Assembly: GCA_035281745.1 (NCBI GenBank) | Contig: DATEDI010000014.1 | Coordinates: forward strand, 40,587-104,586 | Direction of reading: 5' to 3' | Length of the DNA: 64,000 nt | DNA from: Rhodanobacteraceae bacterium | GTDB taxonomy: Bacteria; Pseudomonadota; Gammaproteobacteria; Xanthomonadales; Rhodanobacteraceae | Program-made: the position numbers and the translations under genes | Shown: positions 1 to 64,000 of the stretch, one piece after another | Numbering within the stretch: the stretch's first letter is position 1 | How the letters are laid out: every line of letters begins with the position of its first letter | Notes under the pieces: model-generated | The model's input: the letters and a program-made list of their open reading frames with translations, nothing else | The model's database searches: none | Told to the model about the DNA's origin: nothing

Positions 1-267
1 GATCCGGGTCTGTTGAAAGCCGTGTTCGAGATGGCCCAACCCGCCAGGGGCGCCGATACGCGCGCGCTGGTGCCAATGGAAAAAGGCCGCTACGCGCTGG
101 TGGTGCTGGGTGCGGTCAAGCCCGGCGACTCATCCAAGGTGCCCGCCGAAGCGCAGGATTTCCTGCGTGAGCAGATGGCGCGCGCCTACGGCGCTGCCGA
201 TATCGAGGCGTTCCTGGACGTGCTGCGAAGCAAGGCCAAGATCGAAACGGCGCCGCAGCGGCTCTGA
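1..267 (+). CDS. 3' end of a PpiD-like periplasmic chaperone/peptidyl-prolyl isomerase gene (5' end outside window)
   Basis: The frame is open from the window edge to the stop at 265-267. The C-terminal peptide (GRYALVVLGAVKPGD...EAFLDVLRSKAKIE) resembles PpiD C-termini, by recollection only. Confidence 0.5.
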   Translation, partial: DPGLLKAVFEMAQPARGADTRALVPMEKGRYALVVLGAVKPGDSSKVPAEAQDFLREQMARAYGAADIEAFLDVLRSKAKIETAPQRL

Positions 268-510
268 CGGTCGGTCGAGGTGCTGCGGTGAGCCGCCGCC
301 AGTCGCGAGCGCATTCGTCGTTCGCGGCTTCACCATCAATGCACGTTACCGCGCGGGAATTCGCAACCGTCTGATTGATGGTCGGACCCGCGCCCCACGG
401 ACCTGGCGGATGGCGATGCGATCGAAACCGCCAGGCTCGGCAGGCGACTCCCGCTGCGCTACATCACACGACCGGGGCGCCAAGGTCCCCGGTCGCATGA
501 CGATTTCCCG

Positions 511-747
511 TCAGAGATACTTCACCACGATTTCGCTGCGGTTCTCCGCGCTGTCCAGCGGCTGGATGCTGACCACGCGCGGCGGATCGTCGAACCGTCC
601 GATTTGCGCGGCGGCAGGCGCCGTGGATCGGGTGGACGGCTGGGTGACCACCGGCACGGTGGCGGCGGTCGGGGTTGCGACGGCGCCACCGAACGTGACG
701 TGTCCCCCGGCAACTGCAAACGCAATCAGAAACGGCACGGGTGCCAT
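511..747 (-). CDS. small hypothetical protein (78 aa) with a hydrophobic N-terminus
   Basis: Internal ATG at 747 of the 511..924 ORF, preceded by AAGGAGGG 8 nt upstream. The N-terminus MAPVPFLIAFAVAGG is hydrophobic. A hairpin at 469-496 lies downstream. No family recognised. Confidence 0.45.
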   Translation of the reverse strand: MAPVPFLIAFAVAGGHVTFGGAVATPTAATVPVVTQPSTRSTAPAAAQIGRFDDPPRVVSIQPLDSAENRSEIVVKYL

Positions 748-1001
748 CTGCCTGTCCCTCCTTGGGATATCGACAATGGTTCCCTCCCACACGCGCCCTT
801 TGTACAAGGCGCGACACATTGCAGTCTGGACGTCCGTCACACTCTTGGCAGCGCAAGCTTTGTTCACATTTGGATGGCGCGGTCCGCCCCGGCCATTGCG
901 GGCAAGCCGGGGCAGGCGCTGCACAAGCGATTCGGCCGCCCGCGGCGGCCCGAACGAGTGTCGCGATCACGGTCGATGCTGCTGCGGATCGCCTGCGCCA
1001 A

Positions 1002-1742
1002 TCACCAGCCCATGTAGTGGCCGCCGTTGATCGCGAGGTTCGCGCCGGTGACCCACGCGGCCTTGTCATCGAGGAAGAACGCGACGGCGTAGGCGATTTC
1101 ATCCGGATCGCCCAACCGGCCGAGCGGGATCTGCGCGACGATCTTGGCGCGGACATCTTCGGGCACGGCCATCACCATGTCGGTGCCGATATAGCCCGGC
1201 GACACGGTGTTGACGGTAATGCCGAATTTCGCGTTTTCCTGCGCGAGCGAAATGGTGAATCCGTGCATGCCGGCTTTGGACGCGGCGTAGTTGGCCTGTC
1301 CGTATTGGCCCTTCTGGCCGTTGATCGAGCTGATCTGGACGATGCGTCCCCACTTGCGCGCGCGCATGCCCTCGATCACGGGGCGCGTGACGTTGAAGCA
1401 GCCATTCAAATTGGTGTTCACCACATCCATCCACTGCTGGTAGGACATCTTGTGGAAGGTGGTATCGCGGGTGATGCCGGCGTTGTTGACCAGGATGTCG
1501 ATGGGACCGGCCTGTTCCTGGATGGCACGCACCATCTGCTCGCACGATTCCGGGTCGGCCACGTCGCCCTTCACCGTGAGTACGTCGATGCCTTCGGCGG
1601 CCAGCTTGTCGCGCCAAGCCCTGGTTTTTTCCTCGTTGCGGTAGTTGGTCGCGACCTTGTGACCCATCGTCGCCAATCGATGGACGATCGCGGTACCGAT
1701 GCCGCCGGTACCCCCCGTTACCAGTGCCACGCGTGCGCTCAT
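1002..1742 (-). CDS. phaB: acetoacetyl-CoA reductase (SDR family, PhaB/PhbB type)
   Basis: Carries TGGTGGIG Rossmann and YxxxK SDR motifs and strong overall PhaB-like sequence. Start chosen at ATG 1742, which has GGAGG 5 nt upstream; the longer ORF to 1847 has no RBS. Confidence 0.85.
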   Translation of the reverse strand: MSARVALVTGGTGGIGTAIVHRLATMGHKVATNYRNEEKTRAWRDKLAAEGIDVLTVKGDVADPESCEQMVRAIQEQAGPIDILVNNAGITRDTTFHKMSYQQWMDVVNTNLNGCFNVTRPVIEGMRARKWGRIVQISSINGQKGQYGQANYAASKAGMHGFTISLAQENAKFGITVNTVSPGYIGTDMVMAVPEDVRAKIVAQIPLGRLGDPDEIAYAVAFFLDDKAAWVTGANLAINGGHYMGW

Positions 1743-1843
1743 GACGCCTCCTTCGGGTGATGGTGCAGTCATCCTAACGCTTTGCTGCCGGCATCCGGTA
1801 GGGCAGGCTGCAATCCGTCGGCCTTGACGCGCCAAGACTTGCC

Positions 1844-2707
1844 TCACTCCGCAACGCGCGCCGTCAAATTCCGCAATCGGTCAAGGTCGAATTGCTCCGC
1901 GGCGGCGTGCAACATCGCCGCCGGGTCGGCGGCTTCGGGAATGTTCTGGGCGAGAAAGCGGAGCGCGCGCGCCACAGTCGTGCGCGCTTCGTGCAAGTCC
2001 ACGGGTGGCGCATCACTGGATTTCGAGAGCTTGCGGCCTTCCGCATCGAGCGCCAGCGGCAGATGCAAATAGGCGGGTGTTGGAAGCCCGAGCAGACGCT
2101 GCAGCAGGATCTGGCGCGCGGTGGAGTCGAGCAGGTCGCAGCCGCGCACGACTTCGCTGATCCGCTGGTGCGCATCATCCACCACGCAGGCAAGCTGATA
2201 GCTCCACAATCCGTCGGCGCGCTTCAGCACGAAGTCGCCGACCGCCTCGCGCACGTTCTGGGCCTGATGGCCCTGCAAGCCGTCCTCGAAGGCGATGGTC
2301 TGATTGGGCGAGCGCAAGCGCCAAGCTGGCCCGCGGTCGTCGCGGGGCGGAATGATGCAGCGGCCGTCGCGGTGGAGGGCGCCGGCGGCTTCCAGATCGG
2401 CGCGGCTGCACCAGCACGGGAAGGCATGACCTTCCACACGCAAGGCTTGCAGCGCCTCCGCATAGGCTTCATCGCGCCAAGACTGAAACAGTGGCGGTTC
2501 GTCCGCGATCAATCCGAGCTTTGCCAGCGCGGCGAGGATCGCAGGCGTGGAACCCGCCACTTCGCGCGGCGGGTCGATGTCCTCGATCCGAAGCAGCCAC
2601 TGACCGTGCTGCCCCCTCGCGCGCAGCCAGCTCGCCAGCGCTGCGACCAGCGAGCCGAAATGCAGTTCGCCGGTGGGCGAGGGCGCGAATCTTCCGCGGT
2701 AAGGCAA
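1844..2707 (-). CDS. gluQ: glutamyl-Q tRNA(Asp) synthetase
   Basis: N-terminus [14 protein letters not shown] (class I HIGH-like) and a truncated GluRS-like length (287 aa) with a KLSKS motif. Confidence 0.85.
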
Positions 2708-2776
2708 GCGCGCTCCTTTGACTGATGGTGCGCCGCGGCTAGTATGCGGCAGCTGGGTCCAAAGACGGGGAAACCG

Positions 2777-4846
2777 ATGAGCGCAACCACCGCAACACCA
2801 TCGCGTCGCGAGTTGACGATCCGGGGCGTCATCATCGGCATCGTCATCACCATCGTGTTCACCGCCGCAAACGTCTATTTCGGACTGAAGGCCGGCCTGA
2901 CCTTTTCGACGTCGATTCCTGCTGCGGTGATCTCGATGGCGATCCTGAAGGCCATGCGCGACGCCACGATCCAGGAAAACAACATCGTACAGACGGTGGC
3001 CTCGGCCGCTGGCACGTTGTCTTCGATCATCTTCGTGTTGCCGGGCCTGGTAATCGTCGGATACTGGAGCGGATTCCCGTTCTGGATTTCCGCCGGCATC
3101 TGCGCGACCGGCGGCATCCTGGGCGTGATGTACACCATCCCCTTGCGGCGCGCGCTGGTGACCGATTCGGATTTGCCGTATCCCGAAGGAGTCGCCTGTG
3201 CCGAGGTGCTGAAGGTCGGCAGCGGGGCCGACGAGCAGATCGGCCGGATGGCCGAAGTGGAATCGGTGCCCGCCGCCGACGCAGTGCGCGGGATCGAAGC
3301 GCCCGCCCCCGTGGCGGCTGCGCAGGCGAGTGCGGCCGGGCTGAAGGCGGTGCTGTGGGGCGCGATCGTTTCGGCGATCTTCTACGTCATCGTGCAGACC
3401 CGGGTCTTCGCCGCCGCGGTCACCGATTATTTCCGGGTCGGCGGCGAGCGCGGTGGCGCCAGCGGCTTCGATTTCGGCCTCTCATTCGCCCTGTTCGCGA
3501 TCGGCCATCTGGTGGGCTTGTGGGTGGGCGTGGCGATGCTGGTGGGCGCCGCGATCGGCTGGGCGTGGGCGGTGCCGTACTTCACGCATCTGCATTGGGC
3601 GGCCGGTCCGGCGGCAGAAGTGGCGCAAGCCGGCTGGAGCCATTATGTACGCTTCATCGGCGCCGGTGCCATCGGCGTGGCCGCGATCTGGACGCTGGCG
3701 AAACTGGTAAAGCCGTTGGCCGGCGGACTTGCGGGTGCCTTCCGCGCGTCGCGCGCGCGCAAGGCCGGCACCTTGCACGAATTGCCGCGCACCGAACACG
3801 ACATGCCGATCGGCATGGTCGGCCTGGTTTCGCTGATCTGCATGATTCCGATCGCCTACTTGCTGTGGCACTTCAGCGTCACCAACGGGCTGGGCGAGGC
3901 GACCTGGCCGCTGGTGATTGGCGGCGTGGTGTTCGTGATCCTGCTGAGCTTCCTGGTGTCGGCGGTGTGCGGCTACATGGCTGGCCTGATCGGATCGTCA
4001 AACAGTCCGTTGTCGGGCGTGGGAATTCTGGTGGTGGTGATCGCGGCGCTGCTGCTGGTGGTCGGCATCAAGCCCTTCCTGCCGCCGGAGGCCGACAAGG
4101 CACTGGTCGGTTTCGCACTGTTCATCACGGCGATCGTGTTCGCGGTGGCGTCGATCGCCAACAACAACCTGCAGGATCTGAAGACTGGGCAACTGGTGGA
4201 TGCCACGCCCTCGATGCAGCAATGGGCGTTGGTGATTGGCGTGCTGGCCGGTGCGGTCGTGATCCCGCCGGTGCTGGATCTCCTGCAAAGCACTTACGGT
4301 TTCCTGGGTGCGCCGGGCGCCGATCCGGCGATCGCCTTGCCCGCGCCACAGGCGGGCCTGATTTCCGCATTGGCCAAGGGCGTAATCACCGGCGAGGTGC
4401 CTTGGGACATGATCGGGCTCGGCGCCGGTATCGGCGTGGTCATCATCATCTTCGACGAGTTGTTGGGGTTCTCCAAGAAAAAACACGGGCCGCGGCTGCC
4501 CCCGCTCGCGGTGGGTCTTGGCATTTACCTGCCGACCTCGACCACCCTGATGGTGGTCGTGGGCGCGCTGGTGGGGGCGTGGTTCGATCGCCGCGCCGAC
4601 CGCCGCCCTGGCACCGAGTCGACCAAGCAGCTCGGCGTGCTGCTGGCTTCCGGCCTGATCGTGGGCGAAAGCCTGCTGGCGGTGATCTTCGCCGCCATCG
4701 TGGGACTGAGCGGCAAGCAAGGGCCGATTGCGCTGGTGGGCGCGGAATTCGAGACGCCCTCGATCATCCTCGGCGGTGTGGTGTTCGCGGCATTGGTGGT
4801 CCTGCTTTACCGCTGGATTATCCGGATGGGCCGCGCGACGGCTTGA
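2777..4846 (+). CDS. OPT-family oligopeptide transporter
   Basis: Polytopic membrane protein of about 690 aa with typical OPT N-terminal sequence ([33 protein letters not shown]). Start at ATG 2777 with GGGGAA upstream; 2744 is an alternative. Confidence 0.85.
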
Positions 4847-4906
4847 GAAAACGCCTGCGCATCACCAATTCGGGCGTGATTGGTCCGATTCGCCGACTCG
4901 CATTTT

Positions 4907-5034
4907 CGTCATTCCGGGACCATCGCCGGCTGCATCGGCGATGGAACCCGGAACCCAGCGACTTTTGAGGCCGGGAGCCAAGGCACTGGATTCCGGGTTC
5001 CGCCCGCTGGCAGCGCGGACGGCCCGGGATGACG
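4907..5034. mobile_element. MITE-like 128-nt palindromic element, copy 1
   Basis: Terminal inverted repeats CGTCATTCCGGG / CCCGGGATGACG and an internal GGAACCCGGAACCC. A second copy of the same size and ends lies at 11448-11574. Confidence 0.6.
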
Positions 5035-5101
5035 AAAGCCCTGGATTCTCGTACCCGTGCGCCGGCCGGATTTGTGTGTTCTCCCTTCATGGAATGTCGT
5101 C

Positions 5102-6973
5102 ATGAGCAACGTTGCCGAAACCCGCCCGTTCGAAGCCGAAGTCGCGCAAGTCCTGCGACTGGTCACCCACTCGTTGTATTCGCACAAGGAAATTTTCCTG
5201 CGCGAACTGGTTTCCAACGCGTCCGATGCCTGCGACAAGCTGCGCTTCGAAGCCATCGGCAACCCCGGGTTGCTGGGCGAAGATGGCGAATTGCACATCG
5301 ACGTCGAATACGACAAGAACGCGAAAACCATCACCGTGCGCGACAACGGCATCGGCATGCGTCGCGATGAAGTGGTCGCCAACCTCGGATCGATCGCGAG
5401 TTCCGGCACGCGGCGATTCCTCGAATCGCTTTCCGGCGAACAGCAGGCCGACGCGCGCCTGATCGGCCAGTTCGGCGTGGGTTTTTATTCCGCGTTCGTG
5501 GTGGCGGACAAGGTGACGGTGCTGACGCGCCGCGCGGATGCCGCGACTGCGGAGGGCGTGCGCTGGGAAAGCGATGGCAAGGGCGAATATTCGCTGGCCG
5601 CCGAGGAAATCCCCGCACGCGGCACGGCCGTGGTCCTGCATCTCAAGGATGACGAATCCGAATTCCTCGACCACTGGAAGTTGCGCGAACTGATCCGGAA
5701 ATATTCCGACCACGTCGCGTTTCCGATCCGGATGAAGAAATACAAGGACGGCCAACCCACCGACGAGTGGGAAACTGTCAACGACGCCTCGGCGTTGTGG
5801 GCGAAGAACAAGGCGGACATCAGCGACGACGAATACAAGGCGTTCTACAAATCGCTGGGCCATGACTTCAACGATCCACTGGCCTGGAGTCACAATCGCG
5901 TCGAAGGCAGCCAGCGTTTCACCACGCTGCTCTACATTCCCGCGCAGCCGCCGTTCGACCTCCTGGTGGGCGGGCGCGATGAACGCAAGGGCGTCAAGCT
6001 GTACATCAAGCGTGTCTTCATCATGGACGCGGCCGAGGAACTGCTGCCGAATTACCTGCGTTTCGTGCGCGGCGTGGTCGACGCCGACGACCTGCCGCTC
6101 AACGTCAGCCGCGAGATCCTGCAGCACAACCGGCAGATCGAGCGGATCAAGGCATCCTGCGTCAAGCGCGTGCTGGACCTGATCGAGAAGCTGGCGAAGG
6201 ATGAACCCGAAAAATTCGAAACCTTCCGCAAGGCCTTCGGCAATACCTTGAAGGAAGGCATCGTCGAGGATCCGTCCAACCGCGAGCGCATCGCGAAATT
6301 GCTGCGCTTTGCATCGACGAAAGGCGACGGTGCCGAGCAGAACGTTTCGCTGGACGATTACCTCTCCCGGATGCAGCCCGGCCAGGAGGCGATCTGGTTC
6401 GTCACAGCGGACAGCTACAAGGCGGCGGCAGGCAGTCCGCAGCTCGAGGCGTTCAGGGCCAAGGGCATCGAGGTGCTGCTGATGTTCGATCGCGTCGACG
6501 AATGGATCATGGGCCAGTTCGGCGAGTACGAGGGCAAGTCCTTCCGCAATGTCGCCAAGGGCGAGTTGCCGCTGGACGAAGCCGACAAGCAAAAGCAGGA
6601 AGCGGCGGCGAAGGAAGCCGAGCCGCTGGTGAAGAAACTGAAGGATTTGCTGGGCGATCGCGTCGGCGACGTGCGCGTTTCCGCGCGGCTCACGGATTCA
6701 CCTTCGTGCCTGGCGCTCTCCGACTACGAACTGGCGCCGCACCTGGCGCGTTTGCTGCGCGAAGCGGGGCAGGAAGTACCGGATTCCAAACCCACGCTGG
6801 AAATCAACCCCGCCCACGCGCTGGTGAAGCGCGTGGAATCGGAAGCCGATGAGGCGAAGGCGAAGGACCTGGCGCTGCTGTTGCTGGAACAGGCCGAGAT
6901 CACCGCCGGTGCACAGTTGCCCGATCCGGCGGCGTTCGTGCAGCGGATGAACCGGGCGCTGCTGGGCGCGTGA
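5102..6973 (+). CDS. htpG: molecular chaperone HtpG (Hsp90)
   Basis: N-terminal FEAEVAQVLRLVTHSLYSHKEIFLRELVSNASDA and full-length Hsp90 similarity. Start at ATG 5102. Confidence 0.95.
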   Translation: MSNVAETRPFEAEVAQVLRLVTHSLYSHKEIFLRELVSNASDACDKLRFEAIGNPGLLGEDGELHIDVEYDKNAKTITVRDNGIGMRRDEVVANLGSIASSGTRRFLESLSGEQQADARLIGQFGVGFYSAFVVADKVTVLTRRADAATAEGVRWESDGKGEYSLAAEEIPARGTAVVLHLKDDESEFLDHWKLRELIRKYSDHVAFPIRMKKYKDGQPTDEWETVNDASALWAKNKADISDDEYKAFYKSLGHDFNDPLAWSHNRVEGSQRFTTLLYIPAQPPFDLLVGGRDERKGVKLYIKRVFIMDAAEELLPNYLRFVRGVVDADDLPLNVSREILQHNRQIERIKASCVKRVLDLIEKLAKDEPEKFETFRKAFGNTLKEGIVEDPSNRERIAKLLRFASTKGDGAEQNVSLDDYLSRMQPGQEAIWFVTADSYKAAAGSPQLEAFRAKGIEVLLMFDRVDEWIMGQFGEYEGKSFRNVAKGELPLDEADKQKQEAAAKEAEPLVKKLKDLLGDRVGDVRVSARLTDSPSCLALSDYELAPHLARLLREAGQEVPDSKPTLEINPAHALVKRVESEADEAKAKDLALLLLEQAEITAGAQLPDPAAFVQRMNRALLGA

Positions 6974-6979
6974 TCGCGC

Positions 6980-7243
6980 TCAGTGGCGAAGGCCCAGCTT
7001 TGCTGACCGCGCATTGATGTCATCCACGGCGGTTTTCAGGTCGTAGCCGTATTTCTGCCGGCACAGTTTGATGGCTTCGACCTTGTGGCCCATGCGCAGT
7101 TCGACTTCGATCTCCGCGTCGCTGATGTCGCTTCGCGGAGTTGTCGGCCCGGTTTGCTTGCCGCGATAAAACACCCGCGCCAGCAGATACCCCGCGGCGA
7201 AGCAGATGACCGGCAACAGCCACGGCTGGGCGAAAATGTTCAT
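6980..7243 (-). CDS. small membrane-anchored hypothetical protein
   Basis: 87 aa with one N-terminal TM segment. The C-terminal part (HKVEAIKLCRQKYGYDLKTAVDDI) resembles the ribosomal L7/L12 C-terminal fold motif. Confidence 0.5.
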   Translation of the reverse strand: MNIFAQPWLLPVICFAAGYLLARVFYRGKQTGPTTPRSDISDAEIEVELRMGHKVEAIKLCRQKYGYDLKTAVDDINARSAKLGLRH

Positions 7244-7296
7244 CGCAGGTCTCCAGAGGAGCCGGCCGCCATTCTAGCCTTGAGTGAGGCAACCGG

Positions 7297-7692
7297 ATGA
7301 CCGGAAATGATCAAGTTCGAATCGATGCCTGGCTCTGGGCCGCGCGTTTCTTCAAGACCCGCGCGCTGGCCAAACAGGCGATCGAGCGCGGCCGGGTGAC
7401 GATCGACGGCGCCGCCTGCAAGGCCTCGCACACGATGAAGATTGGCGAGGCGTTGCGCATCACGCGCGGCGACGAAACATTCGAAATCACCGTGGCAGGG
7501 CTTGCGCACAAGCGCGGCTCGGCCGCGCTGGCGCAGACGCTTTACCAGGAATCCGGCGCTTCCATCGCGGCACGCGAAAATGCACGCGAGCAACGCCGCG
7601 CGGAACGTGCCGGTTACCAGCCGCCACCGAAACGACCCGACAAGCGTGCGCGCCGGTTGATCCGCGCCCTCGGCGACTTCGACGCGTCCTGA
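7297..7692 (+). CDS. hslR: ribosome-associated heat-shock protein Hsp15 (S4 RNA-binding domain)
   Basis: RIDAWLWAARFFKTRALAKQAIERGRV S4 motif and a basic C-terminal tail; lies next to htpG. Confidence 0.85.
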   Translation: MTGNDQVRIDAWLWAARFFKTRALAKQAIERGRVTIDGAACKASHTMKIGEALRITRGDETFEITVAGLAHKRGSAALAQTLYQESGASIAARENAREQRRAERAGYQPPPKRPDKRARRLIRALGDFDAS

Positions 7693-7850
7693 AGTTCATG
7701 GCCGGCCGGCGCCCCGGGCTGTCCGCTGGCGCGTCGTTCCGCGCCACCGATGCCGCGAAAGCCACGCTCTTCGTCACGGCCTGGGCGCCCGGCGCTTGCG
7801 CGCGCACCGCGCCGGCCCGAAACTAGCGCCTCGGGGCACCGGGGACGGCG

Positions 7851-8693
7851 ATGGCGGTATTCGACATTTTCAAGCGGTTCAAGACTCCGACGACGGCACC
7901 GGCCGAGCGTCGCGAGGACGAACGCCTGCGCGCCTCGCTGGGCGCGCGCGTGCTGGTGGTGGACGACTCCGCCACCATTCGCGCGGTGCTGGGCAAGATG
8001 TTGATGCAGGACGGCTACGAAGTGCTGAAGGCCGCGGACGGTGAAAGCGCGATTGAAATGGCGCAGTCGCAGCTTCCCGATCTGATCTTCCTGGACATCG
8101 TGTTGCCCGGTCTGTCGGGGTTCGCAGTGCTGCGGGCGCTGCGGCGCGAGGGCGCCACCCGGACTACGCCCATCATCATGATGAGCGGCAATCAACAGGC
8201 CACCGAACAGTTCTACGTGCAGCGCTTCGGTGCCGATGGTTTCGTCAAGAAGCCGTTCGGGCGCGCGGAAGTGTTCCACGCGATCCGTTCGCTGGTGCAG
8301 GCGGGACGCGTGTCCGCGCGCGTCGAGACGATGCCGGTGAATGCGATTCCCGAGGGAATCTCGCCGGAGGAGTGGAACGCGATCCCCGACGTGGCAATGC
8401 CGGACGCGGCGCATCTTGCCGCTTTGCCGGCGGCTGCGGTCGCAGCTCCCGTCGCATCGAGTGCGTTGGCCGGTTCAGGTCCACACACGCCGCCGGAGGC
8501 ACCGGGCACGTCGATGCGCCCTGGGCCATCCGCGGTCGTCGGCACATGGTCTGGTTCTGCCATCAGCATGGTGGCGCGAGCCACGCTCGGCCGTGCTGCG
8601 CAAACGGCGGTAATTTCGGTTGCGTCGAATCATTTCCCGGCACCGGGCGATGCGGAAACGGCAGGAACGTCATCGGACGTGGACAAAGCTTGA
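7851..8693 (+). CDS. single-domain response regulator (REC) with a long Ala/Pro-rich C-terminal tail
   Basis: Receiver-domain motifs VLVVDDS ... LIFLDIVLPGLSG ... GADGFVKKPF. The last ~130 aa are low complexity. Confidence 0.75.
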   Translation: MAVFDIFKRFKTPTTAPAERREDERLRASLGARVLVVDDSATIRAVLGKMLMQDGYEVLKAADGESAIEMAQSQLPDLIFLDIVLPGLSGFAVLRALRREGATRTTPIIMMSGNQQATEQFYVQRFGADGFVKKPFGRAEVFHAIRSLVQAGRVSARVETMPVNAIPEGISPEEWNAIPDVAMPDAAHLAALPAAAVAAPVASSALAGSGPHTPPEAPGTSMRPGPSAVVGTWSGSAISMVARATLGRAAQTAVISVASNHFPAPGDAETAGTSSDVDKA

Positions 8694-8732
8694 TCGCGGC
8701 ACGCGATGCCCTTCGGACGGGGCCGTGGACGG

Positions 8733-11336
8733 TTATTCGATCAGCGACCTCATCCGGTAAAGCGCCTCGAGCGCTTCCCGCGGGGTCAGCGAGTCCGGAT
8801 CGAGCGCGCGCACGGCATCAGCCAGCTTGGTCAGCTGCGGATCGGCAGGCGCGGGCGTGAACAGGTCGGGCTGCGGAGATGCGGAGCCGCCTGCGCGCGC
8901 CGGCTTCGTGACCGTGTCGTGCTGACCGCGTTCGAGTGTCGCCAGCGTCTGTTTCGCATCCGCGATCACGGCTTTGGGCAAACCGGCGAGCGCAGCCACT
9001 TGCAACCCGAAGCTCTGGTTGGCCGGGCCTTCCTTTACCGCGTGGATGAAGACGAGCTGGTCGCCCTGCCTGGCGTCGTGGTATTCGACGGCGTCGAGGT
9101 GCACGTTGGCGATGACATCGAACTGCGATGCGAGTTCGGTCAGCTCGAAATAGTGCGTGGCGAACAGGGTGAACGCGCGGTTCGCCGTTGCGAGATGCAC
9201 CGCCGCGGCACGCGCCAGCGCCAGGCCGTCGTAGGTCGAGGTGCCGCGCCCGACCTCATCCATCAGCACCAATGATCGGGCCGTCGCGTTGTGCAGGATG
9301 TTGGCGGTCTCGCTCATCTCGACCATGAAGGTCGATTGCCCGCGCGCGAGGTCGTCGCCCGCGCCGATGCGGGTGAAGATGCGGTCGATCGCACCGATCG
9401 TCGCGCTCGCCGCCGGCACGAAACTGCCGATGTGTGCCAGCAGCACGATCAGCGCGTTCTGGCGCATGTAGGTCGACTTGCCGCCCATGTTGGGGCCGGT
9501 GATTACCAGCATTCGACGTGCGTCATCGAGCGCGAGATCGTTGGGCTCGAAGGGTTCCGTGCGCACGGCTTCCACCACCGGATGCCGGCCGCGTTCGATG
9601 GTGATGCATGTTTCGTCCACCAGTTGCGGGCGCGACCAGTTCAGCGCGTCGGCGCGTTCAGCCAGTGCGGCCAGCACGTCGAGTTCCGCCAGTGATTGCG
9701 CGGCTTGTTTAAGCGGCGCGAGCTTTTCGATCAACGTGTCCAACACGTCGTCGTACAACGCGCGCTCGCGCATCAGCGAGCGTTCCTTCGCCGACAGCAC
9801 CTTGTCTTCGAACGCCTTCAATTCCTCGGTGATGTAGCGCTCGGTGTTCTTGGTGGTCTGACGGCGGGTGTAGTGCGCGGGCGCCTTGTCGGCCTGCGCC
9901 TTGCCGAATTCCATGTAGTAGCCGTGTACGCGGTTGTAGCCCACTTTCAGCGTAGCGATGCCGGTCGCGGCGCGCTCGCGCGTTTCAAGTTCCACGAGGT
10001 ACTGGTCGGCGTGCGTGGAAAGCTGGCGCAGCTCGTCCAGATCGGCGTCATAACCGTCGGCGATGGCGCCGCCTTCGCGCAACAGTGCGGGCGGCCGTTC
10101 CACGATTGCCGCTTGCAGCAGGCGCACCGTGCCGGCGTGTTCGCCAACCCGTTCCAGCAGTTCACGCAGCAACGGTGAATCGAGTGGTGCCAGCGTCTCG
10201 CGCAGGCTCGGTGCGGCAGCGAGACCGTCACGCAGTGTCGCAAGGTCGCGCGGACGCGCCGAGCGCAGCGCTACCCTGCTGAGGATGCGCTCGAGGTCGC
10301 CAATCGCGCGGAGTTTTTCGCGGAGCGCGTCAAGCACACCGGATTCGATCAGCGCCGCAAGCGATTGGTGGCGCAGGCGCAGTGTTGCATGATCGCGCAG
10401 CGGGCGATGCAGCCAGCGCCGCAGTGCGCGCGCGCCCATCGGCGTGATCGTGGAATCCAGCACGCCGAGCAGGGTGTAGCGCGTGTCGCCCGACGGATGG
10501 GTATCGAGTTCGAGATTGCGGCGGGTGGCCGCATCCATCGCCACGGTTTCATCGGCCGATTCGATCGCGAGGCCGGTGAGGTGCGGCAGCGCGGCTTTCT
10601 GGGTTTCCTGCAGGTAGCCGAGCAGGCAACCCGCCGCGGCCACGGCCAGCGACATGCCGTCGGCGCCGAAACCGGAAAGATCGCGGGTTCCGAAGAATCG
10701 CGTCAGCTCGCGCCGTCCGCTGGTCTCGTCGAAATGCCACGGCGGGCGCATGCGCAGCCCGTTGGATGCCGTGACGGCTGGAGGCCACGTTACATCCTCG
10801 CACACGAGGATTTCCGCCGGCGCAAGTCGCGCGAGTTCGGCGGCCAACGCGTCGGCGTCAGCGACCTCGCACAGCAGGAAACGCCCGCCCGCCAGATCGA
10901 CCCAGGCCAGTCCGAAACCCGATTGTCCCGCGGCGATCGCCAGCAGCAGGTTGTCGCGCCGTTCCGGCAGCAAGGCCTCGTCGGTGAGCGTGCCGGGCGT
11001 CACCACGCGCACGACCTTGCGCTCCATCGGACCTTTGCCGTTGGGATCGCCGATCTGCTCGCAAATCGCGACCGACTCGCCTGTGCGCACCAGCTTGGCG
11101 AGATACGATTCCATCGCGTGGTAGGGCACCCCGGCCATCGGGATCGGCGCGCCGGCTGATTCGCCGCGCTGGGTCAGGGTGATATCCAGCAGCCGCGCGG
11201 CCTTGCGTGCGTCGTCGTAGAACAACTCGTAAAAGTCGCCCATCCGGAAGAACAGCAGCGTGCCCGGGTGCTCCGCCTTGGCGGCGAAGTACTGGCGCAT
11301 CAGCGGCGTGTGGCGGGCGAGGTCGGCGTGGTCCAT
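8733..11336 (-). CDS. mutS: DNA mismatch repair protein MutS
   Basis: Canonical N-terminus [31 protein letters not shown] and Walker [10 protein letters not shown]. Start set at ATG 11336 (ATG 11402 possible). The in-frame extension to 11591 runs through a repeat element and is rejected. Confidence 0.9.
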
Positions 11337-11447
11337 CTCGGGCGCAGCGGGTTCGGGCAAGCGCGAAGTGTCGCACGCGCCGGCCCAGCGCCCAAGCTTC
11401 ATGCACTGCTCCCTGACTGACTTCCAGCCACACTCGTCAGGAACAAC

Positions 11448-11574
11448 CGTCATTCCGGGGCGGCCCGCGGTTTCATGCGGGCAGAACCCGGAACCCGGCG
11501 CCTTGCTTCTGGAAAAAGTCACTGGCCTCCCGGTTCTAGCGCCGATGGAGCCGAAGATGGCCCCCGGAATGACG
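11448..11574. mobile_element. MITE-like 127-nt palindromic element, copy 2
   Basis: Perfect 12-nt terminal inverted repeats CGTCATTCCGGG / CCCGGAATGACG and an internal AGAACCCGGAACCC. Lies between the mutS start and the phoB promoter. Confidence 0.6.
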
Positions 11575-11584
11575 AACGCTTTGA

Positions 11585-11618
11585 TTGTCACGAGGTTGTC
11601 ATGTCGCGACGCTGCAAT
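11585..11618 (+). promoter_or_regulatory. Pho box plus -10 element upstream of phoB
   Basis: TTGTCAC-GAGG-TTGTCAT (7-4-7, 11585-11602), followed after 10 nt by TGCAAT (11613-11618). This is the same geometry as the pstS promoter. Confidence 0.55.
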
Positions 11619-11650
11619 AATCCCGTCACAGGACTGCCAACAACCCCTGC

Positions 11651-12340
11651 ATGCACAAGCGCGTACTGATCGTCGAAGACGAAGCCTCGATCCGCGACAT
11701 GGTCGCCTTCGCGCTGCGCAAGGCGGACATGGAAGTGATCCACGCCGCCGACGCGCGCGCGGCGTTGACCGCCATCAGCGACACCCCTCCTGACCTGATC
11801 CTGCTTGATTGGATGCTGCCCGGCATGACCGGGCTGGAACTCGCGCGGCGTCTTCGCAGCGAAGAGCGCACTGCCGAAGTACCGATCATCATGCTGACCG
11901 CGCGTGGCGAGGAAATGGATCGCGTCAACGGCCTCGAAGCCGGCGTCGACGATTACGTGGTGAAGCCGTTCTCGACACGCGAACTGATTGCACGGATCAA
12001 GGCGGTGCTCAGGCGTGTGCAGGCCGACGGCGGCACCGGTTCGATCGAGATCGGCGGCCTGCGCATCGATGGTCCCGCTCATCGGGTGTACGCAGGAGAA
12101 ACGCAGGTCGAGATCGGCCCCACCGAGTACCGCCTGCTGCATTTTTTCATGACCCACGCCGAGCGCGCCTACTCGCGCGCGCAACTGCTGGACCAGGTGT
12201 GGGGCGGCAGCGTGTACGTCGAGGAGCGTACGGTCGACGTGCATATCCGGCGCCTGCGCAAGACGCTGGAACCGTTCGGACTGGACGGCCTGATCCAGAC
12301 CGTGCGCGGCACCGGCTATCGGTTTTCCGCGTCGCCATGA
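11651..12340 (+). CDS. phoB: phosphate regulon response regulator PhoB
   Basis: REC plus winged-helix OmpR-type domains with high PhoB-like similarity; ATGA overlap with phoR. Confidence 0.9.
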
Positions 12341-13380
12341 ACGCCGATCACGCGCGTGCGCGGCGCCTCGCGGCCCAGTTGAGCGACCTGCGCACCGTCG
12401 CATGTGCCTTGCAGGATGCGTTGGTCTTGTTGGACCCGCACGGCTGCGTGCGCTGGTGCAATCCAGCTGCACAACGCCTGCTGGGCATTACGTGGCCGCG
12501 CGATCGCGGCCAGCCGCTGGCCGCGCATTTCGGCGACGGCGAGGCCGGCGCATGGCTGCGAGCGGGGCAGGGGGACGCCGACGACGTGGCCTCACCCGTC
12601 GATGCCGCGGTGCGACTGGAATTGAACCTGATTCCGTACAGCGAACATCGTCGCCTGCTGATTGCGCGCGACATCAGTCGCGTCACCAAGCTGGAACAGG
12701 TACGCCGCGATTTCGTCGCCAACGTTTCGCACGAGCTGCGCACGCCGCTGACGGTGATCCACGGTTACCTGGAACTGCTCGACCCGGAGGATGTGCCGGC
12801 GCTGGCGCCGGTGCTGGACGAAATGCGCACGCAGTCGCAGCGAATGCGGCAGATCGTCGAAGACCTGCTTGAGCTGTCGCGCCTGGAAATGCAGCAACAC
12901 GTGCCCGAAGAGCGTGTGGAAATGGCGCCGCTGCTGGAATCGCTGCGCCGCGAGGCGGAAGCCTTGAGCCATGGCAAGCATCACGTCGCGGTCGAGAATG
13001 AAGGCCATGCCGACCTGCTGGGATCGCCCAAGGATCTCCACAGCGCCTTCTCGAATCTGGTCAGTAACGCCGTACGCTATACGCCCGAAGGCGGCAGCAT
13101 CACGGTCCGCTGGCGACGCACCCCGACCGGTGCCGAGTATTCGGTCACCGACACCGGGTACGGCATTCCTGCAGATCATCTGTCGCGGCTGACCGAACGG
13201 TTCTATCGCGTCTCGTCCAGCCGTTCGCGCGCGACCGGCGGTACAGGACTCGGGCTCTCGATCGTCAAGCATGTGTTGAACCTGCACGACGCGCAGTTGC
13301 GGATCGAAAGCGAGGCAGGCAAGGGTTCGACGTTCACGTGTGTTTTCGGCGAGGAGAGGTTACTCGAACCCGATGCGTAG
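12337..13380 (+). CDS. phoR: phosphate regulon sensor kinase PhoR (short form, no transmembrane segment)
   Basis: PAS-like region, H-box [13 protein letters not shown] and HATPase motifs. Start ATG 12337 overlaps the phoB stop; the longer ORF from 11809 overlaps phoB out of frame. Confidence 0.85.
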
Positions 13381-13487
13381 TTCGTTGCGCAACGTTAGTG
13401 CAGCGCATCCGCGGCAAGGCAAAGCATGAGACTGAGGCCAACGCGGAACGACACCGATACAGGGATTCCTCCGGTGGAGGGGTGTAC

Positions 13488-13871
13488 ATGACGACCATGC
13501 CGCTGAGGAAATGGGCGAAGGACCTCAGGCAGCAGACCTTGGTGGTCTATCATGCGGCCCGTGATCCGCGAACGCCATGGTTCGTCCGGGTCCTGGCGTT
13601 GGCAGTTGCAGCCTACGCGCTCAGCCCAATCGACCTGATCCCCGACTTCATCCCCATACTTGGCTATCTGGATGATCTCGTCATTGTCCCTTTGGGCCTG
13701 ATGCTCGTGTTGCGGCTGACCCCAGGCGAGGTTCTCGCCGCCGCGCGGGTCAAGGCGGAGGCCGCGGCCGACCGGCCGGTGAGTCGTGGCATAGCCGCCG
13801 TGATCGTTGGCATCTGGACCCTCGCCGCGGTGGTTCTCGGCCTATGGGCATGGCGGATATTTCGCACCTGA
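13488..13871 (+). CDS. DUF1232 (YkvA-like) membrane protein
   Basis: Motif [27 protein letters not shown]. Start ATG 13488 with GGTGGAGGGG upstream. Confidence 0.7.
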
Positions 13872-13993
13872 CAATTCAACCTTGGTCAACGCTTGTCAGT
13901 TTGCATGATGAACAGGGGCCCCGCGGGAGTTGGCATGCAGCTCGAATCGAATCCGGATTGACCCATCCGCGTTTCGCGCGGCTTGGCCGGCGG

Positions 13994-14028
13994 CCAAAAC
14001 AAAAACGGCGGGCATTTCCTTGCCCGCC
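13994..14028 (-). terminator. rho-independent terminator downstream of the porin gene
   Basis: On the minus strand: GGCGGGCA-aggaaa-TGCCCGCC, followed by GTTTTTGTTTTG. Confidence 0.6.
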
Positions 14029-14177
14029 GCCACTGCTGGCCCGCCGAGGGCCGAACGTCCGATCTGGATGCCGGCTCGGCGCACCGCTGGACCTCGGCAT
14101 CCCTGCCTCGGCGAGCGGCCGGCCTGTGGCACCCTGCCTTCGGCGAGCCCCGGTGCTGCCGAGATTCCGACATCCTG

Positions 14178-15365
14178 TCAGAACTTCACTTCAGCCCACG
14201 CGCCGATCTCGCGGCTATGGACGTCGACCGTGGTGTTGTTGCGCAACTTTTCGTCCTTGTAGGCGACCGCAACCTTCACGCCCTTGGTGACCGGGAACGC
14301 GACGCCGGCGTTCCAGTACGTGTCCTTGAGTGAGGGGTCGAGGTCCTTGCTGGGTTTGACCTGGTCGTAGCGTGCGAACACCGATGCGCTGGTGAAGTCG
14401 TAGCTGCCCCACAGTGAATAGCCCGATGCCTTGTCGGTGGCGGGCGTGGTGACGTTCTTCCAGTTGTCGGCCGTGAACCATTCCGCGCCGAGGCGCAGGC
14501 CGTCACGGTTCCACGCGGCCATCGCGTCGTAACGGCGCGCGCTGTGCAGCACGGGTGAGGATTGGGTGTCCTTGCCGAGATCGCCGTCGTAGGCACCGAC
14601 CGCGAACATCAGGCCCTTGATCGGCTGCAGGCCGACGCGGCCCTCGAAATCGACGTGGTTCGAGCGCGACGGATTCTTGTAGCCGGCGCCGTTGATGGCC
14701 GACACCTGGTAGTTGAACATGCCGTTGTCGCCGAACAGATGCAGGCCCCAGTCGGCCGAATTGCCGTACTTCATGCGGTCGACCAGCGTGTTCTCGACGT
14801 AGCGGTAGCCGTACCATTCCTCGACGAACGGAATCCACGCCATGTTGGCCGAGCCGACGCGCAGCGTGGCGAGCGGGGAAAACGCGCCTTGCAGATAGGC
14901 CTTCTTAACGAACAACTGGGTTTGGCCATCGTTGCCGACGTAGTTGAAATCGGTGGTCAGGTTGGCCGACCAGATGTCGTTGAACTTGTGGTCCACCGTC
15001 AGGTAGAACCGCTTGACGTCGATGCCGGTGCCCGAAGCGTCGGTCTTCTTGCCGTTGCTGGTCTGATCGAGGTTGGTGAAATCAGCGAACATCGTGCCGC
15101 CGACCTTGGTGTTGTCGGCCCATGACGCGGCGGGCTTGGCCGGCGCCTGTTGCAACGCCTCGATGTTCTGCTGGGTGCTGACATTGATGCTGGATTGCGC
15201 ATCGGTGCGTTCCTGCAGCGCCGTGACCCTGCCCTGCAGCGCCGCGAGTTGCGCCTTCAGGTCGGCCAGTTGCCGGGCGTCGCCGGACGCGGACTGGGCC
15301 ATGGCCCCGAAGCTTGCAAAGGTCAGGCCGGTGGCGATGGCCACCGAGAGCATCTTGATACGCAC
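14178..15365 (-). CDS. phosphate-selective porin O/P family protein
   Basis: Signal peptide, N-terminal coiled-coil, beta-barrel-like sequence ending in F. Divergent from pstS with a Pho box upstream. GTG start at 15365 with AAGGAG 6 nt upstream. Confidence 0.8.
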   Translation of the reverse strand: MRIKMLSVAIATGLTFASFGAMAQSASGDARQLADLKAQLAALQGRVTALQERTDAQSSINVSTQQNIEALQQAPAKPAASWADNTKVGGTMFADFTNLDQTSNGKKTDASGTGIDVKRFYLTVDHKFNDIWSANLTTDFNYVGNDGQTQLFVKKAYLQGAFSPLATLRVGSANMAWIPFVEEWYGYRYVENTLVDRMKYGNSADWGLHLFGDNGMFNYQVSAINGAGYKNPSRSNHVDFEGRVGLQPIKGLMFAVGAYDGDLGKDTQSSPVLHSARRYDAMAAWNRDGLRLGAEWFTADNWKNVTTPATDKASGYSLWGSYDFTSASVFARYDQVKPSKDLDPSLKDTYWNAGVAFPVTKGVKVAVAYKDEKLRNNTTVDVHSREIGAWAEVKF

Positions 15366-15443
15366 GCAGATCTCCTTGCGGAAGTGGGTGGAGGAACTGC
15401 GGCGAAGATTGCGGTGCGCGTGTTACGCGGACTGGTCGCGGCG

Positions 15444-15461
15444 ATGACCGTTGTATGACAG
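15444..15461 (-). promoter_or_regulatory. Pho box facing the porin gene
   Basis: The reverse complement reads CTGTCAT-ACAA-CGGTCAT (7-4-7). No clean -10 at the expected spacing, hence moderate confidence. Confidence 0.5.
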
Positions 15462-15484
15462 GCCGCCTGCGCGGTGCATGCGCG

Positions 15485-15540
15485 CTGTCATCGAACTGCA
15501 ACAAACAGCTCATCGAACTGCAACACGCGGGCGCTGGAAT
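15485..15540 (+). promoter_or_regulatory. tandem Pho boxes plus -10 of the pstS promoter
   Basis: CTGTCAT-CGAA-CTGCAAC (15485-15502) and CTCATCGAACTGCAAC (15509-15524) form a direct repeat. TGGAAT follows at 15535-15540, 10 nt after the second box. Confidence 0.7.
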
Positions 15541-15575
15541 GTGCGTCATCAACCACGACGCACCAGGAGACTCGC

Positions 15576-16598
15576 GTGACCTCGAACAACAAGCTTCGCC
15601 TGCTGGCACTCGCCACCACGCTTGCGCTCGGCATCGGCGCGGCGCATGCCACCGACATCACGGGCGCCGGTTCCAGCTTTGTCTATCCGGTGATCTCGAA
15701 ATGGTCGGCGGCTTATGCCGAGAAAACCGGCAACCGCGTGAACTATCAATCGATCGGTTCGGGCGGCGGCATTGCGCAGATCAAGGCCGGTACGGTGGAC
15801 TTCGGCGCCAGCGACATGCCACTGGACGAAGCCACCTTGAACAAGTTCGGCTTGGGCCAATTCCCGGATGTGATCGGCGGCATCGTGCCGGCGTACAACA
15901 TCGCGGCCATCGCGCCCGGCAAGCTGGTGCTGGACGGCCAGGTGTTGGCGAAGATCTTCCTCGGCCAGATCACCAACTGGTCCGATCCCGCGATCGCGGC
16001 ATTGAATCCGGACATCGCGTTGCCCAGCGCGAAGATCACCGTGGTGCATCGCTCGGATGGCTCCGGCACCAGTTTCAATTTCACCAACTACCTGTCCAAG
16101 ATCAGTGCCGACTGGAAAGCCAGGGTGGGTGAGGGCACCGCTGTGAAATGGCCGGTCGGCATCGGCGGCAAGGGCAACGAGGGTGTGTCGGCTTACGTCA
16201 AGCAGATTCCGAATTCGATCGGATATGTCGAATACGCCTATGCCGTGCAGAACAAGCTGGGCTATGCGCGCATGAAGAACGCCGCCGGCAAGGTGGTCAG
16301 TCCCGAAACCGCCAGCTTCCAGGCCGCCGCCGCGACCGCCGATTGGTCGCACGCGAAGGACTTCAATTTGCTCATGACCAACGCGCCGGGCGCCGGCGCT
16401 TGGCCGATCACTGCCACCTCGTGGGTGATCATGGTCAAGCAGCCGAAGAACGTCGCGAACTCGAAGGTGGCGCTGGACTTCTTCCGCTACGCGTATACCG
16501 ACGGCAAGTCAGCGGCCACTGCACTCGACTACGTGCCGCTTCCGGCCAGCCTGGTCAACCAGATCGAGGGCTACTGGAAGACCGAGTTCAAGCAATAG
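15576..16598 (+). CDS. pstS: phosphate ABC transporter substrate-binding protein PstS
   Basis: GTG start at 15576 with AGGAGA 6 nt upstream, a signal peptide, and ITGAGSSFVYPV...GSGGG motifs. Confidence 0.9.
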   Translation: MTSNNKLRLLALATTLALGIGAAHATDITGAGSSFVYPVISKWSAAYAEKTGNRVNYQSIGSGGGIAQIKAGTVDFGASDMPLDEATLNKFGLGQFPDVIGGIVPAYNIAAIAPGKLVLDGQVLAKIFLGQITNWSDPAIAALNPDIALPSAKITVVHRSDGSGTSFNFTNYLSKISADWKARVGEGTAVKWPVGIGGKGNEGVSAYVKQIPNSIGYVEYAYAVQNKLGYARMKNAAGKVVSPETASFQAAAATADWSHAKDFNLLMTNAPGAGAWPITATSWVIMVKQPKNVANSKVALDFFRYAYTDGKSAATALDYVPLPASLVNQIEGYWKTEFKQ

Positions 16599-16618
16599 GC
16601 AGCGATGGACCCTTCCTC

Positions 16619-16683
16619 GTAGGGCGGGAGCAGCGAAGCGAATCCCGCCGGTGATAACCCAGGCGGGTTAGCACCCGCCCTAC
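16619..16683. repeat. REP-like palindromic element between pstS and pstC
   Basis: GTAGGGCGGG ... CCCGCCCTAC outer inverted repeat with inner GGCGGGATTCGC-type complementarity. Confidence 0.6.
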
Positions 16684-16707
16684 GCGAGCATTCTCGCAAA
16701 GACCTGC

Positions 16708-17679
16708 ATGTCATCGATCCCCGCCACCATTGGACCTGTAGAAACCGATCGCCGCAGCCTTCGCGACGCGCGCCACGACACGTGGTTCCGCCGGCTGCTG
16801 AAGCTGTGCGCGCTGCTGGTGCTGGCGGCGCTGCTTGGTGCCGCGCTCTCTACCTTGTGGGGCGGCCGCGAGGTGCTGTTCGGGCAGGGCCTGCACTTCC
16901 TCACCAGCACCGAATGGAACCCGGTCACCGACACCTATGGCGCGTGGGCGCCGATCTTCGGCACCTTGGTGACGTCGGCGATCGCGCTCATCCTTGCGGT
17001 ACCGCTGAGCTTCGGCATCGCGCTGTTCCTCACCGAGATCGCGCCAACCTGGCTGCGCGGTCCGGTCGCCACCGCCATCGAGCTGCTCGCCAGCATCCCG
17101 TCGATCATTTACGGCATGTGGGGCCTGTTCGTGTTCGTGCCTTTCATGGCGCGCGTCGAACCCGGCCTCTCTGCGACGCTGGGCCGAATCCCGTTGGTCG
17201 GAAGCCTGTTTCAGGGACCGCCGATCGGGCTGGGCCTGCTCACCGCGGGCATCGTGCTGGCGGTGATGATCCTGCCATTCGTCTGCTCGGTGATGCGCGA
17301 AGTGTTCCAGACCGTGCCCAACCGCCTCAAGGAGTCGTCCTATGCGCTGGGTTCCACCACTTGGGAAGTGGTGTGGGACATCGTGCTGCCGTACACGCGC
17401 TCGGCGGTGATCGGCGGCATCTTCCTCGGGCTTGGACGTGCGCTCGGCGAAACCATGGCGGTGACCTTCGTGCTCGGCAACGCCTACAACATCACATCGT
17501 CGTTGTTGATGCCCGGCACTTCGATTTCCTCTTCCATCGCCAACGAATTCAACGAGGCGGTGGGCACGCACCGCTCGGCGCTGATCGCGCTCGGCTTTCT
17601 GCTGTTCGTGGTCACCTTCGTGGTGCTGCTGATCTCGCGCCTGATGCTGCGTCGGCTGGCGCGGAGGGAGGGCGCGTGA
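16708..17679 (+). CDS. pstC: phosphate ABC transporter permease PstC
   Basis: Polytopic permease with PstC-like sequence; operon context. Confidence 0.9.
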   Translation: MSSIPATIGPVETDRRSLRDARHDTWFRRLLKLCALLVLAALLGAALSTLWGGREVLFGQGLHFLTSTEWNPVTDTYGAWAPIFGTLVTSAIALILAVPLSFGIALFLTEIAPTWLRGPVATAIELLASIPSIIYGMWGLFVFVPFMARVEPGLSATLGRIPLVGSLFQGPPIGLGLLTAGIVLAVMILPFVCSVMREVFQTVPNRLKESSYALGSTTWEVVWDIVLPYTRSAVIGGIFLGLGRALGETMAVTFVLGNAYNITSSLLMPGTSISSSIANEFNEAVGTHRSALIALGFLLFVVTFVVLLISRLMLRRLARREGA

Positions 17680-18548
17680 TGACCATGGATGTCTACGTCC
17701 GTCGGGGTGTCGTCAACGTGGCGGCCATGGTGCTCAGCGGATTTGCCGCGGCGGTGGGCCTCATGTTCCTGATCTGGATCCTGTGGATCACGGTGAAGAA
17801 CGGCCTCAGCGCCATGGACCTCAAGCTGTTCACGAAAATCACCGCGTATGGCGCCGAGGGCGGCCTTTCGAATGCCATCGTCGGAAGCCTGGTGATGGAT
17901 TTGGTCGCGCTCGCGATCTGCGCGCCGATCGGCGTGCTGGCCGGCACCTTTCTTGCCGAGTATGCGAATCGTTCGAAGCTGGGCGCCACGATCCGTTTCC
18001 TCAACGACATCCTGCTGTCGGCGCCGTCGATCGTGCTGGGCCTGTTCGTGTATGTGATCGTGGTGCTGCCGATGTCGAACCTCACCCATGGTGCGGTGTC
18101 GTTCTCGGGTCTGGCTGGTGCAATTGCGCTGGCGCTGATCGGCCTGCCGGTGATCGTGCGCACCACCGACGAGATGCTGCAACTGGTGCCGGGCACGCTG
18201 CGTGAAGCGGCGTTGTCGCTGGGCGTTCCGCAATGGAAGCTGACCGTGCAGGTGCTGATGCGTGCGGCCGTGTCCGGCATCGTGACCGGCGTGCTGCTGG
18301 CATTGGCACGGCTTGCCGGCGAAACGGCACCGCTCTTGTTCACGGCCTTCGGCAACAACTTCATGGTTGCCAATCCGCTGGACAAGATGGCGAGCATTCC
18401 GGCGGCGATCTACCAGTACACCAACGATCCCAACCCGGCGCTGCACGCGATCGCCTGGGCCGGCGCGCTGCTGATCACGCTGTTCGTGCTGCTGCTCAGC
18501 CTGTCCGCCCGCTGGTACCTGCATCGTCACAAGGTTGCCCATGACTGA
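17679..18548 (+). CDS. pstA: phosphate ABC transporter permease PstA
   Basis: ATG 17679 overlaps the pstC stop (GTGATG). The upstream part of the 16782 ORF overlaps pstC out of frame. Confidence 0.9.
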
Positions 18549-19368
18549 GGACACCGCCTTGCTCAACCCGCCTCCCGCATCCGCGCAGACGGTTGCCGCC
18601 GCCATCGTGTCGCCGCCACCCAAGTTGGCAGTGCGCAACCTCAATTTCCTGTACGGCGATTCCCAGGCGCTGAAAAACATCAGCCTGGACATCCCGGAAA
18701 AACAGGTCAGCGCGATCATCGGCCCGTCGGGTTGCGGCAAGTCCACCTTGCTGCGCGTGTTCAATCGCATCTACGCGATCTATCCGAATCAGCGTGCGAT
18801 CGGCGAGGTGCTGCTGGACGGCGAGAACATCCTCGACACCGGATATCCCGTCCACAAACTTCGCAGCAAGATCGGCATGGTGTTCCAGAAACCGGTGCCT
18901 TTCCCGATGACGATCTTCGAGAACATCGCCTGGGGCATCCGCCATCACGAGAAACTTTCGAAGGCCGAAATGGAGGGTCGCGTCGAGCAGGCACTGTGCC
19001 GCGCGGCATTGTGGGACGAGGTGAAGGACAAGCTGAAGCGCAGCGCGCTCGGCCTGTCGGGTGGTCAGCAGCAGCGGCTGTGCATCGCGCGCAGCATCGC
19101 GTTGAAGCCGGAAGTGCTGCTGCTGGACGAGCCCACCTCGGCACTCGACCCGATCGCCACCGGCCGCATCGAGCAATTGATCGAAGAGTTGAAGCGCGAC
19201 TACACGATCATCATCGTCACCCACAACATGCAGCAGGCCGCGCGCGTGTCCGATCGCACCGCCTTCATGTACATGGGCGAACTGGTGGAATTCGACGAGA
19301 CCGAAAAAATCTTTACCAAGCCGGCCAAGCGGCAAACGGAAGATTACATTTCAGGAAGGTTTGGATGA
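18535..19368 (+). CDS. pstB: phosphate ABC transporter ATP-binding protein PstB
   Basis: Walker [10 protein letters not shown], signature LSGGQQQRL, Walker [12 protein letters not shown]. Confidence 0.95.
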
Positions 19369-19370
19369 TG

Positions 19371-19504
19371 CCCCTCTTCCTCCGGGAGAGGCGGCCGTAG
19401 GCCACGCGCGTAGCGCGGGGGCGAGGGTTCGGTGCCACGGCACGTTCCACGCCCACCGAACCCTCATCCGGCCCTGCGGGCCACCTTCTCCCGAAGGGAG
19501 AAGG
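19371..19504. repeat. palindromic repeat element (CCCTCT..GGGAGAGG type), intergenic copy
   Basis: Terminal hairpins CCTCTTCCTCCGGGAGAGG and CTTCTCCCGAAGGGAGAAG with inner inverted GAGGGTTCGG / CCGAACCCTC. Same family as 45544-45658. Confidence 0.6.
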
Positions 19505-19523
19505 AAACAACACGAGCCACGAC

Positions 19524-20228
19524 ATGAACACACAGCCCCATGACCACCTAGTGAAAAGCTACGACGAGGAAATGTCCCGCCTGACCGGCGAAATTGCCGC
19601 AATGGGCGAACTCGCAGCCAAACAACTGGAAGCGGCGATGGACGCGCTGGGCGAGCGCGACAGCAACGCGGCCCAGCGCGTCGCGGACAACGATGACGCG
19701 ATCGACGATCAGGAACGCCGGATCAGCGGCGATGTCTTGCGATTGCTGGCGCTGCGCCAACCGATGGCACGCGACCTGCGCGAGGTCCTCGCCGCGTTGC
19801 GGATCGCTTCCGATATCGAGCGCATCGGCGACTACGCCACCAACGTCGCCCGGCGCTCGATGACGCTGAACCTCTCCGCGCCCGTGCCGCTCGTCGGCAG
19901 CCTCGCGCCCATGGCGAGGATGGCCTGCAGGCTGGTGCGGGACGCGATGCGGGCCTACGCCGCGCAGGATGCCAACCTGGCGTATTCCGTATGGGAACGC
20001 GATGCCGACCTCGATACCCTCTACACCACGCTGTTCCGCGAACTGCTCACCTACATGATGGAGGACCCGCGCAGCATCACGGCCTGCACGCACCTCCTGT
20101 TCATCGCCAAGAACATCGAACGCATCGGCGACCACGCAACCAACATCGCCGAGAACATCTGGTTCGTCGTGCGCGGCGAAACGCTCAACGAACCGCGCAC
20201 CCGGCGCGACATGACCTCCGATTCTTAG
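19524..20228 (+). CDS. phoU: phosphate signalling complex protein PhoU
   Basis: Two PhoU repeats, each with an E(R)IGD motif; follows pstB. Confidence 0.9.
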   Translation: MNTQPHDHLVKSYDEEMSRLTGEIAAMGELAAKQLEAAMDALGERDSNAAQRVADNDDAIDDQERRISGDVLRLLALRQPMARDLREVLAALRIASDIERIGDYATNVARRSMTLNLSAPVPLVGSLAPMARMACRLVRDAMRAYAAQDANLAYSVWERDADLDTLYTTLFRELLTYMMEDPRSITACTHLLFIAKNIERIGDHATNIAENIWFVVRGETLNEPRTRRDMTSDS

Positions 20229-20319
20229 AACCGTCTCGTGCTTGGCGTATGCGTCGGGTTGCGGTAGAACAGTGTTTTCCGACCGCGGCGCCATCGTGAA
20301 AACCGCTCCTGATGATGTG

Positions 20320-20799
20320 ATGTTGTGCCGGAGCGCCGAGCAGGTTGCCGAAACCTTGCGCGCCCATGGCGAAATGCTGGCGACCGCCGAATCCTGCACC
20401 GGCGGCTGGATCGCCAAGGCCTGCACCGATCTGGCCGGCAGTTCCGAGTGGTTCGAATCCGCGGCGGTCACCTACAGCAACCGTGCCAAGCAGGCGCTGC
20501 TTGGCGTCACCTCGGCCACGCTCGAAAAATACGGTGCTGTCAGCCGTGAATGCGCGCTGGAAATGGTGGCGGGCGTGCTGGCGCGGTTCGAGGCGAACGT
20601 GGCGGTGGCAGTCACTGGTATCGCGGGTCCCGGCGGCGGCACGCAGGAGAAGCCCATCGGCACGGTCTGGGTTGCATGGCAGCGGCGAGGCCACGAAGCG
20701 CGGGTGGACGCCTTCCACTTCGGCGGCGACCGCGATGCCGTGCGACGACAGACCGCCGCCGTGGCGCTGGAGGGAGTACGGAAAATCCTTACGCCATGA
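20320..20799 (+). CDS. pncC: CinA-family nicotinamide-nucleotide amidohydrolase (PncC domain only)
   Basis: TAESCTGGWIAKACTDLAGSS and GIAGPGGG motifs; classical position upstream of recA. Start uncertain (GTG 20296 or ATG 20320). Confidence 0.75.
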   Translation: MLCRSAEQVAETLRAHGEMLATAESCTGGWIAKACTDLAGSSEWFESAAVTYSNRAKQALLGVTSATLEKYGAVSRECALEMVAGVLARFEANVAVAVTGIAGPGGGTQEKPIGTVWVAWQRRGHEARVDAFHFGGDRDAVRRQTAAVALEGVRKILTP

Positions 20800-20929
20800 G
20801 ACGGCTTGCGCCGCTGTCCGGGAGCGGGTGGTATGAAATAATGGCAACGTCATCGCGATGGTGTGGTCTCAACCCATGAGAACCGCTCCCGCGACACTTC
20901 ACACAGCACGATCAATCGAGGGTTGCACG

Positions 20930-21970
<1,041 letters not shown>

Positions 21971-21993
21971 GGCGGGCGGCTGAGGGCAAGACC

Positions 21994-22389
21994 ATGACGA
22001 ATCGCTTGGCGTCGTGCACGTGTGGCCAACTCACCGCGCGCGTCACCGGCGAGCCCGTTCGGATCTCAGTGTGCCATTGCCTCGCCTGCCAGCGTCGCAC
22101 CGGCAGCATCTTCGGCGAGCAAGCGAGATTCCCGCGCGACCAGGTCACGACCTCGGGCGCGGCAACGAAATACGTCCGCGTCGGCGATGAAGGCGGTCGA
22201 GCAACGTTTCATTTCTGCCCGACCTGCGGGGCCATCGTGTATTACGAAACCGAGGGGCTCGATGAATTCCTGACGATCCCGGTCGGCGCGTTCGCCGACC
22301 CGGACTTTCCGCCTCCGCGCGTGTCCGTCTACGAGTCGAGAATGCACGGATGGTTGGTCATGCCTCCGGACATCGAACACATCCCGTGA
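21994..22389 (+). CDS. GFA-family (CENP-V/glutathione-dependent formaldehyde-activating fold) protein
   Basis: Cys pattern CTCG...CHCLACQ...CPTCG, typical of the GFA zinc sites. Confidence 0.75.
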   Translation: MTNRLASCTCGQLTARVTGEPVRISVCHCLACQRRTGSIFGEQARFPRDQVTTSGAATKYVRVGDEGGRATFHFCPTCGAIVYYETEGLDEFLTIPVGAFADPDFPPPRVSVYESRMHGWLVMPPDIEHIP

Positions 22390-22398
22390 CGCGCGGCG

Positions 22399-22893
22399 AT
22401 GCGAACGAGACGCGGACGAAATCCGGACCAAGGCACACGTGATCGCGATGCTTACGATCGCGCGCTCGGCATGCTGGCGCGCCGCGAGTTTTCGCAACGC
22501 GAATTGCGTACGCGGCTGGAGCATGCCGGGTGCGACGAAGCCGAATCCGAAACGGCCCTCAAAAAACTGCGCGAACAGGACTATCAGAACGACGCGCGTT
22601 TCGGTGAAATGATCGTGCGGGCGCGGGTGGGACAGGGCTACGGACCCGCCCGCATCCAGGCCGAGTTGCGCTCGCACGGCCTGGGCGATGCCGCGATCCG
22701 CGCACTGCTGGATGCTGCGGACGCCGATTGGGACGCCTTGGCGAGGGCGCAACTCCGCAAGAAGTACGGCAGCAAGCCCGCCGCCGATCACGCCGAACGC
22801 GGCAAGCGCGCGGCCTTCCTCTTGCGTCGCGGTTTCAGTGCCGCCACAGTTAGAATCGTCACCCATTCCGAGGTTGGCGACTCCGGCATTTGA
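22399..22893 (+). CDS. recX: recombination regulator RecX
   Basis: RecX-like repeats (AYDRALGMLARREFSQRELRTRL...) in the recA-alaS context. Confidence 0.85.
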   Translation: MRTRRGRNPDQGTRDRDAYDRALGMLARREFSQRELRTRLEHAGCDEAESETALKKLREQDYQNDARFGEMIVRARVGQGYGPARIQAELRSHGLGDAAIRALLDAADADWDALARAQLRKKYGSKPAADHAERGKRAAFLLRRGFSAATVRIVTHSEVGDSGI

Positions 22894-22970
22894 CGTTCCG
22901 TCATGGCTTTGGCGGGCTGGCCGGTGCGCCGCCTTGACTCGCCACCACCTGAGCTTTCCGACGCAACCGC

Positions 22971-25604
22971 ATGAAAACTGCAGAGATTCGCGCACGCTTC
23001 CTCGAGTTCTTCAAGGATCGCGGCCACACCATCGTGCCTTCCGCGCCGCTGGTGCCGGCCAACGATCCGACGTTGCTGTTCACCAATTCGGGGATGGTGC
23101 AATTCAAGAACGTGTTCCTCGGCAGCGAAAAACTGCCGTACGTGCGCGCGGCGGACGTGCAGCGTTGCCTTCGCGCCGGCGGCAAGCACAACGACTTGGA
23201 TTCGGTCGGTTACACCGCGCGCCATCACACCTTTTTCGAGATGCTGGGCAACTGGTCGTTCGGCGATTACTTCAAGAAGGAAGCGATCGAGTGGGCATGG
23301 GATCTGCTGACGAAGACTTTCGGATTGCCGCCCGAAAAATTGTGGGTGACCGTCTATCACACGGACGACGAGGCATTCGGCATCTGGAAGGATGGGGTCG
23401 GCGTGCCGGCCGAGCGCATCGTCCGGATCGGCGACAACAAGGGCGCGCCGTTCGCCTCGGACAATTTCTGGCAGATGGCCGATACCGGGCCATGTGGTCC
23501 GTGCAGCGAAATCTTCTATGACCACGGCGCCGATGTCGCCGGGGGGCCGCCGGGCTCGCCCGATGAAGACGGCGATCGCTACATCGAGATCTGGAACCTG
23601 GTGTTCATGCAGTTCGATCGCGCCGAGGACGGCACGCTGTCGCCGCTGCCCGCGCCCTGCGTGGATACCGGCATGGGCCTGGAACGTCTCGCCGCGGTGC
23701 TGCAGGGCGTGCACTCCAATTACGAAATCGACCTGTTCCAGCGCCTGATCGCTGCCGCGCAAAAACTGACGCGTTGCAGCGACCACGAAAACAAATCGCT
23801 GCGGGTGATCGCCGACCACATCCGCGCCTGCGCGTTCCTGATCGTGGACGGCGTGCTGCCGTCGAACGAAGGTCGCGGCTACGTGCTGCGCCGGATCATC
23901 CGCCGCGCGCTCCGGCACGGCTGGATGCTGGGCGTGCGCGGTGACTTCTTCTGGAAGATGGTCGCGCCGCTGGTTGCGGAAATGGGCCAGGCCTATCCCG
24001 AGCTTGCGAAGAAGCAGGCGTTCGTCGAGGAAGCCCTGCGCGCCGAGGAGCACCGCTTCGGCGAGACGCTGGAACACGGCATGAAGGTGTTCGACGAGGT
24101 GGCTTCGAAATCGGACAAGATCATTCCGGGCGATGATGCGTTTCGCCTCTACGACACCTACGGTTTTCCCGTTGATCTGACCGCCGACATCGCGCGCGAG
24201 CGCGGCATGAATATGGACATGATCGGGTTCGAGCGCGCGATGGAAGCCCAGCGCGAACGTGCGCGCGCGGCCAGCAAGTTCGAGAGCAAGGCGCAACTGT
24301 CGGCGGAGGTCGCGAGCAGGCTTTCGCCGACGCAATTCCTCGGCTACGAAACGCTGGAATCGCGAGACGGCGAGGTGCTGGCGATCCTGCGCGACGGCCG
24401 CGCGGTGGAAGAACTTGCACCCGGCGAATCCGCCGCGATCATTCTGGACCGCACCCCTTTCTATGCGGAGTCGGGCGGGCAGGTGGGCGACACCGGTGCG
24501 CTGGAGCATGCGAACGGTCGCTTCATCGTCGAGGACACGCAAAAGTTCGGCGGCCAGTTCCACGGCCACGTCGGCGCATGGCAAGGAAATGCGCCGCTGC
24601 GCGTCGGCGAACATGTATTCGCGCGTGTCGATGTCGCGCGCCGGCAGGCAACGGTGCTGAATCACTCGGCCACGCATCTGTTGCACGCGGCGCTGCGCGA
24701 AACCCTGGGTGCGCACGTGACGCAAAAGGGCTCGCTGGTCGCGCCCGACCGCTTGCGTTTCGACTTCTCGCATTTCCAGCCAGTGAAGCCGGAAGAGCTT
24801 CGTCGCATCGAGAATCGCGTCAACGAGCAGATCCGCCGCAACGACGCCGCGGAAATCCGCCAGATGGATTACGACGACGCGATCGCCACCGGCGCGATGG
24901 CGTTGTTCGGCGAAAAATACGGCGACGAAGTCCGCGTGTTGCGGATGGGCGACTTTTCGACCGAGTTGTGCGGCGGCACGCACGTCGCGCGCACCGGCGA
25001 CATCGGCCTGTTCAAGATCGTCTCGGAATCAGGTGTCGCGGCTGGGATCCGTCGCATCGAGGCGCTGACCGGCGCGGGCGCAATGGCGCACGTGACGGAA
25101 GAAGAGCATCGGCTTGCCGACGTCGCCGGCCTGCTTTCATCGAGCGCGGGCGACGTGGCCGACAAGCTGCGCCTGTTGCTCGACAGGCAGAAGAAGCTGG
25201 AACGCGAACTGGATGCGCTGAAGGCCAAGGCCGCCGGCACGGCGACTGGCGATCTGGCATCTCACGCCCAAATCGTCGCCGACATCAAGTTGGTGGCCGC
25301 GCGCATCGACGGCATGGACGCGAAGGCCTTGCGCGACGCGGTCGACACGCTGAAACAAAAACTCGGTGACTGCGTGGTGTTGCTGGCGTCCGGCGGCGGC
25401 GGCAAGGTCGCCCTGGTTGGCGGCGTGCACGGAGCCGCGCTTGGCAAGGTCAAGGCCGGCGACGTGGTCGCGCATGTGGCCACGCAGATCGGCGGCAAGG
25501 GGGGCGGCCGGCCCGATATGGCGCAGGGCGGCGGCGTCGATTCACCCGCGCTGGATCAGGCGCTGCAAGGCTTGGCGGGCTGGGTGACGCAAGCGCTGAA
25601 CTAG
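22971..25604 (+). CDS. alaS: alanine--tRNA ligase
   Basis: 877 aa with a canonical AlaRS N-terminus and the editing-domain motif HSATHLLH. Confidence 0.97.
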
Positions 25605-25887
25605 GCCTGCCATCGCCATCCCATGTGGCGGGGGCAATAGAACCCATCTTCGGCACCGTGCCAGAAGTCACGCCGATTTCATTGCGCGGGCTTGGCCCGT
25701 TCATATATAGTCGCGGGGCGTTTGATCGCCCCCGCACCGGTCTATTGCGGGAGATGGAGGAACCTGAACGTCGCGATGCATCCTGCGTCGGTTCGCGATC
25801 GTCCTGTCTTGCTGCGATTCGCGATCCGGAGGGGAACGCGCGTTGCGGTTTTCGGGTCCAATGGATCCGAGTGAATGGAGTTCTGTC

Positions 25888-26118
25888 ATGTTGATTTTGA
25901 CCCGCCGGGTTGGGGAAACCCTGATGATCGGCGATCAGGTAACCGTTACGGTGCTGGGCGTGAAGGGCAACCAGGTACGCATCGGCATCACGGCGCCGAA
26001 GGATGTCGCGGTGCATCGCGAAGAGATCTACCAGCGCATCAAGCAGGAACATGAGGCGGCTGGTGGCGTGCCGGTCGAGTCCGACGAGCCTGCCCGGCAC
26101 GAAGCAACCCACGGCTGA
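25888..26118 (+). CDS. csrA: carbon storage regulator CsrA/RsmA
   Basis: [16 protein letters not shown]...[22 protein letters not shown] 25888 with GGAG upstream. Confidence 0.95.
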
Positions 26119-26206
26119 TGCGGGTAGGTCGTACGGCTTTACCGCAAGCGGAGATGCCTTTATCCTGATCGACCGGTTTCGCCGGCCGATCATTGCGCGC
26201 GCGAGC

Positions 26207-26245
26207 GGTGTGGAGGAGGCATGGATGCCGACTGGGAGGCGCACC
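26207..26245 (+). ncRNA. GGA-hairpin module A (candidate structured RNA element)
   Basis: Closing stem GGTGTG/CGCACC, GGA-bearing internal loops and apical hairpin GGCA-TGGA-TGCC. See findings. Confidence 0.4.
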
Positions 26246-26279
26246 AAGGATGGTTGGTTTGAATAAATTTTTGAAATTC

Positions 26280-26372
26280 GGAGAGATGCCCGAGAGGCCG
26301 AAGGGGCTCCCCTGCTAAGGGAGTATCGGGTCAAAAGCCTGATCGAGGGTTCGAATCCCTCTCTCTCCGCCA
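26280..26372 (+). tRNA. tRNA-Ser(GCU)
   Basis: Manual cloverleaf: acceptor GGAGAGA/TCTCTCC, anticodon loop CT-GCT-AA, long variable arm, T-arm GAGGG-TTCGAAT-CCCTC, encoded CCA. Confidence 0.95.
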
Positions 26373-26380
26373 TTCAATCG

Positions 26381-26409
26381 TTGACGTGATTGCAGCGACA
26401 CCGGATAAT
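26381..26409 (+). promoter_or_regulatory. near-consensus sigma70-type promoter after tRNA-Ser
   Basis: TTGACG (26381-26386), 17-nt spacer, GATAAT (26404-26409). Confidence 0.55.
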
Positions 26410-26433
26410 TCGCGGCTCGCTTTGTGTTTCAAT

Positions 26434-26453
26434 GCGTCCGTAGCTCAGCTGGT
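26434..26453 (+). pseudogene. decayed tRNA-Arg-like 5' fragment
   Basis: GCGTCCGTAGCTCAGCTGGT matches the first 19-20 nt of the downstream tRNA-Arg (GCGCCCGTAGCTCAGCTGGA), but no anticodon arm or T arm follows. Confidence 0.5.
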
Positions 26454-26495
26454 CGAACGCGAGGCGCTTGCGACAGTCCGGTGGACTGTCGCGCC

Positions 26496-26533
26496 GAGCG
26501 TGAGGAGGAGGCATGGATGCCGACTGGACGCTC
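26496..26533 (+). ncRNA. GGA-hairpin module B (candidate structured RNA element)
   Basis: Closing stem GAGCGT/ACGCTC, internal GAGGAGGA and apical hairpin GGCA-TGGA-TGCC. Lies in the leader of tRNA-Arg(ACG). Confidence 0.4.
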
Positions 26534-26568
26534 GCACCATGGACGGTTCGAAGTACAACAGTTCCAAT

Positions 26569-26645
26569 GCGCCCGTAGCTCAGCTGGATAGAGTACCAGG
26601 CTACGAACTTGGTGGTCGGGAGTTCGAATCTCTCCGGGCGCGCCA
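26569..26645 (+). tRNA. tRNA-Arg(ACG)
   Basis: Acceptor GCGCCCG/CGGGCGC, anticodon loop CT-ACG-AA, T-arm GGGAG-TTCGAAT-CTCTC, encoded CCA. Confidence 0.95.
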
Positions 26646-26649
26646 TTCA

Positions 26650-26688
26650 ACGAAGAGGCCGACGCGTTGTCGTCGGCTTCTTCGTTTC
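26650..26688 (+). terminator. hairpin terminator after tRNA-Arg(ACG)
   Basis: GAAGAGGCCGAC-gcgttgtc-GTCGGCTTCTTC, followed by GTTT. Confidence 0.55.
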
Positions 26689-26776
26689 CGGCACCACCGT
26701 TTGCGTGCGTTGACCCGCGCGAGCGGACGAACGTACCATTGCCTGCCGCCGTGCTTGCGGGCCGTCGGTGGCGTTT

Positions 26777-26853
26777 CGGGGTATAGCTCAGTCTGGTAGA
26801 GCGCCAGCTTTGGGAGCTGGATGTCGGGGGTTCGAATCCCTCTGCCCCGACCA
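26777..26853 (+). tRNA. tRNA-Pro(UGG)
   Basis: Acceptor CGGGGTA/TGCCCCG, anticodon loop TT-TGG-GA, T-arm GGGGG-TTCGAAT-CCCTC, encoded CCA. Confidence 0.95.
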
Positions 26854-26890
26854 ATGACAAAAGCGGGCCCTTGTGGCCCGTTTTTGTCAT
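26854..26890. terminator. bidirectional rho-independent terminator
   Basis: ATGACAAAAGCGGGCC-cttgt-GGCCCGTTTTTGTCAT: a GC stem flanked by an A-run and a T-run. Confidence 0.7.
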
Positions 26891-26935
26891 TGAATGAAGT
26901 GTGGATGAGAACTGGCGCCTTCGCCAGAAGGCGCC

Positions 26936-26969
26936 GTTCGACTGCGGAGCCATGGATGGCGGAGCGAAC
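26936..26969 (+). ncRNA. GGA-hairpin module C (candidate structured RNA element)
   Basis: Closing stem GTTCG/CGAAC and apical hairpin GCCA-TGGA-TGGC (a compensatory variant of A/B), flanked by two CGGAG motifs. Confidence 0.35.
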
Positions 26970-27049
26970 ATCGCGCGCCAGCGCGATGGCCCGCAGGGCG
27001 AGCGCCGGCTAGGCGCGAGTCGTCTCTCTGCTCCGACCTTTGTTCGTGG

Positions 27050-27126
27050 TGGCGCGCCCGACTGGAATCGAACCAGCAACCGTCGGCTTAGAAGGCCGAT
27101 GCTCTATCCGATTGAGCTACGGGCGC
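27050..27126 (-). tRNA. tRNA-Arg(UCU)
   Basis: The reverse complement folds as acceptor GCGCCCG/CGGGCGC, anticodon loop CT-TCT-AA, T-arm GCTGG-TTCGATT-CCAGT, with encoded CCA. Confidence 0.95.
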
Positions 27127-27264
27127 GTTGCTGGCGCATTTTGACAGGAACCAGTGGAGACGTGAGTCTTGGCGGCGGCGATGAGGGCTTCGCTGCACCG
27201 GTGTGCGCGCCGGAGTAGCATTCCGGAACATTCGGCTTCGGCCGCGGCTCTCCGGGAGACCCAC

Positions 27265-27861
27265 ATGCGATTCATCGGCGCGCTGATTTTCTGGATCGTC
27301 ATTGCGATCATCGCCTACTTCGTCGTTGCCTTCACCGGCGCCTACCAGGTTGGAGCGGATGTCCCGCACTGGAGCATCACGCGACAGGCCATCGGTTTCC
27401 TTCGCGAGCACACGATCGAACGGCGTGCTACCGACATCAAGCCGCCGCCGCTGGACGATCCGGCGCTGGTCAAGCTGGGCGCCGAGCATTATTCCGAAAT
27501 GTGCACGGGTTGCCATCTCGCGCCCGGCATGGGTCATTCCGAACTGCGCGACGGCCTGTATCCGGAGCCGCCGAACCTCACGCGGTTCGCGCCCGATCCC
27601 GCGGAGTCGTTCTGGATCATCAAGCACGGCCTGAAGATGACGGCGATGCCAGCGTGGGGCGCGACCCACGACGACCACACGATCTGGGCAATGGTGGCGT
27701 ATCTCCAGAAGCAGCCTCGCATGAGCGCCGCGGAGTACCAGTCGCTTACGGCGAATGCCGCGGACATGGAGGAGCATGAAGCCGCTCCGGCAAGCGCGGC
27801 GTCAGTGCCGGTGCCAGCAGCGACGGCTGCTGCGCCTGTGACTGCTTCAAGCATGCATTGA
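27265..27861 (+). CDS. membrane-anchored mono-haem c-type cytochrome
   Basis: N-terminal TM segment, single CTGCH haem motif and an Ala/Pro-rich tail. ATG 27265 with GGGAGA upstream. Confidence 0.75.
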   Translation: MRFIGALIFWIVIAIIAYFVVAFTGAYQVGADVPHWSITRQAIGFLREHTIERRATDIKPPPLDDPALVKLGAEHYSEMCTGCHLAPGMGHSELRDGLYPEPPNLTRFAPDPAESFWIIKHGLKMTAMPAWGATHDDHTIWAMVAYLQKQPRMSAAEYQSLTANAADMEEHEAAPASAASVPVPAATAAAPVTASSMH

Positions 27862-27922
27862 TTTTCGGTACGACTGCATCGGTCCGGTGCCTCGCGCGGC
27901 CTGGCCTTGTGCGCCGCATGAA

Positions 27923-27960
27923 AAACCCTTGACCCTGGACCATGGTCAAGGGTTTACACT
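27923..27960 (+). promoter_or_regulatory. MerR-type operator/promoter of cueR-copA
   Basis: -35 TTGACC (27929-27934), a 19-20 nt spacer and -10 TTACAC/TACACT. The 12-bp dyad AAACCCTTGACC / GGTCAAGGGTTT spans the spacer. Confidence 0.7.
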
Positions 27961-27966
27961 GTGCGC

Positions 27967-28392
27967 ATGAACACACATGCCGCACACCATATCACCATCG
28001 GCGGTGTCGCCCGCCGCGCCGGCGTCGGCATCGACACCATCCGTTATTACGAACGCGAAGGGCTGCTGCACGAGCCGCGGCGGCGCGCGTCCGGCTATCG
28101 CGATTACGGGCCGGACGTGGTCGAGCGGCTGCGCTTCATCCGCCGCGCCAAGGATCTCGGCTTCACGCTGGAAGAAATCCGCGAATTGCTGGCACTTTCC
28201 ACCGATCGCGAGCGCGGCGTGAAAACCGTCAAGCAGCGCGCCGAAGCGCGACTGGGCGAAGTCGAGCAGCGCATCCGCGAACTGCAGCGGATGAAACGCG
28301 GGCTGAAACAACTCATCGACGCGTGCCCAGGGCATGGCCCGCTCGAACATTGCCCGATCCTGCGCGCGCTGGGCGGGGAGGACAAGGCATGA
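27967..28392 (+). CDS. cueR: MerR-family Cu(I)-responsive regulator (CueR/HmrR-like)
   Basis: [22 protein letters not shown] and C-terminal [11 protein letters not shown] metal loop; ATGA overlap with copA. Start ATG 27967 (GTG 27961 is an alternative). Confidence 0.85.
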
Positions 28393-30803
28393 ACGCGCAC
28401 GAACACGCACATTGCCACGCGCATGCAGCGCACGACGAGAATGCCGCGGCGCAGGCAACCGATCCCGTGTGCGGCATGCAGGTCGCGACGACTTCGCCGC
28501 GCCACGTGGATCAAGACGGTACACGCTACTGGTTCTGCAGCGAGGGCTGTCGCGACAAGTTCCGGGCCGATCCGGACAAGTATCCGGCGAAGGCCGGATC
28601 GCCGCACGCCGCGCATGGCCATGCTCATCACGATCATGACCACGTGCAGGCGGCGCCGCGGGAAACGCCCGCCGGCACCATCTATACCTGCCCGATGCAT
28701 CCGGAAGTGCGGCAGATCGGGCCGGGCCATTGTCCGAAGTGCGGCATGGCGCTGGAACCGGAATTGCCGAGTGCCGACGAGGACGATGACGGCGAGCTGC
28801 ATGCACTCACGCGCCGCTTCTGGACGCTGGTTGCGTTGACGATTCCGGTGTTCGCGCTGGCGATGGGGCCACACCTGTTCGGCTGGCGATTGCCATCGCC
28901 CTGGAACATCGCCGCCGACTGGGTCGAGGCGGTGCTGGCGACGGTCGTAGTGCTGTGGGGTGGCGCATCGTTCTTCGCGCGTGGCTGGCGATCGCTCAAA
29001 CCCTGGTCGCCCAACATGTACACGCTGATCGCGCTGGGCACCGGCGTGGCGTGGCTGTACAGCGCGGTCGCGTTCCTGCTGCCCGATGTGTTTCCGGTGA
29101 GTTTCCGGGACATGCACGGCCGCGTCGGTGTGTATTTCGAATCGGCTGCGGTTATCGTCACGCTGGTGACGCTGGGCGACTGGTTGGAACTGCGCGCGCG
29201 CCGGCGCACCGGTTCCGCGCTGCGGGCGTTGCTGGACCTCGCGCCCAAAACCGCGCGCCGCATCGCCGCGGATGGCGGCGAAACCGACGTGCCGCTGGAT
29301 GCAGTCCAGGCCGGCGACACGTTGCGCGTGCGGCCGGGCGAAAAGGTGCCGGTAGACGGCGTGGTCATTGATGGCACCAGCCATGTCGACGAATCGATGC
29401 TGACCGGCGAATCGATGCCGGTCGCGAAAGTCGCAAACGATCGCATCACCGGCGGCACCGTCAATCAGGATGGCGCGCTGACCATGCGCGCCGAAAAGGT
29501 CGGTGTCGACACCATGCTGGCGCGGATTGTTGCGCTGGTCGCGCAGGCGCAGCGCAGCAAGGCCCCGCTGCAGCGCGTCGCCGATCGCGTGGCCGCATGG
29601 TTCGTGCCGGCGGTGGTCGCGGTGGCAGTGCTGGCATTCATCGCGTGGGCCGCGATCGGTCCGGAACCGAAGGCGGCGCACGCGCTGATCGCGGCGGTGT
29701 CGGTGCTGATCATCGCCTGTCCGTGCGCGTTGGGCCTCGCGACGCCGATTTCGATCATGGTCGCGAGCGGGCGCGGCGCGCACATGGGCGTGCTGTTCCG
29801 CGATGCCACCGCCATCGAAACCCTGCGCAACGCGGACGTGCTGCTGGTCGACAAGACCGGCACGTTGACCGAGGGCAAACCTTCACTGCGCAGCGTGGAA
29901 ACATTCGGTGGGGTTGGCGAACAACGAGTGCTGGCACTGGCCGCGGCGTTGGAACGCCCGAGCGAACATCCGCTGGCGCGGGCGATCGTGGCGGCCGCCG
30001 AAGCGCGCGGCATTGCGATCCCCGATGTCGAGGATTTCAAGACCTTGACCGGCCGCGGTGTCAGCGGACGCGCGGATGGCCACGACGTGGTGATCGGCAA
30101 CGCCAGGTTGCTGGACGAAGCTGGCGTGCACGCCGAAGCAGCCATTCGCGGGAAGGCCGATGCCTTGCGCGGTGACGGTGCGACCGTGATGTTGATGGCC
30201 GTCGACGGCGAGATGATCGCGCTGCTGGCGATCGCCGACCGCATCAAGGACGACACGCCGGTCGCGCTCGCCGCGCTGCGCGAGGACGGCATGCGCATCG
30301 TGATGTTGACCGGTGACAACGCCACCACGGCAAAGGCCGTCGCGAAAAAGCTGGGTATCGAGGAAGTGCACGCGGACGTGTCGCCCGCGGACAAGGGCGA
30401 GGTGGTTGCGACGTTGAAGCGGGAAGGGCGCACGGTCGCGATGGCCGGCGACGGCATCAACGACGCGCCGGCGTTGGCGGCGTCGGACATCGGCATCGCG
30501 ATGGGTGCGGGCGCCGACGTGGCGCTGGAAAGCGCGCCCGTCACGCTGGTGCACGGCGATCTTTCCGGCATTGCGCGGGCGCGGGCGTTGTCGCGCGCCA
30601 CGGTGCGCAACATCCACCAGAACCTGTTCTTCGCGTTCGTCTACAACGCCATCGGCGTGCCGATCGCGGCCGGTGTGCTGTATCCGGCGTTCGGGATCGT
30701 GCTGTCGCCGATGATCGCGGCGCTGGCGATGAGCCTGTCGTCGGTGTCGGTGGTGTCCAACGCGTTGCGCCTGCGTGCGGCAGGTTTGGAACCCCACCCG
30801 TGA
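28389..30803 (+). CDS. copA: copper-translocating P1B-type ATPase
   Basis: CPC, DKTGT, TGDN and GDGINDAP motifs. The N-terminus carries a YHS/TRASH-like CGM...FCSEGC motif and a YTCPMHPEV...CPKCGM metal-binding motif. Start ATG 28389. Confidence 0.92.
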
Positions 30804-30825
30804 CGGACGATCCACGTGAAATAAC

Positions 30826-30855
30826 AAAGCCGCGCGGATCGCTCCGCGCGGCTTT
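30826..30855. terminator. bidirectional terminator hairpin
   Basis: AAAGCCGCGCGGA-tcgc-TCCGCGCGGCTTT, between convergent genes. Confidence 0.7.
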
Positions 30856-30881
30856 GTTCGATCCGCTGATCCGGCGCCGGA

Positions 30882-31661
30882 TCAGCGCGCGAACAGCGGC
30901 TTGTTGAGACGCGCGATCAGGCGCTCGCGGCGTGATGTGCGCGGAGCATCGTCATCTTCCGCCTTCGGTGCGGCTTCCAGCCGCCCGCCGGCGAAACTGC
31001 CGTTCATGTAATCGACCACTTCTTCGTAGGTCATGCCCGACGCGGCCACGATTTCATCGAGGGTGGCGTAGTCCTTCACCATTTCCTTGGCGAGCCGGAA
31101 ATGCTTCGGGTATTCGCGTTCGGTTTCTGGCCAGCGCGACAGCTTGTAACGCTCGCTGCGGATCAACTTGCGGCCCAGGATGCCGGGCGTCGCGATGAAA
31201 CCGGCGTACCAGCGCAGGCGGCCCAGCGGTTGTGCGGGGTTGGCGGCGCGCGCGGCGTTGAGCGCCTCGGAGTAGATCGGTGTCCAGGCGCTGGCCGGCT
31301 GCTGCAACAGCGCGGCAAGCGGCTTCAAGGCGGTCGCTTCGAAGTGGTAGACGTCCTTTTGAGGATCGACCACGAGCTCGGCGCCGTCGGGTCCGACCAG
31401 TTTGCGCGGGCTGGAGAACGTGCCCTGCACGAGTGCGAGTGCCAAGGCTTCGGCCGCGTTCACCGGGCCGACCTCGACGACTTCCGCAGCCTCGACTTGC
31501 ACCGGTTCCGGCGTCTCGATGATCTCGGACGGGATGTCTTCGACCTGCAGGTCTCCGGCGTGCGCGCCGGCAAGCCACGCCTCGAGACCGACGGCGGTAG
31601 TGCGCGGCGCGGCGGAAACCGCGGATTCCAAATCGAATGTCATTTCTTGGTCACCTTGCAT
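30882..31661 (-). CDS. hypothetical protein (acidic N-terminus, basic C-terminus)
   Basis: 259-aa ORF with GGAGGG 9 nt upstream of ATG 31661. No recognisable domain. Confidence 0.6.
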   Translation of the reverse strand: MQGDQEMTFDLESAVSAAPRTTAVGLEAWLAGAHAGDLQVEDIPSEIIETPEPVQVEAAEVVEVGPVNAAEALALALVQGTFSSPRKLVGPDGAELVVDPQKDVYHFEATALKPLAALLQQPASAWTPIYSEALNAARAANPAQPLGRLRWYAGFIATPGILGRKLIRSERYKLSRWPETEREYPKHFRLAKEMVKDYATLDEIVAASGMTYEEVVDYMNGSFAGGRLEAAPKAEDDDAPRTSRRERLIARLNKPLFAR

Positions 31662-31825
31662 GTCGGCGTTCCCTCCGAATCCAACACGAACCTGATCGGC
31701 GCGGATCGAACTGCCTCTGCGCAGACCGCTGCAATGCGCGTGCCAGTTTACGCAGCAGAACCCGCCACGACGCGTGCCGCGACGTAAACATTGGTTACAC
31801 CGTGCGTGACGATTGGGCGGCTGTC

Positions 31826-32032
31826 GTGAGAAGTCAGGCCGGGGAAGGCTGTTTCGGAATTCACCGGGCCGAACCGGTCATGTTGGCGGGAACGTTGGCG
31901 CTGCAGCGATCAGGGACGATCGCAAGGCTGTGGTGGAAAGTCAGGGCATGGATGCCCGTTCTGGCGCTCGTGACCTCAAAACGGCTCGGATCGTCAGCCG
32001 ATCTGTCGAGGCAGCGATCATGGACGATCGCA
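31826..32032 (+). repeat. tandem pair of ~107-nt structured, GGA-rich repeat units
   Basis: Two units, each ending in the hairpin GCAGCGATCA(G/T)GGACGATCGCA (31903-31924 and 32011-32032). The core reads GT(G/-)GA(A/G)AAGTCAGG plus a hairpin. A related copy lies at 39725-39852. Confidence 0.6.
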
Positions 32033-32036
32033 CCAG

Positions 32037-33956
32037 TCAAGCCTCCACGGGCTGCCTGGCCTGCAGCGCCCACAGTGCGGCATAGCGGCCGCCGAGCGCG
32101 AGTAGTTCGGCATGGCTGCCGGACTCGACCACGCGGCCACGATCCAGTACCAGGATGCGGTCGGCTTCCACGATGGTCGAAAGCCGGTGCGCGACCATCA
32201 GGGTGGTGCGCCCGCGCGCGATCTCGGAAAGTTCGGTCTGGATGATCTTTTCGGTGCGGGTGTCGAGCGCGCTGGTGGCTTCATCGAACACCAGGATGCA
32301 CGGGTTCTTCAGCAACGCGCGTGCGATCGCAACCCGCTGCTTCTCGCCGCCCGAGAGCTTCAGGCCGCGTTCGCCGACGGTGGTTTCGTAGCCTTGCGGC
32401 AACGACAGCACGAAGTCGTGGATGTGCGCGGCGCGCGCGGCGGCTTCCACTTCCTCGCGAGTGGCGTCGGTACGCCCGTACGCAATGTTGTAGTAGATGG
32501 TGTCGTTGAAGAGTACCGTGTCCTGCGGCACGATCCCGATCGCCGCGCGGAGGGATTCCTGCGTGACGTCGCGGATATCTTGGCCGTCGATCGTGATGCG
32601 GCCGCCGCTGACATCGTAGAAGCGGAACAGCAACCGCGACAGGGTCGATTTGCCCGCGCCGGTTTCGCCGACCACCGCCAGCGTCGTGCCGGGCGGAATC
32701 GTGAAATCGATGTCGTCGAGGATCGCGCGATCGGGGTTGTAGCGGAACGACACGTGCTCGAAGCGGACCTCGCCACCGCGCGCCACCAGCGACTTCGCGT
32801 CGGGCACGTCCTGCACCTCGGCGTGCTCGTCCAGCAGGCCGAACATGTGTTCCATGTCGATCACGCCCTGCTTGATCTGCCGCCAGGTGAAGCCGAGCAT
32901 GTTGAGCGGGATCGCCAACTGCAGCAACCAGCCGTTCACCATCACGATGTCGCCGACCGACAAGGTGTGCGCGACCACGCCTTCCGCTGCCATCACCATC
33001 AGCAGGGTCACGCCGATCGCGATCACCAGCGCCTGCGCGCCATTCAATACAGCCAGCGAACTCTCGGTCTTTACCGCCGCGTCTTCGTAGCGGCACAGGT
33101 CGGCGTCGTAGCGGCGCGCCTCGAATTCCTCGTTGCCGAAATACTTCACCGTCTCGTAGTTGAGCAGGCTGTCGATCGCGCGCGCATTGGCCAGGCTCTC
33201 GACCTCATTCATCACGCGCACGCCGGCGGTGCGCCATTCGGTGATCCAGATCGTCACGATGATGTAGGCCACCATCGTGACCAGCGTGACGGCGGCATAA
33301 CGCCAATCCAGTTGCCGCAGCATGAAGGCGATCACCACCACGATTTCGAAGATCGTCGGGATGATGTTGAACACCACCCAGCCCAGCAGGTTGTACACAC
33401 CGCGCGTGCCACGCGAGATGTCGCGGCCGACGCCACCGGTGTGGCGATCCAGATGGAAGCGCAGCGACAGCCGGTGCAGGTGCCGGAACGCGTCCAGCCC
33501 CGACGCGCGCATCGCGCGCTGACTGACGCGTTCGAACACGGTGTCGCGAAGCTGCCCGAACAAGGCGCCGATCAGGCGCAGCAGGCCGTACAAGGCGATC
33601 AGGGCAATCGGCACGGTCAGCGCGGCGATGCGCGGATCCAGATGGTCGACGATGCCCTTGAACGCGAGGGGCACGTAAACCGTCGCCATTTTGGCGATCA
33701 CCAGAAGTGTCGCGGCCACCGCCATGCGCGCCGGAAAGCCGCGGATGTACGGCCACAGCATCGCCAGCACCCGCAGCGTGCCACTGCCCGAAGGAGCTTT
33801 TGCAGGCGTTGCCACTTGCGCGGCAGGTGTTTCCGAGGTGGTCGCGCCCGCATGCTCGTTGCGCGGTGCTGCGGTCGCGTGCGGCGTCACCGCCGGTTTC
33901 GGCTTGGCCGGGTCGGCATCGGGCGGCTGCTGTTCGGGGTGTTGCGGGTCGGCCAT
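32037..33956 (-). CDS. Atm1/HMT1-type ABC exporter (fused permease and ATPase)
   Basis: Six-TM domain plus NBD with Walker [10 protein letters not shown] and signature [14 protein letters not shown]. Atm1-like overall, by recollection. Confidence 0.85.
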
Positions 33957-34036
33957 CCGCGAATCATGGGGGCGCCGCGGCCGGGCTTCCAGCCCGATCC
34001 GCTAAACTTCCGCGTTCCCACAATGCTTGTTTGCCG

Positions 34037-35437
34037 ATGACCTTCCGCACCCGCTTCGCCCCCAGCCCAACCGGTTTCCTGCACATCGGCGGCGCCCGCA
34101 CCGCGCTGTACTGCTGGCTGGAGACGCGCCACCGCGGTGGGCAATTCATCCTGCGCATCGAGGATACCGATCGCGAGCGCTCCACCGACGCGGCGGTGCA
34201 GGCGATCCTGGACGGCATGCACTGGCTGGGGCTCGACCCCGACGAGGGCCCGTTCTACCAGACGCAGCGGATGCAGCGTTACCGCGAAGTCGCGCAGCAG
34301 TTGCACGATGCGGGCAGGGCGTATTGGGCGTATGAATCGAAGGAAGAACTCGATGCAATGCGCGCCGCGATGAAGGAACGCGGCGAGAAGCCGCGCTACG
34401 ACGGCCGCGCGCGCGACGCCAACCTTCCGTATCGCGATGATCCGAACCGCGTGCTGCGTTTCCGGAATCCGCAGTCGGGCAGCGTGGTCTTCGACGACAA
34501 GATCAAAGGGCGCGTCGAATGGGCCAACGCCGAACTCGACGACTTCGTGATGCTGCGTTCGGATGGTTTTCCGACCTACAACTTCGCGGTGGTGGTGGAC
34601 GATCTCGACATGAAGATCACCGAGGTGATCCGCGGCGACGACCACGTCAACAACACGCCGCGCCAGATCAACCTTTACGAGGCGCTGGGCGCGCCCGTCC
34701 CGACGTTCGCGCACTTGCCGATGATCCTGGGTCCGGACGGCCAGAAACTTTCCAAGCGCCATGGCGCGGTGGGCGTGATGCAATATCGCGAAGATGGTTA
34801 CCTGCCGCATGCGCTGCTGAATTACCTGGTGCGGCTCGGTTGGTCGCACGGCGACCAGGAAATCTTCTCGATCAAGGAAATGGTCGACCTGTTCGACATC
34901 GCCAACGTCAACCACTCCGCGGCGCGCTTCGACTTCGCCAAGCTGGGCTGGCTCAACCAGCACTATCTGAAGGAAGGCGATCCGCGCGAACTCGGCAGGG
35001 AACTGGCGTGGCATCTCGAGCGGCTCGGGCTGGATGTGTCCAATGGGCCCGATCCCGCGGAAGTCGTGATCGTTTTGCGCGAGCGCGTGCAGACCCTGAA
35101 GGCGATGGCCGAACAGGCACGCATCTGGTATGCGCCGATCGAGGCGTGGGACGACAAGGCGGTCAAGAAGCATTTGCAGGCGGAAGGCGCCGCCGATGCG
35201 TTGCGTGCCATGCAAGCGAAGCTCACCGCATTGGCGACCTGGAAACCGGCGGACATCCACGCGCTGGTCGCCGAAGTCGCCGCCGAACGCGGCATCGGCA
35301 TGGGCAAGGTCGCGCAGCCATTGCGCGTCGCGATGACCGGTACCGCGGTGTCGCCGTCGATCGAGGACACGGTGTATCTCGCCGGGCGCGATGTCGCGTT
35401 GCGCCGCATCGACGACGCGATCACGCGGGCAAGCTGA
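34037..35437 (+). CDS. gltX: glutamate--tRNA ligase
   Basis: [20 protein letters not shown] and KLSKRHG motifs. Start ATG 34037. Confidence 0.95.
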
Positions 35438-35881
35438 GCGCATCGCGGCCAATCCGCACGACCTCGTTGTACCGTGATGGCATCGAGGATCAGCGTTTGG
35501 CCCCGTCGATCGCGACCAGGCCGGCCATTCGGTTCCGGGCTTGCCTGGGACTGCGCTGCAATCCGTGCCGGATGATGCCGCCGGTACCTTTGCGCATCCA
35601 CAGCGCGTACAGCCCACGGTAGGAGCTTTGCATCATCTGGGGTAGGCGCGCGGGCGGGTGTGCGAGTGTCTCTGGTTTTCGCTAGCCGAGTCGAATGGTG
35701 CGAGACAGGCCATCGTCGCCCGCGGCAAGAAGCTGCTTGGGGGCACAGTTTGGCCGTCGTGCCGCCGGCCATTACAGTACCCTTGCTTCCGCAAGTCGAG
35801 CGGCACATTCCTGTCACTGGTTGGGGATACGCGTTCCGAGGCGCTGCAGCCTGCCGGAATTTCATCGCGCGCGGTTTGGCC

Positions 35882-36187
35882 ATGAACGAGTTGCTGCACA
35901 AACTTCTGCAAGGCGTCGACCCGAATGCGCCCGGGGCATTCGGGAAGTTGCTGCACAACATGCTGGCGCTGGTGCCGTGGTGGCCACTGATCTGGTTCAC
36001 GATTGCGTGCGCGGTGTTCGGCGCGGTGCTCGGTTGGTGGCGGGGCAGGATCGTGCTCGCCGTCGCGCTCGGTCTGGTGGTAGGGCCGATCGCGTGGGCG
36101 GCATTGTGGGCGTTGCCGCCGGGACGTTACGGCCCGGCGAGGCGAAGGCTGGATCGGCGGCGGGCATTGAATCGCGAACTGGCGTGA
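35882..36187 (+). CDS. small hypothetical membrane protein
   Basis: 101 aa with two hydrophobic segments. Start ATG 35882. No family recognised. Confidence 0.5.
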   Translation: MNELLHKLLQGVDPNAPGAFGKLLHNMLALVPWWPLIWFTIACAVFGAVLGWWRGRIVLAVALGLVVGPIAWAALWALPPGRYGPARRRLDRRRALNRELA

Positions 36188-36277
36188 TCGCACGCGGGAA
36201 TCACGCTTGCAAATGCACGCATTCGACCCGAAATAGCTTCAGCCCGTGCCTTTCCGCGCGAGCGCTAGAATGCAGCC

Positions 36278-36757
36278 ATGGTCACCGCACCCAAAGCCGC
36301 GCACCACCATCACCACCACGACGCCGCCGCCATCGTGCGCGAGGTGGCGCACGAGTGCGATGCGCGTGGCCTGCGCCTGACGCCACTGCGGCGCGAGGTG
36401 CTGGAACTGGTCGCCAAGGCACGCAGGCCGGTCAAGGCGTACGATCTACTGGAATCGTTGCGCGACCGCCACGCCGGTGCGGCGCCTCCGACCGTTTATC
36501 GTGCACTCGACTTCCTGCTGGAGAACGGCTTCATCCACAAGCTGGAATCGATCAACGCCTTCGTGTTCTGCCAGCATCCGGCCGAAGCGCACCAAGTGCC
36601 GTTCCTGATTTGCGATGTATGCGAGAGTGCCACTGAAGTCTGCGATGAGGGCGCGATCGCGCAGTTGATCGAACGGCAAGCGCGCGACTTCGGTTTTCGC
36701 GCCAAGGCGCAGACACTGGAAGTGCATGGCGTCTGCAGGCGGTGTGGTCCGGCCTGA
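36278..36757 (+). CDS. zur: Fur-family zinc uptake regulator
   Basis: Fur fold with CxxC...CxxC pairs (CDVCES, CRRC) and an N-terminal His6 run. The adjacent gene carries a Zur box. Confidence 0.85.
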   Translation: MVTAPKAAHHHHHHDAAAIVREVAHECDARGLRLTPLRREVLELVAKARRPVKAYDLLESLRDRHAGAAPPTVYRALDFLLENGFIHKLESINAFVFCQHPAEAHQVPFLICDVCESATEVCDEGAIAQLIERQARDFGFRAKAQTLEVHGVCRRCGPA

Positions 36758-36821
36758 GCGGCCTCCACGTTTCCGTGTTCCGGGCGCGCACTTTTGCGTA
36801 CGGCTATTGCAGATCGCGCAT

Positions 36822-36843
36822 GAAATGTTATAACATAACATTC
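36822..36843 (+). promoter_or_regulatory. Zur box
   Basis: GAAATGTTATAACATAACATTC contains AATGTTAT-AAC-ATAACATT, matching the gammaproteobacterial Zur consensus GAAATGTTATAWTATAACATTTC. It abuts the TonB-receptor ATG. Confidence 0.8.
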
Positions 36844-39063
36844 ATGAGATCGTCCACATATCTGTTCAACCCGCGCCAGAAGGCATGCTTGGCGGTCGTC
36901 ACCGCCGCGTTCGGGTGTCTGGTCCATGCCACGGCTTTCGCCGACGATGCGGTCACGAAAAAACTGCAGGCGCCACGGCCGGCGGATCACAGCGCCGAAA
37001 CAAATGCGCCGCATCCCGTGGCACCCCGAACCGATGCCCCGTTGACGCTGGATACGGTGCAGGTCAATGCGCGTCTCGACCGTGCTCGCAACGCGTTGTC
37101 GCCGGATACCGGCACCAGCCGCACGGTGTTCGACCGCAAGGCCATCCGCCAGTTGCCGCAGGGCGAGGACACGCCGCTGAACCAAGTGCTGCTGCAGGCG
37201 CCGGGCGTGGTGCAGGATTCGTTCGGGCAATTGCACGTGCGCGGCGACCACGCCAACCTGCAATACCGCATCGATGGGGTCATCATCCCCGAAAGCATCA
37301 GCGGTTTCGGGCAGACCCTCGACACCCGCGCGATCCAGTCGCTCACTTTCCTGACCGGTGCGCTGCCCGCGCAGTACGGCTACCGCACGGCGGGCGTGGT
37401 GGAGATCGACACCAAGTCCGGCGCGCAGCTCGGCAACGGCGGCACTGTGAATCTGTACGGCGGGTCGTTCGGGACGTTCAATCCGGGCTTCGAGGTGCAC
37501 GGCAATCAGGGACGTTGGTCGTATTACCTGACCACGAACTTCCTGGAGAGCGACACCGGAATCCAGAATCCGACACCCGCGCGCAACGCGATCCACGACC
37601 ACGCCGACCAGTTCAAGGGCTTCGGTTACGTCTCGTATCTGATCGACGACAACGCGCGCGCCGGCTTCTATTTCGGCACAGCCAACAACCGTTTCCAGAT
37701 TCCGAACAACCCAGGCCAGTCGCCGCAGTTTATGTACGGCGACATCAGCGACTTCGATTCATCGAAACTGGATGAGGCCCAGCGCGAAGTGACGCGCTTC
37801 GGCGTGTTCAACCTGCAAGGCCACCTCGGGAACCTGGATACCGACTACCGTGTCGCGCTCGGGCAGCGCTTCAGCAGCGTGGCGTTCCGTCCGGACCTCG
37901 TCGGTGACCTGATGTTCAACGGCGTCGCGTCCTCGGTCCACCGCGGCGATCGAGCGGCCACCTTGCAGGCGGATTTTTCGACGCCGCTCGGCGAGTCGCA
38001 CTTGCTGCGCTATGGGTTCTATGCGGAGAACGAAGGCGCCGCCTCGAACAATGATTCGTGGGTGTTTCCGGCCGACGCCGAGGGTGCGCAGACCTCCACC
38101 ACGCCATTCCACATCGCGGATGAGCATTTCCAGCATGCGCATACGTTGGGTGCATACGTGCAGGATCAATGGCAGGTCGCCCAGGATCTCGTGGTCAATT
38201 ACGGCCTGCGGGCAGACCGTTACAGCGCGTGGCTGAAAGAAGGACAGGTCAGTCCGCGCGTGGGCCTGGTATGGGATGCGACGCCGGGCACGACCGTGCA
38301 CGCCGGCTACGCGCGCTATTTCACGCCACCCGATACCGAACTGATCGCGTCCGAGGATATCGCGCTGTACGCGGGCACCACCAATCAGTTGCCGAACGAC
38401 CGGACCGGACCGGTGAAGGCCGAACGTTCCAACTATTACGACGTGGGCGTTTCGCAAAAACTGGGTCGCCATCTGACGATCGGACTGGACGGCTATGACC
38501 GGCAGGTGAAGTACCTGCAGGACGAGGGCCAGTTCGGCGCCGTGCTGGTGTTCTCGCCATTCAATTATGCCCGCGGTCGCGCGCACGGCATCGAGTTGTC
38601 GGTCAACTATGAAAACGGGCCGCTGAACGCGTATTTCAATCTCGCGCAAAGCCGCGCGATGGGGAAGGGCGTCATCTCGGGGCAATACAACTTCGACGAG
38701 GATGAACTCGACTACATCGATGCCCACTGGGTGCATCTGGACCACGACCAGAAGTTGGCGGCATCGGGGGGCGCGAGTTATGCGATCGACGCCAGCACTC
38801 GCGTGGGCGCGGACTTCCTCTACGGCAGCGGGCTCCGGCGCGATTTCGCAAACACCGCCTCGCTGCCTTCGTATTTCCAGTTGAACCTGAGCCTGGAACA
38901 CGGCTTCAAGTTGCCCGGCTTCGGCAAGCTGGATGCGCGCCTGACCCTGATCAACGCATTGGATCGCGTCTACGAATTGCGCGACGGCTCCGGAATCGGC
39001 GTTGGCGCGCCGCAGTACGGTCCCCGTCGCGGGCTGTACCTGGGCCTGGGCAAGGATTTCTGA
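36844..39063 (+). CDS. TonB-dependent outer-membrane receptor (Zur-regulated, ZnuD-like candidate)
   Basis: Signal peptide ending AFA-DD, plug and barrel sequence, C-terminal F. Confidence 0.9.
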   Translation: MRSSTYLFNPRQKACLAVVTAAFGCLVHATAFADDAVTKKLQAPRPADHSAETNAPHPVAPRTDAPLTLDTVQVNARLDRARNALSPDTGTSRTVFDRKAIRQLPQGEDTPLNQVLLQAPGVVQDSFGQLHVRGDHANLQYRIDGVIIPESISGFGQTLDTRAIQSLTFLTGALPAQYGYRTAGVVEIDTKSGAQLGNGGTVNLYGGSFGTFNPGFEVHGNQGRWSYYLTTNFLESDTGIQNPTPARNAIHDHADQFKGFGYVSYLIDDNARAGFYFGTANNRFQIPNNPGQSPQFMYGDISDFDSSKLDEAQREVTRFGVFNLQGHLGNLDTDYRVALGQRFSSVAFRPDLVGDLMFNGVASSVHRGDRAATLQADFSTPLGESHLLRYGFYAENEGAASNNDSWVFPADAEGAQTSTTPFHIADEHFQHAHTLGAYVQDQWQVAQDLVVNYGLRADRYSAWLKEGQVSPRVGLVWDATPGTTVHAGYARYFTPPDTELIASEDIALYAGTTNQLPNDRTGPVKAERSNYYDVGVSQKLGRHLTIGLDGYDRQVKYLQDEGQFGAVLVFSPFNYARGRAHGIELSVNYENGPLNAYFNLAQSRAMGKGVISGQYNFDEDELDYIDAHWVHLDHDQKLAASGGASYAIDASTRVGADFLYGSGLRRDFANTASLPSYFQLNLSLEHGFKLPGFGKLDARLTLINALDRVYELRDGSGIGVGAPQYGPRRGLYLGLGKDF

Positions 39064-39107
39064 ACGGGCGGCCATCGTCTGTCGATCGGCCGCCGCCCAC
39101 CACGGCG

Positions 39108-39127
39108 GAAACGTTATAATGTTGCAC
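39108..39127 (+). promoter_or_regulatory. degenerate Zur-box-like site overlapping a TATAAT
   Basis: In GAAACGTTATAATGTTGCAC the left half-site is good and the right half is 3/6. Confidence 0.4.
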
Positions 39128-39682
39128 ATCCCTGCGGATCCCGGGCTCGATTCAGCCAATGCACGCAACGATGCGGCGCGTGCCGGCGACGAGAACTTCA
39201 AGCAAGTGGACATGCCTTCCTTCCAATCTGCCCCCGCTTTCGTTCCATCGTCGCCGTTGGTGCCAGCGCCCCGGCGTTTCGCGGCGCTGGTCGATCGCGT
39301 CGGCGCGACCGCGTCGATGCTGTGCGCGGTGCATTGCGCGTTGCTGCCATTCGTGTTGGCGTTGCTGCCATTGATCGGGCTGGAATTCCTGGCCGGCCAT
39401 ACGTTCGAACGAATCTTCGTCAGCTGCGCGGCCGTGCTGGCCTGCGCCAGCCTTGTCACCGCGTATCGTCGCCATCGTCGCCCCCACGCCCTGTTCCTGA
39501 TGGTGCCGGGCATCGCGCTGCTGGTGATTGGCGTCGCCGTGAATCTGGACGTGCACGTCCTCGTCCACACCACGTGCGTGGTGACCGGCGGCCTGCTGGT
39601 GGCCAGCGCGCACGTCGTCAATCTCGTGTTGGCGCATCGACATCACCACGCGACCTGCGCACATGCACCGGCCCGAGCTTGA
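39119..39682 (+). CDS. MerC-family membrane protein
   Basis: MLCAVHCALLPF motif, four hydrophobic segments and a His-rich C-terminus. Start uncertain (ATG 39119 or ATG 39212). Confidence 0.65.
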   Translation: MLHIPADPGLDSANARNDAARAGDENFKQVDMPSFQSAPAFVPSSPLVPAPRRFAALVDRVGATASMLCAVHCALLPFVLALLPLIGLEFLAGHTFERIFVSCAAVLACASLVTAYRRHRRPHALFLMVPGIALLVIGVAVNLDVHVLVHTTCVVTGGLLVASAHVVNLVLAHRHHHATCAHAPARA

Positions 39683-39724
39683 TGCACACGTGGCTCACTG
39701 CGGCGGCGCGAACGCTCTCGTGAT

Positions 39725-39852
39725 GCAGCAATCAGGATGATCGAAGAGCTTCGTGGAAAGTCAGGCCACGGAAGGCCGTCCTGATGTTGCTGGCGCGGGA
39801 GTGGTAGCGAGGAGGCCGAGGTCCTGTTAGGCAGCGATCATGGACGATCGCA
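39725..39852 (+). repeat. single ~128-nt unit of the GGA-rich structured repeat family
   Basis: Starts with the degenerate hairpin GCAGCAATCAGGATGATCG, has the core GTGGAAAGTCAGGCCACGGAAGGCCGTCCTGA, and ends with GCAGCGATCATGGACGATCGCA, identical to 32011-32032. Confidence 0.6.
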
Positions 39853-39899
39853 GAGGCATGGTAATTGTGTAACCCCGGCGCGAGCCGTACGCTGCGCGC

Positions 39900-40841
39900 A
39901 TGGCGAACCCTCACGCTCACGTCCATGACCACGAACACCCCCGCGGCAGCCGCGGGGTATTGGCGTTTGCATTCGCACTGACCTGCGCGATGCTGATCGT
40001 CGAAGCGATCGGCGGCTGGTGGTCGGGTTCGCTGGCGCTGCTGGCCGATGCCGCGCACATGCTGGTGGATGCCGGCGCGCTGGCGCTGGCCTGGGCCGCG
40101 GCGGCGTTCGCTTTGCGCCCCGCGGACGCGCGGCGCAGTTTCGGTTACGCGCGGCTGGAGGTGCTGGCCGGATTCGTCAATGCGTTGGTGCAATTGCTGC
40201 TGGTGGCGGGCATTGTCTACGAGGCCGTCAAACGCCTGCTGGCGCTGGACGCGATCCACATCGAATCCGGTGTGATGCTGGTTGTGGCGGCCGTCGGTTT
40301 GATGGTCAACGCGGTGGTCTTGCGCAGCCTGCACGGTCACGACCATGACGACCTCAACACCGCGGGCGCGCGGCTGCACGTGTTCGGCGACCTGCTGGGT
40401 TCCATCGCGACGGTGCTGGCCGCGCTGCTGGTGCGCTACCTCGGCTGGGGGTGGGCCGATCCGGTGCTTTCGCTGCTGGTGTCACTGCTGATCCTGCGCG
40501 GCGCATTCGCATTGTTGAAACGCTCTTCGCACATTCTGCTGGAAGGTGTGCCCGAAGACGTGGCGCCCGAGGAGATCCGCGCGGCCCTGGCCGACGCGGA
40601 CCCATCGATCATGGAAGTGCATCACCTGCACGTCTGGCAGATCGCGTCCGGTTCGCGCATGGCAACCTTGCACGCGCGGGTATGCGAAGGAGGCGATGCG
40701 CGGCACGCGCTGCAAGTGATCCAGCGGGTGTTGCGCGAGCGCTTTTCGATCAGCCATGTCACCGTGCAGATCGAAACGACGGAGTGCCTCGATCCACAAA
40801 CCGGTTGTCGCGAGCCCGGACACCCGCAGCATCACGTGTGA
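39900..40841 (+). CDS. czcD: cation diffusion facilitator Zn/Co/Cd efflux transporter
   Basis: His-rich N-terminus, CDF signature, six TM segments, an HGHDHDD loop and a cytoplasmic C-terminal domain. Confidence 0.9.
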   Translation: MANPHAHVHDHEHPRGSRGVLAFAFALTCAMLIVEAIGGWWSGSLALLADAAHMLVDAGALALAWAAAAFALRPADARRSFGYARLEVLAGFVNALVQLLLVAGIVYEAVKRLLALDAIHIESGVMLVVAAVGLMVNAVVLRSLHGHDHDDLNTAGARLHVFGDLLGSIATVLAALLVRYLGWGWADPVLSLLVSLLILRGAFALLKRSSHILLEGVPEDVAPEEIRAALADADPSIMEVHHLHVWQIASGSRMATLHARVCEGGDARHALQVIQRVLRERFSISHVTVQIETTECLDPQTGCREPGHPQHHV

Positions 40842-40940
40842 TGACAGGTGTCACCGTGGAATCGGTGACTTCCGGCATTTTCGCGAACCTGTCTGTCGGC
40901 ACGAAGCTGGTTGCATCTCGTGACGAAAGGAGATGCCCTC

Positions 40941-41678
40941 GTGAAACTCAAGTTTCCATCCGGCCAGCGTCTGCTGATGATCTATTCCGGCGTGCTGACG
41001 CTGGTGTTCGCCGGGACCGTGCTGATGGGCGCGACGTCGAACGCGGGACGCGCGACGTTCGATGAAATCACCGTGCATCGGATCAACGTGGTCGAACCTG
41101 ACGGCACGCTGCGGATGGTGATTTCCAACGCCGCGAATTCCCCGGGGACGCCCATCAAGGGACACGATTACGGTCGCGCGGATCGCAAGATCGCCGGCAT
41201 CATCTTCATGAACGACGAAGGGACCGAGAACGGCGGCTTGATCTTCGGTGGCCGCAAAGGCAAGGATGGCAAAGTGTCAAGCCACGGACACCTCAGCTTC
41301 GACAATTACGACCAGGATCAAACCATGGTCATCCAGGCCAGTCAGGACGACACCGATCAAAAATCCGCATACATCCAGATCAACGACCAGCCCGCATGGG
41401 ACATCGAGGATCTTTTCAGGCTGGACGAGAAGAACCGTGACCTGCCGAAAGCCCAGCAAGAAGCCGAGGTACATCGGTTTTTCGAAACCCATCCTCGCGG
41501 TGCGCACCGCATTTACCTTGGCACCAAGGAGGATCACTCTTCGGAGCTGGCGTTGCGCGACGCCAAAGGCAGGACGCGCATCGCCGCCAAGGTGGCCGCC
41601 GACGGTAAACCCGTCCTGCAATTCCTCGACGCCGACGGCAAGGTGATCGAGCAATTTCCGCAGGCATCGGCGCACTGA
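40941..41678 (+). CDS. hypothetical membrane-anchored protein
   Basis: GTG 40941 with AAGGAG 8 nt upstream, one N-terminal TM segment. No recognised domain. Confidence 0.6.
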   Translation: MKLKFPSGQRLLMIYSGVLTLVFAGTVLMGATSNAGRATFDEITVHRINVVEPDGTLRMVISNAANSPGTPIKGHDYGRADRKIAGIIFMNDEGTENGGLIFGGRKGKDGKVSSHGHLSFDNYDQDQTMVIQASQDDTDQKSAYIQINDQPAWDIEDLFRLDEKNRDLPKAQQEAEVHRFFETHPRGAHRIYLGTKEDHSSELALRDAKGRTRIAAKVAADGKPVLQFLDADGKVIEQFPQASAH

Positions 41679-41759
41679 TTGAAACGTTGTGCTGCGTCGC
41701 TGTTACCATGCCGGCAACCGCGCATGGTGCGCGGATTCCACACGACATCAGGAACCGAC

Positions 41760-41948
41760 ATGGGCAAGGGCGACAAGAAGACACGCAAGGGCAAGATCTA
41801 CGCGGGCAGCCACGGCAACACCCGTCCGCACTCGCCGAAATCGAATGCGGCGGTAAAGGGCACGGCCGCCAGGACCCCCAAGCCGGCCGTCAAGGCTCCG
41901 GCCAAGAAGGCACCAGCCAAAAAGGCGCCGGCCAAGAAATCCGCGTAA
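41760..41948 (+). CDS. 30S ribosomal protein bTHX with a Lys/Ala/Pro-rich C-terminal extension
   Basis: The N-terminus MGKGDKKTRKGKIYAGSHGNTRP resembles Thermus THX (recollection). The tail contains AKKAP repeats. Confidence 0.7.
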   Translation: MGKGDKKTRKGKIYAGSHGNTRPHSPKSNAAVKGTAARTPKPAVKAPAKKAPAKKAPAKKSA

Positions 41949-41970
41949 ATTCTGCGTTCGAGCGTTTCAG

Positions 41971-41997
41971 AGGAAGGCCCCCGCGCGGGGCCTTCCT
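41971..41997. terminator. hairpin between convergent bTHX and hutI genes
   Basis: AGGAAGGCCCC-cgcgc-GGGGCCTTCCT. Confidence 0.6.
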
Positions 41998-42001
41998 TGT
42001 G

Positions 42002-43261
42002 TCAGGGGCAGGTCGAAACTTCGACGCCGCCCGCGAATACGCGCGGCGCGAGTGTGCCACCGATCCAGTAGGCGAGTTCGGCCGGGTGTTTCGCGTTCCA
42101 GACGACCACGTCCGCGCGTTGGCCTACTGCGAGGGTGCCGCGATCGCGCAAACCCAGCGCGCGCGCTGCATGAACGGTTGCGCCGCGCAAGGCTTCCTCG
42201 GGCGTCAGGCGGAACAAGGTGCAAGCCATGCTCATTGCGAGGCGCAACGAGCGCAGCGGTGAAGTACCGGGATTGAGGTCGGTCGCGACGGCCATCGCCA
42301 CGCCGTGTTCGCGCAACGCCTCGATGGGCGGCAGGCGCGTTTCGCGCAGCGCATAGAAACTGCCGGGCAGCAGCACTGCCGTGGTGCCGGCGCGTGCCAT
42401 AGCCATCACCGCATCAAGACCCGCGCACTCCAGATGATCCGCGGACAGGCCACCGAATTCCGCCGCGAGCGCTGCGCCGCCGAGGTCCGACAATTGATCG
42501 GCGTGCAGTTTCACCGGCAGGCCGAGCTCGCGGGCGCGGCTGAAACAGCGCCGCACTTCATCTGGCGTGAATGCGATGCCTTCGCAGAAGGCGTCGACTG
42601 CATCGGCCAGACCTTCGCGCACCACCGCCGGCAACCATTCGTCGCATACCGTCGCGACGTAATCCTCGCGGCGCTCCTTGAAATCCGGCGGCAGCGCATG
42701 CAGGCCGAGGAAGGTCGTGCGCACGGTGATGCCGAGTGCCTCGCCGATCCGGCGCGCGACGCGCAGCATTTTTGTTTCTGTGTCGAGGTCCAGTCCGTAG
42801 CCGGACTTGATTTCCAGCGTGGTCGCGCCGTCCCGAACCAGGCCCAGTGCACGCGGCAGCGACTGCTCGAACAGTTCGTCTTCGCTGGCTGCGCGGGTGG
42901 CGCGGACGCTGGAAAGAATGCCGCCGCCGGCGCGCGCGATGGCTTCGTAGCTTTCGCCGTTGAGCCGCATCTCGAATTCGTGGGCACGATCGCCGGCGAA
43001 CACCAGGTGCGTGTGGCAGTCGATGAGCCCCGGCGTGACCAGTGCGCCATGTACCGATTCGACGCGGCGCGCAAGATCGGCCGGCGCGCCGGGCAATGCA
43101 TCCATCGGACCGGCAAACGCGAGCTGGTCGCCGTGCCATGCGAGCGCAGCATGCTCGATCATGCCGTAGCCCGCGCCATCTGCAAGCGTCGCAAGCGTGC
43201 AATCGAGCAGCAAATGGTCCCAACGTTCGCCCGCGGAAGGAATGTCGCCTTGGGCGCTCAT
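42002..43261 (-). CDS. hutI: imidazolonepropionase
   Basis: GLIDCHTHLVFAG and an amidohydrolase fold. ATG 43261 overlaps the stop of the upstream gene (ATGA). Confidence 0.92.
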   Translation of the reverse strand: MSAQGDIPSAGERWDHLLLDCTLATLADGAGYGMIEHAALAWHGDQLAFAGPMDALPGAPADLARRVESVHGALVTPGLIDCHTHLVFAGDRAHEFEMRLNGESYEAIARAGGGILSSVRATRAASEDELFEQSLPRALGLVRDGATTLEIKSGYGLDLDTETKMLRVARRIGEALGITVRTTFLGLHALPPDFKERREDYVATVCDEWLPAVVREGLADAVDAFCEGIAFTPDEVRRCFSRARELGLPVKLHADQLSDLGGAALAAEFGGLSADHLECAGLDAVMAMARAGTTAVLLPGSFYALRETRLPPIEALREHGVAMAVATDLNPGTSPLRSLRLAMSMACTLFRLTPEEALRGATVHAARALGLRDRGTLAVGQRADVVVWNAKHPAELAYWIGGTLAPRVFAGGVEVSTCP

Positions 43262-44784
43262 CGTCTGGATGGCCATTGCAATTGGTAGAGATCGTGCCGG
43301 CGATCCCTGAGGTTCTGCACGGTGCCGTTGTTGCGCGCGCGTGCCAGATCCTCCAGTCGCAGATCGGCGAACAGCACCGTTTCGCTGTTGGGGGTGGAAT
43401 CGGCCGCGACGCCGTCGCGGGCGAAAGGAAAATCGCACGGCGTCAGGATGCAACTTTGCGCATACTGGATATCGAAGTTGTTGACGCCCGGCAGATTGCC
43501 GCAGTTGCCAGACAGCACCACGTAACATTGGTTCTCAATCGCGCGGGATTGCGCGCAATAGCGCACGCGCAGGTAGCCTTCGCGGGTATCGGTGCAGAAC
43601 GGCGTGAACAGGATCAACGCGCCTTGGTCGATCAGATGGCGCGCGACTTCCGGGAATTCGATGTCATAGCACACGGCGATCCCGATCGGGCCGCAATCAG
43701 TCGGAATGGTGCGCGCGGTGCTGCCGCCCTTGATGTTCCACAAGCTGCGCTCGCTCGGTGTGATGTGCAATTTCATCTGCTGGTGGATCGAGCCGTTGCG
43801 CAGGCACACGAAACAGATGTTGTGGATGTCGCCGTCGTCGCTCAGGGCAGGGTGGGTGCCGGCAATGATGTTGATGTTGCGGCGCACCGCGAGATCGCTG
43901 AACAGTTCCTTCACCCGCGGCGTGTATTCGGACAGCTTCAGGATCGAATCGACCGGCGATAGCGGCGCGTTTTCGATCGAGAGCAGTTGCAGCGTGATGA
44001 GCTCGGGGAACACCACGAAGTCGGCTTCGTAATTGGCAGCGATGTCGACGAAATATTCCACTTGGGTCGCGAACTCGTCGAAATTCTTGATGCGCCGCTG
44101 CTGGTACTGAACGGCGGCGAGGCGGATCACGTCCGGCAGCCGTTGCGTCACCGCGTGCGGGGGCATGTCCGGCTGATCCATCAGCCGCGGATTGCGCCAC
44201 ACCAGGTGCGCCGCATAACCCAGTGATTCGCGGTCGTAGGGAAGGTAGCCTTCGAGCAGGCGGATGACCTCGAAGCCGTTGCGCAACTGGAAACTCAAGG
44301 TCGGGTCGCGTTGACGGCCATGGATCACCGCCTTGAGGTAATCCTCCGGCGTGGTGTATTTGCCTGCGCGCTTGGCGAGGCCCGGCAGGCGTCCGCCGAA
44401 CACGATGCCGCGCAGACGCAACCGCTGGCACAATCGTTTGCGCGCGCTGTACAGGCGCCGGCCGATGCGCATGCCGCGGCAATCGGGGTCGACGCCGACG
44501 TCCATGCCGTACAACCAGTCGCCGTGCGGATCGTGGCGCGATGCGAAACCGCCGCCGGTGATTTCGGCCCAGCTGTGCGGGGCCATCGCCACCGCTTCGC
44601 TGATGCGGAAGGTCGCGCAGTAGCCGATCACGCGGTCGTCGTACACCGCCACGAATTGCCCTTCCGGAAAGTGCGCGAGCTGGCCGGCGACCATTTCCGG
44701 CGAGTAGCCGAAGCCCGGCCCGTACACGCGCTTGCCCAGCGCGACGATCTGCGGGATGTCATCGTCGACGGTGTTGCGCACCAT
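43258..44784 (-). CDS. bifunctional GNAT acetyltransferase / carbon-nitrogen hydrolase (nitrilase superfamily) protein
   Basis: N-terminal GNAT-like region. The C-terminal region has Glu (FPELI), Lys (MKLHITP) and Cys (AVCYDIEFPE) triad motifs. Start ATG 44784 (GTG 44817 is an alternative). Confidence 0.8.
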   Translation of the reverse strand: MVRNTVDDDIPQIVALGKRVYGPGFGYSPEMVAGQLAHFPEGQFVAVYDDRVIGYCATFRISEAVAMAPHSWAEITGGGFASRHDPHGDWLYGMDVGVDPDCRGMRIGRRLYSARKRLCQRLRLRGIVFGGRLPGLAKRAGKYTTPEDYLKAVIHGRQRDPTLSFQLRNGFEVIRLLEGYLPYDRESLGYAAHLVWRNPRLMDQPDMPPHAVTQRLPDVIRLAAVQYQQRRIKNFDEFATQVEYFVDIAANYEADFVVFPELITLQLLSIENAPLSPVDSILKLSEYTPRVKELFSDLAVRRNINIIAGTHPALSDDGDIHNICFVCLRNGSIHQQMKLHITPSERSLWNIKGGSTARTIPTDCGPIGIAVCYDIEFPEVARHLIDQGALILFTPFCTDTREGYLRVRYCAQSRAIENQCYVVLSGNCGNLPGVNNFDIQYAQSCILTPCDFPFARDGVAADSTPNSETVLFADLRLEDLARARNNGTVQNLRDRRHDLYQLQWPSRR

Positions 44785-44918
44785 CAACCGGGGCGTATGT
44801 TCGAGTGCGGTGCTCACGTAGACATTATGACGGCGACCGATCGGGCCATGGTGGTAGCGCTTGCGACGGGCGGCCGCTAGCCTTCGATTCGGTCCGGAAG
44901 CGCAAGCGGGAGCGGTGA

Positions 44919-46337
44919 ATGTTGCAAGCGGAATACCTGTGGATGCCGCACGAATGGCAGCGCGACGCGGCGGTCGGGCACGGCGTGGATACGGTGCGCG
45001 CGCACTTCGCCTTGGCCGGCATGCCGAACCTGCACTCGCACGCTTTCCAGCGCGCGATGGCGGGCCTGGCGGAGCGGCGCGGTCCCGGCGACGATTCGTT
45101 CTGGACGTGGCGCGAAGCGATGTACGCGTTCGCCTCGCGCATCGGCCCCGATCAATTGCAGGCGATCGCGGCACAGTTGTACGTCGAGATGCTGAAGGCG
45201 GGCTATACGCACGTCTGCGAGTTCCATTACCTGCACAACGCGCCCGATGGCAAGCCCTATGCCGACCCCGCAGCGATGTCGCGCGCGATCATCGCGGCCG
45301 CGCGCGAAGCCGGTATCGGATTGACGTTGCTGCCGGTGCTTTACATGACCGGCGGGTTCGACGGGCGAGCGCTGTCGGATCGGCAGAAGCGTTTTGGGTT
45401 GTCCGCCGATGCGTACCTTGAACTGGTGGAATCGCTGTGCGCGCTCGAATCGGACCGCGTGCGCGTGGGCGTCGCCCTGCATTCGCTGCGCGCGGTCCCC
45501 GAAACCGCGATGCGCGAGGTGCTGGCGGCCACAGCAGCTTTTTCCCCTCTCCCCCCGGGAGAGGGTGCCCCGGAGGGGCGGGTGAGGGTTTGGGCAGGGC
45601 GAGGTGAAATGGCTTTATCCGAACCCTCACCCCAATCCCTCTCCCGAAGGGAGAGGGGCTTGATGCCCATCCACATCCACATTGCCGAGCAGATCGGCGA
45701 AGTGCAGGATTGCCTCGGGATGCGCGGCGCGCGCCCGGTGCAATGGCTGTTCGACCACGCGGACGTCGACGGACGCTGGTGCCTGGTGCACGCGACGCAT
45801 CTGGATGATGCGGAGTTGCGGGCGATCGCGGCATCGGGCGCGGTGGCGGGGCTTTGCCCAACCACCGAGGCGAATCTGGGCGACGGCCTGTTCCCGCTAG
45901 CGAACTATCTCGATGCGCACGGTGCGCTCGGCATCGGTTCCGATTCGCACATCTCGGTGTCGCCGATCGAGGAATTGCGCTGGCTGGAATACGGGCAGCG
46001 GCTGGTGACACGCCATCGCAACATCGCGGCGCGTATGCCCGGTGCAAGCGTCGGCGAGGCGTTATGGGGCGCAGCACTGCAAGGCGGGCGCCGCGCGGCG
46101 GGCATTGCGGACGATGATGCCCGCGCGGATTTCATCGTGCTCGACGATGCTTCGCCGTTGCTCGCCGCACGCGACGAACGCAGTGTGATCGATGCGTTCC
46201 TGTTCGCGGGCAACGCGCCGCTCGTGCGTGACGTGATGGCGGGTGGCGAGTGGATGGTCCGGGATTTCCGGCACCGCGACGAAGCGCGAATCGCGGCGCG
46301 TTACCGCGAAACCGTCGAAGCACTCGCGGCCGGTTGA
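44919..46337 (+). CDS. hutF: formimidoylglutamate deiminase, carrying an in-frame repeat-derived insertion
   Basis: HSHAFQRAMAG, HSLRAV and HIHIAEQ amidohydrolase motifs. Residues ~209-248 are encoded by a palindromic repeat. Confidence 0.85.
   Translation: MLQAEYLWMPHEWQRDAAVGHGVDTVRAHFALAGMPNLHSHAFQRAMAGLAERRGPGDDSFWTWREAMYAFASRIGPDQLQAIAAQLYVEMLKAGYTHVCEFHYLHNAPDGKPYADPAAMSRAIIAAAREAGIGLTLLPVLYMTGGFDGRALSDRQKRFGLSADAYLELVESLCALESDRVRVGVALHSLRAVPETAMREVLAATAAFSPLPPGEGAPEGRVRVWAGRGEMALSEPSPQSLSRRERGLMPIHIHIAEQIGEVQDCLGMRGARPVQWLFDHADVDGRWCLVHATHLDDAELRAIAASGAVAGLCPTTEANLGDGLFPLANYLDAHGALGIGSDSHISVSPIEELRWLEYGQRLVTRHRNIAARMPGASVGEALWGAALQGGRRAAGIADDDARADFIVLDDASPLLAARDERSVIDAFLFAGNAPLVRDVMAGGEWMVRDFRHRDEARIAARYRETVEALAAG
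45544..45658. repeat. palindromic repeat element (CCCTCT..GGGAGAGG type) inside hutF
   Basis: CCCCTCTCCCCCCGGGAGAGGG ... GAGGGTTTGG ... CCGAACCCTC ... CCCTCTCCCGAAGGGAGAGGGG. Same family as the intergenic copy at 19371-19504. Confidence 0.65.
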
Positions 46338-47062
46338 TCCGCCGGTTCGGAGAAACGCAGGGACCGGAGCGCGTCGTCCATCACCTCGAACGCATGGGCG
46401 TCGGAGAACGGTGGCGTCGCGGGCGGGTCATAGACGGCCGGGTTCACACCGAACACCAGCAGGTCGATTGCGTAACACACACCGTCGTGGACGGTGCGAT
46501 AGGCGTGTACGTCCAGATGATGGCTCATCGCGGCGTCGGCGGCCTCGAAGGTCGTGAAGGTGGCGCCGCTGATGATGCGGGTCGCGACACTGCCGGGACG
46601 CACGGCGGTCGGCGGCGTGGTACAGCCGTGCACTTCCTTCGCGTCACGGCTCGCGCCGATCCGGATTTCGGCGTCGGTAATGTTGTTGGAGTCGGGCACG
46701 GACAATGCCACCACCGGTTGTCCGTGTGAATCCGGAGGCGCGAAGCTTTTCCACGCGCTGTTGGCCAGATAGCTCGACTGGAAATCACGCCTGACCGTCC
46801 AGCCAGACGGCACATCGATGCGGAAGTTCCAGGCCTCGCTCACGAATGCATTCGTGTGATCCGCTGCCGGGGCCGCGGATGCGTCAGTCGTCGCGGGTAT
46901 CGACGCCGCAGGACGAGGCATCTGCGTCTCGCTGTTGGCGCCATTCCTGCCCGAACAGGCTGCGATCAAGACACACGATGACAGCAACCACGCCAAGCGG
47001 GTGCCGGCTCGGGTCCGGCGTCCGCTGCACATCGATGGAAATGCCGCTCGCCGTCGCGTCAC
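46301..47062 (-). CDS. hypothetical lipoprotein
   Basis: Lipobox LIAAC. ATG 47062 overlaps the spy-like stop (ATGA). The 3' end overlaps the hutF 3' end by 37 nt. Confidence 0.6.
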   Translation of the reverse strand: MTRRRAAFPSMCSGRRTRAGTRLAWLLSSCVLIAACSGRNGANSETQMPRPAASIPATTDASAAPAADHTNAFVSEAWNFRIDVPSGWTVRRDFQSSYLANSAWKSFAPPDSHGQPVVALSVPDSNNITDAEIRIGASRDAKEVHGCTTPPTAVRPGSVATRIISGATFTTFEAADAAMSHHLDVHAYRTVHDGVCYAIDLLVFGVNPAVYDPPATPPFSDAHAFEVMDDALRSLRFSEPADQPAASASTVSR

Positions 47063-47595
47063 TGCGCCGCTGACGATGCCGGCGCGTTGCCGGAGCGCTT
47101 CTGCATGTGCGATTCACGCCACTGCTTCATCTTCGTTTGGTGTTGCGCGCGGAGAGTCGCATATTGCGTACGCTGCTCCGGGGTCAAGAGGTTGTAGATC
47201 TTGGTGCGCAATTCGGCTTGGCGCAGCACTTGCGCGTGCGCGGCATTGGACTCTGCCTGGGCGAGGTCGTTCGCCGCGCTCTGGTACGCGGAGCTGCCGG
47301 GGGTGGCATTGTCGAACGCCATCCGCTCCTGGCGCAGCGTCTGCATCTCGGGACGCGCCTGCTCGAAGTTCTGCTGGAACAACTGATGCACGCTGGTGCG
47401 TTGCGTGTCGCTCAGATTGAGCTGGTCGAGCAGCTTCATGTGGTGACCGTTCATGTGGTGCCCGCCGCGATGTTTGACGGGCTGCGACATGCCTGTGGCG
47501 GCGGTACCGGCCGACGGCGGTACCGCCGCAAAGGCAAGCGACGAGCAGGCGAGCGCCGTGACAAGCAAGGCGGAGCGGAAGATTGGTTTGTGCAT
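47059..47595 (-). CDS. Spy/CpxP/ZraP-family periplasmic chaperone
   Basis: Signal peptide, His-rich HRGGHHMNGHHM and two LTXXQ-type motifs (LSDTQ, LTPEQ). ATG 47595 with GAGGA upstream. Confidence 0.8.
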   Translation of the reverse strand: MHKPIFRSALLVTALACSSLAFAAVPPSAGTAATGMSQPVKHRGGHHMNGHHMKLLDQLNLSDTQRTSVHQLFQQNFEQARPEMQTLRQERMAFDNATPGSSAYQSAANDLAQAESNAAHAQVLRQAELRTKIYNLLTPEQRTQYATLRAQHQTKMKQWRESHMQKRSGNAPASSAAQ

Positions 47596-47769
47596 CGAGG
47601 TGTCCTCGGTGATGGTGGATGGATGGTCGCCGATCCGCGACGCGGGTTCGCTAAATTTGCGTGATGGCGTGCGGACGATATGGCGTGCAGTCAGCTTCGG
47701 CACGCACGGTGGAGGGACGTCCATAACCTCTCAACGCAGACAAGGGCGTTGCGTTGACACGCGTGCGCG

Positions 47770-48669
47770 TCATCCCATCCGCTGCTTCAGGAAATCGATG
47801 AAGACACGCAGCTTCGGCGGCATCTGGTAGCGGCTCGGGTAATAGAGATACAGGCCGTCATAGACGGGCAACCAGCGATCCAATGCGGTTTCCAGCCGTC
47901 CGTTGTCGAGGTCCGCCTGCAACGAGGGCGCGGGCACGTGGGTGAGGGCAATGCCACTGCATGCCGCAGCGCGTGCCAGCGCGTTGTCGTTGACGATCAG
48001 GTTGCCGCCGACCTCGATCTCGAACCAGTGTCCGCGCTTTGGCCCCGCCGGGTGCGCGAACTCCCAGTTGTAAAGCCCGCCGCTGGCGAAGCGGAATCGC
48101 GCGCAGTTGTGTTGCGACAAATCCCGCGGATGCGTCGGCTTTCCGTGGCGCTTGAAATACGCCGGCGAACCCGCCACCACCGACCGCATCGGCCCGCCCA
48201 GCGGCACCGCGATCATGTCCTTCTCAAGGCGTTCGCCCAACCGGATGCCGGCATCGAAGCCTTGCGCGACCAGGTCGGAAAGCGCGCTGTCGACGTTGAT
48301 CTCCAGCGTGATTTCGGGGTAGGCCGCGATGAATGCGGCAAGATGCGGTGCGAGCATCGACCCCATCGCGGCGGTGATGCGCAAGGTGCCGGCCGGGCGT
48401 TCGCCGTACTGGCGCGCGCTGTCCACTGCCTCGTCGATCACGCCCAGCGCCGGCGCGATGCGCTCGAGGAATGCGCGGCCGGCTTCGGTCAGGCCGACCC
48501 GTCGCGTGGTGCGCGCCAGCAGACGGACGCCGATCTGCCGTTCGAATTGCGCCAGCGTCTGGCTCAAGGCCGAGGCGGTCACGCCGATTTCGCGTCCCGC
48601 GCGGGTGAAGCTGCCGTGGCGCGCAATCAGCACGAAGGCGCGCAGGGCGGGGCTGTGATCGTGCTGCAT
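47770..48669 (-). CDS. LysR-family transcriptional regulator
   Basis: N-terminal HTH (FTRAGREIGVTASALSQ) and a LysR substrate-binding domain. Divergent from an aldo-keto reductase gene. Confidence 0.9.
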   Translation of the reverse strand: MQHDHSPALRAFVLIARHGSFTRAGREIGVTASALSQTLAQFERQIGVRLLARTTRRVGLTEAGRAFLERIAPALGVIDEAVDSARQYGERPAGTLRITAAMGSMLAPHLAAFIAAYPEITLEINVDSALSDLVAQGFDAGIRLGERLEKDMIAVPLGGPMRSVVAGSPAYFKRHGKPTHPRDLSQHNCARFRFASGGLYNWEFAHPAGPKRGHWFEIEVGGNLIVNDNALARAAACSGIALTHVPAPSLQADLDNGRLETALDRWLPVYDGLYLYYPSRYQMPPKLRVFIDFLKQRMG

Positions 48670-48770
48670 TGTTTAGCCCTGCTTGAAAGACCATCCAGAG
48701 GATCGGGATTTTTTCTGCGCTATGCAAGTCGCATACTTTGCGCCGTCCCGTTCAACGAAAGGAACTCACG

Positions 48771-49928
48771 ATGTCACTCGATCAATACTTCACGCTCGGC
48801 CGCTCCGGCCTGCGCATCAGCCGGCTCGCACTCGGCACCATGACCTTTGGTGACAGTTGGGGGTGGGGCGCCGACGCGAACGTTTCGCGTGGCATGTTCG
48901 ATCGCTACCTCGCCGCGGGTGGCAACTTCATCGATACCGCCGACCTTTACACCCATGGCGAAAGTGAAACACTGCTGGGCAAATTCATAGCCGACAGTGG
49001 ACATCGCGATCGCGTGGTGCTGGCCACCAAATTCAGCTACAACGCCGAAGCCGGCAACCCGAACGCCGGTGGCAACGGCTGCAAGAACATCGTGCGCGCG
49101 GTGGAAGGTTCATTGCGACGCCTCGACACCGACTTCATCGATCTATACCTGCTGCACACGTGGGACCGGATCACCCCGGCGGAAGAAGTGCTGCAGACGC
49201 TGGACGACCTTATCCGCGCGGGCAAGATCCGTTACGCCGGCCTCTCCGATGTGCCGGCCTGGTACGCCGCGCAGATCCAGACATTGGCGCGCGCCTCGCA
49301 CATGCACGACCTGGTGAACCTGCAACTGCAATACTCGCTGGTCGAACGCAACATCGAACGCGAATACGTGGACCTCGCGCAGGAATTCGGCTACGGCATC
49401 ACCGCGTGGAGCCCGCTTGGCATGGGCCTGTTGTCCGGCAAGTACCGGCCGTCGCAAGGCGGCGTGGACAGCCAAAGCGAAGGCCGGCTGGGCTTGTTCA
49501 GGCAAGGCGGCGTGCCGGCGCTCCAGGACAAGTTCACGCCACGCAACTTCGCGATCGTCGCAGCCGTCGAGAAAGCCGCGCGCGCCGAAGGCCTCAGCAT
49601 GGCACAGGTCGCGATCCAGTGGGCGGCGCGCCAGCCGGGCATCGGTTCGGTGATCCTGGGCGCGCGCACGCTGGAACAGTTCGACGACAATCTCGCCGCA
49701 TTGGACAAGCCATTGTCCGATGAAACGCTGCGCGCGCTCGACTCCGTGTCCGCGTTGCCGCCGCAATTCCCGTACAGTTTCTTCGATGCATCGCACCAGA
49801 TCGGCATGAACGGTGGCGTGGGCGTCGGCGACAAACCCGCGGGTTACGCGCGCCGGGTCTGGATCGATGCGGCACCGCCGCCGAATTTCGCGCCGGACGC
49901 CGCGACTCCCGAATCGCAGGTCGCGTGA
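48771..49928 (+). CDS. aldo/keto reductase
   Basis: LGTMTFG...IDTADLY AKR motifs. ATG 48771. Confidence 0.85.
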
Positions 49929-49975
49929 GACCATTCGTTTTGGACGAACCATTCAACAAGCATGGAGAACACCGC

Positions 49976-50965
<990 letters not shown>

Positions 50966-51067
50966 AGCGGCAGCATTCTGAACGTGGGTCGTTCGCACAA
51001 GGCCCGCGCGTCAACGCCGCGTCGCCACGATGCGTTCTACGTGACAACTCGATCACGGAGACGCGTC

Positions 51068-51244
51068 ATGAAACATCGTGCTTTCGCATTGCTCGTGCTG
51101 GCCGGCTTTTCCGGACTTGCGCTCGGCGGCTGCGTGGTCACGCCGCCGCGCGGCCGGGTGGTCGCGGTGGCGCCCGCGCGGGTCTGGGTGCCCGGCCACT
51201 GGCATGCCGGTTTGTGGGTTCGCGGGCATTGGCGGTACCGGTGA
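51068..51244 (+). CDS. small lipoprotein with WxxGxW-type repeats
   Basis: 58 aa with lipobox LGGC and the repeat GHWHAGLWVRGHWR. GGAGA upstream. Confidence 0.55.
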   Translation: MKHRAFALLVLAGFSGLALGGCVVTPPRGRVVAVAPARVWVPGHWHAGLWVRGHWRYR

Positions 51245-51263
51245 GCTGAAAAGGTAATCGTCC

Positions 51264-52562
51264 GTGCGTCGCTATGATGCACAGATGATCGATGTACGCG
51301 CTTCAGCACCGGATGCTGCCGCATCCGACGAATTCATCCGTCGCGGCACGCCGGCATTCCGGCGCGTGAACCTGGCGTTGTTCGCAGCCGGTTTCGCGAC
51401 GTTCGGATTGCTGTATTGCGTGCAACCGCTGTTGCCGGAATTCACGCGCGACTACGGCGTCAGCGAAGCCGTCAGCGCGTTGTCGCTTTCGCTGACCACG
51501 TTCGTGCTGGCGTTCGGCATGTTGTTCGTCGGTGCGCTTTCGGACGCCTGGGGCCGCAAACCCATCATGGTCGTGTCGACACTCGCGTCTGCGCTGCTGG
51601 TGCTGGCGTCGGCGTTGATGCCGGACTGGACCACGTTGCTGATCGTGCGCACGCTGCTGGGTTTGACGCTGAGCGGACTGCCGGCGGTGGCGATGACCTA
51701 TCTCGCCGAAGAAATGGACGTCGCCTCGATCGGACTCGGCATGGGTCTCTACATCAGCGGCAACGCGATCGGCGGGATGGCGGGCCGGCTGATCACCGGC
51801 GTGCTGACCGATTTCGCGAACTGGCGCGTGGGCGTGATCGTGGTCGCGATCATCGGCTTGGCGTGTGCGTGGATGTTCTGGCAACTGCTTCCGCCGTCGC
51901 GGCATTTCGTGGCGCAGCCGTTGAACCGGCGTGCGCTGGCCGGGCGCCTCGGCGTGGTCTTCCACGACCGTGGACTGCCGTGGCTGTTCGCGGAAGGCTT
52001 TCTGTTGCTGGGCGCGTTCGTCACTGTCTACAACTACATCGGCTACCGGTTGCTGGCGCCGCCGTACAACCTGAGCCAGGCCGTGGTCGGCGCGATCTTC
52101 ATCATTTATCTGATCGGCACCTTCAGCTCGCCGTGGGTGGGGCATCTTGCCGGCAAGTTGGGCCGACGCAAGGTGTTGTGGACGATGATGGCGTTGATGC
52201 TGATCGGCACGGCGCTTACGATATTGTCGTCGCTGTGGGCGATCGTGCTGGGCGTGATCGTGCTGACCTTCGGTTTCTTCGGCGGCCATTCCACCGTCAG
52301 CAGTTGGGTCGGTCGCCGTGCGGGCGAAGCGAAGGCGCACGCGTCGTCGCTGTACCTGTTCTGCTACTACATGGGCTCCAGCATCGCCGGTGCGCTGGGC
52401 GGCGTGTTTTACGCGTCGCACGGCTGGAACGGCATCGGGATATTCGTGGGTGCGATGGCGCTGGTCGGACTCGCGATCGCGCTGGGACTGTATCGCTTGC
52501 GGCCACTGCCGCAAAACACCGCCACGCCGCCGACCCCGATGAGCCGCGGCGCGATGGGCTGA
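51264..52562 (+). CDS. MFS transporter (YnfM-like)
   Basis: 12 predicted hydrophobic segments and the MFS motif GALSDAWGRK. Start may be ATG 51282. Confidence 0.85.
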   Translation: MRRYDAQMIDVRASAPDAAASDEFIRRGTPAFRRVNLALFAAGFATFGLLYCVQPLLPEFTRDYGVSEAVSALSLSLTTFVLAFGMLFVGALSDAWGRKPIMVVSTLASALLVLASALMPDWTTLLIVRTLLGLTLSGLPAVAMTYLAEEMDVASIGLGMGLYISGNAIGGMAGRLITGVLTDFANWRVGVIVVAIIGLACAWMFWQLLPPSRHFVAQPLNRRALAGRLGVVFHDRGLPWLFAEGFLLLGAFVTVYNYIGYRLLAPPYNLSQAVVGAIFIIYLIGTFSSPWVGHLAGKLGRRKVLWTMMALMLIGTALTILSSLWAIVLGVIVLTFGFFGGHSTVSSWVGRRAGEAKAHASSLYLFCYYMGSSIAGALGGVFYASHGWNGIGIFVGAMALVGLAIALGLYRLRPLPQNTATPPTPMSRGAMG

Positions 52563-52566
52563 CGCT

Positions 52567-54081
52567 TCACCGGCAGGCGTCGGTTCGAGGTGCAGAAAGG
52601 TCGGCGATGTGCCACGGCTTGACCGTGCCATCCGGCAGGGTCACCGCCACGATCCGGTTGCCGTCGCCTTCGGCAACCAGCAGCGTGTCGGGCGCGAGCG
52701 AGGCCACCGCGAGCGGGCGATTGAGCAGGGCCGCGACGGTGCTGACCTGGTGCGATGAAAGATCGAGTTTGCGCAGCGCGTTATTGAACGTGTCGGCGAT
52801 GTAGAGGCTGTCCGCGTTCCACGCGACGGCTTCGGCATGTTGAAGCTGCGCGTCGCTCGCTTTGCCGTTGCGCATGCCGAAGTCGAACAGGCCGCGTCCG
52901 ACGAGCGTGGTCACCTTGCCATCCGGCAGCGCGATTGCACGCACGGACGAAGATTCCGGATCCGTTTCGTACAAGGTATCACCGTGCACGCTCATGCCGC
53001 TGGGCTGCGCAAATTGCGCATTGCCGCGAGCGCCGTCACGCAGGCCTTCTTCGCCGGTGCCGGCCCATGGGCCGATCGTTGGTGCTGCAGGATCGTAACG
53101 CCAGATCTGGTGATCGCCGGCCATGGAAACGTACAGCGCGTTGCCGCTCCACGCGACATCCCACGGCGAGTTGAGCACGGCCGCGCGCGCGGAAAATTGA
53201 CCCGAGATGGCAAAGCCGCGTTGGCCATTTCCCGCCACCGTCGCAACGGTCTTGTGCGCGAGGTCGATGCGCCGGATCAGTTGGTTGTCGGTATCCGCGA
53301 CGTACAACGTGCCGTCGTGGAAGGCGAGTCCGTGCGGGCGATTGAACTGCGCGTGCGCGTAGTCGCCATCGGCGCTGCCCTCGCAGCCGGTTCCGACGAC
53401 GTCAACCAGTTTGCCGGAGTGGTCGGCCAGCACGATGCGATTGTGGCCGGTGTCGGCAATGGCGACGAGGGAGGGCGATACTGCAACGCCACCGGGCGTC
53501 GCCAGTGCGCGGGGTTTCGCGGCGATCGGTTGCAGCGGCAGTTTGGGCAACTTCGAGGCCGGCGGCGCGTTCACCAGCGCAGCTTCGACCGGGCCGGCCA
53601 ATTGCTCGTAGGACTGCTCGCCGATGAAGGTCTTTTCCACGTTGCCGGCCGGCCCCAGCAACACCAGCGTCGGCCACGCCTGCACGCCGTAGGCGTTCCA
53701 CATCTGCATGTCGGGGTCGAGCACGATCGGGTGGCGCAGATCGTAGCGCTCGATGAATGCTTCCAGGCCGTCTTTTGTTTTCGATGCCTCGAACTTGGGT
53801 GAGTCGATGCCGATCACGGCGAGCCGCGCGCCGAAGTGCTCCTCCAGCTTCTTTTCGTCCGGCAGCATGTGGATGCAGTTGATGCAGCCCGGCGTGAAGA
53901 AATCCAGCAGCACCGCGCGGCCTTTCAAATCGTCCAGCGTCAACGGCCGCGCAACGTTGAACCATGTCAGGCCCGCCGGAAAGTCGGCCGCGTGCCCCGC
54001 GTACGCGCGCGGCAATCCCATGGTCAACACTCCGCCGGCCACGACGATCGCGGCGAGCAACACAAGCAGGATGCGCTTCAT
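52567..54081 (-). CDS. thioredoxin-like (TlpA/CxxC) domain protein fused to NHL repeats
   Basis: Signal peptide, the motif FFTPGCINC, and a C-terminal repeated NHL-like beta-propeller sequence. Confidence 0.8.
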   Translation of the reverse strand: MKRILLVLLAAIVVAGGVLTMGLPRAYAGHAADFPAGLTWFNVARPLTLDDLKGRAVLLDFFTPGCINCIHMLPDEKKLEEHFGARLAVIGIDSPKFEASKTKDGLEAFIERYDLRHPIVLDPDMQMWNAYGVQAWPTLVLLGPAGNVEKTFIGEQSYEQLAGPVEAALVNAPPASKLPKLPLQPIAAKPRALATPGGVAVSPSLVAIADTGHNRIVLADHSGKLVDVVGTGCEGSADGDYAHAQFNRPHGLAFHDGTLYVADTDNQLIRRIDLAHKTVATVAGNGQRGFAISGQFSARAAVLNSPWDVAWSGNALYVSMAGDHQIWRYDPAAPTIGPWAGTGEEGLRDGARGNAQFAQPSGMSVHGDTLYETDPESSSVRAIALPDGKVTTLVGRGLFDFGMRNGKASDAQLQHAEAVAWNADSLYIADTFNNALRKLDLSSHQVSTVAALLNRPLAVASLAPDTLLVAEGDGNRIVAVTLPDGTVKPWHIADLSAPRTDACR

Positions 54082-54102
54082 CGAATGGATCCGATCGAAT
54101 GT

Positions 54103-54780
54103 TCAGCGATGACGTGTCAATGCGTATACCGCGGTATGCAGGGCCGTCACGCCCTTTTCCGCGAACGACGGTTGCGAAGCCAGGATGTCGCGGCGCTCAA
54201 CTTGCCGGATGTCCCACTGTGAATCGAACAGCCGGTGCACTTCGGCTTCATCGACGCTGAAGGGCGGCCCTTCCATTTCGCCCGCCGGGTAATCCAGCGT
54301 GATCAAGAGACCACGCGCACCGGCCGGAAGTTTCGCGTAAACCTCGCGCGCGAGGCGATCGCGCATCGGTGCGGGAAAGGCGATCAGCGCGGCGCGGTCG
54401 TAGAACGCGCCGCATCCTTCCGGCAGGCCGGCGGCGACACCGAAGACGTCACCATTGATGATTTCGATGCTGCCCCCCGCGGCTGCCTCGGCGATCCGGT
54501 AGTGCGTGCCGTCCGCGGCTTCACTCTTGCGTGCCTGCAGATGGTTCTCCGCAAGAAATGCTTCGATTGCCACGGGCGAGATTTCGACCCCCAGCACGTG
54601 CAGCCCTTGCCGCGCGAGCCACAACATGTCCAGCGACTTGCCGCACAGCGGTACCAGCACGCGTGTGCCGGGCGCGGCGCCGGCTTCGCTCCAATGCTTT
54701 TCCAGCAACGGCATCACCGATTCGTGGTGCCATCCCGTGCGGCCTTCCTCCCAGCGTTGCAACCAATACTCGGCGTTCAT
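54103..54780 (-). CDS. tpm: thiopurine S-methyltransferase
   Basis: YWLQRWEEGRTGWH and VLVPLCGKSLDMLWLA SAM-MTase motifs. Start ATG 54780; the longer ORF to 55170 overlaps the VOC gene. Confidence 0.85.
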   Translation of the reverse strand: MNAEYWLQRWEEGRTGWHHESVMPLLEKHWSEAGAAPGTRVLVPLCGKSLDMLWLARQGLHVLGVEISPVAIEAFLAENHLQARKSEAADGTHYRIAEAAAGGSIEIINGDVFGVAAGLPEGCGAFYDRAALIAFPAPMRDRLAREVYAKLPAGARGLLITLDYPAGEMEGPPFSVDEAEVHRLFDSQWDIRQVERRDILASQPSFAEKGVTALHTAVYALTRHR

Positions 54781-54805
54781 GTTTCCGTTCCAAAAAGAGG
54801 CGTTG

Positions 54806-55174
54806 TCAAACCCCGGGTTCGTGGCAAACCACTTCGATGTTGTGTCCGTCCGGGCCGATTGCGAAAGCGGCATAGTATTTTCCGCTGTAATTCGGGCGCA
54901 GGCCGGGCGCACCATTGTCCTGGCCGCCCGCTGCCAGCGCCGCGCGATGGAACGCCTCGACCTGCCGGCGGTTCCCGGCCCTGAACGCCAGGTGGAGATG
55001 CGCGGGCTGTTCGTCGGTCGGGAACAGACACAACGACGATTGGCCGTCCGCGCTGAGCTCGATTCCGAGCGGCCCCTCCGAAACGATGGCCATGCCGATC
55101 GGTTCCAGCGCCTTGAGAAAAAACGCTTTGCTCGCTGCGTAATCGCTGACGCCGAATACCACGTGATCAAACAT
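54806..55174 (-). CDS. VOC-family (glyoxalase/bleomycin-resistance fold) protein
   Basis: 122 aa, MFDHVVFGVSD ... DGHNIEVV. Confidence 0.85.
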   Translation of the reverse strand: MFDHVVFGVSDYAASKAFFLKALEPIGMAIVSEGPLGIELSADGQSSLCLFPTDEQPAHLHLAFRAGNRRQVEAFHRAALAAGGQDNGAPGLRPNYSGKYYAAFAIGPDGHNIEVVCHEPGV

Positions 55175-55211
55175 GGGTTCTCCTGATGCGTGTGGGGTTG
55201 CGTGAGGTCGC

Positions 55212-55925
55212 TCAGCTCTTAAGCAATCGCACTTTGCCCGTGGCGAGCTCGTATTCCGCGCCGACCACGTGCACGCGGCCGCCCTTCACCGCGTCGGCAA
55301 TGATTGGCTGCGCCGAAGCGACGCGCGAGACGTTGTAGCCGACGTTTGCGTCGATCGCGCGTTCGAGCAAATCGTCGCCGCCGCCTTTCACCAGGTTCTC
55401 GATGCCGGGCCGCACCGCGTCGGTGATGTCCCAGATGTGGCCGGGCAGCGGTTTCGGATCCTGGATTTCCTGGATGGCCGCCTTGATTGCGCCGCAGTTG
55501 CTGTGGCCGAGCACCATCACCAGCGGCGTGCCGAGTACGCCCACGCCGTATTCCATGCTGGACAGTGCATCGTGGTTGAGATAATTGCCGGCGATGCGCA
55601 CCACGAACAGGTCGCCCGGCGCCTGGTCGAACATCAGTTCCGGCGCAACCCGCGAATCGGCGCAGCTCAGGATCGAAGCGATCGGATATTGCGCCTTCGC
55701 CCGCGCCGCGCGGCCCACCGAGAAATCCTTGGCGTCGAGCTTGCCCGCCGCGTAGCGCGCATTGCCGGCCATCAAGCGGTCCAGCGCGGCTTGCGGCGTG
55801 ATGGCGTTCTGTGCAGGTGCATTGGCCCATGCGCGGCGCAGTGGTGCGGCGATGGAAAGCGCGACGATGCCGAGGCCGGCATGTTGCAGGAAACGGCGGC
55901 GGGAATTGCGGTCGGTTGCATGCAT
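55212..55925 (-). CDS. beta-class carbonic anhydrase with a Tat signal
   Basis: Twin-arginine SRRRFLQ and zinc ligands SCADSRV and HSNCGA. Confidence 0.85.
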
Positions 55926-56072
55926 CGCACTTGCCCCTTGTCGAGTGGAGTGGATGAAAGCGTCTCTCTAACCAGCGCGGCGATTCTACGCCAGTGCGTG
56001 GATGGCCGTGGCGGACGTGCGGGCAACGCCGATCGGCCGCATAATCGGGGTCTCTTTCTGGCTGGAACATCC

Positions 56073-57743
<1,671 letters not shown>

Positions 57744-57785
57744 TTTTTGCCCATCGCTTCGATGCATTGCGGGAAATGCGAGAAC

Positions 57786-57805
57786 GCCTTACAATCAGGT
57801 AAGGC
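57786..57805 (+). promoter_or_regulatory. candidate operator palindrome upstream of vapB
   Basis: GCCTTAC-aatcag-GTAAGGC, 21 nt upstream of the GTG start. Confidence 0.4.
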
Positions 57806-57825
57806 ATTTTTGCGAGGTTCTTGCC

Positions 57826-58074
57826 GTGACTACCGCAACCATTACATCCAAGGGGCAGATCACGATTCCGGCCGTGGTTCGCAGCGGCATGGGCGTCGAT
57901 ACCGGCGACCGTGTGGAGTTCATCGAAATTGAACCCGGCCGCTATGAAATGGTGGCCGCGACGCTACCCGTCACCGCGCTAAAAGGCTTGATCCCGAAGC
58001 CACGCAAGCCCGTCAGTGTCGAAACAATGAACGCAGCGATTCGTGCGCGTGCCACCAAGGCAGGCCGGGAGTGA
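57826..58074 (+). CDS. vapB: AbrB/MazE/SpoVT-family antitoxin (VapB-like)
   Basis: The motif ITSKGQITIPAVVR. GTG start with GAGG upstream. Its stop overlaps the vapC start. Confidence 0.8.
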   Translation: MTTATITSKGQITIPAVVRSGMGVDTGDRVEFIEIEPGRYEMVAATLPVTALKGLIPKPRKPVSVETMNAAIRARATKAGRE

Positions 58075-58466
58075 TTGGTCTGGATACCAACGTGCTGGTG
58101 CGCTATTTGGCACAGGACGACCCGAAGCAGGCCGCGCTCGCCACCAAACTGATCGAATCGTTGACGACGGACGAACCCGGGTTCATCTCGCACGTGGTGC
58201 TGGCCGAAACCCTGTGGGTGTTGGAGTCCTGCTACGCCGCCGATAAGGCCCGCGTGCAGCAGGTTGTGGATGCCGTGCTGCGCACCAGCTGCATTGTCGT
58301 CGAACGTGCCGAAAGTGTCTGGCGAGCCCTCCGACAGTTCAAGCAAAACGACGGAGAATTCGCCGATACCTTGATCGCGGTATCGGCGGCCGATGCCGGC
58401 TGCCGGGCCACCTACACGTTCGACAAGGGTGCGGCCAAACGATCCGGCATGACGCTGCTGGCATGA
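58071..58466 (+). CDS. vapC: PIN-domain toxin VapC
   Basis: GLDTNVLVRYL with conserved acidic residues; 131 aa; GTGA overlap with vapB. Confidence 0.85.
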   Translation: MIGLDTNVLVRYLAQDDPKQAALATKLIESLTTDEPGFISHVVLAETLWVLESCYAADKARVQQVVDAVLRTSCIVVERAESVWRALRQFKQNDGEFADTLIAVSAADAGCRATYTFDKGAAKRSGMTLLA

Positions 58467-58513
58467 GGGCGTCATTTCGGCGTGGCTTGCCGAGCCTGCA
58501 GAGGAGGCTTTGT

Positions 58514-58639
58514 ATGCTCAATGAAAAACTGAAACAACGCATGCTGCGCGATCGTCCCGTTACCAGCATCACGCTGCGCATCCCCGTGGACGTGGTGGAC
58601 AGCCTGAAAGCCGATCACCAAGTGGGCCAACGAGGATGA
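58514..58639 (+). pseudogene. 5' fragment of a CopG/BrnA-like antitoxin gene
   Basis: GAGGAGG RBS then MLNEKLKQRMLRDRPVTSITLRIPVDVVDSLKA. Similarity stops there and the frame ends after 8 unrelated codons. Family assignment by recollection. Confidence 0.5.
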
Positions 58640-59201
58640 GGCATTCCTCGACGTGGTGCAGAAAATTCGGGCAGCGCTACCGGCAAGTCACCGCCACGAG
58701 GTCGGAAGTTCCCGAAGCGGTTCTGGCACCACGGGACCAGTCATGGTCCAGTCGGGTCCGCGCTCCAGCAATCTGCGCCTGCGCAAGACCTTCACCGACG
58801 CCGATCGCGATCGCTTTCTGGACGAAGCTTTCGCCTACACGGCGCGTCTCTTCGAAAATTCGCTCGCCGAATTGGGCAAACGCAATCGGAACGTCGAGGG
58901 CCGCTTCAGGCAACTGGACGGAACCCGCTTCACCGCGGTGATCTACGAATCCGGTGCCACGCGGGCGCAGTGCACGATCAGCCTCGGTGGCTCCTTTGGG
59001 CGTGGCATCAGCTATTCGAACGCCGTCGGCGGTTCAGGCAACAGCTACAACGAGATGCTTACGGTCGAACACGACGAACAACATCTGTATCTGAAGGCAA
59101 TGGGCATGTGGATGATGGGCAGCGAGCGCAATGCGCAACTCAGCGCCGAAGGCGCTGCGGAGTACTTCTGGTTTATGTTGATCGAACCGCTGCAACAGTA
59201 G
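58608..59201 (+). pseudogene. 3' remnant of a TIR-domain protein gene (TIR domain deleted, C-terminal domain retained)
   Basis: The frame opens after the stop at 58605-58607 and reads KPITKWANEDEAFLDVVQKIRAAL, like the extreme C-terminal end of bacterial TIR domains (recollection). A ~165-aa C-terminal domain follows. No TIR core or credible start. Confidence 0.5.
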
Positions 59202-59280
59202 GCGAAGGGCGTGGACCTTCTCAGGTTATGAGAATCCAATGAACTAGGGTCCCGGTTCTCTTCAGAACAAAGGGCCGGCA

Positions 59281-59586
59281 ATGAACATCGTGAAAATTGG
59301 ATCGCAGGAGCGTTCACTGAATGATGCGGGTCCTCATTGGATCGAGCAGCGAATCAACGGTCTCAGGCGCGACGGGGAGGCGGTCACCGTTGTGGTAAGA
59401 ATTCAGGTCGGGGACGGCGATCTTTGCTTCGTGGCGCCCCCATCTGGCGGCGGTGCTCCAAGGCAATACTCGACAGCGCAGCGTGCAATCATTGCCCTGT
59501 GGAGCAAGTGCGGGATGAACACCGTGAGGTTCTCTCCTGGCGACTTGATCTCGTTCCTGAAGCAGTTACCGCACTATCTGCCGTAG
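59281..59586 (+). CDS. orphan hypothetical protein (101 aa)
   Basis: ATG-initiated ORF in a locally lower-GC patch. No recognised domain and a weak RBS. Confidence 0.4.
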   Translation: MNIVKIGSQERSLNDAGPHWIEQRINGLRRDGEAVTVVVRIQVGDGDLCFVAPPSGGGAPRQYSTAQRAIIALWSKCGMNTVRFSPGDLISFLKQLPHYLP

Positions 59587-59874
59587 GGCGAATGTTGGGG
59601 TGAGCATTCAAGGGCGTTCACTGCCTTCGTTGCATTTGTGCTGCCACTTCGGCGTTGATGGGATCATTTTCCGCAGTTTGGCGGCAGGATCAGGCCGCGC
59701 ATCACGAACACGTAGGAGTCGTCCCGGACAAAAAGGGACGAAGGTGATTGCAAGTGGACGGGCGATTGCGGTGTTCTCATGTGGCGCCAAGCACCTGCAA
59801 GGAGCCGTCCGCTGGCGGTCCTCTCTGGAGGGTGGTATTGTCTGCATCGCAAATGCAACGCATGAGGTCTCCGC

Positions 59875-60159
59875 ATGAAAACCGCAACCCTGCCGTCGCT
59901 GCGCGTTGAGCCCAAACTGCGCAAAGCGGCCGAATCCGTTCTGCGCGAGGGCGAAAGCCTGTCCAGCTTCATGGAGCAATCCCTGCGCGATGAGGTGAAC
60001 CGTCGCCGGATGCAGGCCGAATTCATCGCGCGCGGTTTGGCTGCACGTGATGAAGCCAGGCGCACAGGCGTGTACCACGAAGCCGATACCGTACACGGCG
60101 AATTGCGCGACATGCTCGCCAAGGCCAAAGCCAAAGCCAAAGCGAAGCCCAAGGCGTGA
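59875..60159 (+). CDS. ribbon-helix-helix type antitoxin (ParD/YlcI-like) with an (AK)n tail
   Basis: MKTATLPSLRVEPKLRKAAESVLREGESLSSFMEQSL. Its stop overlaps the toxin GTG. Confidence 0.65.
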   Translation: MKTATLPSLRVEPKLRKAAESVLREGESLSSFMEQSLRDEVNRRRMQAEFIARGLAARDEARRTGVYHEADTVHGELRDMLAKAKAKAKAKPKA

Positions 60160-60455
60160 GCTGGCGCGTCCGCTATACACCCGCGGCGCGCGACGATCTC
60201 AAGCGGCTGTACGCCTTTCTGCTGGATCAGGACATGGGTGCGGCTCAGCGCGCATTGGCGGCGATCGTCAAGGGCGAGGAACTGCTGCGGTGGTCGCCTT
60301 ACAGTTGCCGCAAGGTCGAACCGGACAATCCCTTGCTGCGTGAACTTCTGGTGTCGTTTGGCAACGCGGGCTATGTGCTTCTGTACGAGATCGAGGATGA
60401 CGCCACCATTACCATTCTCGCCGTGCGCCACCAGCGCGAAGACGACTATCACTGA
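60156..60455 (+). CDS. ParE/RelE-family toxin
   Basis: RYTPAARDDLKRLYAFL ... ILAVRHQRE; 99 aa. Confidence 0.8.
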   Translation: MSWRVRYTPAARDDLKRLYAFLLDQDMGAAQRALAAIVKGEELLRWSPYSCRKVEPDNPLLRELLVSFGNAGYVLLYEIEDDATITILAVRHQREDDYH

Positions 60456-60555
60456 AGAACAGAAAAAGGGGACGCGAAAAGGGGAGAAACCGGGTCAGAG
60501 TGCACTTTTCGAAGTCGGTTTTTGGGGTCGACTGGTTTTGCGCTGACACTCGTGC

Positions 60556-61296
60556 TCAGCCTTGCAACCAGCGCATGGCCGCGTCGCGCTGGTCGTAATC
60601 GAATTTGCGGACCTTGGCCAGCATCAACGGATCAAGTACGTGGTCGGCGAACGTGCCCATCGGGCTGTTGGTCACCAGGGCGATCTTGCCGATCTTGTCA
60701 TGCACGACGTTGACGAACTTCAGGTGTGCGAACAGGGCGCCGACGCTCTGCCAGCCTGGAAATTGCCGGCTGTGTACCAGGATGCCGCGAAGTCGGTCAT
60801 GATCCTTGAGGTAGTTGCCGATCGTCTTGCCGACGGCCTCGAAATCGTCTTCGCTCAGCGCCATGTCGGCGACGGGCTCCAGCACCAGGACGCCGGCGTC
60901 GCCATCCAGCGTGATGTTGATGCGCGCGCGATCGAGCTCGCAGACCCACTCCCTGGAAACCTCGTAATCGGCACTGCTGAAGTGCCGTAGTTCGCCGGGC
61001 GAGAACAGCCGGAACAGCTTGATGGCGTTCTCCATCCATTTGATGTCGGTGACGACGGCCATGCGCGCCCAGTGGCCGATCTTTCCCAGTCCCAGCCGCA
61101 GGTCCTGCCACATGGCGCCGGCCTCCATGCCTTTCCATTCGCCTTCGATGCAGCACAGCAAGTCGAGCTTCTGGTGGTTTTCCAGCTTCTCGTTGACCAG
61201 CGGGATGAGCTGCGTCTCGTAATCCTCCGCGCGCAGCTTGTCGGTGATCCTGATGCCGATCACGTGGTCCGGAAGTCCTTCGATGATGGTCAACAT
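60556..61296 (-). CDS. tandem SpoIIAA-like STAS/SEC14 (DUF3478-type) domain protein
   Basis: Two repeats of the IEGLPDHVIG...W(M/L) pattern; 246 aa. Confidence 0.7.
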   Translation of the reverse strand: MLTIIEGLPDHVIGIRITDKLRAEDYETQLIPLVNEKLENHQKLDLLCCIEGEWKGMEAGAMWQDLRLGLGKIGHWARMAVVTDIKWMENAIKLFRLFSPGELRHFSSADYEVSREWVCELDRARINITLDGDAGVLVLEPVADMALSEDDFEAVGKTIGNYLKDHDRLRGILVHSRQFPGWQSVGALFAHLKFVNVVHDKIGKIALVTNSPMGTFADHVLDPLMLAKVRKFDYDQRDAAMRWLQG

Positions 61297-61341
61297 GGTG
61301 TTATCCCTCTTTCGGAGTGCATCTCTGCAGCCGTCGCCCCG

Positions 61342-62457
61342 TCACTGCCGCATGCAGCGCTGGTAGCGAGTGTCGACGCGCGTGGCAAACCACGCCGTGG
61401 TCAGTTTGCGGGTGATCTTGGGGCTGTCCAGTCGGATGGACGGAACCATGGCGCGAGGCACCGGCTTGCCTGCGCGCGCGTCCGCCAATGCATAGGTGTG
61501 GGTATAAAGCGGAGTCTCGTCAAAGTCCAGGCGGTCGCTGCGTTGCAGCGCGTTGCGGATGGCGCGGTCATCCATGCCAAGGTCATTGGCCATGGCGCGC
61601 ACGGCGCGTTCGGTTTCTCCGGGACGGTCCAACGGCGCGCCTGGGTTGAGCAGGTCTCCGTCCAGCGCCAGCGGGATGCCCGTGACGATGCTGACGGCGT
61701 TCTGGAACGCGGCATTGCGGCTCGAGTATCGGCCGGCGTTGTAGTCGGCGAAGCGATATATCTTGCGCGTGTAGGGAGTCTCGTAATCCAGCAGGCGCAT
61801 GATGCCGAAGTACAACCCGCCGCGGCGGGTGAATACTTCGTCGCGGACGCTGCTCGCGATCGGATACGGGTAGTCGCCGGCATTGGCTTCGGCGAACGTG
61901 ATGTTGACCTGCATCGGTCCGCCGGTTTCCACCGGATTGAAGTCCGCGAAGAGACGCTTCCCCAACGGCACGCTGGCGATCAGGTCTTCGTAGATGCGGC
62001 TCAGCTCGCGCTCGGTGCGTACGTCCCGCAGGCGGTCGCTGTACGAACGGCCGTTCGGCGAATGGATTTGCAGTGCCGTATCGACCAGAAGTCTCGGTAT
62101 GTGGTGCGCGGCGGCGCGCCGGTCGATCTCATCGCGTGCAATGCGCGGCAAATTGGGTACGCTCGGGTCGGCGTGGTAGCCGGATTCCTGCGCGATCACC
62201 GCCAGTACCGCGCAGATGTTTTCGGGATTCGGGTCGATGCGTTCGGTGCTGAATGCCGTCTGGATGTCGGTGGCCCAACCGGTACGATCCGGCGCATCGA
62301 CTGGCAGGCGACGCAAAATCTCCGCGCGTATCTGTGACGGCGGTAGCCGTGAAGTCGGCGGAGTGGACACCGTGGCGCACGCAGCCAGCAGCAGCGGCAG
62401 GCACCACGCGGGAGCCGTGAGCACGCGGGAGCGAAGTGCCGACATCGGGTGTGTCAT
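61342..62457 (-). CDS. DUF1615-family lipoprotein
   Basis: Lipobox LLAAC and the conserved GGPMQV and FADYNAG motifs (recollection). Confidence 0.75.
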   Translation of the reverse strand: MTHPMSALRSRVLTAPAWCLPLLLAACATVSTPPTSRLPPSQIRAEILRRLPVDAPDRTGWATDIQTAFSTERIDPNPENICAVLAVIAQESGYHADPSVPNLPRIARDEIDRRAAAHHIPRLLVDTALQIHSPNGRSYSDRLRDVRTERELSRIYEDLIASVPLGKRLFADFNPVETGGPMQVNITFAEANAGDYPYPIASSVRDEVFTRRGGLYFGIMRLLDYETPYTRKIYRFADYNAGRYSSRNAAFQNAVSIVTGIPLALDGDLLNPGAPLDRPGETERAVRAMANDLGMDDRAIRNALQRSDRLDFDETPLYTHTYALADARAGKPVPRAMVPSIRLDSPKITRKLTTAWFATRVDTRYQRCMRQ

Positions 62458-62652
62458 GCGCGCAGGATACTGAAACTGTCAACGAGAACTGCAACGCACG
62501 CGGGGTCCCGCAAAAGGGGACCGAGGTAATCAAGCACAAACGCGATTACCATCGGGTCTTCACCGCGCACGCCATTGCAACCAGCTCATCACAACTCGGC
62601 GTCGGCGTTTAACGTTGAGTCCGTCAAATAGCGATATGCAGCGGAACCACGA

Positions 62653-64000
62653 ATGAAACAGGTTCTTTCTCCGATTGTGCTTGCCGCCTCGCTTGCGGTG
62701 CCATTGAGCGCGCAAGCGGGCGATCTCCCGAACGATGCTCGGACGAAAATCGAGCAGTACATGAATGCGGCAGTGAAGGCGGAGCACTTCATGGGCTCGA
62801 TCCTGGTTGCTCGTGGCGACCATGTGATCATTGCCAAGGGCTACGGGATGGCGGATCTGGAGAACCAGGTTCCGAATACGCCGGATACCGAGTTCCGGAT
62901 CGGCTCCGTGACCAAGCAGTTCACTGCCATGGCGATCCTGATGCTGCAGGAAGAGGCCAAGCTGAACGTGCACGATTTGGTATGCAAATACGTGCCGAAG
63001 TGTCCGAAGGATTGGCAGCCCATCACGATTTACGAGCTGTTGACCCACACCTCCGGGATTCCGAATTACACCGAGTTCAAGAACTTCACGGAGGTGATGT
63101 CGCAGTCGATGACGCCAACGCAGATGGTCGCGCTGTTCAAGAACAAGCCACTCGATTTCAAGCCGGGGACCAAGTTCAGCTACAGCAATTCCGGCTACGT
63201 GTTGCTCGGTTACATCCTCCAACGCGTATCCGGCGAGAGCTACGAGCAGTTCTTGCAGCAACACATCTTCGGTCCGGTGGGGATGAAGGACAGCGGCTAC
63301 GACGAGAGTCACCCCACCTCGGCGAACCATGCGAAAGGCTACCGTTACGACGGCAAGTATGAGCCGGCTCCGTACGTGGACATGTCGACACCCTTCAGCG
63401 CGGGCGCCCTCTATTCAACGGTGCGCGATTTGTACACGTGGGACCGTGCGCTCGCCGCAGGCAAATTGATCCCCACGTCGTTGCAAAAGCAAATGTTTGC
63501 GCCGCAGGTGCCCGTACGAGCGGGAGGCGGCAAGGAACCCGTTCACTACGGCTTCGGCTGGTTCATCAGCAAGGAGTTCGGGCACACCGAGTACTCCCAC
63601 GAAGGCGGGATTCCCGGCTTCACTTCATTCAACAGCTGGTTTCCGAAGCAACATGTGTACATCATCGTGCTCGACAACATGCTGTCTCCCCAGGTGGCCA
63701 CTACTGCCAACAGTCTGGCGGCCATTGTCTTCGGACAGAAATACGAGATCCCGAAGCCCTTCAAGGCCATCTCCCTGCCGGCGAAGGAACTGGAAAAATT
63801 CGTCGGCACCTACCAGATGGCTCCCAACGTGTTTCTTGTCATCACGCGAACGGGTGATCAGCTGAAAGCGCAAATGACAGGGCAGCCCGCCTTTCCAATT
63901 TACCCGGAGTCGAAGAACCACTTCTTTCTCAAGGCCGTCCGTTCGCAGATTTTCTTCCGGACCAATGCCCAAGGCAAAGTCACCGGGCTTGCGATATTGC
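62653..64000 (+). CDS. serine hydrolase of the beta-lactamase/PBP4* (class C-related) family, 3' end outside window
   Basis: Not in the supplied ORF track because no stop is reached. My translation from ATG 62653 gives a signal peptide and the motifs SVTKQF (SxxK) and YSNSGY (YxN). The frame stays open to position 64000. Confidence 0.85.
   Translation, partial: MKQVLSPIVLAASLAVPLSAQAGDLPNDARTKIEQYMNAAVKAEHFMGSILVARGDHVIIAKGYGMADLENQVPNTPDTEFRIGSVTKQFTAMAILMLQEEAKLNVHDLVCKYVPKCPKDWQPITIYELLTHTSGIPNYTEFKNFTEVMSQSMTPTQMVALFKNKPLDFKPGTKFSYSNSGYVLLGYILQRVSGESYEQFLQQHIFGPVGMKDSGYDESHPTSANHAKGYRYDGKYEPAPYVDMSTPFSAGALYSTVRDLYTWDRALAAGKLIPTSLQKQMFAPQVPVRAGGGKEPVHYGFGWFISKEFGHTEYSHEGGIPGFTSFNSWFPKQHVYIIVLDNMLSPQVATTANSLAAIVFGQKYEIPKPFKAISLPAKELEKFVGTYQMAPNVFLVITRTGDQLKAQMTGQPAFPIYPESKNHFFLKAVRSQIFFRTNAQGKVTGLAIL

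Follow-up and report, generated by a model that had tools for sequence, protein, structure and literature searches.

A candidate insertional repeat with GGA-loop hairpins in the tRNA cluster next to csrA of a Rhodanobacteraceae bacterium

The window analyzed here is a 64,000-nt stretch of DNA from a Rhodanobacteraceae bacterium in which csrA is followed by a cluster of tRNA genes interspersed with three GGA-rich modules, A, B, and C (Table 1). The protein identical to the csrA product (P0001) is annotated as CsrA of a Rhodanobacteraceae bacterium MAG, and an exact look-up of this product in an index of encoding contigs found no record. Of the 80 gammaproteobacterial loci that we fetched, most have csrA next to tRNA-Ser(GCU)-tRNA-Arg(ACG). 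The original prediction described the modules as candidate CsrA-binding RNA elements linked to csrA, and the sequences and + strand of the three cores given in Table 1 are as it had them. Module A begins 89 nt after the csrA stop at 26118, close to the predicted 90 nt, and ends 21 nt upstream of tRNA-Ser. A putative tRNA-Ser promoter would place module A within the 5′ leader of this tRNA; it matches 8 of 12 consensus positions and is therefore absent from the list of our consensus scan, and the block GCTTTACC...TATCCT is kept after the csrA stop at Frateuria, Rhodanobacter, Dyella, and Luteibacter loci. The promoter predicted ahead of module B was also found. It would drive unit B together with tRNA-Arg, and in relatives that have no unit B, such as L001, the identical promoter immediately precedes tRNA-Arg. 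Module C was correctly placed behind the tRNA-Pro terminator, and the consensus scan gave it no promoter of its own.

Table 1. Features of the csrA-tRNA region, in window coordinates.
Feature	Position	Strand	Evidence and parts
csrA (76 aa)	25888..26118	+	Translation 100% identical to P0001; Pfam PF02599
Putative tRNA-Ser promoter, TTTACC-17-TATCCT	26138..26166	+	Read from the sequence
Module A, read as 5′-truncated type-i unit	26199..26258	+	nhmmer type-i profile E 8.8e-14; core 26207-26245; H4 26214-26233, loop GGA 26224-26226; H5 (ACCA-AGGA-UGGU) 26243-26254
tRNA-Ser(GCU)	26280..26372	+	ARAGORN; Rfam tRNA 53.7 bits
Promoter-like TTGACG-17-GATAAT	26381..26409	+	10/12 consensus positions
Copy of tRNA-Arg(ACG) positions -8 to +19	26426..26452	+	Direct repeat D5, 93% identical to 26561-26587; tRNA-Arg 5′ fragment 26434-26452
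Unit B, read as full type-i unit	26451..26560	+	nhmmer E 2e-16; CM R1 26446-26536, 21.8 bits, E 0.003; core 26496-26533; P2 26470-26492; H4 26506-26525, apical GGCAUGGAUGCC at 26510-26521; H5 26536-26547
tRNA-Arg(ACG), intact	26569..26645	+	ARAGORN, Rfam; immediately 3′ of unit B
tRNA-Pro(UGG); terminator hairpin	26777-26853; 26852-26892	+	ARAGORN, Rfam, inverted repeat I3; U-tract follows
Module C region	26900..26969	+	Orthologous in L001, L006, L007; core 26936-26969; hairpin 26914-26935; GUUCG/CGAAC 26936-26940/26965-26969; H4 26949-26960
tRNA-Arg(UCU)	27050..27126	-	ARAGORN; inverted relative to L001 and L006

Folded singly, each module gives the architecture that had been described for it, at -12.8 kcal/mol for A (z -1.7), -17.0 for B (z -4.4), and -11.1 for C (z -2.0). 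All three share a core hairpin, H4, composed of 2 bp, a GA/GA or GGA/GGA internal loop, 4 bp, and a UGGA loop; its apical part is GGCA-UGGA-UGCC in A (26218-26229) and B and GCCA-UGGA-UGGC in C. Modules A and B have a further hairpin, H5 (ACCA-NGGA-NGGU), ~25 nt downstream of H4. GGA occupies the H4 and H5 loops of A and B, and the H4 loop and GGA internal loops of C. Unit B consists of GGUCGAAC, a long P1/P2 hairpin, H4, and H5, with a tail, GUUCGAAG, capable of pairing with the 5′ UCGAAC; its fold has a z of -2.2, and H4 is present in both the MFE and the centroid structures. The full-length leader in the window has one low-probability fold in which the H4 loop is paired with the mutated tRNA fragment (GCGUCCGU). 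In the module C region, GUGGAUGAG is followed by a hairpin and then by the GUUCG/CGAAC stem, which encloses GGA-GCCA-UGGA-UGGC-GGA, so that C resembles a miniature type-ii unit (see below) starting GUUCGAC. Its ortholog in L001 (3614-3714) is a weak match to the covariance model R1 (CM R1; E 0.014).

The three module spans and their immediate flanks (207 nt) contain 14 GGA and no TCC, against a window background of 14.8 and 13.7 per kb; the original prediction had counted 13 GGA. When whole spacers were shuffled preserving dinucleotides, the GGA excess was moderate and reached significance only in 26373-26568, where 6 of 500 shuffles attained the observed value. Counting both strands, the whole window holds seven CA-NGGA-UG hairpins with a stem of at least 4 bp, four of which (26220, 26245, 26512, 26951) fall within one 750-nt stretch, all on the + strand. 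At 92 loci, loosely defined GGA hairpins were counted on either side of csrA, but the counts were not discriminating, since tRNAs and coding sequence yield many matches.

Three elements of the region were not in the original prediction: H5 in modules A and B, the tRNA-Arg 5′ fragment ahead of unit B, and the duplication of 26426-26452 at 26561-26587. The fragment has one mismatch to the intact gene and ends at the D-loop GG. We observe the same arrangement elsewhere. Type-i units are preceded by the 5′ part of a tRNA-Arg, -Ser, or -His gene, cut after the D-loop GG, and are followed by a duplicated leader and an intact tRNA, with the junction GG|TCGA present in 36 of 67 metagenome matches. Type-ii units interrupt a tRNA-Ser T-loop, with one half of it on each side, and have GGA hairpins, H1 and H4, at their two ends. 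Units form tandem arrays whose number differs between close relatives, and the tRNA fragments decay, with mismatches in the window, L107, L134, and L138. The duplicated tRNA segment ranges from 27 to ~43 nt, a variability that speaks against a classical target-site duplication. The units start with GGTCGA and bear no GTAG or CGTC tag, and their only inverted terminal match is the 6-nt UCGAAC/GUUCGA. A tRNA-like fold of the 5′ fragment plus unit was considered and rejected: there is no conserved 3′ acceptor strand, and the apparent NCCA is the 5′ strand of H5.

We then examined where copies occur using a metagenome scan that was not anchored on csrA and in which copies were ascertained by their H4 sequence. 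Type-i units were found at 62 loci in at least 10 kinds of context. At 35 of these a same-strand tRNA-Arg or tRNA-Ser (seven anticodons) lies just downstream; all 35 units are co-oriented with the tRNA, most are joined to a 5′ fragment of it, and 27 of them are 63-68 nt away from it. The other 27 loci have no tRNA nearby, and only 12 of the 62 carry csrA. At loci lacking csrA, type-i units precede tRNA-Arg(ACG, CCG, CCU, UCU), tRNA-Ser(GCU, UGA, CGA), and tRNA-His, and type-ii units adjoin tRNA-Ser(UGA) and tRNA-Ser(CGA). Two unlinked copies (L108 and L118) are found on a single 1.09-Mb contig. One copy lies in frame within purL of L097, where PurL has an insert of ~26 aa at the element; the insert is missing from Salmonella PurL and from P0121 (88% identical), an empty-site homolog. 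Further copies lie between cistrons, and one contig is chimeric at the element, with RecG joined to FabH. Searches of viral contigs and of plasmids found no copy. One soil metagenome dataset holds many copies with GGGCTGA-rich flanks.

The csrA locus itself varies among relatives. Unit B is missing in L001, L002, and L012 and present in two copies in L004, and module A is degraded in some close relatives. The csrA loci of Xanthomonas, Stenotrophomonas, Lysobacter, Luteibacter, Fulvimonas, and some Dyella have no units, and arrays of 2 to at least 4 type-ii units, with ~5 GGA each, follow csrA-tRNA-Ser in Rhodanobacter, Dyella, and several MAGs. The proposed linkage to csrA is not supported by these observations, given the csrA-less tRNA-Arg, -Ser, and -His loci, the copy in purL, and the changing copy number. 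What the original prediction had set against itself, a generic dispersed repeat, present in either orientation and unlinked to csrA, is largely what we find; as to orientation, the L149 and L100 copies are antisense to neighboring genes and most others are sense, with genes called from GC3 alone. csrA is a neighbor of the repeat and no part of it.

The evidence for constraint on the hairpins comes from relatives. Modules A and B are near-identical paralogs, sharing 28 nt at 96% and 16 nt at 88% identity (direct repeats D4 and D7), so no covariation is visible from the window alone, and their outer closing stems fall in non-homologous columns of the type-i alignment A2, in which module A is row winA. 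The conserved fold with divergent sequence claimed for the modules does not hold for A and B. Covariation is found in relatives: in an alignment of 15 type-ii sequences, 15 of 29 pairs show compensatory changes. None of 500 shuffles reaches 15 pairs and slid controls give 2-4, with related sequences inflating the shuffle statistics. The type-ii loops C-N-GGA and N-GGA are invariant. Among 30 type-i units, the H4 closing pairs are AU in 15 and GC in 15, and GC in 19, CG in 9, and UA in 1; the outer pair of H5 is AU in 17 and UA in 9; and GGA is invariant while adjoining positions vary. Since metagenome copies were found by their H4 sequence, H4 conservation among them is uninformative. CM R1 gave 31 matches with E < 0.2 in 475 kb; every one is on the + strand and lies beside tRNAs downstream of csrA, and they include unit B of the window and distant Marinicella and Steroidobacter loci. 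Sequence comparison thus supports structural constraint on the hairpins with an invariant loop GGA. Type-ii units also persist in synteny from Marinicella to Dyella with compensatory changes, which a host-selected RNA would fit too.

We slightly favor the view that A, B, and C are copies of a small (~70-135 nt) insertional family of structured repeats located mainly in or beside tRNA genes, in which CsrA binding of the leaders is probable. Their sequences are best read with B as a full copy, A as a 5′-truncated copy, and C as a miniature relative. Because copies lie in or beside tRNA genes and in protein genes of many bacteria, the proximity to csrA is probably incidental; the gene order csrA-tRNA-Ser(GCU)-tRNA-Arg(ACG) is ancient and conserved, and these tRNAs are the preferred sites, which would account for it. 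The family is missing from Rfam 15. On the window, only tRNA models reach the gathering score and nothing relevant appears up to E 10; on six related loci nothing relevant appears up to E 0.1. Our literature searches found no description of such a tRNA-associated repeat, and a full-text search with the hairpin sequence returned unrelated primer matches only.

The hairpins match the CsrA consensus, as the original prediction had argued, so that CsrA probably binds the repeat. The loops conform to the published CsrA/RsmE site, CA-N-GGA-N-G presented by a short hairpin, and the CsrB repeat CAGGAUG is found in exact form in some relatives. When placed in hairpin loops, CAUGGAUG and CAGGAUG reportedly fit both the CsrA SELEX consensus of Dubey 2005 and the RsmE-hcnA consensus of Schubert 2007. 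They also fit the general description given in PMC13443453. The modules are on the transcribed strand of tRNA operons. A and B would be transcribed within 5′ leaders from the tRNA-Ser and tRNA-Arg promoters, and RNase P cleavage at the tRNA 5′ ends would free these leaders, each exposing two near-consensus CsrA sites ~25 nt apart, a distance that would suit a single CsrA dimer. Such leaders could serve as a growth-rate-coupled CsrA sink. Module C, behind a strong terminator, may escape transcription. CsrA probably binds the sites predicted in the leaders, and this binding may be selected or may be a by-product of hairpins that serve the spread of the element itself.

The family could also be a purely selfish DNA repeat whose hairpins are recognized by a trans-acting single-strand transposase or recombinase, REP/RAYT-like or as in a non-autonomous IS200/IS605-type derivative, with the loop GGA unrelated to CsrA and the RNA irrelevant. 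We consider this a credible possibility, if a rather unlikely one. It would explain why the H4 and H5 core persists whether a copy is inside an ORF, intercistronic, or antisense to its neighbors, and it is in keeping with the many copies in the soil metagenome dataset with its GGGCTGA-rich flanks, with the patchy occurrence across genera, and with the copy-number differences between close relatives. IS200/IS605 elements have subterminal hairpins, which the terminal positions of type-ii H1 and H4 recall. However, three non-homologous hairpins (H1, H4, and H5) as well as unpaired GGAC and GGA internal loops keep GGA while their neighbors vary, which exceeds the need of one recognition hairpin, and both the uniform co-orientation at the 35 tRNA-linked loci and the lack of copies among the viral contigs and plasmids searched count against it. 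The opposite extreme is the reading of the original prediction, a dedicated CsrA-titrating RNA tied to csrA that would do in this lineage what CsrB or RsmY/Z do elsewhere. The dense consensus-type GGA hairpins on the sense strand right after csrA and the type-ii arrays behind csrA-tRNA-Ser in Rhodanobacter, Dyella, and several MAGs are as this reading expects, and we found no Rsm sRNA or other antagonist for Rhodanobacteraceae in the literature. It is nonetheless improbable and does not gain support from our scan, in which copies found independently of csrA lie mostly away from it. Units are missing at the csrA loci of the six genera named above (in part, for Dyella), and close relatives have no unit B or a degraded A. 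No TGTAAGN6CTTACA-like GacA/UvrY box was found near the csrA locus, and the modules, lying between tRNA promoters and tRNA genes or behind a terminator, do not form a promoter-terminator unit of their own.

Two further alternatives concern the leaders themselves. The unit might control in cis how the downstream tRNA is processed or transcribed, either by switching between pairings (P1 versus the closing stem around H4) or with the tRNA 5′ fragment acting as a decoy for RNase P or RNase E. The fixed distance to the tRNA 5′ end, 63-68 nt at 27 loci, points this way, as does the ability of the P1 3′ strand to pair with either the P1 5′ strand or the linker after H4; within-unit complementarity is 12.3, compared with 10.8 ± 0.45 for permuted units, and none of 2000 permutations reaches 12.3. 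Yet the tRNA fragments decay, the same core occurs without a tRNA, and relatives lack the unit at the same genes, and we regard a cis-acting role as quite improbable. Short leader peptides were suggested by the AGGAGG located 4 nt upstream of an AUG in the H4 loop, a GGAGG Shine-Dalgarno sequence that would initiate MDADW.... This idea, extremely improbable in our view, was dropped because neither the AUG nor the peptides are conserved: relatives have CACGGAUG, CAAGGAUG, CAGGGAUG, or CAGGAUG, lengths and sequences diverge after MD, and H5 and H1 bear the same GGA loops without an ORF.

The insertional-repeat reading, taken further, would describe a previously undescribed, self-propagating CsrA-binding cassette that enters tRNA D- and T-loops, regenerates the tRNA, rides the strongest growth-rate-controlled promoters, and produces leader RNAs that titrate CsrA. 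In Rhodanobacteraceae, and in some other Gammaproteobacteria, it would be the missing CsrB/Rsm-type antagonist and would link CsrA activity with the transcription of tRNAs. We hold this fuller proposal to be unlikely and offer it tentatively. If CsrA does bind the hairpins, the leaders of tRNA operons would form a new class of CsrA sink where the lineage has no known antagonist, the Csr system would be coupled to the growth-rate and stringent control of tRNA promoters, and a regulator's binding sites would be spreading through the genome on a repeat. If the element is only selfish, it would still be unusual in targeting tRNA D- and T-loops while leaving an intact tRNA and in tolerating in-frame residence in proteins, and its partial-tRNA arrays confuse tRNA annotation.

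Among known CsrA antagonists, CsrB/CsrC and RsmX/Y/Z likewise present repeated short hairpins with loop GGA (CAGGAUG or CAUGGAUG), with several sites per transcript at CsrA-dimer spacing. Unlike these, the units have no sequence or covariance-model match to them and no GacA/UvrY box, are embedded in tRNA leaders or loops and not in a stand-alone sRNA gene, and are dispersed, even in ORFs. The statement in the original prediction that antagonists of this kind are not established in Xanthomonadales is outdated: RsmU of Xanthomonas campestris, an RsmA-binding RNA in the 3′-UTR of comEA mRNA, is processed from a longer transcript (PMC7694677). RsmU belongs to the same order, but its binding is experimental whereas that of the units is predicted. 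Regulatory RNAs co-transcribed with stable-RNA operons and freed by processing offer a second parallel. One such RNA is the tRNA-spacer sponge 3′ETS-leuZ. Others are the rrA, rrB, and rrF sRNAs of E. coli rRNA operons, which are reported to bind CsrA in vitro (PMC8144298). These are single conserved spacers, whereas the units are insertional multi-copy repeats with tRNA-fragment duplications.

As mobile sequences, the units are comparable to Rickettsia palindromic elements (RPE), REP/REPIN, and MITEs, being short, structured, and multi-copy and residing between genes, within RNA genes, and in frame in protein genes (purL). As with dispersed repeats, there are many copies at unrelated loci, filled and empty sites (purL and unit B), and in-frame residence in coding sequence. 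The units differ in being unrelated in sequence, in starting with GGTCGA instead of the GTAG/CGTC tag of the REP superfamilies, in having no clear terminal inverted repeats, and in their strong preference for the tRNA D-loop or T-loop, regeneration of the tRNA, and invariant GGA loops. RtT RNA of the E. coli tyrT operon (RF00391) also forms repeats in a tRNA operon with pieces of the adjacent tRNA; this model scores 20.3 bits (E 0.56) over module C, below its gathering score of 45, and RtT repeats carry the tRNA 3′ end whereas the units carry the 5′ part. The attL/attR partial tRNA duplications of integrative elements (PMC9897764) differ in that the insert here is ~110 nt without an integrase, the 5′ part of the tRNA is duplicated, and the units are tandemly repeated.

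At the positions originally predicted we find the three plus-strand GGA-loop hairpin modules A, B and C, and each folds alone to the described architecture. The 64-kb window contains seven CA-NGGA-UG hairpins with stems of ≥4 bp on both strands together, four of which fall in the csrA-tRNA module stretch, every one on the plus strand. In the 207 nt of modules and flanks GGA occurs 14 times and TCC 0 times, whereas elsewhere each of the two triplets has a frequency of about 14 per kb. Modules A and B are paralogs that share one 28-nt stretch at 96% identity and another of 16 nt at 88%, B lying in a full type-i unit, a repeat with hairpins H4 and H5, and A in a 5′-truncated one. Three features had been missed. 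A further GGA hairpin, H5, follows the first by roughly 25 nt in both modules (26243-26254 in A; 26536-26547 in B). A 5′ fragment of tRNA-Arg (26434-26452) lies 5′ of unit B and ends at the D-loop GG. The tRNA-Arg stretch from -8 to +19 (27 nt) is present on either side of unit B, with a period of 135 nt. The ends of the type-i unit (26451-26457 and 26545-26553) resemble T-loop halves, GG|UCGAAC and UGG|UUCGAAG, that could pair with each other.

Features of the csrA-tRNA region, elements of the type-ii unit, and related structures in fetched loci (L)
Feature	Position	Strand	Remarks
alaS	22971-25604		first gene in region order
csrA	25888-26118		between alaS and module A
Module A	26207-26245	+	between csrA and tRNA-Ser(GCU)
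tRNA-Ser(GCU)	26280-26372		
Promoter-like site	26381-26409		5′ of unit B; 10 of 12 promoter consensus positions matched
Unit B	26451-26560	+	between promoter-like site and tRNA-Arg(ACG); includes module B (26496-26533)
tRNA-Arg(ACG)	26569-26645		followed by a hairpin
tRNA-Pro(UGG)	26777-26853		own terminator, then module C
Module C	26936-26969	+	3′ of tRNA-Pro(UGG) terminator
tRNA-Arg(UCU)	27050-27126	-	
Type-ii H1			9 bp, C-N-GGA loop
Type-ii H2			second of four elements
Type-ii H3			GGA on its flanks
Type-ii H4			2 bp, GA/GA, 6 bp, N-GGA loop
tRNA-Ser(GCU) 3′-end hairpin	L021 2860-2925; L030 2862-2930; L039 2860-2925; L059 2862-2930		
Short-form unit with heptamer runs	L096, L100, L104, L109, L110, L135, L149, L152		

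Elsewhere in the window, the sole other exact GGCATGGATGCC forms a plus-strand GGGCA-UGGA-UGCCC hairpin at an unrelated position (31945-31958); it may serve CsrA as a target or may have arisen by chance. The csrA leader (25740-25890) carries GGA motifs including AAUGGAU, plus GAAUGGAG at the Shine-Dalgarno position; the motifs are compatible with autoregulation of the type that CsrA exerts in E. coli. At 26883-27039 Rfam gives a weak match (20.3 bits, E 0.56), under the gathering score, to RtT RNA, a repeat linked to tRNA in the tyrT operon of E. coli.

Within the window the outer "closing stems", originally read as covarying, occupy different alignment columns in A and in B and are not covariation; at the level of the family, structural covariation is real. 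Type-ii units are about 105 nt long, begin GGUUCGAC and comprise four elements, H1-H4; module C resembles a miniature one. They are found 3′ of tRNA-Ser in 1 to at least 4 copies in Rhodanobacter ginsengisoli, Dyella silvae, Dokdonella and several MAGs. Among 15 type-ii units, compensatory changes affect 15 of 29 base pairs, a count reached by 0 of 500 shuffles (slid controls gave 2-4 pairs), and the GGA loops are unchanged in all. A covariance model made from these units and run over 475 kb (E <0.2) yielded 31 matches, all on the plus strand and adjoining csrA-proximal tRNAs, including AT-richer Marinicella and Steroidobacter loci that retain CUGGA, AGGAA or UGGA loops. Since unit B is itself matched (21.8 bits, E 0.003), the window H4 is the core common to a structured family; Rfam 15 holds no family covering the hairpin units. 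In the type-i alignment the H4 closing pairs are AU or GC, and GC, CG or UA, complementary throughout, the outer H5 pair is AU or UA, and GGA is invariant between variable neighbouring bases. The loop GGA is thereby kept by three non-homologous hairpins, H1, H4 and H5. Complementarity between the post-H4 linker and the 3′ strand of P1, from the long hairpin 5′ of H4, is 12.3 within units versus 10.8 ± 0.45 when permuted (reached by 0 of 2000 permutations), which weakly suggests a family-wide closing stem.

Relatives were sampled as 11 loci via CsrA homologs (86-94% identity) and 80 loci from named genomes; the window CsrA is identical to that of one Rhodanobacteraceae MAG. The order csrA-tRNA-Ser(GCU)-tRNA-Arg(ACG) is widely conserved in these loci, and many Rhodanobacteraceae loci have GGA-hairpin modules on the same strand; at csrA in Xanthomonas, Stenotrophomonas, Lysobacter, Luteibacter and Fulvimonas, searches found no units. 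Among close relatives of the window's locus, unit B is missing from L001, L002 and L012 and present twice in L004, and module A is degraded in L001. The tRNA-Arg(UCU) gene of the window, L007 and L008 is inverted relative to L001 (3783-3859) and L006 (2223-2299), and a type-i unit lies directly 5′ of it in L006, L118 and L153. L007 and L008 also have a ~790-nt insert between tRNA-Ser and tRNA-Arg (2975-3760), in which a minus-strand ORF of 80 aa is called, and alaS of L008 is called as several pieces, suggesting frameshifts or assembly errors. In Frateuria sp. Soil773 and Rhodanobacter denitrificans (L016 2990-3800; L023 2950-3270) an integrase-like CDS begins directly 3′ of tRNA-Ser(GCU). Larger islands target this tRNA as well, and they may displace repeat units. 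In four other loci a perfect ~35-bp hairpin (CTCTCTCTCCGCCAG...CTGGCGGAGAGAGAG) is built from the tRNA-Ser(GCU) 3′ end, the terminator of this tRNA and the same 3′ end repeated in inverted orientation. The terminator portion of the hairpin is genus-specific in sequence with complementarity kept, and the hairpin could tie up the 3′ strand of the tRNA when transcription reads through.

A scan of metagenome contigs with GGRSGAGKCATGGATGMCGASYGG, a pattern combining the window H4 and a variant from L009 and not anchored on csrA, gave 62 loci, only 12 of them with csrA. A same-strand tRNA lies just 3′ of the unit in 35 of the 62, at a spacing of 63-68 nt in 27 of these 35, and is Arg (ACG, CCG, CCU, UCU) or Ser (GCU, UGA, CGA). 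Additionally, 36 of 67 matches show a GG|TCGA junction to a recognisable 5′ fragment of the same tRNA, some in arrays of 2-3 units. Profile searches found further copies upstream of tRNA-His, and type-ii units also adjoin tRNA-Ser(UGA) and tRNA-Ser(CGA). In L116 a type-ii unit lies exactly between GGUUCGA and AAUCCCACCCUCUCCGCCA, i.e. within the tRNA-Ser T-loop (6447-6570); GGUUCGA and AAUCCC border the type-ii units. At 27 of the 62 loci there is no nearby tRNA: an in-frame purL copy adds 26 aa relative to Salmonella PurL and is missing from an 88% identical homolog, and others fall between cistrons of ABC transporters, within the leader of metH and between opposite-strand genes. The L102 contig is chimeric exactly at a unit, joining RecG 1-417 to FabH 237-317, through either mis-assembly across the repeat or a genuine rearrangement. 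In these dispersed contexts, and in the copy-number differences among close relatives, the unit behaves as an insertional repeat does. The PurL loop after ...SMQAQW (columns 259-296 of alignment A3) holds other insertions in homologs P0122, P0145 and P0125 and seems to be an insertion hotspot. A short-form unit was also seen among GGGCTGA-like heptamer runs and GAGGTC repeats, sometimes in arrays, on soil-metagenome contigs of ~70% GC.

From SELEX and RsmE-hcnA work, the CsrA/RsmE site is reportedly CA-N-GGA-N-G in a short loop. H4 and H5 are spaced by 25-26 nt, a distance suitable for one CsrA dimer, and GGCAGGAUGCC, found in some relatives, is the CsrB repeat CAGGAUG within a hairpin. CsrA sites have been described as "GGA-containing hairpin loops" (PMC13443453); the hairpins H1, H4 and H5 fit such a site, making CsrA binding by the units plausible. 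A leader peptide in H4 was rejected because its AUG is not conserved. Modules A and B are in sense orientation, each with a predicted promoter on its 5′ side and a tRNA gene on its 3′ side, and the promoter-like site 5′ of unit B would directly drive tRNA-Arg in relatives without the unit. Both would be transcribed within pre-tRNA 5′ leaders, of ~105 and ~155 nt, from which RNase P cleavage would free leader RNAs; each module would offer two CsrA-type sites, and predicted binding is probable. Module C, promoterless and 3′ of a strong terminator, may be silent.

On balance we favour, with some reserve, an insertional tRNA-associated repeat that is leader-transcribed here and probably binds CsrA. 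Such binding may be under selection or may follow from hairpins on which the repeat's own propagation depends. Antisense and intragenic copies retain the hairpins as well, which argues against CsrA selection at the RNA level as the full explanation, and this retention speaks for a selfish DNA repeat in which CsrA plays no part, a reading we regard as rather unlikely. The original prediction, a dedicated csrA-linked CsrA antagonist, is improbable given how few loci of the unanchored scan hold csrA and that close relatives lack unit B; the linkage appears incidental. The modules behave largely as a dispersed repeat of varying copy number, which is for the most part the outcome that had been named in advance as refuting the original prediction.

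We found no description of the GGA-hairpin repeat family in Rfam or the searchable literature, and we class it among the small, structured, dispersed repeats, distinguished by an unusual tRNA-loop preference and a CsrA-like loop signature. Its likeness to CsrB/Rsm decoys is confined to the hairpins; the units show no homology to them in Rfam 15, have no GacA box nearby and are not a stand-alone gene. In structure and evolution, the closest precedents are repeats of the RPE, REP or MITE type, together with the partial tRNA duplications that integrative elements leave (PMC9897764). Unlike those elements, the insert here is only ~110 nt and has no integrase, and the duplicated piece is the 5′ part of the tRNA, with a length of 27 to ~43 nt.
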